Of a stretch of 64,000 nt of DNA, positions 1 through 64,000 are shown piece by piece. This DNA is from Thecamonas trahens ATCC 50062 (lineage: Eukaryota; Protista; Apusomonadida), in NCBI RefSeq assembly GCF_000142905.1, contig NW_013657669.1, forward strand, positions 1-64,000. Direction: 5' to 3'. Made by a program: the position numbers and the translations under genes. Under the pieces are notes generated by a model, which was not told the origin of the DNA, searched no databases, and was given only the letters and a program-made list of their open reading frames with translations. Each line of letters starts with the position of its first letter. Within the stretch, counting starts at the first letter, position 1.

Positions 1-873
1 TATCCACCACCTGCTTCGCCCGTCCCGTCACCCACGTCACGACCCCCTCCATCCCCCTACCCATACTCATTACGCCCGATCACTCCCAACCACTACCCTC
101 ACCCCTACCCCACCACCATCACTTCCATCCCAGCCACAACCCCCAGCCCCCCACCCTCATTCCGTGCCCACCACCATCCCATCGCGCACCCGCTTCCTCT
201 TCCTCCTCCTCCTCCTCCTCGTCTTCCCGCTCTACGTCATCTCCATCCTTATCCCCGTTCCCGACACCCACACTCCTCAACCATCACATGCCAGACTGCC
301 CATCCTCCGACCAACAGCAATCTCGAGCCATCCAGCCTCGACACAGCCCCCTCAGCTGCCCCTGCCTCGCCGACCACCAGCCGCCAGCCGTCGCCCGCTC
401 GCCCGTTCAGCCCACCTTCACCACCACCTAGCTCCTTCCCACCACTAGCTACGCTACCCACAACCTCACCCAAGGTTTTCACTCGCTATGCACTAGCACC
501 AGTATCAATACCGTCGTCATCGACACGCATCTTCCTCGGCTCATTTCCGCGTCGACTTGTTTGCCCTAGGTGGTTGAGCACGTCCTCGACCGCTCGACCC
601 CGCATACGACCCCTACCACCCTCATTGCAAGCTAAGCCCAATCTGATTTCACTACAACCGTACTACACGCTCACGCGTTTTCCGTTGCACAGTACCCAAT
701 CCACAATCTCAGCATGTTGCAATCCGACCTCCGCCGGCTGAGGCTTACTCCCCTCCGCCTGGGCCCATGCGTCATCATCTCTTCCCACAACCACCACATT
801 CACATCACACGAGTTCATCATCCCGTATCAACGCTAGAGTTGTTTGTTTTGCCGAGCCTCTCCATTTTGGTGA

Positions 874-3800
874 CTAAGCGTACTCTCGATCTAGCGAGAA
901 AAATGCTGCAACCTCTGGTACTGCCAGGACGACTTCGTGCGGAAGGAGTCCGAGCATAAATAGCGTGCGTCGGTTGCCAGCCCTTAGTGTCTGGATCATC
1001 GGAACGAGGACGACCAACATGAACGTGCCAAACACCACAAGCTGGAGCAGGAGCGCCACAAGTGGAATCCACCAGAGCAGAACTCGAATGTCGTCTGCGT
1101 CGGCATATAACTGGACAGAAAGTGCCGTCCCGCTGCGGCCCTCGCGTGGACACACGCTGGTGATGACCCCCAGCTCTGCCACGGCTGGCCCTAGGCGCGA
1201 CGCGCTCGCCCGGACCAGCTCGCGCCCAACCCGTACCAGCTCCAGCAGCATATGCGCTAGCCCGTTGGCCACCATCTCAAACAGTGGCTCGCCTGGAGTT
1301 CGACACGGCGCGTCCACAACGAGGCATGCTCCGCTCTTTTCCAGCTTGTCTTGTGGTGGGACATCAAAGTTGTTTCGCTTGCGGAGCGTGATCGTTTGCT
1401 GCGCGTCGCGCATCCGCTGCAACGATTGCCCGAGTCGTTCTCGCGCGCTTGTACCACTTCCGTGTGCCCGGAACCGGACCGTCGCCACAGTCGGCCGTGC
1501 GAGCACATCGTCCCACGGCACTGCTGCAAATGGAACAACAGCCCGCGTAAATGCGCCCAACTTGGTGCTCTCCATCATGTTCATCTCCAGGCCAAACGTG
1601 AAAATGTCCTCGTTGAGCGCCATCCGTGACCCGGCCACCGCCACAATTGATGACACGTTCACCATGTACTGCAGCTCGACAAGCGCGAGGAGGGAGAACG
1701 CGAGGACCACAACAAGACCCATCATGCCCCACAACACCCATCGCTGCCGGACCTCCACATCGTCCCGCTGCATTGCTGTCCGCGCCCGCTGCTGCCCGAC
1801 CGTCTTTCGCCATGCGAGCTCAGTCGCCGACCCAGACTGCATACTCGCCAACCGCGAGTTGTACGCATCGCTCTTTTCTGGTGAGCTCTTGCTCCGAACC
1901 GTACTGAGCTCTTGGTTTGAGAGAAATCCGACGCGCCGTGGCGCAAGCGTTCCCATGTCTCTTAACACATGTGAGTCCATCACGCCCGCACCCAGCTCCA
2001 TACTTGCCTCGTTCATAATGATGCTCACCCCGGCATCGGCGAGGCCGAGCGAGTCGTTGCCAAGTCGATCGGCCCCTTCGTTGCCTTCAACCTCCTCGTG
2101 CTGCTCATCTTCTCCGTACGATGTCGCCCGCTTCAGCCGCACCCGCGGAGCACGCACAATCACAATCGAGTCATGCTGGACAAGTCCGTCGCACGAGGAC
2201 GAACTTGCGGCGTTGTTGACTGGGCCACTTGGCGTCGGTCCAGAATCATCTGGGCTCGCCACACACGATGACTCCATCGACGACGATGATGATGACGACG
2301 ATGGCGATGACGACGACGCCGAAGGCTGGCCACTCACTATCTTGGGCATGCCGCGTGACTCTCCGATCTCCGCCGGCGTCTCTGCGTCACTAGTTGTAGC
2401 AAGTGACGATTGCGATCTGACCGAAGTGTTGGCTGCGTCGTATGAGCCTGACGCCGCTGATGGCGGCACCATGTTGACGGCTGGCGACGTCGTAGCCTGT
2501 GATGATCCCTCTGCGAGGTGCGTCGTCTGCGAAAGCCCAACAACTCCATCCCGCGAGTCGTTAAGCTCTTGTTGGTTCAGTGACTGCGACCGCGACCGCG
2601 ACCGCGCCTTCGTTTGCAGCTCCGCGACCGTCTTGCGCCCAACCGGTGCTCCTTGTCCGTGCTTGTTGGGGATTGAGTACACTTGGACGTTTGGTGAGCC
2701 TAGTGGTGTCATTCGCGGCTTGACTTTGGGTATGTCCGCAAATTGATAGCCTCCAACCGATGATGCAAGACAGTCATCTGAGAGAGACATTGCTTTGAGG
2801 AGGGAGAGCTGTGGCTTCGGGCCGTCAATGTCGCCCTCGCCGCTGTCGAACGGCACGCCGGCTGTCCCACCACCACTGCGTGCCATTTCCCCGGCACTCG
2901 TGCTTGCGTACACGCCGCCGCGCATCAGACGAGCCACCGCAGTCTTGGGAATTGCCAGAAACACGGAAATCGTCGCCCACCGTCGCTTCGACGCCGCTCG
3001 CAACGACGGCCGCACAATGACAAACACCGCCGCAACATGGATTGCCACCATCGCACCCGTTAGCGCGCAAAGTACCACCAGCGACCGCGCGTTCGTCTGG
3101 CTCGCTACCTCCTGCTCAACCTCCACCGCAGCCTCAAGTGCCACCCGCAGCGATTGCCGCCCATTGTACAACACAAACAGCGCGTCGTCGACAGGATCTG
3201 TCACAGAGCTAGCCCAAGCAGCAGGCTCAGCTGTGGCACTTGTGTTGCTTCCCACAGTCGCCATCGGAAGCTGCAGCTTGCGGCGGATGTAACTAGCGTA
3301 CGACACGGCCGCGTCGCGGACGACATGGAGCGCTTCGCGTACATTGTACGGATCGCCACGGACTCGGGCACCCAGGTTGATGCTGGACGGCCACGTCGCA
3401 GCCACCTCGCCGAACCCTTCAAAGTGGTAAAGTTCGACTTGTGCCGCGCCCTCATGCAAGCTCGCAATCTTGGCCTGCGGATCATGAAGACCTTCTGTAG
3501 ATGCTAGCATCCCGTGCCCGTACAGCATCGCCTCCAGTCCGACCCCAATTTCGTCCACCAGCCGCGCCATCGTCGTCTGGACGCTAGCCTCAGATGCAAA
3601 TGACTCTTGCCCGCCGAGCAGCAAAGAGTTGAGCTCTCGCAGCTCCGGCTCCGCGAGCACAGACCCGTTGGCCCACAGCGTGTCCGCCCGCTCGAGCAAG
3701 TAAACCGCCTCGACCGCGCCAACTGTCCGCGCAAGTCCCGCAACACGCATCGCCGCTCCCTGCGCTCGCTGCGGCTGCTCGCGCGCCTGGTCGAGCAAAA

Positions 3801-6800
3801 TCGACGACGCCACAAACACAGAGAGGCAAAGTAGAGCCAAAATAATCGCAAAGGCCGCCACACGCTTGCCGAGCTGAGAAATCGAGTGCTCCGTCTTGGA
3901 CCGGATCGCCCGCAGCGACGTTGCCACGTCCGAGTCGGCCTGCTGCGCAACTCGGCGCCGCGCCGCAAGCCGAGCTCGCGCGCTCGTCACCATGGCATGC
4001 TCCTCCGTGGACACTAGTCTGGTCTCATCTGCCAGTGCTCCAACGTCGGTGGCCACCTCATCGACGTCGCGACCTCGTCTGCGGGATTCACGTGCGCTGC
4101 CGCCGGCAGATCCGTGCCCACTCTCGGCCTCCATCGCCACGTCTACTAACGCTTCAAGGCTCTGCAAAGTGACCGAGCCACGTCGAGTCGTCCGCGACCG
4201 TGACCGTGACTGTGACCGTGATCGCGACCGCGACCGCGAGTGCTTCCGCCGATGCGTATTCTTGGAAGCTTTGCGCGACCGTGGTGGCGTCCTCGGCCGC
4301 ACTCCCGTCTGCCGCGATGATGATCGCGATCGTGGTGGCAGCCCACTCCGTCGCAATTCTCCCGGCGCTGCGCCCCTCACCAGCGTCGATGGCGCCAGCA
4401 TCGACCGTCGCCGCTGCTGTCGCGGCCACCCTGTCATCACCGACGACACCGACGCCCGCGACGTCGACCGCTTACGACGACCCGATCGCTCACCCAATAA
4501 TACGTCCGAGGTCTCGTCGAATGCCGAGCGGGTCGTCGGCGACGGCGGCTCGTCATCGCGCGACGCCACAAACAGCGACCGCTCATCCGAAAGCTCCGCA
4601 CCACTGGCTGACGCACCCACAGAGTCAAACGGCGACGCTAGCGCCAACGTTGAGCGCGGCGGCGCAACGCGGCTACCAGGGCTCCTGTTCCCGGCCCGCA
4701 GCGAGGACATCGACGGCCCCACCCGCGGCATCCGTCCGCTGGTCTGACGACCCGAGCTCATCCGGCCCGAGCTCTGTTTGCTCGTTCCGCTCGGCATTCG
4801 GCCGATGGAAGACTGGCCAGTGAGCGACGAAGACGGAGTCAACGCGGCATCGCCATCCTGTGGCGCGAGCGGAATCATGAGCAACCGGATGGTTCCCGAC
4901 TCTTCCACGTACCCCACCGCAATGACCGGGAGCGAGACGCGCGATGTCACATGCGGGTGCGTCTGCATCATGCACAGCGCCTCGCCACGGTCAGCCTCCT
5001 CAAGAAGCGGGAGCGGGACCAGCATCACCGGAACGTGCGATCCGACATCATCGCTATGCTCTTTGGCAATCGAGTACACCAAACTCGCCTCATCCTGGCT
5101 CTTGAACCAAAGCGAGAGATGATCGGCTGGCGTGGCTTGAGGCCCGGCCATGGACACGTTCTGCACCAGCCGAAGCGCTCTGCCAAATGTGGCGTGAACA
5201 ATGGTCGACGCCACCATGTTGGTCTCTTCACCGGCCCCACCACCGCTCGCCACGGTCTCGCTGCCGTCGAGCCCAACTCCATTTTCCGCACCCTCGTCAC
5301 CGTCGCCGCCATTAAGCGCAAACAGCTCGCCAAGCCCCAGCCCAAGAATAGAGTGCTCCGAGACGCCAAACAGAGCCTCGGTTGTGCCGCTTGTTGTTGA
5401 GAGAATATGCCCAGCTGGCGAAATGACCACTTCCATCGAAAAGGCCGAGACCGTGTTGAGCACAAGCATGCCGATCGAGTCATGCCCAGAGCCACCGAGA
5501 AAGAGCCCGGTAACTACCACCGGCACTTGCTCGCCTTTGCCGTTGCGCACAAGCCGGGTGTGCGCCTCGTACGTCGACGCCGTCGCAGACATCGTCGACA
5601 GCCAGTTGGCGACCGAGCCTGACGCCGCCTGGACGCCCGGGCCTGATGACGGGAACAGCGCCATGATGTGTGTACCCATCAACGCGTCAGAGTGGATCCC
5701 CAGCAGCTGCTCTGGCTTGCCCGAGACACCCACCACGGCACCGCCACGAAGGCAATAAACCGCCACACGCGTGTCGGCCTCGGGCAGCGGTCGCATCACC
5801 GCAATGTACTGTGCAGCCCGTGCACGTGTCCGTACCAGCGACAACGCCACACGCTTCCGGCTCCGGTCCGCACACTTCATGTCAAACACAAAGGTTCGCG
5901 TCAGCGACGACGCAGAGCCGAGCAGCGCGTCCTGCCAGTCAGAGAATGGTGGCATGAGGAGAGTTGTCATGAACGGTTCGCCTCGGAGGGCGACTTTGGC
6001 CGTCTTGGAGTTGTCGTACCCGAGGAGCTTGCGCGCGTGGCTGTTGACCGATGCAATGCCGCCACCCTCCGAGAGCGTCACAATCGCGTCAATCGCCCCG
6101 TTGACAAGCGCCATCGCTCCGGTGTCGTCCGGCCCGCCCACGCCCCCTGTCCCGCCAGCACCCGCGCCTGCGCCACCACCACCGCCCTCATCGGTCGCTG
6201 TCGCCATAGCTACACGCCGCGCCTTGCGGAGGAACCGCTCGGCGAGGATCGGCCGGTTCGAGACTTGGTCAAGGAACGTAGCGTACGAAACAAGTAGACC
6301 AGGTGTGTTCGGGTACTTGCGAACAAGCTGACGGTAGTAGTTGTTAGCCGAACGCTCCGACTCATCGATCCGTGCAATGAGTTTGGCTGACCGCTCCAGA
6401 AACGCGCGGTCAGACCTCAGCAGCGTCCGCCAAAAGTTGGCCAGTGACCGAATGGCTGCGTTGTGGTGCGACCGCGCTGTCCGTAGCATTGTCTCAAACT
6501 GCACATACGAGATGAGATCCATCGTGCCGGTCGTTAGCCCGCGTGCAAGTTGCGCCTGCTCCACCTCCCGCAGCTTGCGGTATCGCAAGAACCGGAGATC
6601 AACCCGTGCGGGCAACGCGAGCGACTGGTCCAGGTACGCGTGTGCCATCGCAGTATTTCCCACGCTCGCCAGAAATCGCACGTAGCAGAGCAGGAGAAAG
6701 ACCGAGTCGGGAAACTGCTCAAAACCCGCGCGAAAGACCGTGTTGGCCGCATCGACGTTGGCAGACTCGATCAGCGCCCGCGCCACAAGCTCGACATCGG

Positions 6801-7935
6801 TCACAAGGTGGAACTTGCGAAGCTTCTTGCCCTCACGCGAGAGTGGTACAACAGCGTTGAGCGCGTGTCGCCGGCGGACATACATCAACCGCCAGCCGCC
6901 GATCGCCGCGCCAAGCACAGCAAAGACCGGCACGCCGGCCAACGCCGCCACAAACATGGCGTTCGAGTTACTATCCTCCCCGTTCCCACCCACCGTGCCT
7001 AGCGCCATTGATGCCAGCCACGTAAGTGCCAGAAAGCCACCTGTCCGCGCAACTTGCAGCCGCGTGTTGTACAGCGCCATGAAGACGACGTGGAGGCCAA
7101 ATATCGACGCCGTGCACCCGATGAGAATCACACCGAGCAGTGTCCGCTCGTTAGGCAGAATTGCAAACGCGAGGAGGAGTACCGACTTGGCCACATGGGT
7201 GGCGCAGTCGACTCGCGCATGCGGCCGAGCAAGCAGGTGGCCCGAGTCGGGCGAGTCGTGAAAGTACACCAGTGAGAGCGCAGCCGTCGCACACAGAAAC
7301 ATGACCATCAAAACGCCAGAGATCACCCCGTACGTTACAACCTCACCCGTCACACACTTTGTATCCGAGTAGTCGTAGAGGACCGGCGGGTCCACCGCGT
7401 AGTCGCATGCCAGCGGCGTCAGCAAAATGCTCATGATCGGAATGTAGAGCACAGTAACTGCAAACGCCACCGCATACCGCAGAAGCCGGAGCGGCCAGAT
7501 CCGGACCCGCGACGAGTCGCGAAGCGCGAGGCCCACATACACCGCGTCGGCCCACGCGAGCAACAGCGCTGCATACACCAACGCGTTGACGACCCGGAAG
7601 ACGTCAAACGAGGAAAAGACAAGCCGCAGCGAGACCACGTTGAGCGTCGGCGTCATCACGTCTCCGCTCCATGGGCCCCACTCAAACGTCTTGTGAAAGG
7701 CAAATGCAGCAATCTGCCCAAACTCGATGAGCAAGACGAGAATAGAGAAGATCGGCTGCGACGACGACCGAGATACAATAGCAAACATGGCATCAAAGAC
7801 CGTCATCTCAAGCACCGCCCGCCACGATGCCGACGACCGCCCCAGCCCAATGTCAGAGAGGTTGTCATCATCCGCACCAGAGAGCACCGACGTGTCCAAT
7901 GATCCATCCGACACTGTGGCAAACGCCTCGCCCAT
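874..7935 (-). CDS. TmcB (tiny macrocysts)-like polytopic membrane protein with multiple PAS domains, 2353 aa
   Basis: Uninterrupted ORF. N-terminal multi-TM block, helical TPR-like region (FRAGFEQFPDS; YYRQLVRKYPNTPGLLVSYATFL), PAS-like segments (DAIVTLSEGGGIASVNSHARKLLGY; PEQLLGIHSDALMGTHIMALFP; TEALFGVSEHSILGLGLGELF), Ser/Arg-rich linkers, further TM pairs near the C-terminus. Confidence 0.8.
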   Translation of the reverse strand: MGEAFATVSDGSLDTSVLSGADDDNLSDIGLGRSSASWRAVLEMTVFDAMFAIVSRSSSQPIFSILVLLIEFGQIAAFAFHKTFEWGPWSGDVMTPTLNVVSLRLVFSSFDVFRVVNALVYAALLLAWADAVYVGLALRDSSRVRIWPLRLLRYAVAFAVTVLYIPIMSILLTPLACDYAVDPPVLYDYSDTKCVTGEVVTYGVISGVLMVMFLCATAALSLVYFHDSPDSGHLLARPHARVDCATHVAKSVLLLAFAILPNERTLLGVILIGCTASIFGLHVVFMALYNTRLQVARTGGFLALTWLASMALGTVGGNGEDSNSNAMFVAALAGVPVFAVLGAAIGGWRLMYVRRRHALNAVVPLSREGKKLRKFHLVTDVELVARALIESANVDAANTVFRAGFEQFPDSVFLLLCYVRFLASVGNTAMAHAYLDQSLALPARVDLRFLRYRKLREVEQAQLARGLTTGTMDLISYVQFETMLRTARSHHNAAIRSLANFWRTLLRSDRAFLERSAKLIARIDESERSANNYYRQLVRKYPNTPGLLVSYATFLDQVSNRPILAERFLRKARRVAMATATDEGGGGGAGAGAGGTGGVGGPDDTGAMALVNGAIDAIVTLSEGGGIASVNSHARKLLGYDNSKTAKVALRGEPFMTTLLMPPFSDWQDALLGSASSLTRTFVFDMKCADRSRKRVALSLVRTRARAAQYIAVMRPLPEADTRVAVYCLRGGAVVGVSGKPEQLLGIHSDALMGTHIMALFPSSGPGVQAASGSVANWLSTMSATASTYEAHTRLVRNGKGEQVPVVVTGLFLGGSGHDSIGMLVLNTVSAFSMEVVISPAGHILSTTSGTTEALFGVSEHSILGLGLGELFALNGGDGDEGAENGVGLDGSETVASGGGAGEETNMVASTIVHATFGRALRLVQNVSMAGPQATPADHLSLWFKSQDEASLVYSIAKEHSDDVGSHVPVMLVPLPLLEEADRGEALCMMQTHPHVTSRVSLPVIAVGYVEESGTIRLLMIPLAPQDGDAALTPSSSLTGQSSIGRMPSGTSKQSSGRMSSGRQTSGRMPRVGPSMSSLRAGNRSPGSRVAPPRSTLALASPFDSVGASASGAELSDERSLFVASRDDEPPSPTTRSAFDETSDVLLGERSGRRKRSTSRASVSSVMTGWPRQQRRRSMLAPSTLVRGAAPGELRRSGLPPRSRSSSRQTGVRPRTPPRSRKASKNTHRRKHSRSRSRSRSQSRSRSRTTRRGSVTLQSLEALVDVAMEAESGHGSAGGSARESRRRGRDVDEVATDVGALADETRLVSTEEHAMVTSARARLAARRRVAQQADSDVATSLRAIRSKTEHSISQLGKRVAAFAIILALLCLSVFVASSILLDQAREQPQRAQGAAMRVAGLARTVGAVEAVYLLERADTLWANGSVLAEPELRELNSLLLGGQESFASEASVQTTMARLVDEIGVGLEAMLYGHGMLASTEGLHDPQAKIASLHEGAAQVELYHFEGFGEVAATWPSSINLGARVRGDPYNVREALHVVRDAAVSYASYIRRKLQLPMATVGSNTSATAEPAAWASSVTDPVDDALFVLYNGRQSLRVALEAAVEVEQEVASQTNARSLVVLCALTGAMVAIHVAAVFVIVRPSLRAASKRRWATISVFLAIPKTAVARLMRGGVYASTSAGEMARSGGGTAGVPFDSGEGDIDGPKPQLSLLKAMSLSDDCLASSVGGYQFADIPKVKPRMTPLGSPNVQVYSIPNKHGQGAPVGRKTVAELQTKARSRSRSQSLNQQELNDSRDGVVGLSQTTHLAEGSSQATTSPAVNMVPPSAASGSYDAANTSVRSQSSLATTSDAETPAEIGESRGMPKIVSGQPSASSSSPSSSSSSSSMESSCVASPDDSGPTPSGPVNNAASSSSCDGLVQHDSIVIVRAPRVRLKRATSYGEDEQHEEVEGNEGADRLGNDSLGLADAGVSIIMNEASMELGAGVMDSHVLRDMGTLAPRRVGFLSNQELSTVRSKSSPEKSDAYNSRLASMQSGSATELAWRKTVGQQRARTAMQRDDVEVRQRWVLWGMMGLVVVLAFSLLALVELQYMVNVSSIVAVAGSRMALNEDIFTFGLEMNMMESTKLGAFTRAVVPFAAVPWDDVLARPTVATVRFRAHGSGTSARERLGQSLQRMRDAQQTITLRKRNNFDVPPQDKLEKSGACLVVDAPCRTPGEPLFEMVANGLAHMLLELVRVGRELVRASASRLGPAVAELGVITSVCPREGRSGTALSVQLYADADDIRVLLWWIPLVALLLQLVVFGTFMLVVLVPMIQTLRAGNRRTLFMLGLLPHEVVLAVPEVAAFFSLDREYA

Positions 7936-8447
7936 GCTTGACGGCTATTTGCCACTGCTTCCGCAGACTGTCTGCTCGACCTCGACGAGCTCGCTCACCG
8001 TCTGCCGCACCAGACAACCGGTCACCAGCGTCAAACTCACACACACAGCACACACCAGTGTTGAGCGAGAGCACACGTAGCACACCCCAGTAGAGCTAGT
8101 CTTTTGTACTTTGCTTGCTGCCTCTCTCGTCACACACAAACCCACACACACGCCCAAACAACGCGCGGAAGGCAGTCAGCAGTTGCGACTGTGCGGCTGT
8201 CTGCTATCGAGTTGAAACGACTGCCGACAACGCCGGCCGTTTGCCAAGAACGACGGTCTGCCCTACCCAGCTGGTGTGGCAATTGACCCCACAAAAATAT
8301 TTCCCCCCCCCCCCCCCCCCCTCAGGAGTACCCTATTTTGTTCCCCTGGACCGCTTGCCAAAAAGATGTCGGGTGGTTGCAGTCACCCGCACCTTGGCCC
8401 CCTACCACCCTACCTGCCTATCTCCTCTCTCTCTGCGACAGCCAACC

Positions 8448-11342
8448 ATGCCCGCAACTAACAAGCATGTGCCGTCCAAGGACCTAACGGTGACGTGGTC
8501 TTCTATGTCAGGGGGGCTCTCGCTCAGCACTCCGACAGGTACCGCAGAGACCATCCTAGTCTTTCTCGTTCTCACCTGGCTCTCGGCGTTGGTGGTGGTC
8601 ACCCAGACCGATGCCCTCATCCACCTCTCCAAGGATACGCTCGTCCCGCTCAACTGGAGCGACCATGCTGAGACCCTTTCTACATACCTCGCGCCGTACA
8701 AGTCGTTCTCGGTCACCCAGGCCTGCGCGACGACCATGGTAGTCACCATGTTCTTCGACACTCTCCGGCTTGTCTTTGCGGAGACCGACAACGAGACTCG
8801 GACGTGCACGTATCTGGTGCTGATCAACTTTGTGGCTCTCACCACGTATGTCTCCATGCTCATGGAGTTTGATCGGTCGTTCTGGCTCAACCCGGAGACC
8901 GGCGTTGTCACCAACGTCCGGCGTATGCTCTCGTGGATTGTCTCGACGCCGCTCATTGTGACGCTCTCGTGCTCGCTGGCTTCGGCCGACCTCCGCACTC
9001 TCATCCGCATGATCGCCATCGACGTGGTCATGGTCCTCACTGGCATTATGTGCTCGCTCGCCTCGCATGCGTCGGCACTTTTCTGGATCACCTCGGTCAC
9101 GTCGTTCGCGGCCTTTGGCCTCATTCTTCTCGAGTACAATGCCCTCTTCCGCAGGGTCACCTCCAAGGTCACCGTCCGCGGCGAAGGCTCGGAGCGCGAT
9201 GTCCGCGCCATCCAGACTGTTCTTATCGTCACCAACTTGTTCTGGCTCGCTTTTCCCACCTCGTGGACCCTCGAGCACGCCGGGTACATCTCCGGCCCCC
9301 TCTCTGAGAAGCTCCTGGCTGTGGCAGACATTGGGGCCAAGTGCGTCCTCTCCGTCGTTCTCGCCCACACCAACCTCGCGTCTGTCTGGCGTCGCGAGGT
9401 GCTTAACGCCATGCGCTCGCAGATTGTCAAGTCGTCCGAGCGCGAAGTGCTCTCGGCGCTCACCCACGAGCTGCAGACGCCGCTCCACGGTATTGTAGCC
9501 TCGGTTGAGCTGCTCAAGAACATGAAGCTCGACGCAGAGCAATCTCGAATCTCGGCTGTCATCGAAAAGTCGGGCAAGCTCCTCTCCAACACCCTCAAGG
9601 ACATGTTTGTCAAGGGCGGCGTCATCGCCGACGAGATTGCCCCGTCTGTTGTCTCGCGCCCGTTTAACATTGCCGACTTGTTCGAGTCGGTCGTCGGTTT
9701 CTCGGCCTCGGCCTCGCTCGCCCGTGGCATCGACATCATCTCGCTCATCGATGACGAGTGCAACGTCACCGCCACCGGCAACAACTATGTGCTGGAGCAT
9801 CTGAGCATGGCTCTCGTTACCTACCTCTCGAACCAGCCTGACACGACCATGACCCTCATCGAAGTCACGCTGGAAGACAACTTTGACGTCCCACCCGAGC
9901 TGCTCGCCGAGTCGCTGCCAGGCGCCGAGTGGTCCACCCTTGTCTGCTCCATCTCGTCCACCGGCGCCGGCATGCGCGAGTCCGACCTCACCGCCGCTAT
10001 CGAGTCGCTTTCCGACCCGCGAACCGACCTCGGCCGCTGCTATGAGCTCACCCAGACCCTTTCCGGCGACCTCGGCATCCGCTCGCAGTACGGCATCGGA
10101 ACTGCAGTCTTCTTCACCATCCCCATCCAGATCGAGCGCGCTGTCGTCCGGCCACCGTCGATCATGGACGCCGCCGGAGACGTCGACATCCTCATCGTCC
10201 ACCCAGTCGAGCTCATGTGCATTTCGCTCGCCCGCTGCTTTGACGCCCCGAGTGTCAACATCACCTGGGCCACCTCGCCCGACGACCTCGCGGCCGCCAT
10301 CAACACTGCCTTTCGCAAGTCGGCCCGCGACACGGCGTTCAAGTTTGCCCTCATCGACGAGTCGGTCATGCAGTCGGCGCCCACCATCCGCCGACTCACC
10401 CAGGATATGCACATCCCGATCGTGGCGCTGGTCAACCCGTTCTCGCCCACCACCGCCAAGCGCCCGCGCGGCATCAAGGCTCGCATCCGCAAGCCGGTTA
10501 CTCTTCTCGGCCTCCGAAACGTCTTTGCTAACCTCACCGAGCGCTTCGACCTCGGTGCCGCCGCGGGCCGCTCGTCCAAGAAGGCCAGCGCCAAGGCCAA
10601 AGCCAAGGCCAGCGCTGACGACAAGGGCGGGGACGCCGACTCGGACTCGGACGAGTACATGGGCTCGGCCACTAGTCGCATTTCGTACCGCCCTGTCAAG
10701 TCCAGGTCGACCAGTCTTGTGACCAGCGACGACTCGGACGGCGCCTCGACTCTCGGCTCGCTTGACCTCACCGTCGACACGCTCGACTCGTCAATCACCG
10801 GCGGTGGTGGCGCCGGCGGCGGCTGGTCCAAGGTCCTCTCCGACCGCCTCTTCCAGTCCATCCTTGTGGCCGACGACTCGCTCATCAACATCATGATTGC
10901 TCAATCAATGCTTGAGCAGGGCGGTTTCAGCAACATCGATACTGCCGTCAACGGCGAGGAGGCTGTCGAGCTCTACGAGCAGTCAGTTCGCTACGACTAC
11001 CCCATCTCGTTTGTGCTTATGGACTGCAACATGCCGGTCATGGATGGCTACACCGCCGTCCGCTCTATTCGCGCTCTGGAGAAGGAGGCGGGCTCGCGCC
11101 GCACCCCGGTCATCGCCTTTACCGCAAACGTCTCGGAGGAGAACCGCCGCCTCTGCGCCGAGGCCGACATGGACCTCTTCCTCACCAAGCCCTTTGAGAT
11201 CGATGACCTTCGCATCCTTGCCGTCTGTCTCCTCGCCGACGTCTCGTCCCCGCCCGACGACGCCACCCGCGCTCGCTTCCAGCAGCTGCTCCTCCACCCC
11301 GACGGTCTGGAGCGGTTGCAGCTCTCGTGGTTCTCCTCATAA
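8448..11342 (+). CDS. Histidine kinase rhodopsin: 8-TM type-1 rhodopsin + HisKA + degenerate HATPase + pseudo-receiver + receiver, ~964 aa
   Basis: Start taken at the ATG of MPATNKH. Helix C RRMLSWIVSTPL, helix D DVVMVLTG, helix F WLAFPTSW, helix G ADIGAK (DxxxK, Lys codon 9339-9341). H-box THELQTPLHGI. C-terminal REC ILVADD...LMDCNMPVMDG...FTAN...LTKP. Confidence 0.9.
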   Translation: MPATNKHVPSKDLTVTWSSMSGGLSLSTPTGTAETILVFLVLTWLSALVVVTQTDALIHLSKDTLVPLNWSDHAETLSTYLAPYKSFSVTQACATTMVVTMFFDTLRLVFAETDNETRTCTYLVLINFVALTTYVSMLMEFDRSFWLNPETGVVTNVRRMLSWIVSTPLIVTLSCSLASADLRTLIRMIAIDVVMVLTGIMCSLASHASALFWITSVTSFAAFGLILLEYNALFRRVTSKVTVRGEGSERDVRAIQTVLIVTNLFWLAFPTSWTLEHAGYISGPLSEKLLAVADIGAKCVLSVVLAHTNLASVWRREVLNAMRSQIVKSSEREVLSALTHELQTPLHGIVASVELLKNMKLDAEQSRISAVIEKSGKLLSNTLKDMFVKGGVIADEIAPSVVSRPFNIADLFESVVGFSASASLARGIDIISLIDDECNVTATGNNYVLEHLSMALVTYLSNQPDTTMTLIEVTLEDNFDVPPELLAESLPGAEWSTLVCSISSTGAGMRESDLTAAIESLSDPRTDLGRCYELTQTLSGDLGIRSQYGIGTAVFFTIPIQIERAVVRPPSIMDAAGDVDILIVHPVELMCISLARCFDAPSVNITWATSPDDLAAAINTAFRKSARDTAFKFALIDESVMQSAPTIRRLTQDMHIPIVALVNPFSPTTAKRPRGIKARIRKPVTLLGLRNVFANLTERFDLGAAAGRSSKKASAKAKAKASADDKGGDADSDSDEYMGSATSRISYRPVKSRSTSLVTSDDSDGASTLGSLDLTVDTLDSSITGGGGAGGGWSKVLSDRLFQSILVADDSLINIMIAQSMLEQGGFSNIDTAVNGEEAVELYEQSVRYDYPISFVLMDCNMPVMDGYTAVRSIRALEKEAGSRRTPVIAFTANVSEENRRLCAEADMDLFLTKPFEIDDLRILAVCLLADVSSPPDDATRARFQQLLLHPDGLERLQLSWFSS

Positions 11343-11439
11343 CAACCTTGACAGGCTCGACCACTCCACCTCTCACTCGCCCGCCACACCACACGCCCCC
11401 ACCCACCCCCACTCCGAGCAAATCCCCTTCGGGTCCACC

Positions 11440-12970
11440 ATGGACACCCAGCAGCACCGAGTGGCGCTCCATGTCTACGACCTCTCCAATGGCCTCGCTG
11501 CCCGCGTCTCGGAAGCCTTGTGTGGCTTCCTGGTGGAAGGCATCTGGTATGTTCGGTAGCCCGCCCCACTCCCCCCCCTCCTTCACCGCCCTGCGTACTC
11601 ACCCAGCAAGTACTTTACATGGACAGGCATACGGGCATTGTGGTGTACAACAAAGAATACTTTTACGGCAACGGGATCCAGGCCATGCATCCGTCGCAGA
11701 CTCCGTATGGCGACCCTGTCAAGGTCCACCAGCTCGGCTTTACTTCCATCCAGGAGCCGCTCTTCCTCGAGTTTGTCCACGAGGTCGGCGACCACCAGTT
11801 CACCCGGAAAACTACCATGTGTTTGATCACAACTGCAACAACTTTACCGCCGCCGCTGTCGAGTTCTTGCTCGGCTCGGCCGCGGCCGTGCCCGAGTACA
11901 TCACCTCACTCCCCGGCGACATCATGGCAACGCCACTCGGGGAGATGATCCGCCCCATGATCGACCGCATGATGCCGGCGACGGCCGCGACTGCGACCAT
12001 GCTTGCACTCAAAGAAGCTGGTCTTCGCGCCATCACCCGCCGCTCGCAGCTTGTCAATCTACGTGCCGAGCCGACCGACCTTGTCGTCGCCTCGACGATT
12101 ACCAACGAGGACATTGCCCGTATGTCGCAGGTCGTCCTTCCCGCCCTAGCCGACCTCGCCGCTGCACCAGGCGTCGACATCGTCACCCGCATCGTCCGCG
12201 CCCTCACCGGTCATGACTGCTCCGACCCGACCGCCAGGCTCGTCCTCGACGACTCGGCTGCTGAGCTCATGACCGCATTCACATCCCTCCTCCCACACGC
12301 GCCCGAGTCGATCTGGTTTGCCCTCATCGACATGTTGCGCCACACCGCCGGCACAATTGCCGGCTTTGCCACCGTCGTCATTCAGCTTCCGAGCTCGCCG
12401 CTCTTTGATCTCATCCAGCTGGTCCTCTCCACCTATTCGTTTACCCGCAACGCACTGGCCCTCCGCCACCTCCGGTCCGCGCGGCTTGCGCTCGCTGTCC
12501 TAGTCCGCGACGTCCTTGCCGCCGTCCCGCTCGCTATCTCGCGCAAGGCGCGCCGCACTGCTCTTCACGACTTCTCGGTCATTGCTCCTTTCATCTCGCA
12601 GCTCATTGCCGACGCCCACGACCCCCTCCGGCTCGCCGGCGCCGACATTCTCGTCAACTACGCGGTCGTCACCACACTCTTCCGGCCCAGTAGCGACGTG
12701 ACACCCACCCTTGTGGCTCTCGCCGAGGAGAACGCCATCGAGATCATGAAGCTCGCAATGTCGTCGTTCCACGTTGAGACCCACGACGACATTGCGCTTC
12801 GTCGTCTTCTCGCCTTTGGACGAGCTGCCATCCTCTCGCCGCGCGCCACCAGCATGGCCAGCTCGCTGGCCTCGATTGGCCATTTCGACGCCGTCCGCAC
12901 CATCTCTGACCGCGCTGCCCCGAATCCCGTCAAGATCGTTGCCAATGAGCTGCTGTTCATCGGTTTGTGA
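11440..12970 (+). CDS. PPPDE/DeSI-1-like desumoylating/deubiquitinating peptidase with PUL/ARM-like C-terminus; intron 11547-11626; apparent 1-nt frameshift near 11803-11811
   Basis: Exon 1 MDTQQHRVALHVYDLSNG...GIW splices (gtatgt...cag) to HTGIVVYNKEYFYG. The catalytic motif YHVFDHNCNNF follows in the adjacent frame after a C/A homopolymer. Confidence 0.85.
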
Positions 12971-13051
12971 GTAGCCCAAAGCTAAACCCTCACTCTCACC
13001 CCAAACTCGTTTCACCACACCTCACCTCACCCTAGCCCCTCATAGTGGCCC

Positions 13052-13966
13052 ATGGCCCGCGTTGCGCCTCAGCCGCGCTACATGCGCTGGGCCGAGGTGT
13101 CGGGCGGGGCCAAGCTCCGCACGCTCAACCGCGGCGTGTACTCGGCGCTCCTGGTCTTGGCCGACAACGCCATCATCACCTCCAGGCTCGGTACCGCGCT
13201 CGCCCAGGTCGACCTCGACGTCCCAAGATCACTCCCCGACGAGCCTCTCTTCCGCGGACTTGATGCGCCTGCTGCGAGAGAGTTTCTGACTCGTATGCTC
13301 CGTGCCTGGGTTGTTCTCCGCTTTGACGTCGGCTACACCCAGGGCATCAACTCCATCGCCGCCATGCTTCTCTGGGCGACATGGTCTGAGATAGGCTTCC
13401 CATCGTCGACCAAGGCACGTGCCAAGATCGAGGACATCCTGTTTTGGACTCTTGTCGCACTGCTCACCTTTCATCTCGAGGGCTACTTTACCCAGACCAT
13501 GGATCGGATGAAAGACGACGCCGCGCTGCTGGCCGCCATATGGGCCTCGCCTGGGCGAGCGCTTGCTGATCCGGGCGCGCTCCGCCATGCCGATGTGGTC
13601 CTCACCTGTGGAAAACTACATGCTGCCGAGCTGGACCCACTGTTGGTTGTCCCCAAGTGGTTCCTCACGCTCTTTACCCATGTTCTTCCACTCGAGCTCG
13701 CCGCGCACGTGTGGGACGGTATCATCGAGCACGGCGTGCTTCGGCTCCTCGAGTCGAGCCTCGCCATTGCATCCCTTTCCCTCCCCGAGCTCAGCCAGTG
13801 CGAACCGTCGGATGCCATCGCCATGGCATCCATCCTGCACCGCCCGACCCCGTTTACCCGTGAGGCCTTTGATGCCGCCGTCGTGGCGTGCGCGCTCCGG
13901 CCCGATGCCCTCTTTGAGGCCGAACAGGCGCTCATCGGCGAGCGAGCCCGGTCCCATCTCGACTAG
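13052..13966 (+). CDS. TBC-domain Rab GTPase-activating protein
   Basis: R-finger QVDLDVPRS, Q-finger GYTQG, KWFLTLF, HVWD motifs. Confidence 0.85.
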   Translation: MARVAPQPRYMRWAEVSGGAKLRTLNRGVYSALLVLADNAIITSRLGTALAQVDLDVPRSLPDEPLFRGLDAPAAREFLTRMLRAWVVLRFDVGYTQGINSIAAMLLWATWSEIGFPSSTKARAKIEDILFWTLVALLTFHLEGYFTQTMDRMKDDAALLAAIWASPGRALADPGALRHADVVLTCGKLHAAELDPLLVVPKWFLTLFTHVLPLELAAHVWDGIIEHGVLRLLESSLAIASLSLPELSQCEPSDAIAMASILHRPTPFTREAFDAAVVACALRPDALFEAEQALIGERARSHLD

Positions 13967-13989
13967 CAATCCTTGCCTGCCCATGCGTC

Positions 13990-15657
13990 TTACAGAGGCC
14001 CGGCCGCCACAAGTGCGGCCACTGACCGCACCGATGTGACCATGGCATAATCGCCCACCATCGCCACTGCGTTGTGGAGAAAGTAGGTGACCATCGGACG
14101 CAGAAAGCCGATCGCTCCACTCTGGACCCAGAGAGTGCGGACGGCGGTGAGGAACGAGATAGGTGTGCCCGCCACTGCAGCGCCAAACATGTAGCCCGCG
14201 ACAGCCATCAACGCACTCGACGCCACGCTGCCCGCCACCACCTTGCACATCTCCCACACTAACGAGCGCTTCAAAACCTCCGTGCTGGTCTTGCTCTCCT
14301 GCATCCGGATGCTGGTCCAGAGCTGCACAACTGTGCTGCCCACTTGTGGCAGTAGCCCTTCAAACAGCAGCGACGGCTGTGTTAGCGCCACATCGCGGGT
14401 CGCACACAGCGCCGCCGTCACCCGCTCCATCGCGAGCAAGCCCGGCGTCGCGCTCAAGCCCAGCGCAGCATGCGCAAATGCAAACTGGAGCGGGCGCAAA
14501 AGCGCGCCCACTCCCAGATGCAGCACTGCCAAGCCGGCGTACAAGGGACGTCGGTCCCCACTGACAACGCCAAACGTAGGCGAGAACAACGACATGACTG
14601 GAAAGACGGCACAAGTGACGACACCGCTGAACACTGACGGCACAACCGCTAGCGCAAGAGTGCCGTCCGCGATCGAGTCAGCGAGCCTGCCCGAGTCGGC
14701 CAGGCCGGCACTAGCGTCAAGTCCGAGTCCGCGCAAAATCACTGCCGGCCACGAGAGGTCGCGAGGATGCGTGCTCGTTCCGACGCTCGCCGCGCTCCGC
14801 AGCGTCTGGTCGAGGAACGGCGTCATCGTCTCCCACACAAGGACCTTGAGCGCAACAGCATGAACGGTAGCGTGGGCAAAGTGCCTTGCGGCTTGGAACA
14901 TCAGCACAGCGGCCGCCATCAGCGCTGGTGGCCGGGATACCGCGCCGAGCTTTTTGCCGCCGATCATGCTGTCGGCCATGCTGCCCGGCGTTGTGCGGCG
15001 GCCGGTCTCAGTGAGTGACGTGATCGAGTCCATCGCGCGCGAATGCATGGCCTGGTCCAGCAGAATCCCAATTCGCTGCATTTCAACATGTGCAGCTTCC
15101 CAAGCGCCGTCCTCCTTCAGGGCCTGCGTCGCGTACTCGATCGGACTCTGCATGGCCCGATTGACTGCACGCCCGTCGGCTCCCGCCGCCAGCAAGGCAT
15201 GGACAGTCCTTGCCTGCGCCACTGCCGCTGCATGATGCAATGGAGTATTCCCTTTTGCATCACGAGCACACACATCGGCTCCGCTCGCCACCAGCACACC
15301 GATCACATCCGCCCCAGCGCCCATCATGCATGCAAAGTGCAGCGGAGTCCAGGCCGACGGCTCCGATCCGGTGTCGATGCTCACGCCAGCTGCCGTCGTC
15401 ACCACCTGCAGCGCAGCCGCAAGCCGACCAACCACATCCCCACTCTCCCCTGCGCTCTGCAGAAGAGTACACGCACTAGCCACCAGTAAATGAACCACCG
15501 TCAGATTCTCGCCCCCGGCATCGCCTGCACCGTCTCCGCCAGTCGTCAGTCGGGCTGTCCGGAGCAGCTTGGCCCCGTCCGGCGTCTCTGCTAGTACCTC
15601 TAGCGCTCCTACATTCAGGTCTGAGCACGCCCGGTCCACCTCGGACTTGGAAGCCAT
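13990..15657 (-). CDS. Ankyrin-repeat protein with hydrophobic C-terminal domain, possibly a degenerate mitochondrial carrier fold
   Basis: WTPLHFAC and GNTPLHHAA ankyrin repeats. C-terminal TM segments include LLRPLQF, LFEGLLPQ and AVRTLWVQSGAIGFLRP. Confidence 0.7.
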   Translation of the reverse strand: MASKSEVDRACSDLNVGALEVLAETPDGAKLLRTARLTTGGDGAGDAGGENLTVVHLLVASACTLLQSAGESGDVVGRLAAALQVVTTAAGVSIDTGSEPSAWTPLHFACMMGAGADVIGVLVASGADVCARDAKGNTPLHHAAAVAQARTVHALLAAGADGRAVNRAMQSPIEYATQALKEDGAWEAAHVEMQRIGILLDQAMHSRAMDSITSLTETGRRTTPGSMADSMIGGKKLGAVSRPPALMAAAVLMFQAARHFAHATVHAVALKVLVWETMTPFLDQTLRSAASVGTSTHPRDLSWPAVILRGLGLDASAGLADSGRLADSIADGTLALAVVPSVFSGVVTCAVFPVMSLFSPTFGVVSGDRRPLYAGLAVLHLGVGALLRPLQFAFAHAALGLSATPGLLAMERVTAALCATRDVALTQPSLLFEGLLPQVGSTVVQLWTSIRMQESKTSTEVLKRSLVWEMCKVVAGSVASSALMAVAGYMFGAAVAGTPISFLTAVRTLWVQSGAIGFLRPMVTYFLHNAVAMVGDYAMVTSVRSVAALVAAGPL

Positions 15658-15956
15658 GCTGCTGGGAGAGGGGAGTGTCTATGGCTGACCTTTCGGATCC
15701 TGGGACGGGTCGCACCAGCTGAACGTGGTCGAGGGCGTTGGCTGAGCTGTTCTGGCCAACCGCGCGACTGGCGGATGCCATCGGCATGTAACGGGTGGGT
15801 GTGCGCCGATGGCGAGGGGGCGATGGTGACTGTACGCGTAGCGATGATGGCAATGATGGTCATGACGGGGGTGCCGGTGGTGCCACGGGTCCGTGTGTCT
15901 TGCGGGTGCTCGATTCCAGAGACGACGGCCATTGCCATCACACATCACTTGTCGCC

Positions 15957-16835
15957 ATGGCCACCACCACCTCATCAAACGCGGCGGAGAACATCATCGA
16001 GAATCTTCGCCACTCGCTTGCCATCCCAGTCCTCCCGCATCGCTGCGGCTTGTTACAGGATACCGGCATTCGTGACCCAAATGAGCTCTGCACCCTGCTT
16101 GCCGACGCCGACATCCGCATCGTTGTTCTGACCGTCACCGCGCCAGCTGCTGATAGCGATCCCGAGCCTGACGCAGGCTACTGTCTGACGTATGTCATTG
16201 ATGGCGACAAGATGGCTGCAATGGCGGATGAGCTGTGGCGCTGCCGGCCTGCTGACCACCCTGTGGTTGTTGTCGATGTCTCGCCGGAGCTCGACGAGCC
16301 AACTGTGCTTGCTGTTGACGACCCGGAGAGGCTCGCAGCGCTCGACGCCGTCCTAGCCGTCGCCGCCGACGTTCTTACCGCCACCTCTTCCACTCCCTTG
16401 CTGGCCCGTGTCGCCTCTTCGCTCCCCTCGCCGGCGCTCTTGCCGCTCTTCTCCGGCTTGGTCCTCGGCTACCCAGTTGTCCTCGCGCCGCTCGGCTCAC
16501 TCGCACTCGGCTCCGACCCACGCTCGGCGCATCGGCTCGGCAACTGCCTTGGTCTTTGCGATCTCGATCTTTTTGTGTTTGCTGCCAGCGGGGACTCGGT
16601 TAGCGCCGGTACAGGCTCGTCGCGGCGCAGTCGCGGCCGCCGTCGCCGTCGTCTGCCTCCCCCGGCGCTTGCACTTGTCTCATTCTCGACGCCTGCGTCG
16701 CTTGCCGACCACGCTGATGTGGCGGCGGCGCTGGGCCCAATCTATACCGCCGCAGGTAGTCCTATGCTCACCGAGTCGGGGCTCGAGTTGACTCTTGCCA
16801 TCACCCGCATCTGCTTGCCAACCGTCATGCTCTGA
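15957..16835 (+). CDS. DUF4504 / UPF0739 (C1orf74-like) protein
   Basis: FSGLVLGYPVV, NCLG, SFSTP and C-terminal ICLPTVML resemble the family pattern; start taken at MATTTSS. Confidence 0.6.
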   Translation: MATTTSSNAAENIIENLRHSLAIPVLPHRCGLLQDTGIRDPNELCTLLADADIRIVVLTVTAPAADSDPEPDAGYCLTYVIDGDKMAAMADELWRCRPADHPVVVVDVSPELDEPTVLAVDDPERLAALDAVLAVAADVLTATSSTPLLARVASSLPSPALLPLFSGLVLGYPVVLAPLGSLALGSDPRSAHRLGNCLGLCDLDLFVFAASGDSVSAGTGSSRRSRGRRRRRLPPPALALVSFSTPASLADHADVAAALGPIYTAAGSPMLTESGLELTLAITRICLPTVML

Positions 16836-16856
16836 CCAAAGCCACTCTGCTGCTTT

Positions 16857-17813
16857 TTACTCTGATGCTGAGCCGCTGTCCTTGGCCTTGGCCTTGGCCT
16901 TGCTCTTGCTCTTGCTCTTGCTCTTGCTCTTACTCTTCTTCTTGCTCTTCTTCTTCTGCTTCTTCTTCTTCTTCTTCTTCTTCTTGTCCTTCTTCTTGTC
17001 CTTCTTCTCCTTGGACTTGGCATCACCCTTGCCGGCGCCACTGGCATCGGCAGACGGCCCCGCCTCGATGGCGGCGCGGAAGGCAGCCTCGGCTTCATCG
17101 GCGTCGTCGCCGGCCTCTTCGGCCTCGGCGCGGATCTTGCGGATCTTGGCCAGGAAGCGGCGCTCGCGGGCGCGCGCGGCCTTGCGCTGCTTGGCCGATC
17201 CCACGTTCTTGCGCCACGCGGTGAGCATCGCAATGGGCGAGCGCGGGTGATCCGACGCCCGGCGAGCCGAGCCATCCTTCAACGCCTTCTCCTCTACAGT
17301 TGCCATGGGCGTGAGGACGTTGATAAACTTGCGAACAACCTCATCGACGTCACGGAAGAGCGCCGTCGACTCGTCGCCCAGAAACCACTCCCACCGCGGG
17401 TGGCCCTCCACTAACGGCCTCAGGTTACTCAGCACTTCCTCCTTGGAGACAAACATCGCCACCTCTGCCCGGTGCTTGATAAACTACATCCATCAAAAGA
17501 CATCTCCCTAGGTCAGTCACATCCTCTCGCATCCTCAACTCACTGCCTTTGCTATGCCACCGTCCTCCTCCGCCGCTGCCACCCGCACTGCCCATCGGAT
17601 CCAGCTCTCATCCATCCTGACCGACTCCAGCACTCGGTCGCTGCGGGACATGCACCCACTACAGCCAAGGCATACCTTTTCACACAGCTTGGAGAACTGC
17701 TTGGTGATGTTCTCGGTCCGCTTGAACAGCATCCGCCGCTTCTGTCCTCCCGCATCCTCAAACTCGCCCACTCCGCCCTCAAACACATCCCGGCGCCGCT
17801 TGCGAGACGCCAT
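16857..17813 (-). CDS. Hypothetical protein with Lys-rich C-terminal tail; intron 17484-17675
   Basis: Exon 1 MASRKRRRDVFEGG...KLCEK ends at gtatgc and joins in phase 0 at tag|FIKHRAEVAMF to ORF 16857-17462. NLS-like N-terminus; poly-K/KS/KA tail. Confidence 0.6.
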
Positions 17814-18231
17814 GTCGAAGCTGCAGACGAGTGATGCCAGCTGCCGGGTCCTCACCTCATCAGACCCATCGAGTGAGCCGCAGCACATACATTTTCCATC
17901 AAAGACAAGCACTCGCGTGTGTACACGTGTGCACCTATGTGTAGTATGTGTAGCAGTCTCTGGCCTGCTGATCATAGCCGTCCGTTGCGCCGATCCGCTC
18001 TGTCTTGCCCCGCACCAGCCGCCAACCGAGCAAGAGTACAACAGCACCACCATCGCCCCCATCCCCACCCCACTACCCCCCCCATACTCGCCGCCTCCTT
18101 CATAGCCGCCATCATCGATCCCCGCCGTCATCGCTCTCGCCATCATCGCTCTCGCCAATCGTTGAACAAGAAGCAACACGCCAACCGACAGAGCACTCGA
18201 CGCCAGCGGGGAGAGGGCCAACGGCACCAGC

Positions 18232-20478
18232 ATGTCCATGTCCATGTCAGACGGATGGACAACGCTGTCGTCGACGTCAGACAATGCTCAAGCCCCTGTC
18301 CATACGCCTCCACGTGGTAGCAAGCTCGCAGAGCCCGCCATTCGAGCTCACAAACAGCGTGAGTACCTTGCCAAGCGCCGCCCCTCGCAAGCTACCGTCC
18401 GCCACAAGCCATCGCGCTCATCGCGCGCGTCCAAGCCATCACGCTCGTCACACTCGCCACACTCGCCCACGCCATCCCGCGCATCGCCTTCAAAGCAGTC
18501 TGTCGCGACCAGCAAGCCATCCCGCAGCCGCAAGCAGCGACCGCTCCCTCGCCCGTCGTCACGGTCACGCCGCTCGACTGGTCGCCGTGCAAAGACTAGT
18601 CGCAGCTCTCGTCGCCGTCGCTCGCACAAGCGTCGCTCGCACAAGCGTCGCTCAGACAAACGTCGCCTGGACAAACGCCGCCCTTCACCTGGATCATCGA
18701 TTGCACCGGCTACTCCTGCCACGCCATTGGTTGTCAACTCAACAGACACGCCCGCTACTCCCACGTCGACGACAAAGTACGTGGCAAGCGCCCGTGAGCC
18801 TGTCATCAGTGACCGGGTGGTCGCCAAACTGGCTACTGGACACGTCTTTGGCACTGTTCGCTTTGTCGGTGCCACGCACTTTGAGCCCGGTGTCTGGGTC
18901 GGGCTCGAGACCGACGCGCCAGAACAGGACAAGGGCGATGGCAAGGTTGCGGACATCCGCTACTTTCGTGCGCTTCCCGGCTGCGCCACCTTTGTTCGCC
19001 GCAACCGCGTGACTGTTCTCGAGCGGCTCGCAGACACACCACAGCTCCCAGTCAGCCGCTCGCCTACACGCTCGCCGAGCTCGACCCGCAAAAAGCGCCG
19101 CAAGAAGCGGTCGGCGTCGTCGACCTCGCCTGTCGGCTCGCCTCATCTTCAGCACGTCTCGCGCCTGATGGCCACGATGCGGTCGTCACTGGAGGCGACT
19201 ATCACGGCCCGTATCGAAGCCGAGGTCCGCCGCCGCACCGCCGCCAACCAGCTTCCGCCGCCTCTTGAGTCTAGCGCCCCTCCGTCGTCTGCCACCAGCC
19301 TTGCCTCCATCTTGGCCGAGAACGCCGAGCTCAAGGCCACTGTCCGTGACCAGGACGCTACCATTGTTGCGCTTCGGCGCCAGCTGGCCACGATGCAGGC
19401 CGCGGCGGCTGCGCCTGTTTACGGTTCGCCATCGCCGGCCCGACACACGCCTCCGCCACGTGCCCCGTCACCGCGTCCGCCTTCACCATCGGCTCTGACC
19501 TCACCAGTCTCGTCACTATCCATCTCGCACCCGTCGCCGCTCCCGAATGACGAAGTGCTTGACTTTTCAGGTACCGACCTTGCGTCGCACCTCTCGTTCC
19601 GGCGGCTCGGCACGACAGAGCCGCCGCTCGCCGCCTGGGCAGTCCTTGTAGACGGCGTGCTCACCGCGTATGACGCCAAGCCGCTGGCGGGCGCACCCAG
19701 CCTTCCCGCCGTTCTCTTCTCCCTTCCCGTGAACGACGGGAGCACCGCTGTCAAGGTCATCGGCGAGGCCATCGGCGAGATTAAGTTTGTGCTCAAGAAC
19801 GCTGCGCTTCCCACCCCCTACATTGTCTTTGCAGACAACATCTTGACCCGCGACGCCTGGGTCGACGCCATTGAGAACGCAGGGGCGGCCGACTTTACCA
19901 CACACGCCTTGCCGTCGCGGACGCTGCCGACCGCGCCGTCGCCGGGCACACCCGCAGCACACGACTCCACTGATGGCGCCGACCTTAACGATGACATCTC
20001 GTTTCACTACTCGTACTCGGGTGACGCCACGCCTGTCATGGTCCGCCCTACCACGCCACCCGCAGCCAACGTCTCTGATGATGAAGACCCGTCTTCGATG
20101 GGTGCTCTTCCGCCCGAGCCCGAGGCACGCCTCCGGCCGCCCACCCCAGTCTCGACTACGCTCTTCTCTGACGAGCTCAGCCTCGCGCCCATCGGCAGCG
20201 AGCCAATCCCGTGCACTGTCAAGGCCATTGCCGTCGACTCGGGCGTGGCTGACCTTCCGCTCTCTGCCCATCTCGACATTGCGCCAACCGACGGCAGCCC
20301 GCCCAAGACTGTTTCGCTCACCAGCGACACCATGATCAAGCCGATCGGCATGTTCATTGAGGGCGAGCACAAGGTGCTCATCAAGGCGCCGTCCACCCCA
20401 CCCATCATCCTTCTCACCTCGAATGGCCAGCTCATGACTTCTTTCCTTGCCGTCCTCGGTACCCTCACCAACGCGTAG
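18232..20478 (+). CDS. CAP-Gly + coiled-coil + PH-like domain protein
   Basis: GTVRFVGATHFEPGVWVGLETD...KGDG...RYF...FVR CAP-Gly signature; coiled coil LAENAELKATV; PH-like WAVLVDGVLTAY...RDAWVDAI. Confidence 0.85.
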   Translation: MSMSMSDGWTTLSSTSDNAQAPVHTPPRGSKLAEPAIRAHKQREYLAKRRPSQATVRHKPSRSSRASKPSRSSHSPHSPTPSRASPSKQSVATSKPSRSRKQRPLPRPSSRSRRSTGRRAKTSRSSRRRRSHKRRSHKRRSDKRRLDKRRPSPGSSIAPATPATPLVVNSTDTPATPTSTTKYVASAREPVISDRVVAKLATGHVFGTVRFVGATHFEPGVWVGLETDAPEQDKGDGKVADIRYFRALPGCATFVRRNRVTVLERLADTPQLPVSRSPTRSPSSTRKKRRKKRSASSTSPVGSPHLQHVSRLMATMRSSLEATITARIEAEVRRRTAANQLPPPLESSAPPSSATSLASILAENAELKATVRDQDATIVALRRQLATMQAAAAAPVYGSPSPARHTPPPRAPSPRPPSPSALTSPVSSLSISHPSPLPNDEVLDFSGTDLASHLSFRRLGTTEPPLAAWAVLVDGVLTAYDAKPLAGAPSLPAVLFSLPVNDGSTAVKVIGEAIGEIKFVLKNAALPTPYIVFADNILTRDAWVDAIENAGAADFTTHALPSRTLPTAPSPGTPAAHDSTDGADLNDDISFHYSYSGDATPVMVRPTTPPAANVSDDEDPSSMGALPPEPEARLRPPTPVSTTLFSDELSLAPIGSEPIPCTVKAIAVDSGVADLPLSAHLDIAPTDGSPPKTVSLTSDTMIKPIGMFIEGEHKVLIKAPSTPPIILLTSNGQLMTSFLAVLGTLTNA

Positions 20479-20600
20479 CTTGTAAACCCCAAACACGCTA
20501 CGCTGTCCACCCGCTCTCGCCTGCCGCCCGCCAGCCGACCACCGCCACACCAACCACACACACCCTTACCACTCCACTTCACCCCACCCCACCACCGTCC

Positions 20601-23600
20601 ATGGCTTCTCTCGCAGCACTCAATGCCACCAAAGCCGGCGACCTTGGGCGAGTCTCACAAATCCTTTCTACTCACCCATCTGCAGCAGCAACCAAGGACG
20701 CCAACGGATTGAGCCTCCTCCACTGGGCATCGACCGGGAATGGAGGACATGATCTGGTCACGACACTGCTACAGTATCCTGTGGTGAGGGCGTATGTGTC
20801 TCTACCATCTCGTGCTGGTGTTACTCCTCTTCATCTCGCTGCCGCTTCAAAGCATCCACACTCGCATCTCATCGTCGACGCACTCATCGCTGCTGGCGCC
20901 GACGTCAATGCCCGCAACTCGGACGGCCGTACCCCTCTCCATGCAGCTGCATTTGCAGGTGCGTCTCATGTTGTTGCCCGGCTCATTGCCGCTGGTGCTG
21001 ATGTGCGTGTCCGGGACGCTGATGGTGCCTCTCCCATGGACTGCGCCCTGCGCGGCGGCGTGAAGCAGAGAGATGCTCTCGCTGCCGCGCTCGGTCGCGA
21101 GCTCACGGACGCCGATACTAGTCGCCGGAACGTGCTTGGCGCTGATGCTGGCTCGCCCGAGTTTCGCCTGTGGTCGGCTGCACAGGTTGGTGCCCTTGAC
21201 GTCGTTCGCAGCCTCGTCGAGGTCGAGCATGTCGATTGCGGTGTGGCTGATGCCGACGGCGTCACCGCCATGCACTTTGCCGCCAGCGGCGGCCACGTCG
21301 ATGTCCTCGACTACTTGCTCGGCCATCACGCTACTGTCAATTGCGTCTCACATGCCGGCGTTGTGCCGCTGCACCTCGCCGCCGCCGCCGGCCACCTGCC
21401 GGCAACTCGGCTGCTCCTCGATGCATCGGTCGGTAGCGCCGAGTACGCCAAGAACGCGCCTGATAATCTCGGCAGGACGCCGCTCCATATGGCGGCGTGG
21501 GAGGGCCATTTCGACGTTGTTGCCGCCCTTCTCGATGCTGACGTCCGCATCGACATTGCTACCCACCGCGGCAACTCGGTCCTCCACATGGCGGCAGCGC
21601 CATCGCCGACCAAGCCCAAGGCTGCCCTAGTCCAGCTCCTGCTCGATGCCGGCCTCCTCGCAGACGTGCCGAATCTTGCTGGCCAGACTCCAGCTGACCT
21701 TGCCGCGCTAGAGGCCGAGTCGATCTCGCTCTTGCTGGCGCCCGAGTCGGGTGCAGTTCGACTCGGCTCGAGCGTAGGTACTTCGTCGGCGCTTGACGCT
21801 GCCCGGGCTGGCGATACTCTCGCCTTCAAGACCTGCCTGGCGTCAGCGCCAACAGCCAACGACCGTACACTGGCGCTCGCCGCCGTCGATGCCGCCGGCT
21901 TCACTGCGCTCCATTGGGCGGCGTACTTTGGTCACACTGACATCGTGACCGAGGCTCTTGCACACGGCGCGTCGACCGCCGCCCGCGCCCACGACGGCCG
22001 CACTGCGCTCAGCCTCGCTGCTGCCGAGGGCCGCACACAAGTGGTTGACCTTTTGCTGCAGGCCGGTGCCTCCGTGAGCGATGCCGACAACGACGGCCGC
22101 ACCCCGCTCCACGCTGCTACTGCTCATCTACACGTTCCATCCGTCGCCGCGCTAATGGCGGCTGGTGCCAACCCGAGCACCACCGACCGGACTTTGGCCA
22201 CTCCTCTGAGCTACTTGCACTCGCGCGTCTCGGCCATGCTCAAACTCCTCGCGCCCAAACTCGAGGGCTCGGGCGCTGTTGCACTGCGAGCCGCAGTCGA
22301 TGCCGGCGAGCTCGCAACCTTTGTCGCCCTCCTCGATGCGGGCGTCTCGCCCAATGTTCGTGCGCCCGACGGCTCAGCGCCGATCCACTGGGTTGTCACC
22401 GCCCGGATGGCTGCCCCATCGCTCACACACCGTGCCGCTGCCGCTGGCATGCTTGATGCGCTGCTAGCCCAGGACGGAGTCGCCGTCGACGCGCCCGACA
22501 ACGCACGGTGGACCGCGCTGATGTGGGCCGCCGGTGGAGGCCTCGACTCTTTCGTCCACTCCCTCCTCGCTGCTGGTGCCTTTCCTGACGCAGTCAACTC
22601 CGACGGGCGGACAGCTCTCCATCTGGCGGTCTTTGAGTCGCAGACCCGGGCGGTCGCCGCTCTGCTTGACGCCGGCGCGTCACCAAACACCCGTGATGCA
22701 CTCGGCAACACGCCGGATCAATACGCCAAGCGCCCAGATGTTCAAGCGCTGCTGAGCAGGTCCCAAGTCTCGTACACTGCCGCTGCTGCTGCCGCGGACG
22801 CTGCGCCCACCGACGAGATCCACGCCGCTCTCCGGCGTGCCGCTGCTGAAGGACGCGCCGATGTTGTCAAGCGTGCTCTTGACACCAACGGCCTCGGCGC
22901 TGATCCCAACGCACCTGACGAAGAGGGCGTCACCGCCCTCCACTGGGCGGCCGAAATGGGCCATGCCAATGTGGCTGCTCTCCTCCTCGCACATCCTGCC
23001 ATTGCGCCCAACGCTACCACTGCACACGGCGCTACCCCACTGCACTGGGCAGTCGACGGTGGCGCCCGCGACGTGGTCCTGGCCCTTCTTGCCCAGCCAG
23101 CCATCGAGGTCTCGCCGCGGCTGGCGTCGACCGGGGCCACCCCGCTCCACGCTGCCGTCCGCGCCGGCATGGAGGCCATCTCCACGGACCTCGTCCGTGC
23201 CGGTGCTGATGTCGCCGCGCGTGATAGCCAGGGCGACACTCCGTTACATGCCGCTGTGGAGCTCGGGTCGGTGCCTCTCGTAAGACTGCTGCTCGAGGCC
23301 GGTGCGCCCGCAACTGCCGCCGGCCATGGCGGGCTCACCCCTCTCCACCTCGCGGTCGGTCGCAACCGTGACGCCATCGTAGCTATGCTCCTCTCGGGCG
23401 GCCGTATATGCGAACGTGACATCAACGCGTCTGACGAGACAGGCGCCACGCCGCTGCACTACGCACTTGTCGGCCTCCTCGCCGGTCGCAACAACGAGGA
23501 CGAGATCGAAGTCCTCCTCTCGCTTGGAGCTGATGTCCACGCACGCTGTGACGCGCCGCCGGGCGTCGGCACAGCCCTTCACTTTGCCGCCCTTGACAAT

Positions 23601-24089
23601 CACGTCCCCATCGCATCGGCGCTCCTTGGCCTAGGCGCAGACGTCAACGCCCGCAACATGCACGGTCTCACCCCGCTGCACTACGTCGCCGACAACGGCC
23701 ACCTCGAAATGGCCGCGGTGCTCCTCGCCTCCGGCGCAGACATCCACGCCCCGTCCAACACGGGTGAGTCGCCTCTCGAGTGGGCCGCTGACAATGCACA
23801 CCTCCACGCACTACTCTCCAGTGGCTCGCCGCCCGTTCCTGCGTCGACCCTCTCTTCCATGACCCCGGCATCGTCGTCGTCGGCGGCCGCGTCGTCGTCA
23901 TCGTCGTCGTCGCCTTCCTCATCCTCGCCGCCGCCGACCGCCTCATCATCATCGCATGGCTTTTCCCTCGCTGTCTCATCAACCTCATCCTGCACGCCTC
24001 TACGCCCACGACACCGTCGCTTGCGCCGCCGCCGCCGCGTCCGTCGCCGCAAGCCAGCCACCGTGCCGTCGTTCTCGTACGAAGACTAG
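20601..24089 (+). CDS. Large ankyrin-repeat protein, 1162 aa
   Basis: More than 20 GxT[PA]LHxA repeats; Ser-rich then Arg-rich C-terminus. Confidence 0.92.
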   Translation: MASLAALNATKAGDLGRVSQILSTHPSAAATKDANGLSLLHWASTGNGGHDLVTTLLQYPVVRAYVSLPSRAGVTPLHLAAASKHPHSHLIVDALIAAGADVNARNSDGRTPLHAAAFAGASHVVARLIAAGADVRVRDADGASPMDCALRGGVKQRDALAAALGRELTDADTSRRNVLGADAGSPEFRLWSAAQVGALDVVRSLVEVEHVDCGVADADGVTAMHFAASGGHVDVLDYLLGHHATVNCVSHAGVVPLHLAAAAGHLPATRLLLDASVGSAEYAKNAPDNLGRTPLHMAAWEGHFDVVAALLDADVRIDIATHRGNSVLHMAAAPSPTKPKAALVQLLLDAGLLADVPNLAGQTPADLAALEAESISLLLAPESGAVRLGSSVGTSSALDAARAGDTLAFKTCLASAPTANDRTLALAAVDAAGFTALHWAAYFGHTDIVTEALAHGASTAARAHDGRTALSLAAAEGRTQVVDLLLQAGASVSDADNDGRTPLHAATAHLHVPSVAALMAAGANPSTTDRTLATPLSYLHSRVSAMLKLLAPKLEGSGAVALRAAVDAGELATFVALLDAGVSPNVRAPDGSAPIHWVVTARMAAPSLTHRAAAAGMLDALLAQDGVAVDAPDNARWTALMWAAGGGLDSFVHSLLAAGAFPDAVNSDGRTALHLAVFESQTRAVAALLDAGASPNTRDALGNTPDQYAKRPDVQALLSRSQVSYTAAAAAADAAPTDEIHAALRRAAAEGRADVVKRALDTNGLGADPNAPDEEGVTALHWAAEMGHANVAALLLAHPAIAPNATTAHGATPLHWAVDGGARDVVLALLAQPAIEVSPRLASTGATPLHAAVRAGMEAISTDLVRAGADVAARDSQGDTPLHAAVELGSVPLVRLLLEAGAPATAAGHGGLTPLHLAVGRNRDAIVAMLLSGGRICERDINASDETGATPLHYALVGLLAGRNNEDEIEVLLSLGADVHARCDAPPGVGTALHFAALDNHVPIASALLGLGADVNARNMHGLTPLHYVADNGHLEMAAVLLASGADIHAPSNTGESPLEWAADNAHLHALLSSGSPPVPASTLSSMTPASSSSAAASSSSSSSPSSSSPPPTASSSSHGFSLAVSSTSSCTPLRPRHRRLRRRRRVRRRKPATVPSFSYED

Positions 24090-24297
24090 TCAGCATGACA
24101 GCTTGTGCTTCTTGACCCTTCAAAATATTTGGTCTCCTAACGTTTGCAGTCGCCGTGACGCGTGATGTCATTCACCCGTCACGCCGGAAACTTGCAACAC
24201 CACCGCCCGACACCACCCTCCCCCCCCCCCCCCCACATCCCACTGGCTCGCACCTCATCGACAACCACTCCACCCCTCCACACGAGCGTTAGACGAC

Positions 24298-25437
24298 ATG
24301 TTCTACTACGCTGCATCTGGGTATGGATGGAGAAACATGCACATGGCCAACGCCACGCCGTCGCATTGGTCGTCGCACGCGAGTCGCCGAAACCGCGGCA
24401 GCCTCAGGGGCTCCTCCGCATCAGTTGCCGCTCCCGGCCACGGCTACGGGTACAGCTATGGATCTGCCCGGTATCACCCTCAACAACATCATCATTCGAA
24501 TCATGTTGCGCATCAGATGCAGGCCTACCAGACTCTGCCCCACATCATGCCGTATGGAGGTATGGGTGGATACGGCAGCTCCTTCCTCCGCTCCGCCAGG
24601 AGTCCGCAGGTCATCGGGTATGTCGTCGATGGTGGCGAGACTGGGTCGGACGCCGCCGTCTTCTCGCCGAGATTTGTCAATCCCGACAAGAGCGTTTACT
24701 CGGGACTGTACGAGGGTGGACCGATGCCCAAGTCAGGATCGGGCTCGATCCGTGGGGCAGTCGATGCCTCGCCGGGCGTCTTTCCCTACGCCTTTGGCGA
24801 AGACGCGTCCGAGCCGGTGGTCATCTCCATCGAGCGGCGGCCGACGCTTGATGGCGAGAATCATGTGGCCGGTGTTATCTGGAACGCCGCCCGTGCTCTC
24901 TGCGAGTACATGGTGACCGACATGGGCAGCGCCGCTTTCGAAGGCAAGTCGGTGCTCGAGATTGGCTCCGGCACCGGGCTGACCGGCATGGTGGCGGCGG
25001 CGCTCGGCGCAACCGTCGTGCTCACCGACCAGGAGCCGGCCATCGCAATGCTACGTGACCAGATTGCTCTCAACAAGCTCCAAAATCGCGTGAGCGCCGC
25101 CCAGCTCGACTGGGGCCCGGACGGCGACAACCAGCTCGCTGCTCTCGGTGACTTTGACCTCATCCTCGGCACAGATGTGACGTACACAGCGCTCAAAGAG
25201 CTGCAGCACACGCTGCTGGCGCTGACCAGCGGGCCGACTCCGCCGCAGCTGCTCTTTTGCCACGAGCGCCGCTGGCCGGGCACCGACGCGTACTTTGAGA
25301 AGCTCATGGCGCCGCACTTTGACTACACTCCTGTCCACGCCACTTCGTTTGAGGACTCGGGCGAGATCGTGGTCTTCACCCTCACGCGCAAGGCGGGCGC
25401 AGACATGGTGGCCGGCGACGAGGCCGGCGACGAGTAA
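24298..25437 (+). CDS. METTL21/EEF1AKMT-like protein lysine methyltransferase (Methyltransf_16)
   Basis: AGVIWNAARAL, VLEIGSGTGLTG, VLTDQ, LDWG, DLILGTDVTY. Confidence 0.88.
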   Translation: MFYYAASGYGWRNMHMANATPSHWSSHASRRNRGSLRGSSASVAAPGHGYGYSYGSARYHPQQHHHSNHVAHQMQAYQTLPHIMPYGGMGGYGSSFLRSARSPQVIGYVVDGGETGSDAAVFSPRFVNPDKSVYSGLYEGGPMPKSGSGSIRGAVDASPGVFPYAFGEDASEPVVISIERRPTLDGENHVAGVIWNAARALCEYMVTDMGSAAFEGKSVLEIGSGTGLTGMVAAALGATVVLTDQEPAIAMLRDQIALNKLQNRVSAAQLDWGPDGDNQLAALGDFDLILGTDVTYTALKELQHTLLALTSGPTPPQLLFCHERRWPGTDAYFEKLMAPHFDYTPVHATSFEDSGEIVVFTLTRKAGADMVAGDEAGDE

Positions 25438-25533
25438 ACAGCAAGCGGCGCAACATTTACAGGCAAACGCGCGGATGGGGAAAACGCAGCGACTGCTCCT
25501 GCGCTACCCGCAGAGCGCACACCGCTCGTCATC

Positions 25534-26613
25534 TTACTGGCACGGCTCGATGGTCTGGATCGACGAGTTAAAAGCGGCAAAGAGCGACGGCGAGTTGTGG
25601 CAGAGCGTTCCGCCGCCGCGAACCCGCTGGCCGTGCTGCCGGTTGATGCCGCCAATGCAAACAAACTGATCGGTGACGGTGACGGCCCACTTGGAGTGGT
25701 CCTGGGTCTCCTTCCACATGATCTCGCCGCCAGACGGCGTGCCGACAGCCATGGTGGCGATGTTGTACACGTTGTACGGGTACTGTGGGCGGCAGTAGGT
25801 CGGGAGCTTGCCCACGCCGTTCTGCCAGCTCTCCACGTACAGGTCCGAGCCGAGAGTCGGCGCCACGAGATCCTCGTACAGATCCATGTCCCATTGGCGG
25901 TTCTTGGAAAAGGCAGTAAACTGGGCGCCGCCGACCGAGGTCATGGTCTTGACAACGTAGCCGGCAGTCGAGTTGTAGTCGCCGGCAATGACAGCAGCGA
26001 TGTTCGGCAGGTTGAACGACGACGGGAGGTTCGAGTCGTAAACGTTCGGCCGAGACATGTAGAGCAGGGCACCAACATCGTTGATCGAGCTGAGCGAGAA
26101 CGAGATGCAGAGGAAGCTCTGCCCGTACTTGTCCTCGTTTGCGGGGAAGCCCTCGTAGCCATCGGCGTACGTGTTGGGGAAACGCGGGACCGAGTGAATG
26201 AGCCAAAAGCCTCCATCGCCATCAAACGCCACCACGCCCTTCTGGTGAGCCTTGGTACCCGACTTGGCGCCTGATGGCGTCTCATCGTTGAACATCATGT
26301 AGCCGACAGAGTTCTGCGACGAGCCATAGACCTGGGCCAGTGTCGACCAAAGCGATGACGACTTGTCGGTAGCCAGCGACTCGCCGGTGAGAACCAGCGA
26401 CTTTGCATTCATCACAGCATCCGTGTAGGCGTATGCCGTTCCCGTCGCCACGTTGGGATCGTTGGAAGCAGACTCGATGGGTGTCTTCACCGCTGCCCAC
26501 CAGTCCACCGCATTGCCGCCCTCGCCCATGCACTGAAGCCGTCCGTACGCGCTCTTGCTCACAAGCACAAGTGCAAGTGCCATAGCAACCACCGCCACCC
26601 TAGTTGTCTTCAT
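25534..26613 (-). CDS. DNASE2: Deoxyribonuclease II (secreted/lysosomal)
   Basis: Signal peptide; VDWW, AHQKG, FWLIHSVPRFP, YGQSFLC, DHSKWAV, CIGGINR...RGGGTLC. Confidence 0.93.
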   Translation of the reverse strand: MKTTRVAVVAMALALVLVSKSAYGRLQCMGEGGNAVDWWAAVKTPIESASNDPNVATGTAYAYTDAVMNAKSLVLTGESLATDKSSSLWSTLAQVYGSSQNSVGYMMFNDETPSGAKSGTKAHQKGVVAFDGDGGFWLIHSVPRFPNTYADGYEGFPANEDKYGQSFLCISFSLSSINDVGALLYMSRPNVYDSNLPSSFNLPNIAAVIAGDYNSTAGYVVKTMTSVGGAQFTAFSKNRQWDMDLYEDLVAPTLGSDLYVESWQNGVGKLPTYCRPQYPYNVYNIATMAVGTPSGGEIMWKETQDHSKWAVTVTDQFVCIGGINRQHGQRVRGGGTLCHNSPSLFAAFNSSIQTIEPCQ

Positions 26614-26793
26614 ACTTGCCAGAGTCACGTGTCAGTGGGTGCCGTCTCTGCGTCCTTGGAAGTGTCCGTGGGAAGCCCCCCCCCCCCCCCCTCCCCGCTC
26701 GTGACCGACACGGCTCCCGAGGCTCACGATGTTGCGGAGCGATGACTGCAGTGCTGGGTGCGAGTCATCGCCATCGCTCTCGGCTTGCACATT

Positions 26794-29048
26794 TCAATCA
26801 ATGTCATTCTCGAATCCTCCACTTGCCCCTTCGTCTCCTCTTCCTCGGCCGTGCCATCCGCGCCCCCGCCCATGCCAGCCGCGACCACGCCCATGCCAGC
26901 CGTGTCCGTGACCGTGCCCGTGACCGTGCCCATACCCGTGCCCGTGACCGTGCCCGTGACCGTGACCGTGCCCATGCCCGTACCCATGGCTATGAATCCA
27001 CTCGTGGATCGCCTCGCCCCATCCTTCCCAGCTACTTGCTTGCCAGCCTCGATCGCCTCCACCGCCACGGCCACAGCCACGACCCCGGCCTCGGCCTCGG
27101 CCCCGGCGGCGACCCCGTCCGCCACGCGATCGACTCCGGTCGCTCCGCCGCCCATTGTCGCTGGACGATGCCGCGCTAGGTCCCTCGCTGCAATCGTCCG
27201 CCCAGTGCTCGTCGACTCTTGAGCACCACTGGCACACGTAGCCGCCCGACGGAACTGCAGCTTTGGGTTGCGGACAGAGCTTCGCCCAGTGCGAATCCTC
27301 GCCTCCGCCATGCGTTCCGCAATTGAAGCACGTGTAGCCCCGACCAGGCTTCTTCCCGCGCTGTCGTCGCTCTCCGTGTCTCCTCTCGCCTGCACCAGCG
27401 GCAGGATCGACCAGCGACGACGGTGAGGGCACAGGCCCAGGCCCACCCTCGCCCACAGCCCGGAGCTTGATCGAGTCGACCCGCTCGACGGCACCGACGT
27501 TGAGTGCGTCATCCACAAACAGCCGATTCCGCGCGATGGAGTGTACCACATCGGGCTGCTCGCCCGCCAGTGCCGTCCGCACGTCGGTGATCGACACCGC
27601 TTCGCCACCACCAACACGCCGCACCACGCTCGCCACAAGCTCGGCGTTGCCAACACGGTCCGACGGTGCGTGAACCACAGCAGCCTCGCCCATCTCGGTC
27701 AGCGCAAAACTTGGCGGGCTCGCCTCCGCCACGCGCACCAGCCATCGCAGCTCCTGTGCATCGCCCAGCAGCAGGCCCAGCCGCGACTCGTCAGCAGCCA
27801 CAGCAGGAAACGCCGCCACAAACGCAGAGACAAGCTCGTCGTCGCGCACTGTCCGTAGCCGCGTCGTCGCATGTTCGCCGGCCCGCGCCGCGCTCGCTGC
27901 CACAGCCATGAACTCGCGCACAGAACACGTTCCAGCACGTGCCGCAGGCAAGCCCAGCTCCAGTGGGTCAAACGCGTTGAGCACCTCCACCTCGCGCTTG
28001 TACCAGCTCCGCATCAGGTGAGCCAGTGAGTACACAAATCCGTCGTTCGAGACTAGTGTAAACCTGGCATCGCTCGACTGGAACCGTAGCGCAAGTTGCG
28101 TAGCCGCTGCTGTCATCTCTGTGTCAGCCGCGTCCTTGCTGATGATCCGCGTCGGGAGCGGGACAACCCAGCTCGGGACCCGCGGCTTCCGCCTCCCGCC
28201 CCACACCTCGCGCTCCCACAGCGGCCGTACACGATGTGTCTCCCACAGCGTGTGTCCCATAAATAGCACCACAAACGTCGAGCTACGCTCGTACACCTCG
28301 CGGTTGAGTAGCTGGTCGATCATGTAGCGATGGTGGTCTGCGTCCACAAGCACAACTCGCCGAGCTCTGCTCCGCTTGATCAACTTGAGCACCAGTGGCC
28401 ACTCCACCACATAGTCGGCCCGTGGCTGCAGGCCCGCGCCGCGCCCGTCGCATGGGCTGCCGCTTCTGCCGCTCTTTCCGATGCAGGCCCGCCGCCAAAC
28501 GCGATCTTACCGCACAGGCCCCGCCGCCCGCGTCGCAGCGGATACCCGGCCACATCCTCCGCCAGATCAAGCTTCGGCAAGCCCACTGCCGCCGCGCCGG
28601 CTTCAATTGCCCGGAGCATGCTGCACTTGCTCACGTTGTTGTCGTCGACAAAGAACGCCCCATGGTCATCGCTCCCACAGAGATAGCAAGCATGCCGATA
28701 CGTGCATCGATCACCGCCCGTGCAGCCGTGACCAGCCGTGTGGTTGAATCGCATGCAGATGCCATCACCAGCAGCAACAATGAGCGGGAGCGCCCACTTG
28801 GGCAACCGTAGCGCCTTCTCCTTCCATGCCATCGCCGTGCCGTACGCCACAGCCACCTCCGTCGCACGCCAGCTCTCCACCCACCTCGCCAGCTGTCCAC
28901 GATGCTCAGCAGCCACAGTAGCCACCAGCTCGTCCGCATCCACTCGCGACACACCCTCACCATCTGCCATATCACCACGTGCAGCGTCTCTGCCTTCCTC
29001 CTCGTGCACTTCGCTCGGCGTGTACGGGGGTGGCGGCTGAGAAGACAT
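26794..29048 (-). CDS. Zinc-finger (CCCH, CCHC) + PIN/NYN-like + Arg/Gly- and His-Gly-rich protein; two overlapping ORFs probably joined by a 1-nt frameshift near 28490
   Basis: CMRFN..GCTGGDRCTYRH, CYLCGSDDH; VLVDAD, KDAADTEM, LVSNDGF acidic motifs; CFNCG..HWAKLCP, CQWCSRVDEHWADDC; (GH)n and RG repeats. Confidence 0.65.
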
Positions 29049-29340
29049 TCACGAGCCGAACGCTGGACGAACGGCGGCTCAAATTGCGAGTCGAGTGACC
29101 GGGTACCAAAGCGCCCCCGCCGACGCACACTCATTCCGGCCCCCGGCCCCACCCTACTCGCTCTAGCTCGCCTACATCCTCATCCCCGACCCCGACACCC
29201 TACATCACACGGCCATCACATTCCATACTACTCATACATCAGCCATGAGCATTGTCGATTGCCCCAGCCCCATCCTCGCGCTCTCTGCTCGCTCTGCCTC
29301 GACGGCCATGAACCACTCCCATCAGCTATTATTCTAAACA

Positions 29341-32300
29341 TTACAACTGTGCATCATCAACACCGAGACCCATTCGTACCGGTGATGCCGATCGAGAGTT
29401 GGGGAGCGAGACGGGATTGAGTGCTTGCTGGCGCGATCGCGAGCCCGACCCAGAGCGAGACTGGGACCGCGACGCCTTGCGGCTGCGTGACTGCGACTCC
29501 ACGTCGCGAGCCAAGGGCGAGAACGAGATCCGCCGCCGGCTTTCGATCGGGGATGCCGGCGATGTCGCACGCGATTGCGGCGATGTCAGCGACGCGGCAG
29601 CCGTAGGCGACGCCGGACGCGATCGAGTCTTCCTCGGCCCAGCCACCGCTTTGAGCGCTTTGCGCAAGCTGCGGCGAGTCTGGGATGTCTGCATTGACAA
29701 CCGCTGGACGCCTTCAGACGCCGACAACGTCCGCCCGCTTCTAGGCGATGCCCTCGCTCGCTGCATCCGCGACTCGCGAACCATCCGCACCAGCCGCGGC
29801 TCGCTTCGCGATCCCATCATGCTCTTTGGCGCCGCGCCGGCATCCATCGGCTCTGACAGCATCTGCTCCCCGAACTCACAGGCGGTACCCGGCACCATGA
29901 TCCGTGACGATGTGCGTGACCGCGACATCGATATCTCGGTAGACGACACGACGCGCGACAGGCCCCGCCCTACTCCACCCGCCTTGGCTGGCGACCGCTG
30001 TGAGGTCGGCGTACCAGCTGACGAGTACGACCCGTTGCTCCGCACCGATGCTAGAGACGAGACGCGCGGCAGCAAGTGCACGTCCGAGATGCGCACCTGT
30101 GCCTGGGACTGTGAGAGCATGGCCAGCGACTGACGCCCCTCACTCCCTGTCATTGACTCCATGCTCGTGCCTCCTGGAGCTGTCCTGGCGCTCGACAAAT
30201 TCGTGTCGCCGTTGTCGCCGCTGTTGCGCTTCACGTGGCTCCGTACCGCCCAGCAGCCCGCGACCACGGATCCGCCGAGCACGCCGCCGAGCAGGCAGAG
30301 CGCGACCGAGTCGCTCACCGCACCGCGCCATTCGGCAAGTGGCCCGCAGCGGACCGCCTGGCCGAGACCAGCCACAATCGCGCCCATCACCCGCATCCCG
30401 AACTCGATCGTGTTGCCACTCGCCGACGGAAACGGCCGCGCAGCCGCCCAGCACATTGCTCCCATCAACAACATGCCTCCGCCAACACATGCTTGCGCCA
30501 ACGGCGCGTTGCCAAGCACTGCAAGGGTCGCCGCCAAGAAAAATACCTCACACATCTCGGCCACGGCTCCATACCTGCTGCGGTAGCGGAAGAGCTCAAA
30601 CAGACATCCATACCGCGCCCGCTCCGACTTGATGCCCAGAGTGCCGGCCAGCTCTAGCTCGCCGCGACTGCTGCTAGTGGCCATCAACTCGTCCAGCGGA
30701 GACGGCGTCCGTCGGGCCACAATTGGGAGCTCGCTGCGGGTCGTCAACGATGCATTGAACCGGGTGTTGATTGCCGTCTCGGGATCGTTGCTTAGTTCCT
30801 CATTCTCGCTCTCTCCCGCAAACGGCAGATCGATGCCATGGTTCATGGCATGCAGCTGTTGCATGTATACGACAGGCATGACTCCGTCTGCATACTCCGC
30901 CTCGACTCCGTCTAGTTCCTCCGCCTGTTCTGAGAACTCGGAGCCGAGCCCAGCCGCGAGCGATCCGCTCGAGCCGAACTCGGGTGGCCTGCTCGCAAAC
31001 TCGGGCGCGGCTGACGAGGCCGAGAGCGACGACCCGCTTGCCAAGTAGTAGCCACGCTGGCGCCGCTCGGTGCACGAGCTGTCAAGGCTTGACGACCTCG
31101 TCCCAGTGCTTGGACTTGATGATGTTGACGAGCTTCCTGTCGTTGGGCTCGTCGTGGCACTCGTCGGTGACCCACTCCTTGACGAGCTGCTCTCGCTCTC
31201 CGAGCTCGAGACCGACGCCGATGATAAGCTGCTGTCATGTGGTACCGATGTCGATGTTGACGACTTGGACGATTTGGACGACGACTTTGAGAACGCGCTC
31301 GGGCTACCCTGGCCAATCGACGACCTCGAGCTTGACACCGAAACAATTGCGCGTGATCGCGACGCTGATCGCGACCGCGAGTGCGACGACCGGTGTGACC
31401 ACCGTGGCGTTCGCCCCGCCAACACCACCGCGCCACCAAACCCAACTGTCGGTGATCGTGACCGGCCCTTGGTCGCCTCTTGAACCGACGGCGTCGTCGG
31501 CGACGACAGCGGCGAAGCATTTTCGGTCGGTGCAAGAGCAAGAATGAGCGAGAGCCGTCCGACTCGATCCAGTCGCCGCAGCGTGACCGCCATCCACAGT
31601 GGAAATCCAAGTCCGTAGCCGACAACCGTCGCCACTCCAATGACCAGCGCCGGTGTATGGGTCGTCGCGCCGCATTCGACGTCGCGCGCAGAGGCGAGGA
31701 CCCACACTCCCCGTCCATGCTCGGCTTGTGCCCGGGTGCACAGCATCGTGCTGACTGCGGCCTCCACAACTCGACCATACGCCAACATACCAAAGAGGCA
31801 TAGCGACCGAGTAAGCCGCCGCACGTAAAACGTGCGTCGATGAGGCAGGGTTCTGGCGAGTACAAGGTGCATGGCAACAAGCGTGAATGCGCGGCCACAC
31901 GAGGCGACAATTGGTAGAACGAGCGATATTGACCGCGACACAATGGCGACCTGGCACTCGGGCCGGACCGCGGATGGATCCAAGACAAGGACGCCGAGGA
32001 CGGTAAACACGTTGGTCATCGACGATGACAGCAGCCCGACTGCGTACCGGCCAACCAGGTACAGACCGAGCATGCTCAGCTGGGCCTGGGTCAACGCTGT
32101 TAACGTCCGGTCGCGCGCCACGGCGTGGATCACCATGTACACCACCCACAGCAGCGGCTGTGCCGCTGCTAGCAGCATTGTCGCCGTTCCGCAACGCACA
32201 CACGTCGCTCCAATCTCAAAGTACCCGCCGGCGCAGATCGCGCAAGCGCGGCCGGCATAGCCTGCCCCGCATCGCGAGTGCCTCCCACCGTGGCACCGAT

Positions 32301-35300
32301 CGTCCGGCGCCGAGCATCGGGTGACAAATCCGGCGCTCTCGTGACTGTTCCAGTAACCGGCCTGCGGCCAGAGCCGGTAGCCGCCAGGGCAGACAGCACC
32401 GTGTGGGCAAGCCAAACACTCGTTCTTGCGGCCAAAGACGCCCTCGTACGGGCAGTCGTTCGTAAAGTACAGATCAGGGTAGACTGCAAACGCGCCAGTC
32501 AGACCGTCGCGGACTGTGACGTCACGGTACGCCGACCCATTGCCAACCGCAGGCGTGACAAAGGTGAGCTCCCTGCCCGCGCCCCCGTCGCCCGAGACAT
32601 TGCCACGAACTACCGGATGCAGCTCGTCGCTCACGCTCAGCTCCATGTGTGGAGTGAGGTGGTTGCCGATGAGCGTGATCTGCGCGCCGCTGAGCGCCGC
32701 CACCCGCGGCCGGGTTGCTGCCACCGACGGCCACGCCACCGGCAGTACGGTGAAGCCCGCCGCCTCCCGCAAGTCGCTCTCGACCGCGTTGTATCCGTTC
32801 GAGTCGGTCCCGATGCCCTCGAGCGTCCCGACAAGGAACGCCGAAAGCGGGTTGAAGAGCGCCGTCTCGGCCGGCGCCAACACGCACACTTGGACGCCGT
32901 GGCGCCAGCTCGCAACGCCAGCGCCGACATCGGCGGTGTAGCCAAAGTTGACAACAGCGTCGCGAACAAGCCGGGTTGACAAAACTCTCGTGGCGCTCTC
33001 CCACGTGACATGGACCGGGGGTGCGGTAGCGCGTCGGGCATGATGTTGACCGCGATGCCGATGATGCCGTCGGACACAACAGTCGGCACATACGCCGCCA
33101 GTGAGAGGCGGACCCGCGGCGAGCGCCCACGATCCGCAAGCCAGGGCGCCGCAACAAGACTCACGCGGGTGCAAAGAGCATGGCCGGCTTGAGTCACCAC
33201 GCTGCTCGTGCTATCAATTCCGATCGGCGGCTGCGTGTCCGGCGGCCGCGCGAGTGGATCAAGCACAATGCCGGGCACAGTCGTGTCGGTGACCGAGAAA
33301 ACCACGTTGGGCCCGACGTCCGAGGCTAGGGCCATGTAGCTAGCGTCGGCCGAGGCCACACTGAGAAGTAGCGCCACAAGTGCCGGCGCCTCGCCGGCAA
33401 ACTCGTCCTTCGGCGCTTCGACAATGATCCGCTGGAACATGTTCCAGTTGCCTGCATCGAAGACCAGCGTCCGCGTGAGGAGCTTGAGATGTGGCATACG
33501 CGGTGGCAGCGGTCTGGCACTTGGGTCGAGCTCAAGCGAGACAACGACGGCTGCCGAAGGCGGCGTGCTGAGCTGGACAAGAAGAACGACGCTTGTGCCC
33601 TCATTGATGGCCAAAATCGAAGTTGGCCGCACGCCGTGGTCGGAGGTGATGACATCGACGCTGGCCCGGGTTGCGCCCCACGAGCCGGAGAGCACTGGCG
33701 AGTCCGACGCTGGGCCGCCAAAGGCCTTGGCGCTCCGCGGCGTAAAGATCGTCCATCCGGGCACCGGCACCGCGCCAAGGGGGTGGGCTGCGGGCCAAGC
33801 GTGATGGTGAGCGTCATGTTGTCATTCGACCACGCTCCGGTCAGTTGACTGCCGAGGCAGCCTGAGAGCATGTGCGGAAGCGCTGGCGGCGTTGTGCAGG
33901 TGAGCAGATCGTCGAGTGCAGCCGCTGAGCCGACTCGCGGTGCGTGAGTTGCGGATGAAAACTGGAGTGTCAGCGTGTCGCCCTCGGACATCTCGGTGTC
34001 GTCATAGCCGGGGTCGTGGGCAACGGCGGCGACGAGCCGCGGCTGCAAGATGGACGATGACGGCGAAGGCGACGGCGAAGGCTCCAGCCGCGGGAACTCG
34101 GGCGAGAAAGGCGGCGGAGGAGCGTGGACAAGCTTGAACGACCTGTGAAGGGGCGAGGAGAGGCCAGAGTTCCACGACACGACAGTCGATGGACGCGCAA
34201 AGGCCGGAGGCTGGGTAGTCGCGGCTGGTGTTTGCCCGGTGGCATCCACGAGCTCGCCGAGAGGTGCTGGCGATGAGAGTGGAAAATGGCATGAAGAGAG
34301 GGTGGGTACGGCGCCGGCGGGCCGGCACGCATCATCGACTGAGCGATGTCTGCGGGAGAGCGTACACGGGACCAAACTTGAAGCTCGGCCATATAAAAGT
34401 GCTGCAAGGCTGGGTGTGGCCGTTTGGGCAATGCGCCCAGCACCAACTGGGCATCTTCCCCGCCATCAGCGACAACCGAGGCTTGCCAGGAAGCGTTTGC
34501 CACCAACACACCATCGAAAAAGAGTGTGGCGGTTTGAAGCGGCGACGAGCGGACGAGCGCGACGTGGTGCCAGGCTCCGAGACCATTCGCAAAGTGATCG
34601 ACGGCGCCTGCAAACACCACTCGGGTTGCTGATCCGTTGCCAGACTCCATTGTTAGCGCGAGGCCATCAATGGCGAGCTCGAGGACAGCGAGGCAGTTAG
34701 CGGGTGGCCCACCGCCAGGATGTCCGCACAGAGCAAACAGAACAATGGGCGCAGGCGCAGGGGCGCTGGGTAAGGCAAAGAGCCGGAGCCAGAACTGGAT
34801 GGTGATATCGCCCGCGAGCAGGCCAGGTTCGGCGATCGGCATTGCAACGCAGTGTCTTCCGTGCGCAAGCGAGAGGACCGAGGAAGAGCGATTGGCTAGC
34901 GGAGGGCGTGCGTCAGATGAGTCGACAAACGGCGCGGCGGTCGAGGCCCAGAGATCCATGCCGTGTGGGCCGGAGTCGACAAGCCACGAGCCGGCGCCGT
35001 CGTCTGCGGGAAGGTATATAGTGAGGCCGGGTTCGGTGCCGGTGATCTTGGTGAGCTGAGCACCATCGAGGTCAGCCGCCGAGCGGACAGTGCCCCAGAC
35101 GCGAAACTCCAAGATGCTCCCAAGAAAGACATCAGATGAAAAAGGTGACGAGAGGAGGGTAAGGACAAGGCGCGTGGCTGCGCGGGAGACGTCGGCGGAC
35201 GGCCCGACAAAGGCGACGGCCTCACCGACGGGCCGGCCGTTAATGAAGAGAGCGAGAGATCGCTCAGAGACGTCGCGGACCAGAGCGAAATGCACCCATG

Positions 35301-35751
35301 ATTGCGGCGAGATGAGGCCATTGAGATTGTGGGACATGTCGGGGAGGCGAGCGGACGGGCTAGCGGCGGAAGGCGGAGCGGCGAAAAAAACCAAATTGCC
35401 ACTTGTGTCAAACACAGCAACCAAAGCCGGGGCGGCAGTGACGCTTGGAGCGCGCGGGGAAGCGAGTGCAAACCAGGGCGCTTGGTCACGGGGAGGCCAC
35501 GACTCAAACCATAGCCATGACTCTATCGTCCAATTAGTTGTTGGGAGAGCTTGCAGCAGAGGGGAGAGGACGGGAGCCGAGACGAGGCCGGAGGCGAAGC
35601 CGCCAACTGGAGGCACAACGCCGCGTTGTTCGGTTGCTGCGAGGCGGAGCGGGGAGGGGCCCGAAGCCACCGGGGCGACAAACAAGCTGGTGAGCAGGCT
35701 GAGAAGCATGACACATGGTCCCACTCTTGTGTATGGTCTACTTTTGGCCAT
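29341..35751 (-). CDS. Large surface receptor-like protein: signal peptide, two LamG/ConA-like domains, IPT/TIG-like, Cys-rich repeats, multi-TM; split by three 1-nt frameshifts
   Basis: WTIESW...WVHFALVRD...LFING...EFRVW and a second ITIQFW...WHHVALVRS...ELQVW; CLACPHGAVCPGG..WPQAGYW..CGAGYAGRACAICAGGYF; TM blocks. Four consecutive ORFs join at homopolymers 34283-34286, 33779-33783 and 33017-33021. Confidence 0.75.
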
Positions 35752-35949
35752 GATCTGTCTGCCACCTCGCTCACCGGGGAGAGCCTCCAGCCAGGGTCGA
35801 GAGAAGCGCTTTGCTGACCCACGAGGGGGGCAGGCACCCGCCAACCGCACAAGTTCCGGAAGCCAAAAAAAAAAATGGCTTACGGCTCCATAGGTTGGAA
35901 AAAACCGGCCCGGCATCAGGCCCGGCACATGGTTGGGTGGCACTACCGC

Positions 35950-37221
35950 TCACTCCGAGGTGGGATGTGGGGCGGCGTCGGTGGCTATGGAGACAAGATG
36001 GTCGAGGAGAGGCCTGTGGTGGTCGTGCCAGTCGAGATCGTCGACAGACATGGAGACGGCGGCGCGGACGCCATCGACGCCGCCGACGGCGTTGACGGCG
36101 TCCATGGCGGCGCGATCGAGGTGGGAGGGGAAGGCGAGGCCCGGGGCGGCAGTCAGGGCAGCGACGCCTGCAGCCAGGGCATAGCCGCCCCAGTTGGAGA
36201 CGCCAGTCGCAATGGTGATGTCGGTGGGAACGACGGTGGCAGTGACGTCGGCGTCGGGGACAGCGTCGAGGACGGCAGCGCGGATGGCAGGCGAGCCCAT
36301 GCCGATTTCGTTGCCGCCGTCGCCGACGCCGATGGTGGTGAGCGAGGAGGAGGCAAAGCCAAAGGCTGGTTCGCGGAGGAACATGGCGTCAATGGGTGCG
36401 GTGACGGCTGAGATGTCGCCGGCACGCATGTTGCGGTACGAACCGTCGGGCGTCCGCCCGGGCCGTTCGATGGCGACCGCAACGGTTGGGGCGTACGTCT
36501 CGCGGATGTGGGTGTGGAATGCTAGGCACTCTGGAGATGCGCCGCCGCTTGACGCGGTGCCGCCGTCATGGGTCGGGTAGATCTCGAGAGCCACGTCTGT
36601 CGAGCGACTCTCGCTGAGGGCAGCGTCGAGCGCAGCCTCGACGAGCGGGCGGTTGAGGTCGTCGGTGACAACAACGACGTCCTTCCCCGCGCCCGCCAGT
36701 GCGCGGGCGAGCGCAGCCGTGCCGATTGGGCCGTCGTTCTCGCCAGCATTGACCGAAGCAATGAAGAATCCCGTGGTGAGAAGGATGGAACGAGCCGAGA
36801 TTAGAGCCGTCGTCGCCGCTCCAACCGCACCGTTGACGAAGCACTTGCCGATGCCGCGGTTTGCAGGATCCTAAGAATGGGGTGGTGTGAGTGGGTAGAT
36901 GATGGTTGCTGCGACCACGAGGCACGACCACGACTACGATCACGACTACGCTCACGAGGCACGACCACGACTACGATCACGATTACGCTTACGAGACACG
37001 GCCATTGCTGCGACCACGAGGCACGACCACGACTACGATCGCGGCTACGCTCACGAGGCACGACCACGACTACGATCACACCCATCATGTCGCCCCCCAT
37101 CATCTCACCTCCCCTCACGACAGTCATGCCCACCAGCCCAGTCATCATGTCGCGTCCATACCTTGTAGATAGCGCCCTCAATGCGACGAAAGGCACGAGT
37201 CACAGCACTAGCCATGGCCAT
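35950..37221 (-). CDS. D-glutamate cyclase-like C-terminal domain (DUF4392) protein; intron 36871-37161
   Basis: MAMASAVTRAFRRIEGAIYK|DPANRGIG; LLTTGF, ENDGPIG, IERPG...Y.NMR, IGVGDGGNEIGMG, VSNWGGY, VDGV. Confidence 0.85.
36906..37079. repeat. Intronic compound repeat: two copies offset by 99 bp, built from CACGAC/TACGAT/CACGAG hexamers
   Basis: ttgctgcgaccacgaggcacgaccacgactacgatc occurs at 36906 and 37005. Confidence 0.85.
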
Positions 37222-37814
37222 ATCGGCACGGCTGGGAGAGAGGTAATGTTGGAGGTGGCGCCGGTGGTAGACGTCGTCGTCGTCGTCGTGGTGGTGGTGG
37301 TGGTGGCGGTGACGTGCTGGAACTGGTGCGAATGGCTAGCTGGTGACGAGCTCGGACGATGGAGAAGCACATGCGGGAAAGTGGGGTGATGGAGGCTTGA
37401 GAGCATGGGAGGAAAGGTTTGATTGGGAGGTCGGATGCTGACCATGGTTAGCCGATCGGAGGAGAAGCACATGTGGGCGGTGATGGGCAGTGATCGTCGT
37501 GGCCAGCAGGCTGGTCTCCGTCAGGCTGATGTACAAGGTCGGCAGGAGGCCATCTGATAAGAGTGGCCAACAAATGACATGGTTGTCATCTTGTCGATTC
37601 CCGGTGTCACAGTGATCGATACGTCGATGAGTGAACAACGCCAGGTGTGCTAGCCATGCCCATCTCATCGCGCTCCGTCACGTCTCGGACAGGACTCCCT
37701 GTCGCCGCACCCGCCACCGCTCTCCCCACACACACACACACACACCCCACACACATACACACACACAAACATATGCCGGGAAAGGTTGTTGTCCGCGCAG
37801 CAGCACGGTCAACC

Positions 37815-39176
37815 ATGCCCACCCCCACCGCCACCGCCGCTACTACGTCCTCCTCGTCGTCGTCGTCGTCGTCTCTGGCAACGTCACCCGGCGGAGCCAT
37901 GTCCAAGCATAAGGAGCGGACGACACAGAAGGTCGAGATTGTGGCAGCGGCACCAGGGAGTATTGGAGAGGATGGTGAGGTCCAGGTCAAGTACGTTATG
38001 TCTGTTTGCAGCATGTGGCATGGGTGTGGCCGGGGGGGGGGGAGGGGGAGGGGGCGGTGCTGGTGCGGGTGCCCCCCGCTTTCCGGTAGAATCTACCTCG
38101 CCGACTTTTTCTCAACCATGGATGGCCATGGCTTCTGGCTCGGAGCGGGCAATCGGGCCAGGGTACTTACATGAACAACAAACAGGCTGCGGAAAAAGGT
38201 GCCGACGCTCAAGGCCGAGATGCTTGTCGAAGATCGTGGCTTTCCCTACGTGTTGAAGCACTTTCCCAAGCGTGCCAAGATGAGCCGGAAGAAGGGTGAC
38301 GAGCTGGCGAACCTCTCAAAGCTCCTTGGCGCCTACCATGATTGGGCGCACGACGTCTTTCCCAAGCTCGTCTTTCCGGACTTTATCGACCGCGTCCGCA
38401 AGCTCGCCTCAAACGCCATGGTCCGCGACCTTGTCAGTCGCATGCGCTACCAGTCTGAGCACGGCGTGACTCGTGAAGAGATGGACCTTGCTGCCGAGCC
38501 CACCGCCGAAGAGATTCGTGCCGCTGCCCTCCTCGATGGCATTGCACCCAACATGCTTTTCGGTGACGAGGGCGGCCTTGGTGGGTGGAGCGCCGTTCCG
38601 GAACAGCCGGCTGTCTCGACTGCGCCGACTGCGCGCCCCTCGGCCGCCAACCCCGCCGCTGATGACGACTTTGATCTCGCCGCCCTCGAGGCCATGCGCG
38701 AGCTCGAGACCCAGCCGCCGGTGACTTCCCGCCCTGCCGCCAACCCCGCCGCTGACGACGACTTTGATCTCGCCGCCCTCGAGGCCATGCGCGAGCTCGA
38801 GACCCAGCCGCCGGCGACTTCCCGCCCTGCCGCCAACCCCGCCGCTGATGACGACTTTGATCTCGCCGCCCTCGAGGCCATGCGCGAGCTCGAGACCCAG
38901 CCGCCGGCGACTTCCCGCCCTGCCGCCAACCCCGCCGCTGACGACGACTTTGATCTCGCCGCCCTCGAGGCCATGCGCGAGCTCGAGACCCAGCCGAGCA
39001 ATGTCGGCGCTCCGGCCGCTGAGGACGGGACGCCTGTTCGGCTCCCACGCCACTCGCGTGCCGCGCGCATGATGGGCCGCAAAAAGCGGTCGCGCTCGCC
39101 GGCCCATACTGCTGCCTCCGAGGCCGAGGCCCGGCGCACTTCCAAGCGCTCGTCGCCGCTCCCCCTCTCGCCGTAA
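37815..39176 (+). CDS. TIPIN: TIPIN/Swi3/Csm3 replication fork protection protein; intron 37991-38185; start 37815 or 37899
   Basis: Spliced VQVK|LRKKVPTLKAEML..RGFPYV...GDELANLSKLLGAYHDWAHDVFPKLVFPDFIDRV matches the Swi3 domain. Confidence 0.85.
38642..38996 (+). repeat. Coding tandem repeat, 4 x 93 bp (31 aa: PAANPAADDDFDLAALEAMRELETQPPATSR)
   Basis: DDDF codons start at 38661, 38754, 38847 and 38940 (period 93); copies nearly identical. Confidence 0.95.
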
Positions 39177-39209
39177 AGCCGTGTGATATTACTGCGACTG
39201 CGGCGGCGG

Positions 39210-41498
39210 CTACTCGGTCCGCTCGTCCATGATGATGTCAAACACATGGGTGCGGTGCGGTGAGCCTTCATCGATGGCCAGCGGCTGGCAGCGGAGGCAG
39301 ACCGCAAACGCCGGGCAGGCGATGCACCGAAACTCGGGGCCAAAGATGTCCTGCTGGCACAGATCGCACCGCAACCGGACCGCCGTCCCATCTGTGCCGG
39401 CAAACAAGATGTGCTCGGTCCGGATCGAGTGCTCGGGTGCCTCGGTGCCAAACTCGGTGTCGACCCGGATGTGGCTCGACGTCGCCGGCACATACGCCGG
39501 CGCCGTCTCCCAGTTGAAGCTTGCCCCGCATCCGTCCTGGTTGTCGCCGCCGTGGTAGTTCCGCCCGCACACCATCGACGAGCAGCCGGCGACCCGGTTG
39601 ATGACCCGGCCGCACGACGGGCAGCACCGGCAGTTGGCCGCCTTCCACTCCTCGTCGTTCTCGTTCTCGCGAAGCCGCTGCAGCGCAGCCTCGACCTCGC
39701 GCTGGTGCGCCTCGCGGGCCTCATTGAACTCGGAAATTCGCTCCTCGTACTCGGCGTCGGCCGCCGCGAGCTGGTCCAGATACGCCCGCCGCCCGCTTGT
39801 CACCCACTCGAGCCACGCCCGCTCTGCCTGCTGTACCTGCCCACACTCGTACTTGTAGTGGTACTGGTTCTTGCACAGAGAGCAGAAGACTGCCCGGCAG
39901 ACCGAGCACGTCACACGCTCCTTCTCGCCGGGCATCGACGCAATCTCGTACCCAGTGCAGTCGGCCGTTGGGCACGGAATCGCGCCCGGGATCGAGGTGA
40001 TGGCCCGCGTCAGCTGTTGGGTGCGGAACTTGGTCAGCAGCTCGCCCTCGCCCACCGTCTGCATCACCTCAATCTCGGACATGACATGGTTGCACTCGCC
40101 GCCGGGGCAGACCGCCTCGGTGTTCTCGCGGATGTTCATCTCCACCATCCGCCCGATGCACTCAAAACAGAACCGGTGCGACGCTGCGCAGTCGACCGTG
40201 TACATCTGCGAGACCTCAAACTCGCAGAAACAGAGCTCGCAGTCAAACACCGTCGGCGGCGATTTGGCCGCCGCCATCAGCGCCTCGTCCTTGGCCAGCC
40301 ACTCGGCAACGTCGATCCCGTTGAGTAGGAGCGAGATGAGCGTGTCTGCAGAGCCTGCCGTGTGACGCATCACACACTCCACCACGTGCCTCGGGTACTT
40401 GCCGCCGATGATCGTCACAATCAGGTCCGGGTCCATCTCGCTCGCCCCACTGCTTGCCCCGCCGCCACCATCGCCGTTCCCCGTGTCCAGGCTCAACCCA
40501 TCGCGCCCGTTCCTCCCGCCGTTGCCACCGTTGCCGCCGTCGTCGAGCTCCGACGACCGAATCTTCTGCGCTTCTGCGAGCTTGCGGATCACGTCACGGT
40601 CGTCTGCATGCCGCGCCAGCATCGCCGCCTGCTCCGCCCGCTGTGCCGCCACCGCTGCAGCCTGCTCGCCAAACTCGTCCGCCGCCTGCGTCGCCCGCCG
40701 AGACGCATTCAGCAGCTCCGCCACCGCCTGCGCCTTTTCTGCCGCAGCCGTCCGCTCCACGCGCTTCTCCTCGCGACTCCGCAGGAGCTCCAGCTCGGCG
40801 GCGGGCTGAAGAGCCGCAGTCGCCTCCACCGCAGCCACTGTCTCCTTCGTGTCTGGATCATCGTCTTCCTCCACCTCCTTCCCACGCCTGACCTCGCTCT
40901 GATGGATGGATGCAGACGGCGGCGAGACCGCCTGCGGCGTTACAACCCGCGGCGTCACAACCCGTGGCGTCTCGGCGCCCTCACCCGGCATCGCCACGTC
41001 GCGTGGGGTGGACGAGCCCGACTTGGCGTGCTTGAAAAACGGCTCGTTGTTCTCGGCCACATACAGCACATCATTGTTGTCGATGAGCTCCGTCTCGTCC
41101 ACGATCGCCCCCGTATCCATGTACAACGTTGTCGGATGAGTCAAGCCCAGCTTGCTCGTCGCCTTGGCCAACAGCTCCTCCATCGTCTCAGGCACCGCCA
41201 CCAACTACAACCGCCATCGCCATCATCCGATCAAGAGCACGAGAGAGCACAAAAAAGGTGAGCCACACACAGCTGCCCGACTCCACCATCTCTAAAATAA
41301 CCAAACCAATGCCCATGCATGCGCACTCCCCACACACACATACACACAACACGACGTCCATAACCCTCCCTCCCTCCCCCCCCACTCCCCACCCTCCCCA
41401 CCCTCCCTCCCCCCCCCACTCCCCCCATGTACGGTTGGTCATACATAGCCTGTGGCCCCCTCCTCATTCCGAAAGATGGAACACCGTGTCCGTGGCAT
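39210..41498 (-). CDS. RBR (RING-IBR-RING) E3 ubiquitin ligase with N-terminal KHA/DCX-like domain and C-terminal ZZ finger; intron 41205-41444
   Basis: Exon 1 MPRTRCSIFRNEEGATGY|LVAVPETMEELL; RING1 CELCFC..HRFCFEC; IBR CPTADC..CSVC..FCSLC; RING2 CPSC..INRVAGCSSMVCG; ZZ-like CDLC..CIAC..CLRC. Confidence 0.88.
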
Positions 41499-41636
41499 GT
41501 TCCTGCCGTCGAGGTGGTGTTTGGGGTGGAGTGAGTGGCTGTAGTTGTCCGCGTCGGGCAAGTGGAGGTGCGGTAGGGGAGAGGGGGGAGAGGGGGAGGG
41601 GGGGAAGGAAGGGGGAGCTGTATGTGGCATGGCTTC

Positions 41637-41725
41637 GACGAACGAACGAAACGAACGAACGAAACGAATGAACGAAAGGAACGAACGAAACGAACGAACG
41701 AAACGAACGAGCGAAACGAACGAAA
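41637..41725. repeat. (CGAA/CGAAA)n microsatellite in the divergent intergenic region
   Basis: gaacgaacgaaacgaacgaacgaaacg... read directly. Confidence 0.9.
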
Positions 41726-42257
41726 CAATGGACGGGAACGGGACAATGGGAACGATTGGACCGAGCGATGGGCATCAAGAAAAGCGCAACGATCATGTCA
41801 CAACTCTTAAACCAAAGTTGATCCGTGGTAGAGTGCTTGTTGTGGACTGCTGCTGTCGTCACACAAGCTGAAGAGCCAAATCGCCTGATCTCACAGATAC
41901 TGCAGCGCATATCTCCACGTGCGTGCGGTAGCATTTTTGTGATCGCGAACTGATCCTCCCTCACCCACCCTGCTGCAGAGACTTTCCATCCCATCCATAG
42001 GTTATCCCTCCCCATCCCTCCCCTCCCCTTCGCGCTTTCCACTCCCTACTCTCTTGCCGTTCTCTTGCACCCCTTTATGATCTCCGATCACCCCCCTACA
42101 GCTCACAGCACCCTGTATTGTAAGCTAGCTAGGTCACAAAAAGAGCCAAAAGTTGGCGCGGTCAGCGGCGCCAAACGGCCACAAGCCACAGGCTAGGGTG
42201 ACAAGCCACGGGGCTCGGGCAGGGCCGACACCGCTCTACTCACCGACCGTCTTGACC

Positions 42258-44195
42258 ATGACCGAGGTAGAGAGCAGCAGCAGCAGTGGGCTGATTGTAT
42301 CTGGGGCAGCCGCACGGCTTACGCCGTCGTCACCGCTGCCACCGACGTCGGGCGCCTTTGCCTATCTGAGGAGTACGACGGGCGAGTCGACGCGGCCAAG
42401 ACAGAGGCCGAGTACGAGTGGCGGGAGCGGAGAACGGGCTGTGAGCTCACCTGGATCGACTCGAAGGGAAAGGATGTCGCGGTCAAGCTCACATGGATTG
42501 GTCGGATCTCGGCCAGGCACGGGCGAGAGTCCTGGCCGACGTCGTCGGCGGCCTGGTCGGGATCAGGATGATGCTTCTCTGGCAAGTGGCCGATCGCCGG
42601 GGAGCGCCCGGAAGAGAAGAGGTCGTCCACAGACAGCAGCGGCGGCGCGGTCGAGAAAGATGACGCTAGCTGGAAGCGGAAGCTCGATCGGCTATCTTGA
42701 GAGCTCCAAGCCCAAGCGGGTGTCCTCGGCCCTAGCCGCCACCAGAGCGCTGCTTTCCGAGCGGCTGTCGCCAGGCAAGAGCGAGGCGTCGCCAGGAATC
42801 GAGCCGGCCCGCCCAACAACCGCCTCGCAGGCCCTCACAGCAGGGGCGAGGTCGTCTGGCGCTGCTGCTGGGCGGCCGGCATCGGTCATGTCACACCACC
42901 GGAAGCAGTGGTCTCCAGCACGAGCCCGCCGTTCGGACGGCGACGTGCCACTGCGGAGCGTGGCCCCGGCTGGCGAAAGTCCTGGCGATGGGAGCAGCGC
43001 CAAGGCCGACGACCCGACCTTTGTCTTTCGCAACGAGCGCGGCGAGACCGTGTCGAGCGGCACGCCGGCGATCCAAGCGTGGCTCCGCGACAATCCGGAC
43101 CCACCAGAGCCGCGATGGTATGTAGTTGATGCGCCGCCACCGCGGCCAGCCACAGTCTCAGGCTTTCGCCGGCCGGCGACGGCCAAGGGCGCAGTCGGCC
43201 GGAGCGCAGCAACCAAGTCGATTCCGATCTCAACCACGTACGAGTTTGCGCGGACCGCTCCGGTGGTGCGCCCGTCGACGGCCTCGCCGAGCTCTCGAGG
43301 TACAGCAGGTGGAGCCGGCGGCAGCTCGGGCGACTTTCGCTCCGACGCCATCGAGCTCGAGGTTGCGCTCCTCGACGCGCTGAGGAACTCGGGCGCCGAG
43401 AGCGAGGGCTCGTGCCGGATCCGGCGGACCGTGTACTCGCAGCTGTTCGAGGTCATCATCGAGCGAGTCCCGACGTACGCCCACCTGCTCAAGCTCATCA
43501 AGTCCGAGTATGACTCGGGCGATGTGCTGGACCAGAACCGCGAGGCCGAGATGCGCGAAGAGAAGGAGCTTGCCCAGCAAATCGCCGACGATGCCCGGAC
43601 CGAGCTGTGCGAGCTCACCAACGCCAACGCCCAACTCCGCGAGGAGATGTCGCTGCTTCGCGAGACAGAGGCTGCGCTTCTCTCCGAAATGGATGCCAAA
43701 GACGCCGAGATTCAGCACCTCAACGATCGGCTGCTCCAGCTCAACCCGCTCTGGCTCAAGCAACAGTCGTTCTACACCAAACTCCGCGAGATGGAGACCG
43801 ACCTGGAGTCAACCCTCGCCTCGGCGCTTGTCTCGGAGCCTGCTGCCGACGAGAAGCCCGAGTTGACCGCCGAAGAGCTTGATGCTGCCGACATCGAGAC
43901 TCTGGTGGCGCTCTCGACCCAGCCGGTGCCGGACCACGTGGTGGCCCGCCTCCACACCCTTGAGGACCGCGTTTTCCAGCTCCAGACCGAGGTCGACCTT
44001 GCTCGCAAGCGCGAACGCGAGGTTTACGCTGATCTCCTCCGCCACAAGCAACTCGCCGCCGGCCTGGACACCGATGGCGTCTTTGGCGGCGGTGGCGAGG
44101 CTGCGTCTAGCGATGGCGAGGCCAGCGGTGCTAGCGCAGACGTCGGCCTTGATGACCACGACCTGGCGTCGTCAGCCTCGACTTCATCGAGTTGA
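42258..44195 (+). CDS. Coiled-coil protein with TSNAXIP1_N / C6orf118-like domain
   Basis: RRTVYSQLFEVIIERVPTYAHLLKLIKSEYD followed by a long coiled coil; disordered N-terminus with RP[ST][TS]A motifs. Confidence 0.65.
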   Translation: MTEVESSSSSGLIVSGAAARLTPSSPLPPTSGAFAYLRSTTGESTRPRQRPSTSGGSGERAVSSPGSTRRERMSRSSSHGLVGSRPGTGESPGRRRRRPGRDQDDASLASGRSPGSARKRRGRPQTAAAARSRKMTLAGSGSSIGYLESSKPKRVSSALAATRALLSERLSPGKSEASPGIEPARPTTASQALTAGARSSGAAAGRPASVMSHHRKQWSPARARRSDGDVPLRSVAPAGESPGDGSSAKADDPTFVFRNERGETVSSGTPAIQAWLRDNPDPPEPRWYVVDAPPPRPATVSGFRRPATAKGAVGRSAATKSIPISTTYEFARTAPVVRPSTASPSSRGTAGGAGGSSGDFRSDAIELEVALLDALRNSGAESEGSCRIRRTVYSQLFEVIIERVPTYAHLLKLIKSEYDSGDVLDQNREAEMREEKELAQQIADDARTELCELTNANAQLREEMSLLRETEAALLSEMDAKDAEIQHLNDRLLQLNPLWLKQQSFYTKLREMETDLESTLASALVSEPAADEKPELTAEELDAADIETLVALSTQPVPDHVVARLHTLEDRVFQLQTEVDLARKREREVYADLLRHKQLAAGLDTDGVFGGGGEAASSDGEASGASADVGLDDHDLASSASTSSS

Positions 44196-44361
44196 GCTCG
44201 CGGTGCAACTCCAGCTCTATGCAAGACGCATGATGCGCATCCGATGCCTAGACTGCACTGCCCTTGCCTTGCCACCGGCCTCGGGCCGAAGCCTGACCAT
44301 AAGCAGCCGTGATCTCTCCCTCAGCCTCTGGCCTTGACACCCGTCTCCCCGCTCGCCGACC

Positions 44362-45298
44362 ATGGCACTGTCGTCCTCGCAGAGCTCCTGGGGACTCAAG
44401 GGCCACTCTGGAGCTGCAGTGCAGAACAATGTACGTATGTAGGATACGACGACCACCCCCCATTCTCTCTCCCAACCATCTGGTCTCTCATACACGCCAT
44501 ATGTCAATAAGTGGATGTGTACGGGTGCTGGCATGGGGAGAGTGACCGTGTGTGTGGTGATTCTACATTTTGGGCGCGTTGGCTGGTGTTGGGGGTCAAG
44601 AGGGCCAAGGCGGGAGGGACGAGGGGGAGGGGTGTACAGAGCATGGAGAACACGCACACGGAGAGAGAGAGAGTGTGTGTGTGTGAGGTAACATACTAAC
44701 GCATGTGTGTATGCAGGACATTGAGGCGTTGAAGCAGGCGTGGTTGAATGAGAAGTTCTCGCCGCATGTGCTCATCTTTGAAGACGCGCTGGTGGCAAGA
44801 GTCAGCGAGGACGTCAAGGAGCAGGAGGATGTGGTGGCCGGGGAACTGGATGACGGGGCTACCTTTATGACCCGACTCAAGCAACTGGAGCTCGAGAGGG
44901 TCAAGTACTTGCTGAGAAGCTATTATCGAACGAGGTTGAGGAAGATCGAGAAGTTCTGCATGTACATCCTCAAGAATCCCGTCGTCCGCACAAGGCTCTC
45001 GCCGGCAGAGCTGGAGTACACTCAGAGATACGTCGATCTCATGGCGGAGCATCTCAACGAGTCCTTCCTCAACGGTCTCCCGGAGAAGCTCCGTGATCTG
45101 ACTACCCAGGATGCAGAAGACGACATGATTCCGGCGCCCAACTTTGATACCCATGTCTTCTGCAAGGTCGTCGACACCATCGGCACCTTTCAGCTCGATC
45201 AGGACTCGTCGGTGGATCTGGAGGAGGGCGAGTTGTACCTTCTGCCCTTCAAGCCCATCCGCGACCTCCTCCTGGACCAGTCTATCATTTTGATCTGA
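44362..45298 (+). CDS. SLD5: GINS complex subunit Sld5; intron 44431-44716
   Basis: AWLNEKFSPHVL, ELERVKYLLRSYYRTRLRKIEKF, MIPAPNFDTHVF; gtacgt donor, TACTAAC branch point at 44694-44700. Confidence 0.93.
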
Positions 45299-46349
45299 CC
45301 ACTCGCCCGCGGCCCGAGCCCTCGACGCCCCTCCCGTTCATCCGATCGCCGAGATCGCCGACTCGCTCGCCCTCCCGCTCGCCCGTTCTCCCAACTGCCT
45401 CCTCATCCATCACCCGCCATCCCTCACACCTTATGGGCTCGTAGCAACGCATCACACCCTCTTGTCCGTCTGCCACCTCCCATCAAATCAATCCCTCCCT
45501 CCCCCTTCCCGCCACCCTTACCAAGTTGACTAAGTTGGCTGACACGAGGGAAATCGTCGTGACTGTGGCCGATGCCGACATCATGACTCACCATCGCCGC
45601 CTTCAGCCATCGCCTTCAGCCGTCGCGCTCGCCATCGCCACAGCCACAAACCGGTACCTCCACCCGGCGGCAGCCACCAAGACCACCACTCTGTCAGCAC
45701 CCGACTCCTTCCTCCACGGTCTCCCGGAGAAGCTCCGTGATCTGACTACCCAGGATGCAGAAGACGACATGATTCCGGCGCCCAACTTTGATACCCATGT
45801 CTTCTGCAAGGTCGTCGACACCATCGGCACCTTTCAGCTCGATCAGGACTCGTCGGTGGATCTGGAGGAGGGCGAGTTGTACCTTCTGCCCTTCAAGCCC
45901 ATCCGCGACCTCCTCCTGGACCAGTCTATCATTTTGATCTGACCACTCGCCCGCGGCCCGAGCCCTCGACGCCCCTCCCGTTCATCCGATCGCCGAGATC
46001 GCCGACTCGCTCGCCCTCCCGCTCGCCCGTTCTCCCAACTGCCTCCTCATCCATCACCCGCCATCCCTCGCACCTTATGGGCTCGTAGCAACGCACCACA
46101 CCCTCTTGTCCGTCTGCCACCTCCCATCAAATCAATCCCTCCCTCCCCCTTCCCGCCACCCTTACCAAGTTGACTAAGTTGGCTGACACGAGGGAAATCG
46201 TCGTGACTGTGGCCGATGCCGACATCATGACTCACCATCGCCGCCTTCAGCCATCGCCTCCAGCCGTCGCGCTCGCCATCGCCACAGCCACAAACCGGTA
46301 CCTCCACCCGGCGGCAGCCACCAAGACCACCACTCTGTCAGCACCCGAC
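45062..46349. repeat. 644-bp direct tandem duplication (45062-45705 and 45706-46349)
   Basis: The SLD5 3' end and the downstream intergenic region are repeated; about 4 substitutions seen by eye. Confidence 0.95.
45583..45942 (+). pseudogene. Chimeric partial SLD5 copy (C-terminal ~78 aa) created by the duplication
   Basis: In-frame ATG at 45583 (MTHHRR...) reads into SFLHGLPEKLRDL...DQSIILI*. Confidence 0.55.
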
Positions 46350-46365
46350 TCCCCAAGGCGACTTG

Positions 46366-46451
46366 ATGGCGACCGACGACGGGCAGCAGCCGACGACATG
46401 CATTGTTGTGGGCATGGCCGGTTCTGGCAAGACAACCCTTCTTCAGGTAGG

Positions 46452-46533
<82 letters not shown>

Positions 46534-47670
46534 TGTATGCCCGTGTGTGTGTGCGTGTGTGGATGGGGCATGATGGCTGGGCGAGATGATGGATGAGTGG
46601 GTGGGGGTGGGTATGGGCATGGAATGACTTATGAATGGTCATGGTCATGGTTATGGTCATGGTTATGGGTGTGGACATGGTTATGTGAATGGGGATAGAG
46701 AATCAATGCGTATATGCATGAGAAGGAGGTCGATGGGTACATGATCAATCTGGATCCGGCCGTGGCCAACGTTCCCTATGGCGTCAACATTGATATCCGT
46801 GATACGGTCAACTACAAAGAGGTGATGAAGCAGTATGGTCTCGGTCCTAACGGAGGCATTCTTACCTCGCTCAATCTCTTTGCCACTAGGTTTGATCAGG
46901 TGCTTTCGTTCCTCGAGTCGAAGGAGAAGCTCGAGAATGTGTTCATCGACACGCCGGGGCAGATCGAGGTCTTCACCTGGTCGGCCTCGGGCTCTATCAT
47001 CACCACTACCCTCGCGGCTTCATTCCCCACGGTCCTGCTGTATGTGGTGGACACGCCGCGGACGGTGGCGCCGGCAACGTTCATGTCCAACATGCTTTAC
47101 GCCTGCTCCATCCTGTACAAGTCCAAGCTCCCGTTTGTGATGGCGTTCAACAAGGCCGACATTGTCGACGCCGAGAAGCCGATCTCGTGGATGACCGACT
47201 TTGAGGCCTTCCAGGAGGAGCTCCTTGCCCACGAGTCGATGTCGTCGGAGCTTGTTCGCTCCATGTCGCTGGTGCTGGAGGAGTTCTACAACCACTTTAC
47301 CGCCGTCGGCGTCTCGGCCGTCACTGGGGAGGGCATGCCCGAGCTGTTCGAGGCCCTTGCCGCCGCCCGTGCCGAGTACTACGCCGACTACAAGCCCGCG
47401 CTCGACAAGACCATTGCCGAGCGAGCCGCTGCCTCTGCTGACGAGCGCGCCGCCGCCCTTGCCCGCCTCAAGACCGACATCGAGGCCGCCGACGGTCTCG
47501 ACCGCGCCGATCCGGCCACGCTTGCTGCTGACGCCTCCCCCGATGTCACACCACCGGCCGTCTCCATGTCCTACGCTCAGGCTGCACAAGCTGCACAGGC
47601 TACCCAGCCGCGGCGTGTCGCCACCCCCACCGTCGACGACAATGCCGACGATCTCGAGATGCCCGGCTAG
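46366..47670 (+). CDS. GPN1: GPN-loop GTPase 1 (XAB1/Npa3); intron 46447-46698
   Basis: [14 protein letters not shown]|[40 protein letters not shown]. Confidence 0.96.
46456..46531. repeat. (GT)n microsatellite in the GPN1 intron
   Basis: Long perfect GT run. Confidence 0.95.
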
Positions 47671-47934
47671 TATTGAACAACTTCCCCCCCCCCCCCCCCC
47701 CCTCTCCCCTTGTCTCGTTTCCTCGTCCAAATCCTCCTCAGGCTGCTGCCATCACCATCATCATCATCATCATCATCGCCATCCTCTCCCACGCTTCCAG
47801 CATGTTGCACAGTCCTGCCAAGCCAGCTCACCACTCGGCCGAGTCGGCGCCGCCATGGCCGATCCCCCCCCTTGTCCTACCTTTGCCCAACCCAGTCAGC
47901 GAGTCACAGCCCACACTCGTCGCACATCCAGGCC

Positions 47935-49144
47935 ATGCACCTCGCACGCGCCACCCTGCGTAGCGTACGTAACATAGAACATGTGATGTGTGTCTGTGGT
48001 TGAAGGGAGAGGCGCATTGTCCATGAGTGTGGTAAGCGGTGGGGAGCGGTGGGGAAGCCGAGCGGGTGACGGACGACCATCCCGCGAGGAGAGGGAGGCG
48101 AGGACTAACAAGGGGGTATGGGGGATACAGAACACACTGCGTGGGCTGGGACGACTTAGCTCGACTTGGCAGCCGAAGCATTTGGAGGGAGTGGCTGGGA
48201 ATGGAGAGGATGGCATGGAAGTGGCACTGGCTACTGATGCTGGTCTCTCGGATGGTCATGTCGGGTGGAGCAAGGACGCGTACGAGGCGCCGGTCTTTGA
48301 TCTGGCTAATGCCGCCATCAAGGGCGTGGTCAAGCTGGATCCTGTCCTCTTTGGCACTCCGCTGAGGAAGGATCTCATCCACAGAACCGTCCGCTGGCAG
48401 ATGGCAAAGCGCCGCTCCGGAGTGGCCAAGACAAAGTCGCGCGGTGAAGTCCGTGGCTCTAACCGCAAGGCCTTCAAGCAGAAGGGCTCGGGGAGGGCTC
48501 GCCGTGGTCCGGTCCGCAAGGCCCCGCACATCCGTGGCGGTGGTGTGGCCTTTGGAAAGCAGATTCGGTCCTTTGCCTTTGCGCTCAACAAAAAGGTCCG
48601 CGCTGCCGCGCTCCGCTCTGTTCTGGCCAACAAGTACGCTGCCGACGCGCTGTTTGTGGTCGACTCGCTCGACCTGCCGGCGGCCAAGACTCGCGAGGCC
48701 AAGGCCGCGCTCGCCAAGCTGGGCATCTCGTCGGCGGTCGTCATCGACCCTGCGTTCCAGGCCCGCTGGGAGGGCGAGAGCCTCAACCCGCTGACCCAGT
48801 TTGAGCTTGCCTCGCGCAACCTCCACACCGTCACCCTCCTCCCGCCGCTCGGCGCCAACGTGTACGATCTGGTCAAGCACGACGCGCTCATCATCACGCC
48901 GGCCGGCCTAGTTGACCTCGAGGACCGCCTGCGGCCCGAGGAGCCGCTACGCGGCTACAAGTACGGCTACATCCTCGACGACATGGCCGCCGCCAGGCCC
49001 GCCGCCGACGCCGCCGGGTCCGCCGCCGTCCCGGACCTCGACGCCGAGCCGGTTGTCGACGCTGCCGCCGACGTCGACACCGACCTGCACGACCTGCAGG
49101 ACGTTGCCGCCGAGGCCAAGGCCTCATCGTCGAGCTCACAGTAA
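47935..49144 (+). CDS. MRPL4: Mitochondrial ribosomal protein uL4m; intron 47965-48130
   Basis: Spliced presequence MHLARATLRS|NTLRGLGRLSS; RKDLIHRTVRWQ, KSRGEVRGSNRKAFKQKGSGRARRG, RGGGVAFG. Confidence 0.92.
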
Positions 49145-49177
49145 AACGCTCACAACTCGCCGCGGCGGGTCACCGAT

Positions 49178-50164
49178 TTACTTCTTCTTGCTCTTGGCCT
49201 TGGCCTTGGCCTTGTCTTTCGACTTGGCCTTGTCCTTCGACTTGGCCTTGTCCTTCGACTTGGCCTTGTTCTTCGACTTGGCCTTGTCCTTCGACTTGGC
49301 TTTGTTGGCGAGCGTGTCGTCGGCGACAGCCATGGGCGCGACGTCGTCGTCGTCGTCGCCGTCAGTGTGCACCGGCTCGGCATCATCGTCAGCGCCAGAG
49401 CTGGCGGCAGGCTTGGCCTTCGACGTGAGGAGCTTGGCACGCTTGGTCTCGCGAGCAAAGACCATGCTTGGGTCGTCGTCGTCGTCGTCGTCATCGTTGC
49501 CCTCGCTCGCGGCGACCTTGGCGCTAGCAGCGGCGGTGTCGTCGTCCGAGTCGACAAACGTCTTGCGGGTGGTGATGGCTGGGGCGCCATCATGGCCGCG
49601 CTTGAGCGACGGAACAACCGGGGCGAGGGCGTCGCGGCCGTTGCGGACGACGGCTTCCTCGGGCGGGATGCCCTTGAGCGAGCCCTCGATGACCATGATG
49701 GCGGCCGAGGGCGTGATGGACGAGACAGTGAATGAGAGCAGGGCGCCCTCGGAGACAACGACGTCCATGCCGCGGACGGCCCAGGCATCGTCGTCGGCAT
49801 CGTAGTACCACTCGTCAAGAGCGATGGCACTCGCCGGAATGGCGGCGTTGAAGACGCCGTAAGCGAGGAGGCCGATGTGATCCGAGGAGACCTTGTTGAC
49901 GGTTCCGGTCAGACGCTGACCGACGACAGGAGCAAAGATGCAAAAGTCAACATTGATCTTGATGCACATGTCCGCCGGATCAACAATGCGGGCACCATAG
50001 TTGAGCAGGCGGAGGTTGGAGTAGGCGATGGGAACGCCAGCGAGTCGCTCCGAGTACTTGAGAATGAACGAGTTGAGACGAGCGAGGATGCCATCCTTGA
50101 CCGAAGCCGCATAGACGGGAGGAATGTACAACGTCAACGTTGTTGGGCTTGTATGAAAGGCCAT
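49178..50164 (-). CDS. RPA43: RNA polymerase I subunit RPA43 with (KAKSKD)n tail
   Basis: LKYSERLAGVPIAYSNL, FAPVVGQRLTGTVNKVSSDHIGLLAYGVFNAAI; acidic then Lys-rich tail. Confidence 0.88.
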   Translation of the reverse strand: MAFHTSPTTLTLYIPPVYAASVKDGILARLNSFILKYSERLAGVPIAYSNLRLLNYGARIVDPADMCIKINVDFCIFAPVVGQRLTGTVNKVSSDHIGLLAYGVFNAAIPASAIALDEWYYDADDDAWAVRGMDVVVSEGALLSFTVSSITPSAAIMVIEGSLKGIPPEEAVVRNGRDALAPVVPSLKRGHDGAPAITTRKTFVDSDDDTAAASAKVAASEGNDDDDDDDDPSMVFARETKRAKLLTSKAKPAASSGADDDAEPVHTDGDDDDDVAPMAVADDTLANKAKSKDKAKSKNKAKSKDKAKSKDKAKSKDKAKAKAKSKKK

Positions 50165-50957
50165 AATGTGCTTCACCTTTCTATTCTTTCAGATCTCTTC
50201 AAATCAATCTCTATCTCCTTCCCTTGCCTCGGCACTACACTCAGCACCTCCTCAACCGTGGATGCAAAGGGGGATGGGCTGTGGCTTGGCTGGCTCGTCA
50301 CCAACTGCTGCCGCTGCGATACCTTGTACAACACAGACTCTGATTGTCTTGCTTCCTCAATCACAGACAATGCTACTAGACTCTTGATCACTTCACGCCC
50401 TGCAAAGTGTGTCCACAAAGTGCCGTGTGCCTCTCTCTCACCCCTGTCCGCCCCTCCCAGCCCCACTCCCGCAATGCCTCCGGAGATGGCGACAGCTGGC
50501 CGATCCGACGCTGTCATGGGCCTTTGGGGGAGGGGGGACCCAGGTGGAGCTGGAGGGTGGGATGGCGAAGCTAGGGCATTGAGAATGAGGATAGAGGAGC
50601 TGTGGTGGGTGAGAAAGGGTGTATAGAGTCTGGTGGGAGGGGGGGATTGCGTAGATGGGGAGATCAGGGCGAATAGAGGTGGATGATGGGGAGGCTGATC
50701 AAGAGGAGAGGGGGGTGAGACGCAGCTGGGGGATGCGATCGGAGGAGTTTGGGGAATGGGGATCGGCATGGATGGTTGGTGACGGCGGTGATGGTAGTGG
50801 TGGTGGTGGTGATGGTGGTGGCGGGGGATGACTCCCACTCGCGATCAGGTGCCCGTCCTTGCAGCCGGGAGAACAACCGAACCCTTGACGGTACGGTCAT
50901 TCGGACGCGTTGGCGCGCGTCTCAAAGTGAACAGCTGCTCATGCCGCACACGTCGCT

Positions 50958-51296
50958 ATGGACCAAGAGTGGCGAGTTGTGGAGAACGGCCAGCCGCGAT
51001 CAGATGCCCTCGAGGTGGCCCGTGGCGCCATCGATGCGATCGTTGCCTGTCGCGTGGCGGACATCGCAGACATCGCCTGCGTCTACACCTGCGGCGCCGA
51101 CGCCAATGTCGAGCTGACAACTCGCTGGGCAAAGCAAGTAGTGGAGGACATGCGGCCACTGCTTGCTGTTCTCCTCGACTGCTCCGCCGATGGTAGCGCC
51201 GCTGATCTCCACACACACTGCCTGGCAAGATCACGCTCTCTTCGGCCATCCCGCCTTCCTTACGAGACTCTGACAGCCACCAGGACGAAGCGCTAG
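50958..51296 (+). CDS. Possible small hypothetical protein or last exon of an unresolved gene
   Basis: 112-aa ORF with protein-like composition in an otherwise unexplained 1.4-kb gap; no motif recognised. Confidence 0.3.
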   Translation: MDQEWRVVENGQPRSDALEVARGAIDAIVACRVADIADIACVYTCGADANVELTTRWAKQVVEDMRPLLAVLLDCSADGSAADLHTHCLARSRSLRPSRLPYETLTATRTKR

Positions 51297-51626
51297 AGGT
51301 TGAGCTCTGGTGGTCAGGCTCAGTCTTTCCTCACGCCGACGGCCGCCAATGGACGGCGACCCAGATCGTGGCCGCGCTCGCCTTCGACTTGGCTGCTGGC
51401 TCTTTCTTGTACGACATCCGCCGCTCGCGCCCGGGCCATGCACAAACTACGGTCTCCAGTCAGCGGCCGGACATTGCTAGCTGGCGCCATCAAACGCAAC
51501 CCATCGCTGCCTCACCCCCTATCCAATTGTGAATGAGCTCTTCCCGCGCGCGCGAAAGCGTGTACGACTCGGGGAGCGGCCCGACACACCTCTCTCAGCG
51601 CAACACGACGGCAAGGCGGCCGCAAC

Positions 51627-53789
51627 ATGGACGGAGACCGGGTCAGAGTGGCTCAGCTGGCGCTGGCTTCTGGACAAAGCCGACAGCTAGAGGGTGGGGT
51701 GGTGGTAGGGCGGGTACTCCTCGTCTGGCCAACCACTGGGAGCGGGGCCGAGGCCGAGACCTCGTTCCTGCTGGAGGAAGTGACGGAGGGAGCGAGGACA
51801 CAAAGGGCACACGGCGCAAGCACATCGGCTCCATCGCCATCATCAGAGTTGCAAGTGGCACAGAGACTGAGGATACGATCGGTGTCGCTGATGGCTGAAG
51901 CGAGCGAAACAAGCGGGCCGAACCGAGTTCGGCTCATTGTCCGCGGCGCCTTTGCCCACAAGCTCGCCGGCGTAGTGGCCAAGAACGATGTGCTGGTGGT
52001 CCATCCGGTGCCCGCGGTGGCTATTGTGCCGCTGGAAGCAGGTGGAGGTGGCCCATCGGGAGGGCCGGGCAACCAGCACCGCAATTTGGCGCTGTGTATC
52101 TCGGACGATGAGCCCGAGAAGCGGGTGCTGGACGTTGTCATGGATGTGTTGCTGGCAGGACGGGAGAACCTGGTGATCAAGGTGACTCGAGGGAAGCTGA
52201 ACGAGTTGGACTCGCAGGCTGCGCTGATGCGGTCTGTCCTGGCTAACGACGAGGTTGAGACGGGCGGCGTCAGCGCGAGCGGAAAGCGCCGGCTAGCAGG
52301 CGACGGAGGAGGCACCGGGTCAGCGACCGGCGTCAAGCGCCGCAAGGTCATGACTCGCAGCTACCGGTACACACCGCTGGTCGAGGTGGCTGTGGGGATG
52401 GAGGCGCACGTCTACGGGGTGGTTGTTGCGCTCCGCGAGCCGCGGCAGACTCGCGGGTCAGACATGATGATGAGCCTCACGCTCCGCGACGACTCGAACA
52501 GCGACGCTGAGCTCTCGTCGCTGCGGATCAACGTGTTTGCGCCGCCGGGCGCACTGCCGCCGATTGCCGGTGTTGGCGACGTCGTCCGCATTCACCGACT
52601 CGACATCCAGCTCTTCCGTGGCTTCCGGCAGGGCTGCTCACGGAAGCGGACCTCGTTTGCGGTGTTTGACAAGGCTCTAGGTACGCCCATCGAGCCGCGC
52701 ACCCATCCGACGCTCACCATCAAGCACACCCTCAACGATGCCGACCGGGCGCGGGTCCGCGAGCTACGCGGCTGGTACGAAGCGCTCTGCACCGTCACAG
52801 CGCTTCCACGGGAGCTGGCTCCGCTCGCGCCGGCCAAGCACGCCGCAGGCAGCTGCCCCCGGGTCATGCTGGGCAATGTCAAGCCGGACGGAGGCGCGGT
52901 TTGCCTGGTCGTCCGCTTGGCGAGCGTCGATCTGGAAGCACAGACCGGGCTCGGCTGGGACGGCTCGCCGCCGCCGGGCCAGACGCGCCTGCTCGACGCG
53001 CGCCCCCTTGGCGCTGGCTTTCTCTCGCGGTGGTCGTTTGACCCGCTGCCGGCGCAGCGGCTGATCCTTAGTGAGCAGACGCGGCGGTGCCTGGGTGCGA
53101 TGGGTGCCGAGGCTGGCACGGACTCGTGGGTCGAGCTCCATGAGTGCCGGCTCGGCAGCGCCGGTGAGATGCTGGTCGATGGACCAGCGTACTCTGTCGA
53201 GCCGTCGAGCACCGCGGCGTCGACCTCGCGCTTTCTCCTCTGCCCGGAGCCGGGCGTGTGGCAGTGCAAGGCGGCTCCGAGCGCTACCAACCGTACCCGG
53301 CCGGTAGTCTCGCTGCGATCAGTGTTGGAGCGTGCGCGGAGTGAGCACGTCAAGGCGCGAGTTCTGGCGCGGGTTGTCGAAATCACGCCGGGCCCGCGCC
53401 AGGTCGAGGCTGCATGCGTCCCGCTCTGTCCGGCTTGCGGCGGTCTGGTGGAGCGCGCAAGTCCTGGCTCGAGCGGAACCTACGCCTGCGCCGCTTGCGA
53501 CATCGCTACGCTGGCCAAGCCGCAGCACACATACATGTTTGTGCTCCGGCTGGTCGACGCCTCGGCAGTTGCCGACGTTATCGCCTTTGACGATGACGCG
53601 CTCGCCCTCTTTCCTGGCCTCCCTGCCACCGACCTCACCGAGTCGAACGTGACCCGTGATGGGGTCCGTGAACGGATGACCGGCTTTCTCGCCGATGGTG
53701 CCTACCTCGACCTCTGTGTCTGTTCGTACGCCGACGGCGACGGGCACATCCGGTTCCGGATCTTTGGCACCCAGGGCATTGTCGGGTGA
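51627..53789 (+). CDS. POT1: Protection of telomeres 1 (POT1)-like OB-fold protein
   Basis: HVYGVVV...PRQTRGSDMMMSLTLRD...INVF...LPPIAGVGDVVRIHRLDIQLF (OB1); GWDGS (OB2); C-terminal OB with CPAC..CAAC and YMFVLRLVD...RFRIFGT. Confidence 0.88.
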   Translation: MDGDRVRVAQLALASGQSRQLEGGVVVGRVLLVWPTTGSGAEAETSFLLEEVTEGARTQRAHGASTSAPSPSSELQVAQRLRIRSVSLMAEASETSGPNRVRLIVRGAFAHKLAGVVAKNDVLVVHPVPAVAIVPLEAGGGGPSGGPGNQHRNLALCISDDEPEKRVLDVVMDVLLAGRENLVIKVTRGKLNELDSQAALMRSVLANDEVETGGVSASGKRRLAGDGGGTGSATGVKRRKVMTRSYRYTPLVEVAVGMEAHVYGVVVALREPRQTRGSDMMMSLTLRDDSNSDAELSSLRINVFAPPGALPPIAGVGDVVRIHRLDIQLFRGFRQGCSRKRTSFAVFDKALGTPIEPRTHPTLTIKHTLNDADRARVRELRGWYEALCTVTALPRELAPLAPAKHAAGSCPRVMLGNVKPDGGAVCLVVRLASVDLEAQTGLGWDGSPPPGQTRLLDARPLGAGFLSRWSFDPLPAQRLILSEQTRRCLGAMGAEAGTDSWVELHECRLGSAGEMLVDGPAYSVEPSSTAASTSRFLLCPEPGVWQCKAAPSATNRTRPVVSLRSVLERARSEHVKARVLARVVEITPGPRQVEAACVPLCPACGGLVERASPGSSGTYACAACDIATLAKPQHTYMFVLRLVDASAVADVIAFDDDALALFPGLPATDLTESNVTRDGVRERMTGFLADGAYLDLCVCSYADGDGHIRFRIFGTQGIVG

Positions 53790-53941
53790 TACCACGCGTT
53801 TACGCTCTGCGACGCGGACGACGCGGACGACATGGACGATGCGGCTGGCTACAGCCTCTCTCTCTCTCTCTCTCTTTCTCCACACACGCGCGCACACACA
53901 CTGGCCACAGACCAAATCGAACATGTGTTCATTGACACCCT

Positions 53942-54846
53942 TCACTGGGCACCGCCCGTGGTGTACGGGTCGAGGTGGAGCTCACGACGACGCTCCTCGG
54001 TGGCCTTGCGCCACTTCGGGTTGACGGTCGACGGCAGCGGGGCTATCGACACACATAGATCCATTTCCAATCACATCCACACAGTGAGTCATTATCGGAA
54101 CAAGTCCTTCCCACACCCCTTCCCCAGCTGACCCATGTACCAGCTGTACTTTGGGAGGGGGGGGGACGGGGGAGGAGGGAGGGAGCCGGTGCGGGCGCGA
54201 GACGACGACACTCGGAAGACCCGTCAGCCGACCCGACGTCACCCACTTCCGCCGAGTTGGAGAGCGAGCCCAGGAGGCCATGACTAGCAAGGGAGACCGC
54301 CACTCCGAGTAGGAGAGAAAGATGTGCAACAGTAGTGGTGGTGGTGGTGGTGGTGGTGGTGGTGGTGGTGGTGGTGGTCGGGGAATGGGGGGAGAGGAAG
54401 GGCATGGGTGTGATCAAGGCGACAGTCGGTGGTTGGTGGTGGTGGGCAATATTTTTGCCGCCAGGTCAGCCAGCCTAGCCAGCGCTTGTATGGGCAAGGT
54501 GTAGGTGTATGTCATGCACATATGGGTGGTGGGTGGATGGAGGGGTATCTGGGTTGGAGTGGTACAGGTGGTCGTGGTCGTTGGTCGTTGGCTAATGGGC
54601 AAGGGTGGGTAGGGTAGGGTGGCGTGGGGGGGGGGGGGGGGGAGGGGGAACAAGGTGGCGGGATGGACCAGTGGCCGGGTGGCGGTTCACCTCGGCAAGT
54701 ACTGGTTGGTGTGAGGGATGGAGAAGGTGGGAGAAGGTGAGAAAAGGGAGGAGGTACGTACAGCCCCAGACAGCGTTGACAATCTCGCAGAGGACGACGC
54801 CGCCAACAATGGAACCGAGCATGGAGATACCGAGCTTGCCAGACAT
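53942..54846 (-). CDS. Minimal cytochrome c oxidase subunit 4 (COX4/yeast Cox5-like), 61 aa; exons 54762-54846 and 53942-54042
   Basis: Phase-1 splice (T|gtacgt ... tag|CC) gives MSGKLGISMLGSIVGGVVLCEIVNAVWGSPLPSTVNPKWRKATEERRRELHLDPYTTGGAQ: a TM helix followed by P-x-T-x-x-x-x-W...[DN]P, as in the COX4 C-terminus. Confidence 0.7.
54335..54378. repeat. (GGT)n microsatellite in the COX4-like intron
   Basis: Read directly. Confidence 0.9.
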
Positions 54847-54948
54847 GATGAGATGAGAAGACGAGTGGTGCTTCTAAACGTCATTGATTACCGCATTGAG
54901 ACTTTATCGTTGGGTCGTCGACCCGCAGTCAGCCATCACACGCCGGCC

Positions 54949-55212
54949 ACCGATCACGCTACCGATTATACTACGGATCATAATACCGATCACGCCACCG
55001 ATCACACTCCCGATCACACTGCCGATCACGCTACCGAACACGCTACCGATCATACTACGGATCACACTATCGATCATACTACGGATCATGCTACGGATCA
55101 TACTACGAATCACGCTACCGAACGCGCTACCGATCACACTACCGATCATACTACGGATCACGCTACCGATACTACGGATCACGCTACGGATCAACGGATC
55201 ATGCTACGGATA
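54949..55212. repeat. 12-bp minisatellite AC[CG]GATCA[CT][AG]CT, about 22 units
   Basis: accgatcacgct / acggatcatact units in tandem with no spacers. Confidence 0.93.
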
Positions 55213-55337
55213 TCCCCCCCTCTCCACACGTGTCGATTTTTGGGGGGGAGGTGTGCGTCAGCCCTGCGTTCGACGCCCGGCCACGCGGCGCCGGCCACAG
55301 GCGACAAGCGACAAGCGACGACAGACGTGACTCGACC

Positions 55338-55862
55338 ATGAGCATTACGGTGGACATTCAGCTGGAGAGCATTCTCCGTGTGGGAGTCTGCGGCTGCTTT
55401 GTAGGCCATGGATGGATTGCCTTTTCTGGAGCTGAGGCCTCAAAGTGGCGTGGCTATCTGGCGGCAGGTGGCTTTACCTCTGCTGAGGCCGTCATCCTTC
55501 TTCCCCTCATCGGTCTCCTCGACATCGCCATCGGCATTCTGACTCTGTTCTATCCTCTCTCCTTGGTCACCATCTGGGCTGCTGCTTGGGCCTTTGCCAC
55601 TGCTGCCATTCGCCCTATTGCTGGCGAGTCCATCTGGGCTGCCATCGAACGCGCTGGCAACTGGGCCACTCCTCTGGCTCTTGTCTATCTCCATGCTCAT
55701 CGGCAGGTCTCCCGATCTGCCTTGCCGTCCTGGTTCCCGCCATGGCTCGCAGACATGCTTGATCCGAGCCTCTCCTGGGATCTCTCACTCAAGTATGTCT
55801 TCACCCTCATTGTCGCCCTCCTCGGCTGCGTCCTCGTCCTCCGCACCCTCCGGTCCCGCTGA
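55338..55862 (+). CDS. DoxX-like small multi-TM membrane protein, bacterial-type
   Basis: ILRVGVCGCFVGHG, IGLLDIAIG, W..ATAAIRPIAGE....IERAGNW..PLAL; intronless. Confidence 0.7.
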   Translation: MSITVDIQLESILRVGVCGCFVGHGWIAFSGAEASKWRGYLAAGGFTSAEAVILLPLIGLLDIAIGILTLFYPLSLVTIWAAAWAFATAAIRPIAGESIWAAIERAGNWATPLALVYLHAHRQVSRSALPSWFPPWLADMLDPSLSWDLSLKYVFTLIVALLGCVLVLRTLRSR

Positions 55863-56073
55863 TCCCGCGCCCACCGCCCACATCGCACCTCCTTCCTCAC
55901 TCGGCCCGTAAATCACACCCTGAACTGGCCAATCCCCCGCGCGTACCTGCTCCACCACCCAAGTGCCGCACGCGGAGGGCTCCCATGCGTGCGCCCAATT
56001 TCAAACTGCGGCTGACAGCCCATTACCGCACTCTTCTCGTCGGCACTCGAAGCCACGGCTGTACTCATCATCC

Positions 56074-59000
56074 ATGGGCAAGCTACTCGCCATCGTAGTG
56101 GTAGCTACCATACTGCTTTTGTTCTCGGGAACTGGTTTTGGTTCTTCTTGTCTCCTGCCTTCGATCCCTCCGCAGCGTGCCATTCTCTCCACCACCGCTC
56201 GAGGCGCCTGGTCGGCTGCCCCGGCTCTCCTCACTCCCGACGGTGACATGGATCTTCTGGTTGCCATCTCGGACGATCATCAAGTTGTGTACTTTCGTGA
56301 CATTGCTGTCACCGCCTCTCCGCTTTCGGTCCTTGTCACCGATGCACTCGGAAAACCTCGAGCTGTTGCCGCTGGCCTCATCGATGCCGATGACTTTGTC
56401 GATGTCGTTGTCGCCTCGCTCGACGAGGACGCTCTTGTGTGGATCGCCAACGACGGCTTCGGGGACTTTACCTCTTCACTGCTCAACGTCCTCTCTCCGG
56501 GCATCGCCAATATGCAGGGTCTTGCCATCCACGACATGGACGGTGATGGTGCCATCGACCTCGTCGGCGCCGGAGCCATCGGCCCAGCCGCCGTCCGCAT
56601 CTGGTACGCCGCATCGCCCGGCTCCTTCCCCGAGTCGACCTCCATCGAACTCGCCACTGGTTACGATGGCTCCAACTCGGTCGAGCTTGTTGATCTCACC
56701 CGCAACAACAGGGCTGATGTCCTCGTTGCCGCCCCACAGGCCAACACCGTCTTCTATGTCCCTCACATTGGAAACCGCACCTTTGCCCCACCGATCGTCG
56801 TCGCCAGCGACGTCGGCAACGCCGTCTGCACCCGTGCTGCCGATCTCACTGGAGATGGTGCTTCCGACGTTGTCGTCGCCGTCGCCGCCGAGGGTGCCGT
56901 CGTTTACTTTGTCAACAACGGCGCGGGCGGCTTTGACTCGGCTGCTCGCGTCACCATCGCCACAGACACTGCTCAGGTCTGGTGGATTGCTCTCGGCGAC
57001 ATCAACGCAGACGGCGCAGTTGACGTTGTCTCGGCCTCGGCTACCTCGGGCCTCATCGCCTGGCACGTCAACCTTGGCCGCGGCTCGTTTGCCGCCGGCT
57101 CACAAACCATCGACACATCGCTCACCAACGCCCGCTTCATCGGCCTCGAAGACCTCGATCGCGATGGTACGCCCGATGTCTTTGTCGCTGCAGACTCGGC
57201 GGCCACCGTCGCATGGTACGCCAACAACGGGTCAGCCGTCGCCGTTGCCGCCTCCTCCGTCACCATCACCACCGTCGCCAAGCGGGCAAAATCCATCGCC
57301 CTCGCAGACTTTAATCTCGACGGCACCGTCGACGCCGCCATCGCTTCCACCTCGGACGATCTCTTTGCCCTCTACCCGAACGCCGGCCACGGCTCTTTTG
57401 CCCTCGCCACCAAGACCAACGTCCTAACCTCGCTTGACGGGCCCATTGCCGTCGTCGCCGCCGACCTCAACGCCGACGGCCTGCCCGACATGATCTGCAT
57501 CGCCGGCGACGGGCTTGCTGTTGTCATGCTCAACAACCCGATCTCACCCGGCACCTTTGCCTCGTCGCCTGCTCTTCGCACAGATCTCTGCACTACCTGC
57601 CCCACCCCTCTCGCCGCAGCCGCTGGCGACCTCGACAGCGACGGCCATCTCGACGTAGTCCTCGCCACCTCGGGCAGCCCCTCGCTCCTTGCCTTTTACA
57701 ACACTGGAGGCAGCGCCAGCTTTCCAGCCGGCGCCATCGCACTCGCCACGGGCCTCGGTGCGGTCCAGGACCTGGTCATTGCAGACATCAACGGCGATGC
57801 CCGCACTGACATCGTCTACGTCTCGTCGTCGACGTCAACCATAGCCTATCTCCCGGGCATTGGAAACGGCTCCTTCGCTCCCATCCCCATCCCCATTGCC
57901 GCATCGGGCGTTTCCAACGTCCAAGCGCTGCAGCTTGCTGATCTCGACGCCAACGGTTCGCTCGACGTCATTGCCGCCCTTGGCTCTTCGATGGCGCTTG
58001 TCTGGATCCGCTCCACAAGCCCAGGCTCCTTTGCGCCTCCCGCCACGCTTGCCACCGGGGCAGCGTTCTCCTCGATTGCCGTAGGTGACATCAACCACGA
58101 CGGCGTGCTCGATGTGGTGTACGCGGCCCACAACTCAGACGAGGCTGGGTGGATCCGCGGGACTAGCCCGGGTGTCTTTGACCCCGCCCGTATCCCGTTT
58201 CCAGAGCCGGCGCCACTTGCCTCAGACGTCGTCATCGCCGACATCAACGCCGATGGCCTCCGCGACGTCGTCGTCTCCTCTGCCGAGGACTACACAGTCC
58301 GCGCCTTTATCGCAGCCGCCCACATGGGCTCCTCGCCTGCGCATCCGACCATCGACTACCCTCCCGCCCGCATCAGCCCGCGCCCTGTTTATGGCGCTGC
58401 CAGCTACGCGCATCTCAACACCCTCGCTGCCACGCTCCGCACCGCATCCACATGCTGGCCGCAGCGCGTACATGTCGCCGCCCAAGCACCGCAGCTCTCA
58501 GGCTGCTCAACTGCGGCCCTCATTCCCATCCCAGTCGCAGCCCGATGGACCATCGCTGCTCCACTGGACGCGCCACTCGCGATCGACTGCCACGGCGGCG
58601 TCCTCTTTGCCGTCCACGGCGAGCTCACCCTTGAGAACCTGGTCATCACCCGCACCGGATCAGGGACAGCGGCCGATGCCAGCTCTGGCTTGCTTGTTCA
58701 TGGCGGTCTTCTTACGCTCCGCAACGCGACCATCACCGACAGCACTGGGTCTAGTGATGGAGGCGCTGTTCGCATCTTGGCGTCAGGCTCTCTCATCGCC
58801 AGCTCCTCCACATTTGCCCGCAACACAGCAGCAGGCTCTGGAGGCGCGCTCGCGGTTGACGCACACGCAGATCGTGTGACGCTGAATGATGTGACCTTCG
58901 TCGACAACTTGGCCGGTCGCGATGGTGGCGCCGTTGTCGCTGCTGGTGGCTCCATTATCGCCACCAACGTTGTTGTCGCGGGCAACTCGGCAGCAGGCTC

Positions 59001-61557
59001 TGGTGGTGGTGTATGCGCCATAGGCAGCGGCGGGCCGCCATCGCTCACGATCACGTTCGCCGGGCATCTGTCAGCGATCCGAAGCAATGTCGCTGGCGGA
59101 TCTGGCGGCGGCCTGGCGGTATCTGGCGCCGCCAACCTGACCATGGCCGCCGGCCGCCTCGTGCTCAACGCTGCACGACTTGGCGGCGCCATTGCGGTCA
59201 CGCCGGCTCTCTACACGCTGCCGGCCTCGATGGCTCAGCTGGAGGGACTCACCGGAGGACCATGGCCGGCGCTCGCCATTGGCTCGGACGTTCTCATCGG
59301 CTCGCACACCGCCGACTACGGCGGGCTCATCTTCGCCTGCGTACCGGGTTCGGCTCTGCCACGGCTCGCATTCTCGGCGATCGACGGCGACGCGCAGATT
59401 ACAGCCGCCGTCGGTGGTGGGTATGGATACGTTTGCCCGGACACGGGGCTAGCGTCGGCGATGACGGCCGACGCGCCAACGAGCACGGTGTTCGCAGCGG
59501 ATGGCTACGGCTCGCTGGTCGCCTCGCCGCCGATGACGGTGTCAGTCGCCGAGGCGTCGCTGCCGGCGGTTGCTGTTTCGGCACGGTCGTTCGGCGGCGG
59601 CACGATCGTCGCTTATGATGCGCTTGGCACGGCCGTGGTCGATCCCAGCCTGAAGGCGAAGCTTGCGGTTGTGGACACAGGTGTGCTTCGTGGCGCCGAG
59701 CTCGGTATCGCTCTAGACGGACAGGGTGGGACTGGGAGCTTGGCGGGGATCAGCCTCGGGCTCCCGCGGAGTGCCTTTGCGGCTGGCACCACAGTCAGCG
59801 GTGTGGTCGACATTGCGCTAGGCAGAGCGGTGGGCTCTCTGACTATCGAGATCAGCGCGTGCCCACCGGGCGAGGGCCGAGTCTCGGGCACAAACGATGT
59901 ACTGGCGTGTGACGTGTGCGAGCCGGGCCTGTTTTCTCGAACGACATCGACCGAGCCGTGCGATGTTGTGCCCGATTGCGCGGCAAATCGCGTCCGGGGC
60001 GCGAGCGGCAGCAACGCCACGGTCGCGGCTTGCGTGTGCATGCCTGGCTTTTACAATCTCGCCCGAGATGAGGCTGGGGCGTGCTTGGCATGTCCAGAAG
60101 GCGCCGTTTGTGCCGGCGGCGACGCGCAGCCGCTAGCGGCAACGGGCTGGTTCCCATCCGAGCAGCCGGAAGTGTTCCTAGCATGCCCGGTAGCAAGTGC
60201 ATGTACCGGCGACGGCACCTGTCAGGCCGGTTACACGTCGCGGCTTTGCGCCGAGTGCGCGCGAGGATACTATCGGCTCGGCTCACGGTGCCTTCGATGC
60301 CGTGCTGGGGCGAACAGTGCCGTCGTAGTGGCACTGGTAGTCGGATGCCTGGCAGCGATAGCGATGATGCTAGGCTTCAACCTCTCGACCTCGCTGCACT
60401 ACAAGTTTGCGTCCGTCATGATCGGCTTTAACGCGCTGCAGATTGCAGCGCTGTACGGACGGCTGGATCTGGAATGGGGCGAGGTGGCTCGTGCGGTCTT
60501 CTCGTTTGCCTCTTCGCTCAACATCAACTTTGAGCTGACCTCGCCCGAATGCGCGGCGTCTGCAAATGCCGATGTCTGGGTCCTCAAGTGGGCGCTCGCG
60601 CTTGCGCTTCCGATCTTTGCGGCGCTTGCACTCGGCGCGGTCACGTGCTGCATCTTTGTGCCGATGCTGGCGTATGGGCTGCTGGACAATTTTGCCGCCT
60701 TTGAGGGCACCAACTGGAGCATGCTGCGATGGGCGGCGGGCCGGACGTGGTTCCAGATCCTGGTCCTCATCTACATGCCGCTCTGCTCGGCGGCGCTCTC
60801 GGTCTTTGGCTGTGAGCAGGCGAGGGACGGGCGATGGATCCTAGCCGCGGATCCGGCGCGAAGCTGTTACACAGCATCGTGGATGGGGCTTGCGGCCGTC
60901 GGCGGCAGCGCGGTGGGCGTGTATGCGCTTGGCGTCCCGATTTCAGTGTGGTACTTTCTCCGCAACCGGCGGCGAGTTCTCGACCGCGCCATCTTCTCGC
61001 TGCGCTACGCCTTTCTGGTGGCGCGATTCGAGAGCCGATGGTGGTGGTTCGAGGTGGTGATCATGGCGCGCAAGGTCGGTGTCGTCGCCGCCTTTACCTT
61101 TGTAGCCGGCGATGTCAACAAGGCGCACCTCGGCGCTCTGCTGCTGTTTGTGGCGACCGTCCATCTTGCCGCGGCTCGGCCATATGGCGAAGAGCTGCAC
61201 AACCGGATTGCCATCGGCGCAATGAGTGGCGCGTTTGTTGTCTTGTTTGCCGGCACAGGCGGCGAAGCAACGATGCGGACCGCGGGCGTCCTCGGCGGGC
61301 TGGCAATCTGTCTCGGCGTCATTGTCCTCGGCGTGGCTCTGGATCTTCGACGGATGGCAGCCGACGAGAAGGACGCGGATGCCGAGTTCTACTCTCCCGG
61401 TATGGTCCGCATGGACTCGGGCGAGGCCATTGTCATCCAGTCGCCGCGATCGTCGATCGCTGACGTCGAGCTCACCACTATGGTCGACGATGAGTGCTCG
61501 GATCACACCCGGGGCTCGCTCCTCGGGCCGCCATCTCCGATCAACACCATCGTGTAA
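56074..61557 (+). CDS. FG-GAP/VCBS repeat + GGA(I/L/V) beta-helix repeat + Cys-rich + multi-TM surface receptor-like protein
   Basis: Signal peptide; many D[ILFM]xxDGxxD repeats; FxxNxAxxxGGA repeats; CLACPEGAVCAGG..GWF..CQAGYTSRLCAECARGYY; C-terminal TM block with WWFEVVIMARK. Confidence 0.88.
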   Translation: MGKLLAIVVVATILLLFSGTGFGSSCLLPSIPPQRAILSTTARGAWSAAPALLTPDGDMDLLVAISDDHQVVYFRDIAVTASPLSVLVTDALGKPRAVAAGLIDADDFVDVVVASLDEDALVWIANDGFGDFTSSLLNVLSPGIANMQGLAIHDMDGDGAIDLVGAGAIGPAAVRIWYAASPGSFPESTSIELATGYDGSNSVELVDLTRNNRADVLVAAPQANTVFYVPHIGNRTFAPPIVVASDVGNAVCTRAADLTGDGASDVVVAVAAEGAVVYFVNNGAGGFDSAARVTIATDTAQVWWIALGDINADGAVDVVSASATSGLIAWHVNLGRGSFAAGSQTIDTSLTNARFIGLEDLDRDGTPDVFVAADSAATVAWYANNGSAVAVAASSVTITTVAKRAKSIALADFNLDGTVDAAIASTSDDLFALYPNAGHGSFALATKTNVLTSLDGPIAVVAADLNADGLPDMICIAGDGLAVVMLNNPISPGTFASSPALRTDLCTTCPTPLAAAAGDLDSDGHLDVVLATSGSPSLLAFYNTGGSASFPAGAIALATGLGAVQDLVIADINGDARTDIVYVSSSTSTIAYLPGIGNGSFAPIPIPIAASGVSNVQALQLADLDANGSLDVIAALGSSMALVWIRSTSPGSFAPPATLATGAAFSSIAVGDINHDGVLDVVYAAHNSDEAGWIRGTSPGVFDPARIPFPEPAPLASDVVIADINADGLRDVVVSSAEDYTVRAFIAAAHMGSSPAHPTIDYPPARISPRPVYGAASYAHLNTLAATLRTASTCWPQRVHVAAQAPQLSGCSTAALIPIPVAARWTIAAPLDAPLAIDCHGGVLFAVHGELTLENLVITRTGSGTAADASSGLLVHGGLLTLRNATITDSTGSSDGGAVRILASGSLIASSSTFARNTAAGSGGALAVDAHADRVTLNDVTFVDNLAGRDGGAVVAAGGSIIATNVVVAGNSAAGSGGGVCAIGSGGPPSLTITFAGHLSAIRSNVAGGSGGGLAVSGAANLTMAAGRLVLNAARLGGAIAVTPALYTLPASMAQLEGLTGGPWPALAIGSDVLIGSHTADYGGLIFACVPGSALPRLAFSAIDGDAQITAAVGGGYGYVCPDTGLASAMTADAPTSTVFAADGYGSLVASPPMTVSVAEASLPAVAVSARSFGGGTIVAYDALGTAVVDPSLKAKLAVVDTGVLRGAELGIALDGQGGTGSLAGISLGLPRSAFAAGTTVSGVVDIALGRAVGSLTIEISACPPGEGRVSGTNDVLACDVCEPGLFSRTTSTEPCDVVPDCAANRVRGASGSNATVAACVCMPGFYNLARDEAGACLACPEGAVCAGGDAQPLAATGWFPSEQPEVFLACPVASACTGDGTCQAGYTSRLCAECARGYYRLGSRCLRCRAGANSAVVVALVVGCLAAIAMMLGFNLSTSLHYKFASVMIGFNALQIAALYGRLDLEWGEVARAVFSFASSLNINFELTSPECAASANADVWVLKWALALALPIFAALALGAVTCCIFVPMLAYGLLDNFAAFEGTNWSMLRWAAGRTWFQILVLIYMPLCSAALSVFGCEQARDGRWILAADPARSCYTASWMGLAAVGGSAVGVYALGVPISVWYFLRNRRRVLDRAIFSLRYAFLVARFESRWWWFEVVIMARKVGVVAAFTFVAGDVNKAHLGALLLFVATVHLAAARPYGEELHNRIAIGAMSGAFVVLFAGTGGEATMRTAGVLGGLAICLGVIVLGVALDLRRMAADEKDADAEFYSPGMVRMDSGEAIVIQSPRSSIADVELTTMVDDECSDHTRGSLLGPPSPINTIV

Positions 61558-61629
61558 CCGAGTAACACTAACTGCGGGGCTCTGTGTACGGGAGTGGTCT
61601 TCAATGTGCGTCGGGTACATGTACCTCGC

Positions 61630-62366
61630 TCAAGCGTTGATCTTCTTCTGCTGAACCTCCTGCGGCATGTTCTGCATCTGCTGAAGCTTCTGGGCGGCCA
61701 GCTGCATCTGGTAAGCCTTCTGGTTGAGCTTGGCAACCTTCTTCTGCGCAGCCTGGACCACACCCTCCTTTGCGGTGATAGCGCCATCGAGGCGACCCAT
61801 CTCTGCGGTGATGTACTCGAGCCGCTTCTCGACGTTCTGCTTTGCCTCATCGACATCCTGCAGCACCAGTGCAGGACCGATGAGCTTGAACACCCTCGCG
61901 TCATCATCCAGCAGATCAAACTCCTCCTTGACCATGGTGTTCTCGTTGAGCCGAGCCGCGTAGCCCGCCCGTGACTGAACGAGCTTGTTGAGCTCTAGCA
62001 CCGTCACCCATACACCAACCACGCCCAATTCAGAGCCCACCACAGAGTAAGTAAGCCAATGACCTGGTAACTCGTCCACCAGCAAAGCCCAGCTCCCCAC
62101 CACTCGCTTTCACCCTGCCGACTGTGGCGCCCCGCCCGCTCTGCCGCCCCCCGCCCGCGCTCCCCGCCCCCCCATCCCACCCCCACCGCCACCTAGCGGG
62201 GGCACAAGAGGAGGAAGGAAGAGGTGTTGAGGTTGGAAAATGGAGCAAGGGCATGGAGAACAAGTTGGAGAAGGTACGTACCCACTTGTGCGGTCTGCTC
62301 CTCGTGCATGGCGCTCTCAATGTCTGCAGAAAGTTGGTTCAGCTGCTCGGGTGTCAGGCCGGACAT
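61630..62366 (-). CDS. PFDN6: Prefoldin subunit 6; intron 61995-62281
   Basis: LNENTMVKEEFDLL...VFKLIGPALVLQD..EAKQNVEKRLEYI; phase-1 splice from MSGLTPEQ...AQV. Confidence 0.92.
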
Positions 62367-62978
62367 GGTGCTGGGGGAGGAAAGGGGGGTCAAGTGGTCG
62401 ACTGCGTCACCGGTTGCCATGGCGCTGGCATTGTCATCACCACACCGATGGAGACACCGACTCCAAACCAATGGTCAGATGCAGTTGCAAATACAGATTA
62501 TGTTGGATAGCTGTGGTGGGCTTTGGCCAGACCGCCCCTGTCTGCCCGCCTCCGCCCCTGCCCCTGATCCTTGTGCGCACAGCAGGCAGGGGGGAGGCGG
62601 CGATCAAGGGCGATCGAGGGCGATCAAGCTCGTAGCAGTGTGCCCGAGGCAAAAGCTGACCCTCTCGGATGGTTGGTGAAGAGTAAACTTCCGCACTGGG
62701 TGAGTGTGGCGAGCAAGAGCGGGTGATCATGACCAACCACGACTGATCATGACCGACCATGACCGATGAAGGGCGATCAAGATCAATGAATGGCTATCAA
62801 GGCCATATCAGGAACACGTCCGTGAAGAAACTCTCCCCTTTCCACAGGTTGGCGATGGCTGCCGTCTGTTTAGCACTCGGCCGATGCTGGCGGTGTGTGG
62901 GTGTGGCTCCATCACGACTCAACTCGCTCAGAGGCAGCAAGTCGCTCATATCCCACCTCCACCCCACCACCCTCCGCC

Positions 62979-63896
62979 ATGCACACTCTTGCACGCAGAG
63001 TTGTTGTATCTGGTATTGGTCTACACTCGGGGCGCCCGGCGAGTGTCTCCCTTGCTCCGCTTCCTCACCACTCCCCTCATCCACATCTTGTGACTGCTCA
63101 GCTCAATGGCGTCATGACTCCGCTGGCGCCTGCCTTGGTCTCAGAGACTACTCTGGCGACAACCTTGTCCATCGGTCGGTGCTCTGTGGCCACGGTTGAG
63201 CATATGATGTCAGCTCTGGTAGGCTCCGGCATCGATGCTGCGATCATCGAGATTGAGGCCAATCAAGGTGCCGATACGGTGGAGATGCCCATTCTCGACG
63301 GGTCAGCGTCCGAGTGGGTGCAGGCTATCGCCTCGTGCGGCCGCGCCGAGCTTAGCGGCGACACCTCGTCAGCAACCTGCGCGCTGCTCGCGCCTCTCGA
63401 TCGCCCGCTGAGGGTTGACGATCCTAAGGGTACCAACGGCTTCATCGCATATAGCCCGGGAGCAGCGGCCGATCCGGACGTGTGCTCGCTGGACGTCTCG
63501 GTCGTCTATCCCGCACTCGGCAAGCAGCAGCTCTGCTGGGATTTTGATCCGTGGACAGAGGCTGGACGTGCGGCATACGCCGCAGACATCGCCCCGGCCC
63601 GCACATTCACCTTTGAGAGCGAGCTCGACGCACTGCGCGCCGCTGGACTCGCCGCCGGCGGCTCGCTGCACAATGCGCTCGTCTACACCGCGTCTGGTGC
63701 GCTGTATTCTGACCAGAGTCGCGACATGCTGCGTTTTCCCGACGACGAGGCCGTCCGCCACAAGACGCTTGACCTCATCGGCGACCTCACCCTCGCACCT
63801 GCCGCCTTTCATCGCCTCCGCGGCGGAGTCGTCGTCGCCCACAAGCCCGGCCACGCTCTCAACGTTGCATTTGCCGCCGCCCTCGCCGCTCTCTAG
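62979..63896 (+). CDS. lpxC: UDP-3-O-acyl-N-acetylglucosamine deacetylase LpxC (true start may be upstream, with a targeting peptide)
   Basis: HTL...SGIGLHSG, TVEHMMSAL, EMPILDGSA, IAPARTF, GGSLHNA, RHKTLDLIGDL, GHALN. Confidence 0.95.
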   Translation: MHTLARRVVVSGIGLHSGRPASVSLAPLPHHSPHPHLVTAQLNGVMTPLAPALVSETTLATTLSIGRCSVATVEHMMSALVGSGIDAAIIEIEANQGADTVEMPILDGSASEWVQAIASCGRAELSGDTSSATCALLAPLDRPLRVDDPKGTNGFIAYSPGAAADPDVCSLDVSVVYPALGKQQLCWDFDPWTEAGRAAYAADIAPARTFTFESELDALRAAGLAAGGSLHNALVYTASGALYSDQSRDMLRFPDDEAVRHKTLDLIGDLTLAPAAFHRLRGGVVVAHKPGHALNVAFAAALAAL

Positions 63897-64000
63897 CCCG
63901 CGCATCAGCGTGCAAACGAATGGCACTTGCGTCTACAGATGCACTTGTCCTTGTCTTTTCTTGTCACACTTGTGGCAATGAGCGAGTTCGAGGAAGTGGT

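Follow-up and report, generated by a model that had tools for sequence, protein, structure and literature searches.

Enzyme rhodopsins have been studied for their light-sensing role in flagellate protists as well as for use in optogenetics, and to our knowledge all of the characterized rhodopsin-histidine kinases (HKRs) rely upon ATP-driven autophosphorylation. A candidate member of this group is found in Thecamonas trahens, a marine non-photosynthetic flagellate, within the 64,000-nucleotide stretch of DNA analyzed here (the window). A previous sequence-only reading had described a single open reading frame (ORF) fusing a rhodopsin, a histidine kinase (HK), and two receivers without a cyclase, and had proposed it as an undescribed system. 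The locus raises two questions: does it encode a working light-regulated kinase and, if not, by which route might light reach a phosphorelay?

An intact, transcribed rhodopsin fusion gene

The ORF occupies positions 8448..11342 of the forward strand, as do all features below, and encodes 964 amino acids plus the stop codon without an intron, based upon the ORF list, Pfam, and cDNA-like contigs. Although the in-frame open stretch begins at 8115, the earliest in-frame ATG is at 8448, and a short 5' UTR (8428..8447) is delimited by the start of a contig from run X1. In this run, the 80-nt GT..AG intron of the downstream gene is spliced out, and X1 therefore behaves as cDNA. The X1 contigs run unbroken over 8428-10759 and also span 10835-11238, with a 75-nt gap inside the low-complexity linker region, while three metatranscriptome runs tile 8433-11336 with zero coverage of the flanks. 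Thus, other than at the 75-nt linker gap, the domains are not split by introns or carried on separate transcripts, and transcript cover, Pfam, and hydropathy together confirm the single-ORF fusion of a rhodopsin, HisKA, and two receivers without a cyclase. One metatranscriptome joint connecting 8322 to 8879 was discarded as a foreign or chimeric contig, as one of its sides matches over no more than 18-20 letters and its depth is far greater. Among the strain differences within the ORF, 8 of 13 are synonymous and the non-synonymous changes are mostly located in the linker. The residue numbers in the sequence-only reading were exact upon codon and sequence checks: Lys298 in DIGAK, His340 in THELQ, Asp859 in LMDCN, DILIVH at 579-585, and ALIDE at 634-638.

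Hydropathy bore out the eight hydrophobic segments claimed earlier, in which an extra N-terminal helix precedes the usual seven. This helix (TM0, residues 33-51; 8544..8600) is the strongest of the eight, with a hydropathy of 2.33, and is followed by segments at residues 92-110, 123-141, 160-178, 188-206, 210-228, 252-272, and 289-307. A hydrophobic segment aligns with TM0 in both close relatives and in the canonical HKRs. Upstream of TM0 is a conserved and presumably cytosolic N-terminal motif, (T/F)W(S/T)S..GG (8493..8516), whose W and G are invariant in the three lineages of the clade alignment. The seven-helix core (residues 92-312; 8721..9383) matched the Pfam family Bac_rhodopsin (PF01036) at residues 93-309 with 83.5 bits (E 1.9e-23; cut-off, 24.6 bits), and 105 rhodopsin sequences from the PDB matched the protein at E<1e-3. 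In a residue-by-residue alignment to bacteriorhodopsin (BR), Arg159, Ser162, Trp163, Ser166, and Leu173 correspond to BR positions 82, 85, 86, 89, and 96, while Asp294 and Lys298 (codons checked) correspond to positions 212 and 216. The latter, encoded at 9339..9341, is the putative retinal Schiff-base lysine and is a Lys in every aligned relative. The retinal pocket equals that of BR except for D85S, T89S, D96L, and Y185F, and it includes the equivalents of Arg82, Trp86, Thr90, Pro91, Asp115, Trp182, Pro186, and Trp189. Finding Ser at the D85 position is not a mark of novelty, as the residue varies between Q, E, M, N, T, and S among the HKR/RGC relatives. A single-sequence AF2 model of residues 1-415 reached a pLDDT of 42 and was useless; therefore, the rhodopsin fold rests upon sequence profiles rather than a model.

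In a tree of rhodopsin domains, the T. trahens protein was placed within the 44-row enzyme-rhodopsin side (SH-aLRT 98), apart from 34 short rhodopsins. It forms a single clade with its two close relatives (SH-aLRT 99) inside the HKR/RGC group (98). These two, P0045 and P0046, both originate from marine metagenomes and are its only close relatives found. A word-index search with the full protein returned solely bacterial hybrid kinases, matched via the receiver, and with residues 30-400 the sole match was the protein itself, while an ESM Atlas feature search yielded nothing usable. From its sequence, the gene is predicted to encode an 8-TM member of the enzyme-rhodopsin (HKR) lineage that binds retinal through Lys298.

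The kinase-like core and the receivers

The last rhodopsin helix runs straight into a DHp/HisKA domain (residues 320-392; 9405..9623; Pfam HisKA at residues 331-386, 38 bits), which carries the H-box T-H340-E-L-Q-T344-P-L. Its Lys-to-His spacing is 42 residues, compared to 54 in most canonical HKRs. The H-E-x-x-T motif of DHp domains serves both phosphotransfer and phosphatase activity; the T. trahens protein retains this motif together with His340, as does P0045. The earlier assumption of a working kinase fared less well, because the ATP-binding domain that follows is degenerate, which the sequence-only reading had missed. Whereas Bac_rhodopsin, HisKA, and Response_reg all matched the protein, neither Pfam nor an HKR-specific HMM detected HATPase_c, and an hhalign profile-profile comparison matched no more than the last 33 residues of the domain (531-563). 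A box-by-box alignment, AF2, and fold matches define a CA-like domain at residues 400-564 (9645..10139). In this domain, the N-box Asn is replaced by Thr458, the adenine-binding Asp of the G1 box is replaced by Ser504 (a Ser in all three lineages of the clade), the F box is absent, the G2 box has shrunk to T-D-L-G, and the lid is 11 residues shorter. Still present are G506-x-G508 of the G1 box and the C-terminal beta-hairpin motif. The AF2 model has an overall pLDDT of 80, rising to about 90 within the CA-like domain, and Foldseek ranked ShkA as its best match, followed by GacS and RetS; HK853 and the HK-related domains of plant phytochrome A were also among the fold matches. In the predicted model the kinase fold is kept, and by alignment the nucleotide-binding motifs are lost, a feature that is described in no paper of the literature searched. 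For comparison, a lone G-box change (G533A) abolishes the function of Cr2c-Cyclop1 (PMC6284317). We infer that the T. trahens protein is probably incapable of phosphorylating itself from ATP. A PAS-HisKA-REC locus on the same contig, which also has no HATPase_c, was considered as a paralogue of the pseudo-kinase module and rejected, since only the receivers match (33%).

The two close relatives share the loss of the CA motifs, yet keep the N-box Asn. In the P0046 lineage, the H-box His is gone as well, while the retinal Lys, Asp212, and the canonical receiver are kept, which argues that the light signal in this clade needs no autophosphorylation. Identity to the two relatives is 41%/32% in the CA-like domain versus 43%/33% in the rhodopsin domain, and the fraction of variable columns inside the P0046 cluster is 0.6% in the CA-like domain, 0% in both the rhodopsin and the receiver, and 12% in the DHp region. 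By these sequence measures, the CA-like domain is under constraint, with conservation on a par with that of the rhodopsin domain, although the statistics are thin because the clade consists of just three lineages.

Downstream of the CA-like domain, the clade alignment, AF2, and Foldseek place a pseudo-receiver (residues 575-700; 10170..10547) in which His585-Pro586 stand in place of the acidic pair, while Asp637 and Lys682 are retained. It is followed by a low-complexity linker rich in Lys/Ala/Ser/Asp/Gly (residues 701-800; 10548..10847), the least conserved part of the protein, and by a canonical receiver (residues 801-925; 10848..11222) with Asp809, Asp810, Asp859, Thr892, and Lys914, as seen by Pfam (Response_reg at residues 805-922, 73 bits), alignment, and codon check. 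Accordingly, the degenerate receiver and the canonical receiver described earlier are both present in that order. The canonical receiver is the best-conserved domain (46-49%), with every catalytic residue kept in the three lineages, and its best sequence matches in the PDB are the receivers of hybrid kinases (ShkA, SLN1, CKI1, and AHK). The protein stops after a tail of 39 residues and a TAA codon (11223..11342), in which neither Pfam nor the ORF end leaves a further domain. Guanylate_cyc had no match in the 64-kb window, and the sole cyclase-domain match of the contig lies ~447 kb in, in agreement with the earlier statement that no cyclase follows the receiver.

Known systems of similar architecture

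The claim of an undescribed system did not survive. The Mamiellales Rhod-HK has been published with an Rh-HisKA-HATPase-REC architecture that lacks a cyclase (PMC12704426), and two such rhodopsin-HK-receiver proteins were reported in 2013 from the heterotroph Acanthamoeba (PMC4053784). Our search added at least 11 more clusters of this architecture, one of them from the heterotrophic Goniomonas avonlea, and consequently the missing cyclase was dropped as a mark of novelty. In addition, Kabbara et al. 2019 listed a "bacteriorhodopsin HK" of T. trahens, TtrahHK4 (PMC6324907), which is probably the same gene. In the available portion of that source, TtrahHK4 is a catalogue entry for which the CA domain, retinal pocket, and function go unmentioned; the paper reports 11 HKs, compared to 12 HisKA loci in our analysis, and a GAF-HK-REC gene that adjoins a cyclase in the genome resembles its TtrahHK8 (PMC6324907). 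The match to TtrahHK4 draws on these fingerprints, on the four-domain CrtI-CrtB-CrtY-Blh protein described below, and on the genome having just one rhodopsin-HK. With this catalogue entry on record and cyclase-free versions of the domain order widespread, our results refine a known family rather than introduce a new system.

Several known proteins share parts of this architecture. Cr2c-Cyclop1 and CrHKR1 (COP5) of Chlamydomonas/Volvox similarly have an 8-TM rhodopsin, a DHp box of the form H-E-L-x-T-P-L, and a receiver with its Asp. Their rhodopsin domains fall in one clade with that of T. trahens, and the number of Lys298 is coincidentally equal. However, they have a working ATP-dependent CA domain and a C-terminal cyclase (PMC6284317), and their Lys-to-His spacing is 54 rather than 42. 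The HKRs of Mamiellales (Rhod-HK/Ot-HKR), Acanthamoeba, Goniomonas avonlea, and Tetraselmis also have an Rh-HisKA-...-REC order without a cyclase, and in some of them (P0049 and P0059) the CA domain is followed by a receiver-like segment. Like the T. trahens protein, these HKRs lack a carboxylate at the D85 position, but their HATPase_c domains all score 84-112 bits with the N, G1, F, and G2 boxes intact. The best structural match, Caulobacter ShkA (PDB 6qrj), has its DHp, CA, pseudo-receiver, and receiver in the same order and aligns over 386 Foldseek columns, but it is 19% identical, soluble, and devoid of a light sensor. ShkA is an active kinase that is freed when c-di-GMP binds its pseudo-receiver (PMC7010744, PMC6969517). 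Pseudomonas aeruginosa RetS combines a 7-TM sensor with an HK core and tandem receivers, as seen here, and strips phosphoryl groups from another kinase instead of signaling via its own autophosphorylation (PMC5992135). RetS is bacterial, its sensor is periplasmic and carbohydrate-binding, and its kinship extends only through the HK superfamily, making the likeness a functional analogy only.

Relay partners and a proposed light-controlled node

The genome searches suggested by the sequence-only reading recovered Hpt domains, response regulators, and retinal genes alike. Three Hpt-domain matches were found, one of them in a 451-aa protein with an HTLKGS motif, together with 22 receiver matches and 12 HisKA loci, 10 of which have a normal HATPase_c. 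The genome encodes about 10 canonical hybrid kinases, a single rhodopsin-HK, a REC-PDEase_I protein, and a CH-cyclase-REC protein. A complex prediction for receiver residues 796-932 and the Hpt domain scored 0.01, which speaks neither for nor against binding. A complete retinal pathway is also present, consisting of a four-domain CrtI-CrtB-CrtY-Blh protein, reported solely from T. trahens (PMC10016063), and one RPE65-type oxygenase; by this gene content, the organism is predicted to be able to make retinal. There are no LHC genes in the genome, consistent with the lack of any sign of photosynthesis noted before. The light-driven multistep phosphorelay proposed earlier retains its Hpt and receiver components, but an input by autophosphorylation is now the less likely reading due to the degenerate ATP-binding domain.

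This natural, expressed, and conserved HKR combines a kinase that cannot plausibly use ATP with an intact receiver, which points to a different coupling of retinal to the phosphorelay, such as a light-gated phosphatase or phosphate sink, and its signaling is probably unlike that of the relatives studied so far. We put about even weight upon it being a light-controlled phosphotransfer or phosphatase node of an Hpt relay and not an autokinase. Light would move the helix joining TM7 to the DHp domain and thereby determine what the DHp bundle does with the phosphoryl group carried by its own receiver. Asp859 of this receiver would be charged from a shared Hpt pool filled by other hybrid kinases, such that the protein might act as a light-controlled drain or gate of the His-Asp relay, by analogy to RetS acting upon GacS. 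The likely outputs would be the RegA-like receiver-phosphodiesterase and the receiver-cyclase, and hence cAMP/cGMP and motility. The direction in which phosphoryl groups would flow, like the cyclic-nucleotide outputs, is proposed from gene content only. More tentatively, the protein may be the first photoreceptor "pseudo-histidine-kinase," a rhodopsin that would feed no phosphate into the relay but act as a light-gated DHp phosphatase or phosphate sink, draining the Hpt pool of a eukaryotic His-Asp network and setting cAMP/cGMP via the RegA-like receiver-phosphodiesterase. If true, this would constitute a third, ATP-independent route from enzyme rhodopsins to cyclic nucleotides, occurring in the lineage that is sister to animals and fungi.

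An ordinary light-regulated autokinase, comparable to Ot-HKR or a 2c-Cyclop without its cyclase, would instead require the divergent CA domain to bind ATP and to pass phosphate from His340 to Asp859 and then to Hpt. Such a mechanism is the family default (PMC6284317) as well as the model assumed previously, and His340, Glu341, Thr344, and all of the receiver residues are intact, the AF2 prediction of the CA fold is highly confident, and G506-x-G508 survives. Nevertheless, we consider it unlikely, given the Ser at the adenine-binding position in all three lineages, the Thr in place of the Mg-binding Asn in the T. trahens protein, the missing G2 loop and 11 lid residues, a CA domain that no HMM tried could recognize, and P0046 relatives without any phospho-acceptor His.

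The retained His340 and H-E-x-x-T motif of T. trahens and P0045 are also compatible with a kinase served in trans. Here, the protein would form mixed DHp dimers with, or be trans-phosphorylated by, one of the ~10 canonical hybrid kinases, with light tuning the output of that kinase. RetS and GacS rank high among the fold matches, RetS acts by DHp-DHp contact with GacS (PMC8498467, PMC5992135), and canonical HKs are plentiful in the genome. However, we could identify no partner, the window has no HK gene linked to the rhodopsin gene, DHp heterodimers are rare, and the His-less relatives could not use trans-phosphorylation, all of which leave this mechanism quite doubtful. Lastly, a phosphate-independent photoreceptor whose kinase-like part is a mere dimerizing scaffold, like the HK-related domain of plant phytochromes, or a decaying gene with no function, could account for the decayed catalytic motifs and the phytochrome A fold matches, but is improbable for an intact, transcribed ORF with mostly synonymous or linker-confined strain differences and a best-conserved receiver whose catalytic residues are all kept in three lineages. 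Apusomonads were recently found to avoid blue light (PMC12714865), and for the photoreceptor of this response, this gene and the ApuR channel are the two rhodopsin candidates.

Domain anatomy of the rhodopsin protein

The open frame at window positions 8115-11342 (+) has its first ATG at 8448, giving a 964-aa protein. Pfam profiles matched Bac_rhodopsin (residues 93-309, 83.5 bits), HisKA (the DHp domain; 331-386) and Response_reg (805-922), all of which had been anticipated by a reading of the sequence only, but the Pfam HATPase_c domain that it also anticipated was not matched. The residue numbers from that sequence-only reading were exact (Schiff-base Lys298, phospho-acceptor His340, receiver Asp859 and the DILIVH and ALIDE motifs), and its eight hydrophobic segments agree with a 19-residue hydropathy scan, in which the additional N-terminal segment lies at 33-51 and the other seven membrane-length segments coincide with the rhodopsin profile. 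Preceding TM0 is a conserved W-S..G motif that differs from canonical histidine kinase rhodopsins (HKRs). When aligned to bacteriorhodopsin (BR), Arg159, Ser162, Trp163, Ser166, Thr167, Pro168 and Leu173 occupy BR positions 82, 85, 86, 89, 90, 91 and 96, respectively, while equivalents of BR Asp115, Trp182, Pro186, Trp189, Asp212 and Lys216 are retained. Among PDB sequences, the top match is the BR D85S mutant.

Relatives and published architectures

When 1.84 billion representatives were searched exhaustively by HMMER, using the rhodopsin domain as query, only two close protein clusters emerged: P0045 (995 aa, 39% identical) and P0046 (1001 aa, 32%). Both have a marine metagenomic origin, in one case Tara Oceans, and both are intronless and GC-rich. 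The remaining matches are ≤28% identical over the full domain and many are canonical HKRs, including three with a cyclase (P0047 from Myrmecia, P0071 from Tetraselmis, and P0098) and a series with the order Rh-HisKA-HATPase_c-REC and no cyclase (P0049 from the heterotroph Goniomonas avonlea, P0053, P0055, P0059, P0060, P0065, P0074, P0106, P0113, P0119 and P0128); Rh-cyclase proteins of 476-570 aa without a histidine kinase (HK) module, of the rhodopsin-guanylyl-cyclase type, were also found. We placed 78 rhodopsin domains on a maximum-likelihood tree, in which the T. trahens protein groups with P0045 and P0046 as a long-stemmed clade (SH-aLRT 99). This clade falls within the enzyme-rhodopsin group (SH-aLRT 98), apart from 34 short rhodopsins. 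Its closest neighbors are the Tetraselmis protein and P0074, albeit with weak support (85). The spacing between the Schiff-base Lys and the phospho-His is 42 in the T. trahens protein and 40 in P0045, whereas among the canonical HKRs (P0047-P0130) it is exactly 54 in 13 clusters, a value shared by Cr2c-Cyclop1, and 68-75 in 9 others. The quantised distance suggests that helical registers between TM7 and DHp are fixed in canonical HKRs.

The original suggestion of an undescribed system did not survive comparison with the literature. The published scheme for Mamiellales Rhod-HK is Rhod-HisKA-HATPase-REC (PMC12704426), Acanthamoeba has been reported to contain two rhodopsin-HK-RR proteins (PMC4053784), and a T. 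trahens bacteriorhodopsin HK, TtrahHK4, is already listed (PMC6324907) and is probably the same protein. Together with the cyclase-less HKR clusters, including that of heterotrophic Goniomonas, these reports indicate that neither the missing cyclase nor the heterotrophic host is new. The sequence observation itself was confirmed. The first interpretation was partly upheld: it was right on domain order, relay components and a heterotrophic host but not on novelty, and the kinase, which has lost its CA (ATP-binding) motifs, appears non-functional.

A degenerate kinase domain and its possible role

HATPase_c is likewise absent from P0045 and P0046 according to Pfam, and an HMM derived from seven CA domains of HKRs did not match the domain either, whereas every other HKR scores 84-112 bits for HATPase_c. 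In profile-profile comparison, recognition was limited to the 33 C-terminal residues of the CA-like domain. The canonical HKR N box (..NL..NA.KF..) is replaced by ..MALVT458YLSN, with the Asn kept in P0045 and P0046; the G1 box D-T-G-x-G reads S504-T-G-A-G, with Ser in both relatives as well; the F box is missing from all three lineages; and the G2 box G-G-T-G-L-G-L is reduced to T-D-L-G with a deletion of 11 lid residues, the relatives being similarly reduced and deleted (S-K-L-G and T-R-I-G). The G533A substitution in a G box is by itself enough to abolish the function of Cr2c-Cyclop1 (PMC6284317). Despite the motif loss, the CA fold survives in an AF2 model of residues 320-712 built from a 32-row alignment (pLDDT 80.4, pTM 0.75; ~90 over the CA-like part and ~85 over the next domain). 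The top Foldseek match was full-length ShkA (DHp-CA-pseudoREC-REC; 386 columns, E 6.5e-17), followed by GacS, RetS and HK853, with plant phytochrome HK-related domains also listed. Judged by identity to the two relatives (41%/32% vs 43%/33%), the CA-like domain is conserved as much as the rhodopsin domain, and it is nearly invariant inside the metagenomic clusters. By its sequence, the protein is best described as a rhodopsin of the HKR lineage that carries a conserved pseudo-kinase, and we found no description of a degenerate HKR kinase in the literature searched.

The segment at residues 575-700 has a predicted receiver fold (AF2) in which His-Pro replaces the acidic pair; all three lineages retain Asp637, and the T. 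trahens protein alone retains Lys682. Such a pseudo-receiver is nothing out of the ordinary, since certain canonical HKRs (P0049 and P0059) also have similar receiver-like segments after their CA domain. All five catalytic residues are present in the C-terminal receiver, the best-conserved domain (46-49%), its closest solved relatives being hybrid-kinase receivers that pass phosphate to Hpt (ShkA, SLN1, CKI1 and AHKs). In the P0046 lineage, a low-complexity stretch without His replaces the H box and varies more inside the cluster than any other part (12% of columns), while the Lys, Asp212 and every receiver residue are retained.

The DHp domain of the T. trahens protein retains H-E-x-x-T, which in HisKA kinases serves phosphatase as well as phosphotransfer reactions. 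In the Cr2c-Cyclop1 study, T356 has been named the phosphatase residue (PMC6284317). Given this anatomy, the simplest interpretation, to which we assign about an even prospect, is that the protein acts as a light-gated drain or gate of an Hpt phosphate pool. The receiver would swap phosphate with a pool filled by other hybrid kinases, while light, acting via the TM7-DHp helix, would alter the rate at which DHp removes the receiver phosphate or passes it on, a role that can be likened to that of RetS acting on GacS (PMC5992135). An alternative is a conventional autokinase, but the adenine-binding Asp, Mg-binding Asn, glycine loop and lid are all missing, which makes autophosphorylation from ATP, and with it this alternative, unlikely. 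Service as a partner of another HK is quite improbable, and it is very improbable that the protein is a scaffold working independently of phosphate or that the gene is decaying.

Transcripts and genome context

Contigs of run X1 cover 8428-10759 without a break, as well as 10835-11238. Although labelled 'DNA?', this run behaves as cDNA, since it lacks an 80-nt GT..AG intron (11546-11625) of the downstream gene. A strain >99% identical in three metatranscriptome runs tiles 8433-11336 with empty flanks; 8 of its 13 differences are synonymous and most others lie in the low-complexity linker. The combined transcript evidence indicates that the gene is intronless and expressed, with its domains on one message except for a 75-nt uncovered linker gap, rather than on separate transcripts as had been raised as a concern. 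An apparent joint at 8322/8879 (runs X7-X9) was rejected as splicing, as these far deeper contigs contact the window for only ~20 nt on each side before unrelated sequence, and they are most likely foreign or chimeric. The 512-nt upstream region (7936-8447), at whose 3' end (~8428) the transcript contigs begin, contains (CA)n-like runs and a ~19-C run ~130 nt before the ATG. It is shared with a divergent gene (874-7935, -) whose 2353-aa product is a multi-pass membrane protein. This product carries a TmcB-type TPR domain (PF25474, 75 bits) and long low-complexity stretches rich in Ser/Arg, and it has no evident tie to light signalling. In the downstream gene, the X1 contig has one additional C after 11802, which may reflect a frameshift or an assembly error.

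The assembly (28.7 Mb, 131 contigs, ~62% GC) contains no LHC gene, and matching DNA turns up again in marine as well as estuarine metagenomes. Hpt domains, receivers and retinal-synthesis genes, all suggested as targets by the sequence-only reading, are present. There are three Hpt matches (one a 451-aa protein with HTLKGS), 22 receiver matches and 12 HisKA loci (vs a published count of 11 HKs for T. trahens), 10 of which adjoin a normal HATPase_c. A 632-aa REC-PDEase_I protein (G000:C6:307356-309251, L058:6857-8752, -), sharing the domain order of Dictyostelium RegA, is a candidate His-Asp relay output; its gene lies upstream of one for a 1215-aa protein with two cyclase domains. The genome also encodes a CH-cyclase-REC protein among ~50 cyclase-domain matches. 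A GAF-HisKA-HATPase_c-REC gene has a 1387-aa cyclase-domain gene immediately upstream on the same strand (G000:C54:28091-36499, L060); the pair resembles the published fused model TtrahHK8, except that six-frame reading places the two in different frames ~160 nt apart. A second HK-like protein without detectable HATPase_c (1906 aa; G000:C11:308032-313749, L061:3533-9250, -) comprises PAS, a weak HisKA, a ~740-residue gap and a receiver, the latter being its only likeness to the rhodopsin protein (33%).

Exactly two rhodopsin genes are present. The other (G000:C51:111579-112748, L002:1366-2535, +; Pfam 67 bits) has RYADYALATP in helix C (D and A at BR positions 85 and 89), DALCK in helix G and a central non-rhodopsin stretch resembling an in-frame intron. 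Homology search with it returned no match; its D..A motif is as in published TtApuR, and it is probably this UV-absorbing anion channel (DAQ motif). For retinal supply, there is one RPE65-type oxygenase and a CrtI-CrtB-(CrtY)-Blh fusion, a 1559-aa single chain (G000:C6:82105-86781, L056:1606-6282, +) with CrtI at 138-613, CrtB at 672-935 and Blh/BCD at 1298-1553. Its CrtY part is unscored by Pfam, with ~360 residues between CrtB and Blh leaving room for CrtYc/d. The fusion places the retinal-from-GGPP pathway within one protein, and a CrtI-CrtB-CrtYc/d-Blh fusion has been described only for Thecamonas trahens (PMC10016063).
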